From: Tricharina praecox
Taxonomy: Eukaryota
Length of the DNA stretch: 20,000 nucleotides
Direction: 5' to 3'
Assembly: GCF_024521635.1 (NCBI RefSeq)
Contig: NW_026250440.1
Coordinates: forward strand, 178,950-198,949
Shown one piece after another: positions 1 to 20,000 of this stretch (positions are counted from its first letter, which is position 1; the number at the start of each line of letters is the position of its first letter). The position numbers and the translations under genes were made by a program. The notes under the pieces are model-generated. The model made no database searches, was not told the origin of the DNA, and worked only from the letters and a program-made list of their open reading frames with translations.

Positions 1-914
1 CCGGCACTACTATTATTCCGAAGGTCGTATGTTATATAGTACCTACCTACCTAGATCAATAGACTCTCGCTGCCACGGCGAACGTGTTCGAATATCTACT
101 TCCTACATAAATAGCTTCGCGCTTAACTCCGCGCAGCATGAGCAGCACAAGATCAGGCCGTGCCGATCTCACGACCATGGAGTACCGTACATATCCCAAC
201 CAACTCGTACGAAGCACGGGGTATAAAATCATCGTCAATCTTGCCGATTGGTGTTTGTCGAGGATAGCCGAGTTGAGTGAGAACTGATGAACTGGATTGG
301 CCCACGGGGGAGAGGGAATGGAATGGAATGTTCTTTATCCGGTTCGTAGTGTTCCAACGTACGAGTACTCTACATATAGGTAGTACAAGAACAACGGAGC
401 ATCACGTTGTAACTTATCTCCGGTCCTGTGGATGGAGTAGGTATGGACTCGGAGTCTTTTTCCACGGAGGAGCCTCTTCTTCTTCGACTTCACTACGAGA
501 AGCTACAGATTGGCATTGGGATTGACACGGGGTGGCCAGACCAACCGGTTCTCCACATCTTATCCGCCGAGAGAGACTGAGACATTGGCGGGCGGGCGAG
601 TGGAACGTACGAGATTTGAGGCGTGCAGACATGCGATTTTCGAGGCGTGCGGATCGCCTCCTGCTTTCCCCGTGTATAGTAAAGCTGTGTGCATGTGCCA
701 ATCACTCGAGCACTCGAACTCGCCCCACCATCACCACCAGCACCACCACCCGCATCGCCCCCCCTCCCCCAGTCCGCATCCGACACTGGCACTGACGAAT
801 CATCAGCGTCTCGCACATGTCTCTCCCCCCATCCTTCTTCCTCAGTGCACTGCGCACCTGCACGCACCACTGCACACTTCCCCACCCCCCGCCCCACCGG
901 GTGAATGTGCACAT

Positions 915-970
915 TCATCCAGCATCCATCCATCCATCCATCCATCCATCCACCATCCATCCATCCATCC
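915..970. repeat. (ATCC)n tetranucleotide microsatellite, slightly interrupted
   Basis: catccagcatccatccatccatccatccatccatccaccatccatccatccatcc read directly. It generates the spurious HPSI/MDGW ORFs. Confidence 0.95.
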
Positions 971-1417
971 TCTCAAGCTCCCAGGCTCTCAAGCTCTCAC
1001 ATGTCCTTCTCGCGCCACCTCGTACGTCGTCGTCGTTCCGGCGCTCCCCCGGACGCGTCGTACACCTTAAACCGCACACTACACGGTACTACCCGAAAAG
1101 TGCCGATGTGCAGATAGAGTATGCTCAGCATTGTGCGGTAGCTACTCTAGATAGAGTGGGGATATGGGTAGATATCACCCCGATAGCTCATACTTTGTAG
1201 CTGTAGGAGGTAGTGTGCTCGAGGGTGTGTGAGAGGGGGTGTGAGAGATCTAAAACAGCGACTGACACACTGACACCTTCCATACTATGATGCTATGTAT
1301 GGGGATATAGCCGAGTTATGAACCGAGGGTCCGGGGGCGCAAGCCCGCTTGGCTGGAGCTTGGCTGCAGTCCTACGGTGTGGGCGCCAATGGGATCGCAC
1401 GGTTTTTGAACGTGCAC

Positions 1418-1469
1418 GAGGATCTCACAATACCGAGGAGCAAGAGGATCTCACAATACCGAGGAGCAG
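1418..1469. repeat. 26-bp tandem duplication followed by GGAGCA/GGA-rich low-complexity sequence
   Basis: gaggatctcacaataccgaggagcaa (1418-1443) and gaggatctcacaataccgaggagcag (1444-1469), 25/26 identical. Confidence 0.95.
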
Positions 1470-1697
1470 GAGCGGGAGCAGGAGCAGGAGGAGTTGGAGG
1501 AGGAGGAATCATTCCTTCATTCGCGATGACAATAGTGTAGCATCGCACCCATCCACCCAGCTTGGGCGTAAATCTCCAAAAAGCCCAAAAACCATACAGA
1601 ACAAAACACGATTAGAAAAACAAGTAATACACGCTACAGATCGCGAACCCAAAAGAAAAGAAAAAAGCCAATCGTAACCACGTTATTTTACGCTACG

Positions 1698-2143
1698 TCA
1701 CGTCCTGGACCAAGCCCACTTGACGCTCTCTTCTGCCGCGCGCAGAGCCTCACGCTCGGCATCAGACTCGTAACCACGCCATTTGTCCATCGACTCCTGT
1801 TGCGAACGTTTTTTTAGCCATGTTCATCTTATATCCCCATATCGTAGTAATCGTAGAGTAAAGTAAAACATACCTTCTGTTCCTTCGAACTCGCGGTACT
1901 CTGCGCGGCCTCCACGGCGGCGGCAGCAGCGCCTTGTGATGTCGCCGCAGGAGTTGTAGCGACGGACATGGGCCGGGCGAGGAGTTTTGGGCCGGTGCAC
2001 AAGAGTTTTGGGCCAGTGCGGAGGAGCTTTGGGCCGGACGAGAGCGGGCGCGCCAGAAGTTTGGGGCCGGCGGCGGTGCGGAGGAGGCGCGGACCGCTGC
2101 AGAGAAGCTTGGGACCGGAAGTGCTGCGGAAGATGGACGACAT
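1698..2143 (-). CDS. Hypothetical 122-aa protein with six GP(K/R)LL repeats; exons 2143-1874 and 1796-1698
   Basis: Canonical phase-0 intron 1873-1797 (AAG|gtatgt ... gctaa ... aacag|GAG) joins the ORF to a second exon, ESMDKWRGYESDAEREALRAAEESVKWAWSRT*. Upstream are a TATATA element and a pyrimidine/CA-rich leader. Confidence 0.8.
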
Positions 2144-2301
2144 TTCTTGTGGGGTTTGGTGGGTGGGTTTTTTGGTGGAGGTGGGTGTGTGTGGGTTTGT
2201 GAGGTGGATTCGAGTGGGCAGTGTGTATGTGTGTGTGTGTGAGGAAGTAAACTGGAGTGGAACTGGAGATGGAAGATTCGATTGAGGGAGTGGAAAGGGG
2301 G

Positions 2302-2309
2302 ATATATAC
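2302..2309 (-). promoter_or_regulatory. Putative TATA box of the GPKLL-repeat gene
   Basis: GTATATAT on the minus strand about 160 bp upstream of ATG 2143, followed by a CT/CA-rich leader. Confidence 0.45.
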
Positions 2310-2815
2310 TCTACACACGCCCGAGATTTTTACATCACGCTATTATACGCTCACGCATATACGCGTCCTGTCGGGAGAGCAAGTTAGACGCAGAAGCAGA
2401 GGTCATAGCGATTGTTGAATTGTTGATGGCCACGGTGGCCGGCAACGGTGCCGCATTAGGCTAGGGATATCTAGGGGATGGAGGTGTGTTGAGGTTCGGA
2501 GATCGACCGCTAAACCATCTGCCGTATTGCTTTTGTGGGGTTGGTTTGAGCTGGGATCGATGCTGGTTGGCTGGCTTCCAAAGTTGGGGGCCGGGACTGG
2601 GGTCGGACGAATGATGGCCGGTGGGATGGGAGCGATGGCGGCGAACATGAGATCTCACTCATCTGGCATATCAGTCTTATCGGAGGACGGCGTTTCGGAA
2701 ACTGGAACCTGCCCAGCCAAAGGCCTTCCCTTTCGGAAAAAATATAATGCGATGGTTACGCTTCATTTCCAAAGGCATATGTAGAAAAGCCAAATTCATG
2801 TCTCTCCTCGGCTCG

Positions 2816-4293
2816 CTACATGCTCAAAAACCCGCGCTCAGTGAAGTTGCCGGCAGCCCCTTGCACCCGGTCCCACTCCAGCACGGCACCCAGCAACACC
2901 TGAGCTCCGAGAGCCCTGTTCGATCTGTCAGCATCTGTTCTCTTTCCCCGTACGTACGCGAACGGGGCACGGGGGGCGGGAAGACTCACCACTCCTCGGG
3001 ACCATTATCCTCCGGGACCATGACAACACCGGTCGGCACGCCTCTGCGCGCAGTATTGACAGCGTCCATTGGGCTTTCCACAAAATTCTCGACGACAGTA
3101 CCCTCGCCGAGCTCACCCACGCTGACTCCGGGACCCAACAGCCCCGTCTCGTGATCACCCAGCAAGCCACCGCCACTCACATCTTCCAAACTCTCCCTGA
3201 TGGCCGCGATACAGTGCTCATCAAACCTGAGTTCGGGCTCATCCATGACGACCTCAACCTTCTCAACAACGCCGCCCTCCTCAAACGCAATTTTCGCGAA
3301 CATCCTCAACGCCTCCTCCTGAATCTCATCCACATTCTTCCCCATAATATACAGCGAAAACTTCGCCTCCCTCGGCGTGCCCGCAAAGCCCGCATTCGCC
3401 GCCTCGAACACGCCGGTGCTCACCCTGCCATTAAGCATATTGCCCACCTCTCTCCCAGCGAGGACACACCTGCCGGCAGCAGCGAGCGCATCGCCTCCCT
3501 TGACAGACACCTCAATCCACCTCCACGCCTTCGCGCCAGTCCCGATCTCAATCTCGTCGATCCACTTCGTGGGGAGCGCCTCGAAGTACGCGCCGAGCTG
3601 CACGCTGGCGTCGAGCGAGCCCAGCCACCCGGACTCGCGCAGACACGCCTTCACCGTGCGCCGCCCCGCGTGGTCGCTGCCTACCTCGCGGATGCCCCAC
3701 GCCTCGTCGACGCCCACGTGGCCCGCCCATACGCCGCTGCCCAGGAGCGCCCGTGGAAATCGGCTCCCGCTGGAACATGACCAGCCGATCAGGGTTATTG
3801 GGTGCGTGGTCTCAACGGCGTAGTCCTGCAGCGTGCGGACTACTTCGAGCGCGGCGAGGAGCGGGAGCGGAGAGGAGTCGAGGGGCCCGCCGAGCGCGAT
3901 GGAGGGCGCCGACGGCCGCGGGGATGAGGCTAGAGGGAGGAAGAGAGAGCCGAGGTCATCGATTAGCGGGGTGACACCCAGCGTTGTGGTAAGGTAGTGG
4001 CGGAGGGAGGTTGTGGGCGGGAGAAGAGAGGTGCCCGTTGGCAGTGGATAGCTGCGAGGATCAGTGCTGCCCGGCGATCTGGAGGGGGGATTAGGCATGT
4101 ACGAGTGATTGAGGGGCTTCGCGACCGAGAGATTGGCCAGCTCCTCGACGGTGGACTGCAGGCGAGCGGCATTGATACGGATCTGTGGCGGCGAGCTCGA
4201 AGCCGAACTGTAGCGTCGGCTGTACGTGAGGGCGAGTCTTGTGGTACTCGAAGTCCGTGACGAAATGGATCGAAGAGCGCGGGTCACAAGCAT
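2816..4293 (-). CDS. M20-family amidohydrolase (beta-ureidopropionase/N-carbamoylase-like) homologue, 467 aa, predicted catalytically dead, with mitochondrial-type presequence; exons 4293-2990 and 2915-2816
   Basis: Collinear similarity to fungal beta-alanine synthase scaffold motifs (RINAARL, IDDLGSLF, LAALEVVRTL, GSRFPRALLGSGVWAG, GAYFE, AWRWIEVSVKG, DAL, FDEHCI, VPTGVVMVP). Intron 2989-2916 (TG|gtgagt...gctgac...aacag|G) restores the expected C-terminal helix WALGAQVLLGAVLEWD. The N-terminus is R/S/T-rich and free of acidic residues. Confidence 0.85.
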
Positions 4294-4764
4294 TTTTGAT
4301 CGGGTGAATGCCTAAAGTATAAAACTGGAGATAATGAAGCGAGTGTGGTTATCGTCCGTAGTGCAGAGTAGATGTCGAGGTTGTTTGTCGTGACGTCTCA
4401 GAAAGCGGGGAGCCGCAGATAGGTCGCATGCCCAGATAGCATGCCGCTGACATAGATACGGTGCCGATCACCAACTGGGGGGCCAAGTACAGCCCTATCG
4501 GGTAGAGCACATTCACTCCCTCTTCTTCGCGGATTTTCCGCTTCTCCTCACAATCAAAGCGAAGAGCAGACGACAATTTCGCTGATGAAGTCAAATGTAA
4601 ACCTGTATTGCAGTTGAGACGATACAATGCGGAAAGCCAAAGAAAATAGGGCATGACAAACACACGTCTCGAAAAAAAAAATGTACAGAACCCCAACGTA
4701 CCCCCCAAAAACACCCTATCTGCATTCTAGCAAACATCTCGGAACAGAATAACCCCCCACCTAT

Positions 4765-5604
4765 CTACCTCCTGTACCACATCCGGGTGATCTTGGTGTT
4801 CCTCATCTTCTTTTGCAACTGCAAGATACCATAGCACAGCGCCTCACTAGTGGGCGGGCAGCCAGGCACGTAGACGTCAACGGGCACGATACGATCGCAG
4901 CCTCGAGTGACCGAGTAACTGTAATGATAGTATCCACCTCCGTTGGCGCACGAACCCATGGAGACGACCCAGCGGGGCTCAGGCATCTGGTCATAGACTT
5001 GTCGCAGAGCAGGGGCCATCTTGTTGGTGAGCGTACCCGCGACGATCATGACATCGGACTGACGAGGCGAGGCACGGAAAATAATTCCCATGCGATCCTG
5101 GTCGTAGCGGGGCGTCGACAAGTGCATCATCTCGACGGCACAGCACGCGAGTCCGAAGGTCATGGGCCAAAGCGATCCTTGACGGGCCCAGTTCGCCATC
5201 GTATCGAGGGTGGTCCTGATATCACTCCGTTAGCCATCATCGCACTCGGGGTGTGGGGCGGCACCGCCGGTATCGCGGGTGATGGGTGACGTACAACGCA
5301 TAGTCGACCACGTTCTTGGGGCGCTCCTGCGACGGAAGCAGAACCTCACGACGCGCGGGACGGTCGGTGAGACCGGTCTCCTGTCCGACATGTGTGATGC
5401 CGCCGGCGGAGGCGAGCGCTGTAGGCTTCGAGGTGGAGATGGCTCGGATGGCGATGTTCCTGGATGGCAATGCCGCTACCTCAATGTCAGCGCTTGAACT
5501 GCGGGGGGGCGCGGGCGCGGACGCGGGGGCGACCGGAACATCGAAATTGGGGGACACAAACATCGCAGGGTCAGGGCGGTGGACGCGCGAGTAGTAGAAA
5601 GCAT
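4765..5604 (-). CDS. NDUFS7: NADH:ubiquinone oxidoreductase 20-kDa (PSST) subunit, 224 aa; exons 5604-5562, 5475-5295, 5215-4765
   Basis: Diagnostic motifs [44 protein letters not shown] and [11 protein letters not shown]. Two in-frame GT-AG introns with gctgac/gctaac branch sites. Mitochondrial presequence [15 protein letters not shown]. Confidence 0.98.
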
Positions 5605-6366
5605 CGTGTACCTGGTGTATCGAGCTGTTGAGTGGAGATGGCGGGGAAGCAGGCGCGGCCGGGGGAGTTTGGTTCTTGATAAAGTGTTAGTGGCGGTGAT
5701 GACAATTGCTGCAACACCAGTGGTGATAGCGCCAAGCCGCGCCACGGCCAATCGGGTTGTCGGCAACCGTGAAAATCAAAGCATAATCCAGCACTCCAGA
5801 ATTGCATCTGCTTAAGAACTGTGCTTTGCTCGCTCCAGCCTTTTCACGTGCACTCGGTTTTTTGCATGATTACAATCTCATATGACGACATGGTGGTCAC
5901 TGGCCACTGGTGAAGGGGTTTTTAGAGAGATACGAGCGGGTAACCCGGAACGCCACGATTGAAGGGATTGATGAGACAAGCTATGCTCTAGAGTCTGGAT
6001 TGAGGATCGTGAATGAGAATTAAGAATGTGGCTGTGGTTGCTTCTATTCGCGGATATGACTTCGAGTAGCGGCTGTTATTCTAGAAGGCGATAATTTGGT
6101 GCGTGGCGGTTGTGGCTTTTTGCCCCCTCAGTACCTAACTCGCCACCGGATCCGCTCGGGAAAGCTGAATCTAGAGTACAGCCGCAAGCAGCACAGATCT
6201 CAAGAAATCGGCATCGTGACTTGGTCTATTCGAGCGACATGTGAATTAAGCTCGCGAAACCCTATGTACACTACTACTTTACCGTCTGTTATGTACCGTA
6301 CCAGTTGCGATACATCACAGCAAGACACAAATCCACCCTTTCCGTCCCATTTTCCGCTTTCCGGCA

Positions 6367-7883
6367 TCACCAAAAGCCGCCGACCCAAGTGGTCGTCGCA
6401 AAAACCACAGCCCATGCCACTGGTACGAGCCGGCCAATATCCGGAGCACTGCTGGAACTCCTCCCGGCGCCGCTACGCTGAGCATCAGTGCCATTACCAC
6501 CCACACCCTCCCCTGCTTGAGGGGTTCCGTACCCATTCGCCATGCCCACTGGCGGGTGCCGCCTATCCGGGATGACAAGGCTTCCATTGTACGGAGTCAT
6601 GCCCTGCTTGTCGCGGACTTCATTCTTGATGCTCTGGGCCACCTCCCGCCCATTTACGACCAGGCTGATGTTGGGTAGCGGCTCGGGCGCCCACCGTGTC
6701 TTGTGGAAGGGACCCGGATACGAGTCGTTGAGATAGACGTTTGAGAGGTCGGGGTGTGGGAGAACGGTGTCGTTGGTCCGCGCTGCAACCAGGGAGAAGA
6801 CGTTTGCGCCGACATCGTAGCGACCGAGAGTGGAAAGGTTCCAGTTCGCGCACACAGTGGAAATCTCAGAGTAATGGTCTGCGGCAAAAGAGCGTAAGTT
6901 AGCCTTCCACATGACAGCTTTTCGAGAAGCAGGTGACCTGCAGCGCCGCACCATAATAGCTGTCGTCGATGGTCCCGTGCGATTCCTTCGGAACGGCTCC
7001 TCCCATGAGGATGGTGAACACACGGTTTTGCTTGGTGTACGAGTGGTTCTCGTCGAACGTAACCAGAATAAGTGTATTCTGCGCGGAAACGTCAGTACCG
7101 TCGCCATGAGATAGTCAACTTTTTCTTTTCTTTTTACCCACATTCATAAAGTACTCATTGTCCAATAAGGGCTCCAAGAAAGACCTCGTCCAGTTCCCGG
7201 CGAACGTGACCGAAGTATCATGGCCATTATTCCTCATGTCCGGAGTGAAAAAGACCCACTGGGGCAGTTTCCGGGCATCCAGATCATCATGGAAGAGTGT
7301 GTCATTCTTGATCAAACCCAGGCGCTTCTCATTCTTAGCCACGGAGTCGTAGCTGACCAGCCCACTATGTTTGCGCTTGTACTCGTTTGCCTTTGTTTGT
7401 GGGTTGTTGAACTCGTGTCCGGTGAAGCCCGTGTACGGCATGCCCTCCTGATACGAAGCCCAGCTTATTCCGGCGGGCTCGAGCAGATCCACGATCGTGG
7501 AGGTGTTGGAGGCGATGGAGATGTCGCCGTTGTGGTTGAGGCCGAAGTAGTCGCCACCCACTGCGGCGACATAATTTGGCTGCGAAGGATGCGTGAGCGC
7601 AAAGTAGTTGGTGAGTGTTATCCCGCGCTCGGCGAGCCATTTCAGATTTGCTGTGGGGAGAATCAGCGGTGAAGATATGTAGTTTGGGAACGGGCAACAA
7701 ACGGTCTCCCGCAGCCTTGGCATAATCAGTGTTTTCCAACCATATGGTGATGAAGCGATCGAACGCCTTGCCAGTGACGGAGCTGGTTGGTGAAAGTGAT
7801 GGGATTTCGGCGGCGTCTGCTGCTGCTGCAGTCGTCGCTGCCCAGAGAAAAGTTGCAGCGATAGAAGGTAGTAAGTGTAACAT
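6367..7883 (-). CDS. Secreted phosphoesterase-family acid phosphatase, 442 aa, probable GPI anchor; exons 7883-7703, 7650-7142, 7078-6952, 6878-6367
   Basis: Signal peptide MLHLLPSIAATFLWAATTAAA. Family motifs FDRFITIWLENTD, THPSQPNY, RKH, NNGHDT, LVTFDE and DHYSEISTV. Three canonical introns keep the frame. G/S-rich spacer plus hydrophobic C-terminus LVPVAWAVVFATTTWVGGFW. Confidence 0.93.
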
Positions 7884-8469
7884 GTTGGTTGATCTCTCTA
7901 CCTTTTGTCTCGGTAGCGACGGTGAAGAGATAACCTTAGAGTATAGTACTTTGAGGTTCGAAGCTCTCGGGCGAAGTAGGGGGTTGGACCTTAATAAGCG
8001 TTGGCGTCGTTGATCAGCTGCAAGGCCAATCGTACAGACAAGCCCCGCCATGTGCACATTATTGCTCCCCATCCATCTTGGGTTCTTCGGGGGCTGAAAC
8101 GACTTGTCACTTGAGACTGGAGTCGTCAGCTGGACCGGGGGGTCGGGCTATATCGATATCACTCCTACCGTTTCCAGCGGCACGGGTTGGTTTTGCCAGA
8201 AAAGCTTGTCTCATTTAACAGGGCGAAGCGAAAGCTTGTCTTCTTCGCATCGTTCGGACCAGAAGGACCCAACACACATCACCCCTGCATGAGTCGATCG
8301 TTGATGTCCTGATGAATTTCGGTCCCGCAACAAAAACCCGTGGCCTGGGTCACCTTCACGCGGGACACCGGCAATTCTTGCTGGCCAATGAATGAATTGG
8401 TAAATGGCATTTTCAGCTAACTACCTAATAGGTACATACCCAAATCGGTGGGACCGGAAAGGGGGAAGG

Positions 8470-9100
8470 CCTTAGGCATCAGGAAGGAGAGCTGCAAGTC
8501 GTGAGGCTGGACAACACCGCGAACAACAAACCGCCAGCAGAGGGAGATTACGCGTACGTGTCCTCGATCTGTAAGAGCGAACGGTGATGACCGCAACACC
8601 TGAAATAGATACCAGCCAGTGTGGAAATGAATGTTGTCTGCTGTTGGATAGCCGGAGATCCATCAACATGCCAGGGACTGCAGCGCTTTCTTGACGCCAG
8701 GCGGGTTTTGACTTCGCGATGCAAGAAGGCGAGATATTATTACCTTTCTAGGTATCTACACTGGATCCACAGCTCGTAACACAATGGTCCATGATCCACT
8801 TCCACAGGCACCTCAAGTGCAAAGGGAATGTAGCCAGGCGAGTGAGCAGAGAAAAGCGAAATGGACATCAAAACGAGCGACCACGCTCCACAGTCCTCGC
8901 CTTCCTTCGACGAACATACACAAGGGCCTGAAGAGTAGCGGCATGGACTTGCACTCGCGCCGGGAAGGATGAAGATACCTGTATCAGTAGTGTGATCGAC
9001 CAAATGCAGAAAGGCTGAAGCTCACGATACATGTGGATTGGAAAACTCTGCAACGCTAATCCAGGGGCCTGTGTCCAATGCCCATACAAAACAAGCAATT
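8470..9100 (-). pseudogene. Possible decayed membrane-transporter (amino-acid-permease-like) gene fragment
   Basis: Splice-like signals (actgatacag|, |gtaata...aacag|) flank fragments GIFILPG...GAWSLVLMSISLFSA...YLER and FPHWLVSISGVAVITV. There is no continuous ORF and the similarity is by eye only. Confidence 0.2.
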
Positions 9101-9723
9101 AAGCGAGTGATGAGTGGATTCCATGCTCGGTTTCAGTTGCCGGGAGTACACGTACACTGTGCGCTTCTGGAATGAAAATCATTTACGCTCAGTGAGCTGT
9201 GAGCAGCCATCGGGAGGGAAAGCACAGGAACTCCGAGTCCCACGGTCATCATCCGGGGGGCAAATACGGACTGGTCGCCATCTCATCCTTCTTCTTCTGC
9301 TCCGTGACTGAGCCTTGAGGTCGTCCTTGTTCATACTCCGCAGCGGAGGCTTTCCTCTCCACATAGCATCCCCAATACCTCCACCGTCTTGACCACATCA
9401 CATCAGAAGACTTCCTCTTAAGTTCTCCATATGCACGCCGTGCACCGTCTTGATCCCACGCCACACCTTTCGCACACGCCAGTTATTGCATCCTCCACCA
9501 CTAATACGGTATGCAGCACTCGTCACGCTGAGTCACGGGGGAGATACTCATTCACCGCCACGCACGCACGTTCGTCGAAACAAAACGGACTGATCAGTCG
9601 TGAGTCCGGCAACAACCAACGTATGCCATACTAGTACAGCACTGCTGTTCAAGAGAACGGTTTCCGGAGCGGATTATGTAACAGACAGCTTCGTTTTCAG
9701 AAGTCAAGTCGGGGGTTGATCGA

Positions 9724-9750
9724 CCCCCCCCCCCCCCCCCCCCCCCCCCC
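9724..9750. repeat. C27 homopolymer (G27 on the minus strand; G-quadruplex capable)
   Basis: 27 consecutive C read directly. Confidence 0.95.
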
Positions 9751-9933
9751 GAATCCCCGATACGTTGCGTGGGTGCGTGTATCCGCTTTGAATGCTGACC
9801 AGCAGGAAGACTACCTATGCCGTCGAGATCCGAGGAGCTCGATGCCACGACGGGCCCTACGGCCACCGATACCCTTGCGCCTGCCGATTCTATTGCGACC
9901 AGAGTGCGGTGGTGAAGGTTGGCGGTATGTAGT

Positions 9934-10170
9934 CAGTGTTCGACATAGTCCATTCCGTCCGTCCTGAGCCTCGGACTGGACAGGACTGCATCTTGGCAGT
10001 CTGTCTAGGAGCGGTGTTCGGACGGACTAGTCCAAAAAAATCGAGGGCAGGGCGGACTGCAGTCGACTATAGTCCGCACCCAGTTCACGAAATCCATGGA
10101 CTGGACGGACTACTTGTACGCAGTCCGTCCAGTTCAGACTGCAGTCCGGACCGGACTATGTCGAACACTG
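9934..10170 (+). mobile_element. Non-autonomous TIR element (MITE), hAT-like, copy 1, 237 bp
   Basis: Perfect 18-bp TIRs cagtgttcgacatagtcc / ggactatgtcgaacactg. Many internal GGAC(T/G) / (A/C)GTCC subrepeats and no transposase ORF. CAG-starting TIRs and an 8-bp target duplication fit hAT. Confidence 0.88.
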
Positions 10171-10689
10171 GCTGCATTTCCCCGCACCTGAGGATGAGGA
10201 TTCTTCGAGCCACGGAGCAAGGATGCGGATCGGGTAGTGGTAGATATAATACAACAACATCTCTAGTAGTTGCTAGGGATTTGTTACGGATTGTTTTGAA
10301 GACCGGTCACCAAAAGATAACTGCGCCCGGGTTTCAGAGGTGATGCTGCGCCCTTCCCAACAATACAGAACTGAAACAGCTTTTTGAATCTTGATGTTCT
10401 CGAGTCGTTGATTTCGATGCTGGGGTTGCGAACCTGTGCCTAAGTAGCAACATCGTCAGGTCCGTCTCTCCCGAGAAGCGTGCGAAATCTCTCCAGACTC
10501 CAGTGCACAGGTACGGCGGTAGAGTACCGCCGGTGGATCGCTTCATTGCCGCTCGAAGTTGCCATGGGAGTCGCCTGGTACCCCGCAATATATGATACAA
10601 CATATCCAAACTCCGAACCTCTTCTATATCACGGCCCAGTCAACTTACCTTCATAGTTCACCCAAGAGTTAGCACCAAATACATTATGT

Positions 10690-10903
10690 CAGTGTTCGAT
10701 ATAGTCCGGTCCGGACTGGACGGACTGCGTAAAAGTATTCCGTCCAGTCCATGGATTTCGCGGATTGGGTGCGGACTGCAATCCGTCCTGCCCTTGATAT
10801 TTTTTGGACTAGTCCGTCCAAACATCTCTCCCAGACGGACTGTCAAGATACAGTCCAGTCCGAGGCTCAGGACGGACGGACTGGACTATTATGTCGAACA
10901 CTG
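10690..10903 (-). mobile_element. Same MITE family, copy 2, 214 bp, inverted relative to copy 1
   Basis: TIRs cagtgttcgatatagtcc / ggactattatgtcgaacactg. The reverse complement aligns end to end with 9934-10170, with about 17 substitutions and about 5 indels by manual alignment. Confidence 0.88.
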
Positions 10904-11448
10904 AATGCAGCACCGATTGATGGCTTGTGCATGCGGAACTCGTTGTTGGTGGAATAGGAAATTGTTTCTGGGCTACCCATCCGTACTCTCCATAGCACCT
11001 AGAATATCCACGTGAGCATACCTCCAGAAGTACTATCGACAAGGGTGGCTGGTTGAGCTGTTGGAATAGTACCGTTTACCGATATTCCGCTAGAGAGGTG
11101 GTATGCCTGTGGAATTGGCCTGCCTGTCGAACCCGCTCAGACTTTAGGAGAGGAGTTTATGGATGATTGGTTAGCGTCTGAGCGGGTTCGACAGGTAGGC
11201 CAATTCCACAGGCATACCACCTCTCTAATCAGGCAACTTGACGGTGTGCGTAAGGGCAGCTACCCAGTGGAAAGCTTCTGTAAGTGCCCACAACATGTGG
11301 CGCCGCGCCGCCGTCAGCCACTGGTGCGTGAGTGTTGGTAGACTTCCTGTAGAGTAATGGTACCCGTATTGTGCCTCTGGTTTCAGAGCCGGATCCCTGG
11401 TAGCGAGTATACGAGAAAACATTCCGGTCTGACCACAGAGAAGGTGGC

Positions 11449-11509
11449 GAAGAAGAAGAAGAAGAAAAAGAAGAAGAAAAAGAAGAAGAAAAAGAAGAAG
11501 AAGAAGAAG
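11449..11509. repeat. (AAG)n microsatellite with periodic AAA interruptions; 61-nt homopurine tract
   Basis: gaagaagaagaagaagaaaaagaagaagaaaaagaagaagaaaaagaagaagaagaagaag; source of the poly-K/poly-F ORFs. Confidence 0.95.
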
Positions 11510-11953
11510 CGTCTCTTGAGTCTTGAGTACGACTGGTAGGGTTGCCAAGATCGTATCTGCATGGACGGGAGGTTCGGTGTCCCCGTAAGAAGGGCGGGAA
11601 TCTTCAAGAAAGAGCAAAGTAGAGTACTCTACTAGAGTACCTACCCTGTTGTGTAGCCTGAAAGTCTCATGTAGCGAACAAATCACAGCCTTCAAATCCT
11701 GTGTGACGGTTCCGAAGGCTGCGTTTATACATGAACTGGCAGCTACACGAACCCGAACGAGGAACCAGAGGCGCCTACATAATAACTAACAGACAGTCTA
11801 AGTAGACTTTGGTCCCCGTGCGCCTCATATTCTGGTCCTTGGCCATGGCGATCATTCCAGGCCTGGAAATGGGGGCTGGGATTCGTGTCGACAGTGAAAA
11901 TATATGTTGAGAGGAGACCCGTCTCCTACCGTACACCGCAGTGTCGCCCCGGC

Positions 11954-12758
11954 TCATCCCCTAGTAAACGGCAGTCCCTTATTGATGCGTTTGTCCGTTC
12001 CATTCAGCAACATTTCGGACTGTACTTGATACGAGCGATACTGGATGTCGAACAGCCCCGCCACCGTGGTGTTCTCGCTCGTAGCACTTTGCCAGATGTC
12101 GAAAATACCCGCGGGAATTTCTGCGGTCACATCTAGATTTGGCCCACGGGTATTCGTTCCATTTGCGGTCCTTCCCGGCGGCCACGACTGTCCCGGGCAC
12201 GGCATCGAAAACGCGCCACACAGCCGCGTGAAGCCGTACTCATCCCTCTCGGGAATGCCGACACCGAACGGGCCATCGTCGCGCACATACTCGAAGGGGC
12301 GGACCCTCGAGTGCTTCCCCGCAATCTGCTCTGAGAGGCCGAGAGGCGTGACTACTCCGGCAATAGCCAGGAAAACTAGCCCGAGTGCACTGAATATCCG
12401 CAGCGCGGTCACCCGTCCGTTCACGTTGTGGAAGTTGGTCGAGTCCGCGGACAGGATCGTCGGCCAGAACGTGGCGTGCACGAAGCGGCAGACGACGGAC
12501 CTAAGGAGCTTAGAGGTTGATCGACATCGGGCTGCCGCCGGATGCAAGCACGTACCATGTTGCGGCCGTGTTGCCTTTGTTGAGCACTCCGGCTAGGACA
12601 AATACCAGCAGCAGTGGAAACGTGATTTGAGCTTCGGATTCGGTCGGGTCAGTCCTGGGTACATAGTCGTCGGGGATGGTGAGATGGAGCGAGTACAGAC
12701 CGATGAGGATTGCAAAGTTGATGGCACCGGACACTTGACCAACCGTGATGTCGGTCAT
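11954..12758 (-). pseudogene. Inverted N-terminal third of a fungal multi-pass membrane glycoprotein of unknown function; exons 12758-12701, 12631-12556, 12500-11961
   Basis: ATG in gcaagATG context. Two introns (gtctgt..actgac..aag; gtacgt..ctaag..tag) give MTDITVGQVSGAINFAILIAQITFPLLLVFVLAGVLNKGNTAATWSVVCRFVHATFWPTIL...AGVVTPLGL...FDIQYRSY...INKGLPFTRG, with three hydrophobic segments. It ends at the inversion breakpoint. Confidence 0.8.
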
Positions 12759-12768
12759 CTTGCTGCAG

Positions 12769-14422
12769 AGAGGCTCCTTCCGCATGTTCGATTCGCTGGC
12801 TTTGAATAACAGATACGGTATCATCGAGGGCCTAGTTGTTGACACCATAAATGGCGGCATCGCATTCCGTAATCATACCATCCCCACAGGACTCTCGCAG
12901 GGCGGCACATGGAAGGAAGACCTGCTTTGGGTCACGCCGGACACCGAGTGCGTCAACATGAACTTAACGCTCGAGTTCGTGATGCGAGGAGAGCTCGGCG
13001 GGCCGGGGCACTACGTCACCCTGCGGGATAACGGGGGGTTCAAGAACTTGGTCAAGGACTATCAATACATCGATCTTAACGATACGCAGGCTCGACCGAC
13101 ACTTGCGGGCCGCGCCTGGAAGGCCGCTTCGTTCAATAACCTGCTGTTGATGAGGTACTTGAACTTGACACGTACCGGAGTGATACCCGAGACCTTCAAT
13201 ATGACCGGTGAGCTGGGAAAGGCCCGGTTGGATCCGTATCAGCTTCGCATGCACGATACCGGCCTTAATCCTCTGCCAGGACTGCCATTCAACGATGAGC
13301 TCGACACCGGTAAGCCTAGGTTCTACATACTACCGTGTATCCTTGTATGTGCTTTGATGCTGATGAGCGTATGGGGATAGATGCCATTGCGGAAGGATAT
13401 GGAGGTGCAGACATCGCCAGCATCAACCGTATCGCAGCGAAAGTGGGTCTCTTGATGGGCATGGCCAGCCCTCTCGGCAACAACATTGCGGCTTCGATAC
13501 GGCGAGAATCCAACACGAACTGGAAGCAACCGCTCTACGTCTGCGCCTCCGCACTGAAGGCTTCGGTGCAAGAGGTGACCTTCGCCGTCAACGGCAGTTC
13601 CATCTCCGACATCCAAGTCATGGACGTTTCCAAAACAGCCCGAGTGAGACTCTGGGCAGTGGAAGACAGCGGGTATGCCATCGCCAACATAGACCCAATG
13701 TGGGGACTAGTCTCGGACGAGTGGGAGGACGCACCGGGCTGTCAATTCTCCGCAGCGACCGACTGTACCTCCCAGCCGGCGCGGGAGGAACCTTCTCCAG
13801 CGGCATCTCATACCAGCCGGATGCGATGGCCGGCACCCACGGGCTGCTCACCGTTCTGAGCGAAACATACACAAAAGTTCTGACCGTCGGCGCGCTTTCC
13901 GCGCCCGAATACCTGCCGGACTACACCGACTTCGTCAGCTACCCGATGTACACACGGTGGCAGAACCTGTCGAAGAGCACCGAGTCCGCCACACTAATCT
14001 TCAACCTCCTCTGGACGGACATCGCCGCGAGCCTGGTGACGGGCAGCAAGCCTCATCTCGCATCATCATCAACAGCATCCGCTGACCCCTCGCGGCCTGT
14101 CCTCGTCTTCGAGCGTCGCATCAAATACGACCTCCGCTACGCGATCCCGGCGATGCTCTTCGCGGCGCTATGGCTGGTCCTCGGGATCGCGTTCCTGCTC
14201 GTCCTGCTGTTCGCTGGCACCAGAGTTGCGCATATCACGCAGCTGCTCAATCACACCGCCACCGGAAGGGTCGTCACGAACATCGTCGCTCCGGATATGG
14301 CCCCGCCTGGGGCGCCGACAAAGGAGTGGGCGAAATCCGCCGGCGTGATGAGTTTTAGGCTGGAGAGTGAGAAGGTTGCCGTCGAGAGGGTGGAGGGGTG
14401 CCTGCCGGCGAAAGGGAGTTAG
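12769..14422 (+). pseudogene. C-terminal two-thirds of the same membrane-protein gene; intron 13310-13380; 1-nt frameshift near 13733-13739
   Basis: RGSFRMFDSL...IEGLVVDTINGGIAFRNHTIP...WKEDLLWVTPDTECVNMNLTL. The G|gtaagc..gctgat..tag|AT intron joins to GYGGADIA...WKQPLYVCASALKAS...WGLVSDEWEDAP. The frame then switches to LSILRSDRLYLP...LWTDIAA...IKYDLRYAIPA + TM + LLNHTATGR. Confidence 0.8.
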
Positions 14423-15895
14423 GTTGCGTACTTATACTTGGTTGGAAGGGGCGGATTTAATAAGATGAGATGTGGTGCGGCATCCAACGGTAACCAGTGG
14501 CCGTGGCCGTGGGAGGCAGGACGGATACGGTATAAATCGCTTATGTAGCGCAAGATATTCAGAGTAAATAAATGATCCCAAAGCTTTAAATGTGGTCACT
14601 CCCGCCGCAAATGTTCATATGTACTCACTCACTACTCAGTCAATGAAGGCAGGTGGCAATGGGTGGTTTCTGTCACCATGGATTTATATTTGTTGAAGTA
14701 TTTGGGTAGAGAGATGGTGATATTCTATTCGGTACAGAAAGAAGTAGATACTGGTATTGCAATATCTCCATCTGATTCTGGGATGGTGGATGGCTGAGAA
14801 CCTATGTAGTTCGAAAGTCTGGGGAAATCGGACCACCCTCTCGGAACCGAATGCATAACTTCGGTACTCTATATAGAGTAGCCTCGCAGTTTTCCAACCA
14901 ATCAGACCCCACAGGCCGATCGTTAACCGAACCCACACCCATACAGGGCTCAGATACGTAGCGTCATTGATGATTGCAGGCGAAGATGCCAATGCTAAAA
15001 ACAACCTCATTGCAGCACCGGGCCCAAGTTAACAATATTAAGGAACTGCATATTGTCGACTGAGCCACAACTTCACAGATTAATCTGCGGACAACCACCA
15101 GTACATCGTTGTCAGAAAATAAGAGCGGCGTGCTGTTGAACATCTGGGATTTCGGACGGGTCATCGGGGGAGATGAGCGTTTGCTTCCGGCTGCGGCTTT
15201 GGTAACCTTCAACTGGTCAGAAACCCCAGGTTGAAACTGAAAATGTAGCTGGTACCTGAGCAGTGTGGGACGCAGCTGGAACTGGCGTCTTGGTAGCACT
15301 TTTCGACCCTTGGCTGCGGACCTTGGGCGGATTTTTCGCCAAGACGTTGGGACTGGCTGTCGTACCTGGGGCTGCAGGGGGGACCTGTTTCTGTTTTGCT
15401 CGTCGATTCTGTTTTGTTTTGGTTGCTCGTGTTCTTCTTGACGGTTGTACGACGATGCGGCGGCGGCCAAAGTTGGCCGATCTGTTATATTTATGTCGGC
15501 GGGTTTGTCTGTCTCTCCCTCATCCTCCATCATCACTATTCTTCACCTATCGATAGTTCATCACTTGATTTCTTTGCTGCTTGCTTTCTTCAAGTCGGCC
15601 GACGGCCGCTCCGGCTCCTGCTCCCTCACTGCCAACCCAACCACAACAATAATCCGACATCATCAATGATCCCAATAATACCTCCCGATTACCCACCCTC
15701 ATACATCACATTAATCCCTGCCAACAACCCGAATCCTTTGGTTCGGTTACTCACCATCTTCCGAGCCCTCCGTACCCTGATATTGAGCGGAGGATAATAA
15801 CCGCCTACTACGCCCGCCACGCACGGGCCAAATGCATCCAATGTCGGTTGGTTCCGGATACCGAACGTTTTCCTTTTCCGAAAGTGGCACGAAAT

Positions 15896-16854
15896 ATGCC
15901 TGGCGAAGCAATTATTGAGTTTGCTCTACCGCGGTTGGTGAGTTCTTCCTTCGGTGCCTACCTATCCCACCGTCCTCATGCTAATTGCAATAGCTTCTAC
16001 CACCTAGCATCGCACCGCAACCTCCCCCGCTACCGGTACTCCCGGTCTTCGCCGTACACTGTGTGTCCTGTGTCGTTCCGTTTCACAATGCTATTCGCAA
16101 CGGAGGTTGGCTTCAGTGGATTGCAAAGGGCTTTGGCCCTTCCTATGATACCTGGGAATGGGCTTCGGCCCTGCCCACGGCAAAGGGTTTTGCGCTGCCG
16201 ACAATCCCCGGTCAGACTACGAAGGCCGGCGGAGCACCGATGCCAATCGCAACGAGGTCCATCTGTCGGCTGTGCTTCACGCATACCTGTCTCACAATCC
16301 TCTTAATTAGGTGCAGAAATACCCCATATGTATGTAGAACCTGTTGTTGTTCTACGTTCAAACGGCTGATAATTGTTTCGGGGATAATAAGATCCTTTGC
16401 TTCGCGCCCGATTGGGTGGGCATCGCTGCTTCCACTCCCACCTGACTGCCTCTCTGTCTGGTACAGAAAACAAACCTCACAAAGCAAAGAAGTTATACTG
16501 GACGGTGAGGATGGCTACTCTATATCCCTGGGGCTTCTCGCCACAGGCCAGGTCTGGATGGATGCGGGAAATCAGGGGGGGCCGCCGAATCATGTATCGA
16601 ATATGTCGTACACTAGGCCGGTCTTTTACATCGCGAGCGCCGCCTACTCCGCAGGGCTTACTGAAGGAGAGCTCTGCCACTATCTTAGCAGTGCGTCAAT
16701 TCGCACCCTAGGACCACCACCCATCCCGCCTCGCACGAGCTCACTTCCACCTGTTACTGGCCGGATGTACAACATGGGAAACTGGAGCTCCGTCTCCCTG
16801 ATTTCATCGTTGTCTTCTGGACCCAGCATGATGAATTTGGTTAGCATCTCATAA
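15896..16854 (+). other. Possible spliced hypothetical gene or gene relic
   Basis: Strong intron 15938-15993 (gtgagt..gctaat..tag) joins MPGEAIIEFALPRL in frame to the 16063-16854 ORF. There is no recognisable family, and a further intron-like signal at 16330-16391 would lead to a stop. Confidence 0.25.
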
Positions 16855-17436
16855 ATCCGGCATGCACACCAACAATCCTGCAAGAAGAATTGAGTTTTGG
16901 CTTTTTAGTCGCTTGCATGTGGAGTGATTGTTTTTCTTATTTTTCTTTAGCACATCGAATCTGAATAGGAGGATGGTCTTGTTCATCTCCCATTGTGCCT
17001 GAAGATATTTTTGTCTAGTGTGAGAGATTCATTGTAATAAAAAGGCGTGGATACTTGGGAGAATCGAGAGTAACTCAATATCATGGTCCGGCGACAATAA
17101 TACCAGTAGTAGATACTGCGCCATATCCCTTTGAATGTTTCCACTGAGTCGAGGTACGGCACGGAGGGGGTGGAGAGACAGGTGGGTGGAGGCAACTTCA
17201 TAGTGTGTACGTTCTGATGTCGGGCTGACGTCAAGTGGTATGGTGAGGTAACTGTGCGGCCGACTAAGAGATCCCTCGCCACTGCCGTACCACCTATGCC
17301 CGTACCACAGGCCAGCCTCCTTCAGCCGGCTGATGTTACCGGTTTCTAGGCTTTGTTGAAAATAAACCAAGCCGAGTGATTTATGGTGAAGATCGGTGAT
17401 GAATTGCCGAGATTTCTCCGGCAAGATGTTACACGA

Positions 17437-17467
17437 GGTCACGTGTGACCAATCATCGTCCCATTGG
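17437..17467 (+). promoter_or_regulatory. E-box (CACGTG) within a GGTCAC-n2-GTGACC dyad plus two CCAAT boxes upstream of MCT1
   Basis: cacgtg 17440-17445, ccaat 17449-17453 and attgg 17463-17467, all 60-90 bp before ATG 17527. These are short motifs and function is not demonstrated. Confidence 0.3.
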
Positions 17468-17526
17468 TTTTCCCCACCATCTTCTCCGCCAGCGCTCCTC
17501 GCACACGACCATCACCATCCTCGACC

Positions 17527-18808
17527 ATGCCGCCAACTCTCCATCTTCGGCTACCGCCACCGCCCCTGAAGTGCCTCTTCAACTTGCGTAGCCAACGCCA
17601 TGCCGTGCGGCACTCCTCGACTGCTGCGTCCACGCCCCCACCGTCGCGACGGCGGCCGAAAACTGCCATGTTCTTTCCAGGTAGAGTACCCATCCCACGC
17701 ACGCACGCACGCGCGCGCTCCTCTGTGTGCCAGGGCTCCCTTTGCTTACACATGTCATGGCGCAACCACAGGCCAGGGCACGCAGAAAGTCGGGATGCTG
17801 ACGCCACTGCTGTCGGCGTTTCCGCGCACGGTAAAGCCGCTGTTCGAGCTCCTGGACGACACGCTGCCGCCGGCGGACGGGCAAGCGCCGCTATCGCGGA
17901 TCATTGCCGAGGGGCCCAACGAGGTCATCACCGCGACGGAAAACGCGCAGCCCGCGATCCTGTTCACGTCGATCGTGATCCTGCGGATCCTTGAGCAGGA
18001 GTTCAACCTCTCGCCGCGCGCGCAGACAGACTTCTTTCTCGGACACTCGCTGGGTGAGTTCACGTCGCTGGTGGCTGCGGGCGTGTTGAAGCTCGAGGAG
18101 GTGCTGCGGCTTGTAAGGCGGCGCGGAGAGGTCATGCGGGACTGCGCGATCCGCGCGTCGATACCGGAGATGGAGGGCGGGCCAGGCGAAACGGGAATGG
18201 TCGCGCTGCTGGTCGAGCAGAAGTACCTTCCCGGGTTAATTGCGAGCGTTGATAGCTTCATGCACTCGGAGACGCTGCCGAATGATGAGTTCCTGAGCAT
18301 TGCGAATATCAACTCGTCCACGCAGATCGTCCTCAGCGGCCACTTGAAGGCGATCAATATGTGCATCTGCCACATTCGGAAGTTTTCTGGACATGACCCG
18401 CGCGCGCTGCGTCTTAATGTCTCGGCCCCGTTCCATTCGATGGTTATGGCGCCTGCTGTCCCGGTCGTCGCGAGGATGCTGCAGGAGATGGAGGTCGTCT
18501 TCCCCCCGCCGGATGGGGCGGAGGTGATCGCTAATGTTACTGCAAAACCTTACGAGTCCGCCGAGCAGTTGAGGCAGCAGCTGGCGATGCAGTGCACAGC
18601 GACCGTCAAGTGGGCGGAGAGCATCAAGTATCTCGATCTCGAGCGGGACGTGGCGCGGTGGATCGGGATTGGGCCGGGTAAGGTGGGGCGGAACTTGGTG
18701 GGTCGCGAGGTTCGGGGCGGCATGAAAAGAGTCGTTGGCGTCGAAGGTAATGACGCCAAGAACCTTGAGGATGCCGTGAAGGCGCTTGAGAGGATGGATG
18801 TCGATTAG
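17527..18808 (+). CDS. MCT1: Mitochondrial malonyl-CoA:ACP transacylase (FabD family), 396 aa; exons 17527-17680 and 17772-18808
   Basis: The intron joins TAMFFPG to QGTQKVGM (family FPGQG motif). TENAQPAI, catalytic GHSLGE, RRRGEVM, ANINSSTQIVLSG, VSAPFHS and IGPGKV are all present. Basic presequence. Confidence 0.95.
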
Positions 18809-19126
18809 TGCGATCCATGTTCTCTATGATGGGCGTTTCGATCGACCGGTGGACTTCTGCAAACTTGCATTGCGTTTCTTTAGATGTTTGGCGTCTTGGT
18901 GGAGCATATATTGAGTGATTTTCCTTTTTTTTCTTTTGGCTATGATAGTGACGGTTGGCACTTTCCTTCTCCTTCTTACTTGGCTCGAGTGGATAACCCT
19001 TTTACTTTTGCTTGTATTTTTACTTTCTCCCACTGTTTTAGGTATATATACCAGCTCATCACGAAATCTAGCTGATGAACACATATGCTTGACGCACACA
19101 ACCCTCTCCCATCTCTCCCACTCTAT

Positions 19127-19966
19127 CTATCTGAGCATGACCATCCCTCCATTGGCACACACAACCTGGCCGGTACAGTACTGCGCATCGGCACTACAAA
19201 GCATGCCGACAATCCCCGCCACCTCCTCGGGCGTTCCCCAGCGCCCTCCAGTCCCCGCGTACAGGTCCACCCGGTCCTTGTAAACGCCCGCCTTCTCGGC
19301 CGCGCTCAGCTGTGCCAGCGGCGTCAGCTGCAGCAGCGGCCGCATCTGGTCGTGGAACTCGGGAGATGTCGTCCCGTACCTGCCCATTGTTCATCAGCCG
19401 CCTATCCTTCAAGGGGGGGAGGGGGGCAACTCACATCCTAGTATCGACCGGCCCGGGATTGATAGCATTAACGGTGGCCCTCTCGGCGAGCTCCCTCGCC
19501 CACGTCCTCGTCATAGCCTCCAGGGCGGCCTTGGTACCACCATAGACGCTCTGCGCCATGAGTCCCATACTCGCGCTGATGCTGCTAACATTCACAATCC
19601 TGCCTGAGCGGTCCTTCGGCAGGGAGTTCACGGCCGCCTGCACCAGCAGCAGCGGACCACGGACATTGACGTCGTACTGCCGCGTGAACTCGTCGGCCGT
19701 TACCGCACCAAGGTAGTGGTTCCCTGACGTGCCAGAGTTGTTGATGATTATGTCGATTTGACGGCCGCCGGCGGCAGCGATCACGGATGAGGGACCGCTG
19801 ACGCTCCCAAGGTCCGCACAGATGATGGAGACGGACACGGATGGGTATTGGCGTGCCAGGCTGCTGTGTACTTCTTTTATTGCCGCGAGAGAGGTGGGAG
19901 AGCTGTGGTTTAGCAGCAGCGAACACCCCTTGCTGGCCAGGTTGTGGGCTACTGCCGCGCCGATTC
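19127..19966 (-). CDS. Classical short-chain dehydrogenase/reductase (FabG-like), 5'-truncated by the window edge; exons 19966-19435 and 19379-19127
   Basis: GIGAAVAHNLASKG (end of the GxxxGIG motif after the acceptor at 19967), IDIIINNSG, VNVSS, catalytic YGGTK, NAINPGPVDT and RWGTPEEVAGIV...CTGQVVCANGG. Intron 19434-19380 is canonical. Confidence 0.93.
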
Positions 19967-20000
19967 CTGCGCGGGGGTTAGCAGAGGCGGGGAAGGGAGA

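Follow-up and report, generated by a model that had tools for sequence, protein, structure and literature searches.

What happens to a gene when its own first part is turned around? This question is raised by a locus of Tricharina praecox, a saprotrophic post-fire cup fungus, where the two halves of one predicted membrane protein lie head to head on opposite strands. The locus could be an assembly chimera, a switch that turns the gene on and off, a split gene that is still used, or a gene inactivated by inversion. We analyzed a window of 20,000 nucleotides at the very end of contig C37, in an assembly of 38.4 Mb and 104 contigs. As set out below, the locus is very probably a recent, transcribed unitary pseudogene that originated in a one-off intragenic inversion. 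The collinearity of both halves with intact homologues, the inverted form seen in four of four sequencing runs, and further lesions at the locus all support an inversion of this kind, which was among the readings first proposed for this DNA.

The two halves are collinear with intact homologues

The initial annotation had described the N-terminal half (N-half) as minus-strand exons that run from an ATG at 12758 to a TGA at 11956-11954 (226 aa), and had let the C-terminal half (C-half) begin at 12769 on the plus strand. Both sets of coordinates were confirmed, the N-half comprising three exons (Table 1). The N-half has no internal stop, and the 5' part of its third exon gave a profile match with an E value of 1.2e-50 in a four-sequence search.

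Table 1. Coordinates of the features of the inverted locus, in positions of the window.
Feature	Position	Strand	Remarks
TATA-like element, old promoter, outside the inversion	11897..11905	+	Seen in the sequence; putative function
Probable 5' end of the transcript	11944..11947	+	X3 contig from 11944, X2 contig from 11947; a weak hint
Exon 3, 5' part	11954..12500	-	Crosses the breakpoint and runs to TGA 11956-11954
Left breakpoint zone, CCCCT at 11958-11962	11958..11964		Register from homologues; bridged by the X1 contig
Inverted segment, ~810 bp	11961..12770	-	Short 5' UTR, start codon, two introns, codons 1-224
N-half intron 2, 55 nt, GT..AG	12555-12501	-	
Exon 2	12556..12631	-	
N-half intron 1, 69 nt, GT..AG	12700-12632	-	
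Exon 1, ATG at 12758	12701..12758	-	Homologue residues 1-49 align
Right breakpoint zone, AGAGG at 12769-12773	12767..12773		Bridged in inverted form in X1, X2, X3 and X4
Exon 3, 3' part, start of the C-half	12769..13309	+	
C-half intron, 71 nt, GT..AG	13310..13380	+	Spliced out in the X2 and X3 contigs
Last exon, C-terminal membrane helix, TAG 14420-14422	13381..14422	+	
1-base frameshift	13736..13738	+	Homologues go from frame 3 to frame 2
Asp in the window and X2	13928..13930	+	Gly in 27/27 homologues, X1, X3 and X4

Each half was compared separately with 176 proteins (P0004-P0180, minus P0024, which is identical to the C-half piece). Both halves were matched by 145 of these homologues, the C-half alone by 31, many of them short or devoid of an N-terminal part, and the N-half alone by none. 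Collinearity across the junction had been named beforehand as a check on the inversion, and it was borne out: the order was N-half then C-half in 145/145, and the junction gap was 0 residues in 37 of the 50 homologues with alignments ending no more than 5 residues from the junction on either side. In an alignment of 27 sequences, the last residue of the N-half occupies column 316 and the first residue of the C-half column 317. The junction columns and gap counts therefore fix the register of the inversion at left + right = 24731, which takes in both 11961-12770 and 11958-12773, the exact cut being ambiguous within about 11958-11964. These observations confirm that the inversion is real. The restoration of an open frame was set aside as evidence by itself, since many neighboring breakpoint pairs also give one.

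It had also been claimed that turning the segment back restores the reading frame of a protein of 751 aa. The register of this claim is right, as judged by the homologues; the length (224+298+1+1+227) is valid only with an extra base at 13736-13738. The flip alone yields 563 aa, runs out of frame past codon 523, and loses the final membrane helix.

Several homologue records (P0110, P0135, P0159, P0163, P0165, P0170, P0176, P0180, and similar ones) start within ~15 residues of the junction position; they are probably fragments produced by gene calling or contig ends.

Independent sequencing runs carry the inverted form

The region is partly present in six public runs, of which the best four (X1 to X4, from three studies) were examined as contigs, a form of data in which rare variants are dropped and strand is not shown; the shares of X5 and X6 are 0.24 and 0.05. 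In X1, a soil run, one contig covers 11892-13479 with 0 differences and spans both junctions. The right junction was crossed in the inverted form by contigs of all four runs. The left junction was bridged by at least 31 bases on each side in X1 only; the X2 and X3 contigs start just 11-17 nt left of it, too short to count as bridging. Among the pieces listed for the four runs there was no strand-changing joint, and the plus-strand intron was the sole joint listed, one X4 joint at an AAG repeat being left out. An imperfect AAG-rich repeat lies at 11439-11510, ~450 nt upstream of the left breakpoint, and contigs break there.

Compared with the window, X1 shows one difference (13929), X3 five and an indel, and X4 nine and two indels, the X3 and X4 variants being read from single contigs at a depth of about 3-6, so that some may be errors. 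These three runs therefore represent other strains. X2 shows 0 differences over the gene and may come from the same isolate as the genome.

The runs bear directly on the reading of the locus as an assembly chimera. The locus does lie within a 10.9-kb overlap of two contig ends: window positions 9080-20000 equal C30:1-10925, differing only by 4 C in one run (99.96% identity over 10,000 nt and 100% over the rest of C37). Because the same sequence closes C37 and opens C30, the locus is present twice in the assembly; the C30 copy is redundancy and not a second allele, and the two contigs probably join. That copy had been considered as independent support for the inversion and was dropped for being the contig-end overlap. 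However, the X1 contig spans both junctions with 0 differences, though X1 differs from the window at 13929, and the contigs of X3 and X4, which diverge from the window at several sites, have the same form across the right junction. We therefore reject the chimera, provided that these contigs and the assembly have separate origins, and leave it practically no probability.

Transcription appears to read the flipped exons antisense

The X2 and X3 contigs, from two studies, begin 39-42 nt past the TATA-like element. The start of the X2 contig carries only an adapter-like loose end of 22 nt, and the DNA run X1 continues across 11944-11947. That X2 and X3 are RNA is a guess; both splice out 13310-13380. 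The X2 contig (2,670 nt, from 11947 to 14665) lacks the plus-strand intron and retains both minus-strand introns, and X3 likewise retains the 69-nt minus-strand intron; no spliced minus-strand intron was found in the contigs of the four runs. A coverage hole in X3 around a minus-strand intron (12483-12574) was set aside, X3 having several other holes. The simplest reading of the X2 and X3 contigs is a plus-strand transcript that reads the flipped exons antisense. The intron pattern of X2 and the 5' ends thus lend indirect support to the earlier proposal that the old promoter drives antisense transcription. With the segment in its ancestral orientation, the transcript start would be followed by the ATG after 26-29 nt. 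The 342 nt that precede the minus-strand ATG contain no TATA-like word, which is weak evidence, as many fungal promoters have no TATA word.

Could such a transcript still serve a purpose? According to one alternative, the locus still yields a working product from one half or both (the 226-aa minus-strand N-half, or the C-half starting at ATG 12748 or at 12784), or the antisense RNA is regulatory. The open N-half agrees with this, as do the coverage of the C-half by spliced RNA, the in-frame ATG at 12748, and the public model P0024, which annotates the C-half as a protein. However, ten AUGs precede 12748, the first in-frame ATG of the C-half, and the spliced product from it would be a frameshifted protein of 346 aa. 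An N-terminal hydrophobic segment is missing from the C-half, whose frame is shifted in the window, X1, X2, and X4; there is no contig with spliced minus-strand introns; and no intact copy was found that could be an antisense target. P0024 (window 12748-14422, 537 aa) comprises the C-half only and relies on a donor at 13320, rather than 13310, that the RNA contigs do not support. Use of donor 13320 shifts 119 codons into a frame not matched by homologues and thereby hides the frameshift in this model. Altogether, we consider a functional split gene very improbable.

Further lesions point to recent decay without selection

The homologues change frame at 13736-13739 without a gap. The base missing at 13736-13738 is absent from the window, X1, and X2 and present in X3 and X4. 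X4 lacks another base at 13033, within a run of six G, a call that is less sure (one contig, depth 5). As far as its gapped coverage of the C-half goes, X3 is free of frameshifts.

Substitutions were also found at conserved columns. Besides the Asp listed in Table 1, the window carries Gln where 23/27 homologues and X4 carry Pro, and X3 and X4 have changes of their own; the conserved columns that changed include Gly 27/27, Tyr 25/27, Leu 24/27, Asn 23/27, and Pro 23/27. Among 13 distinct coding substitutions between strains, 11 are nonsynonymous, with 75% expected in the absence of selection. Neutrality would give at least 11/13 with a probability of 0.34, compared with 0.007 for omega = 0.3 and 0.0007 for omega = 0.2, in a small, low-depth sample that has no neighboring-gene control and in which errors would mimic neutrality. 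The substitution pattern thus looks neutral, as would be expected of a sequence free of selection. The decay appears to be recent, because 58 of 62 highly conserved columns are kept, which is within the range of intact homologues.

The inversion is the only lesion common to all alleles seen and is therefore most likely the founding one. Alternatively, the inversion hit a gene that was dispensable or silent by then, as one of several lesions and not as the cause. Three changes of the window at conserved columns, in addition to Gly-to-Asp, have no other letter listed in any run, as this alternative would have it. However, every frame-breaking lesion besides the inversion is confined to some alleles, and the retention of 58/62 conserved columns is normal for the family. 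We regard this order of events as very unlikely.

No intact paralogue was found in the genome, where three homologue protein queries and one DNA query matched this locus only, a search that could miss distant paralogues. Metagenome contigs were also screened for close relatives that carry the flanks; 0 of 59 pattern matches were confirmed, and the screen yielded no sister-species orthologue.

The breakpoints and the question of reversibility

The initial annotation had placed the breakpoints in a tiny imperfect inverted repeat, CCCCT/AGAGG. Such a repeat is present, with 4/5 bases pairing in register, but it is only suggestive, because a 4/5 match within a 12-position diagonal was obtained by chance for 7.5% of 100,000 random position pairs. 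Comparison of the 61-nt zones at the two breakpoints gave an exact inverted match of 5 nt at most, which is off-register. No long inverted repeat was found there among the longest 25 of 256 pairs, and there are no transposon ends at the breakpoints, the nearest inverted-repeat element ending at 11227, ~730 nt from the left one. The breakpoint repeat is compatible with microhomology, yet it provides no evidence of a recombination site. Of the proposed inversion by microhomology or template switching, the one-off inversion is supported and the microhomology mechanism is only plausible.

Two kinds of repeated elements occur in the vicinity. The first (11091-11227) measures 137 nt, is bounded by terminal inverted repeats of 52 nt (98% complementary), and has TA at both ends. 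It has near full-length copies at 7 other places of the genome and other flanks in run contigs, and it looks like a MITE, which may be of the Tc1/mariner type. A second MITE-like element, with ends CAGTGTTCGA...TCGAACACTG, is present as opposed copies at 9934-10170 and 10690-10903 that are 80-83% alike. It gave 45 genomic matches (from 40 of 92 candidates scored), including similar opposed pairs ~0.4-0.5 kb apart on contigs C72 and C20, and showed no evident target duplication. Further away in the window lie frames that we assume to encode a peptidase-like protein (2986-4311, minus strand), the complex I PSST subunit (4765-5229, minus), an acid phosphatase (6367-8147, minus), a malonyl-CoA:ACP transacylase (17570-18808, plus), and a short-chain dehydrogenase (19127-20000, minus).

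The most far-reaching reading of the locus is a reversible ON/OFF switch, in which flipping of the segment, at meiosis or under stress for instance, restores the surface protein in some nuclei. The join is exact at the codon level, the promoter appears active, X3, without a frameshift where covered, might be intact, and a rare orientation would be invisible in contigs. Moreover, the filamentous ascomycete Sclerotinia has a reversible inversion that truncates a gene (PMC3574095). However, the Sclerotinia switch is served by identical 250-bp repeats, compared with the 4/5 bases and the off-register 5-nt match at the present breakpoints. The inverted orientation alone was seen in 4/4 runs, a small sample of contigs that drop rare variants. 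In addition, the window allele, when flipped, would still be frameshifted (563 aa), and the substitutions look neutral. We thus find the switch suggested earlier to be unsupported and highly improbable. A true switch would have to operate on only 2-5 bases of homology, with the frameshifted alleles being locked-off derivatives, a version that we likewise hold to be highly improbable. If it were true, contig assembly would miss an uninverted state that is rare or confined to one stage, X3-like strains would regain the full-length surface protein, and the locus would represent phase variation of a fungal surface protein, from a family without a clear structural relative, achieved without long repeats.

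The lost protein belongs to a large uncharacterized family

Intact homologues of ~720-910 aa were found in many ascomycetes and one basidiomycete, as judged by labels, and 521 clusters at 50% identity match a 181-aa piece of the C-half. Hydropathy analysis gave two N-terminal membrane segments and one C-terminal segment, with 12-18 N-glycosylation sequons in the whole protein. The structural model of the homologue P0025 had a pLDDT of 77.6; its ectodomain alone (residues 100-692) reached a pLDDT of 89.0 and a pTM of 0.92 and was modeled with confidence, showing very long beta-strands. The inversion break maps inside a predicted beta-strand (P0025 236-240) of this ectodomain, which forms one unit; therefore, the two halves are not separate domains. 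The lost protein is thus predicted to have consisted of two N-terminal membrane helices, an N-glycosylated ectodomain of ~590 residues, and a C-terminal helix. Our best guess, from predicted topology alone, is a cell-surface sensor or channel-like protein.

Database comparisons yielded no clear family or structural relative. Pfam gave 0 families for 11/11 sequences, and a sequence-profile search of the PDB gave 0 matches. Foldseek searches of the PDB with the full model and the ectodomain returned 0 hits at E <= 0.001, and the viral library 0. In VIA, the full model matched only by its three-helix membrane bundle (best Z 9.8, 86 residues, rmsd 2.6), which is uninformative. For the ectodomain, 0 of 48,161 chains reached Z >= 5 in VIA (best Z 3.3, rmsd 3.2, 84 residues), a missing match that does not show a new fold, obtained with a 593-residue model above the advised size; several PAS/GAF domains appeared at Z 2-2.5. 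Feature neighbors in the Atlas, which are leads only, were clusters with DUF8406 (58% of members), DUF3176 (24%), and CLZ1_N (15%). A P2X/ENaC-like layout, which may still apply, found no support in the structure-match lists. The ectodomain is possibly an undescribed fold, as modeled, in a large unnamed fungal family.

A probable unitary pseudogene founded by inversion

Taken as a pseudogene, the locus can be described by the following sequence of events. A single accidental inversion of ~810 bp would have flipped the first 224 codons of the sole gene copy detected, probably when a break was repaired or the template switched at 2-5 bases of microhomology. The promoter would have been left in place, where it appears still to fire. 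Since it stayed put and active, the RNA would read the flipped exons antisense, pass through the ten upstream AUGs, and continue into the C-half in sense, so that no full-length protein would be possible. Afterwards, the alleles would have drifted without selection, with separate frameshifts and substitutions in each strain.

A unitary, that is, single-copy, transcribed pseudogene is a known concept. The present locus resembles one in that no intact paralogue was found, disabling lesions are present, substitutions look neutral, and transcription appears to persist. It differs from the usual unitary pseudogene in that the founding lesion would be an inversion; therefore, both halves are near-intact, and gene callers annotate one half only (P0024). 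No paper on the locus or its family was found in the literature searched, which includes few subscription papers.

The pseudogene would be a clean natural case of a gene lost to an inversion of less than a kilobase and caught at an early stage; four alleles allow its lesions to be put in order, and its orphaned promoter is apparently still active. It is also an annotation trap, the public model keeping the C-half only and masking the frameshift by an unsupported donor. Furthermore, it would be a natural null for a widespread uncharacterized family whose ectodomain has no clear solved relative. A specialist would find no surprise in the pseudogene unless the flip were reversible.

Comparison with known inversions

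Inversions between human and chimpanzee offer a parallel on the scale of mechanism. These microinversions are precise, 17-33 nt long, and flanked by short, sometimes imperfect inverted repeats, and break repair or template switching has been proposed for them (PMC8755829). The present inversion shares with them its precision and a short, imperfect flanking repeat; it differs in its length of ~810 nt and in a repeat that is not above chance.

Among reversible systems in fungi, the nearest real switch is the MAT inversion of Sclerotinia sclerotiorum, in which 3.6 kb is inverted between identical 250-bp inverted repeats, segregates 1:1, and occurs widely in both orientations (PMC3574095). Like it, the present case concerns a filamentous ascomycete, an intragenic breakpoint that truncates a gene, and no loss of sequence. 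Unlike it, the segment here is 0.81 kb, the repeat is of 4/5 bases, a single orientation was seen in 4/4 runs, and further disabling lesions are found at the locus. In the MAT flip of Ogataea (Hansenula) polymorpha, a region of ~18 kb is inverted upon nutrient limitation, whole genes are moved, and both states are functional (PMC4238957). That system and the present one are both fungal inversions in which orientation decides which sequence is expressed, whereas in T. praecox there is no sign of induction or of a second state.
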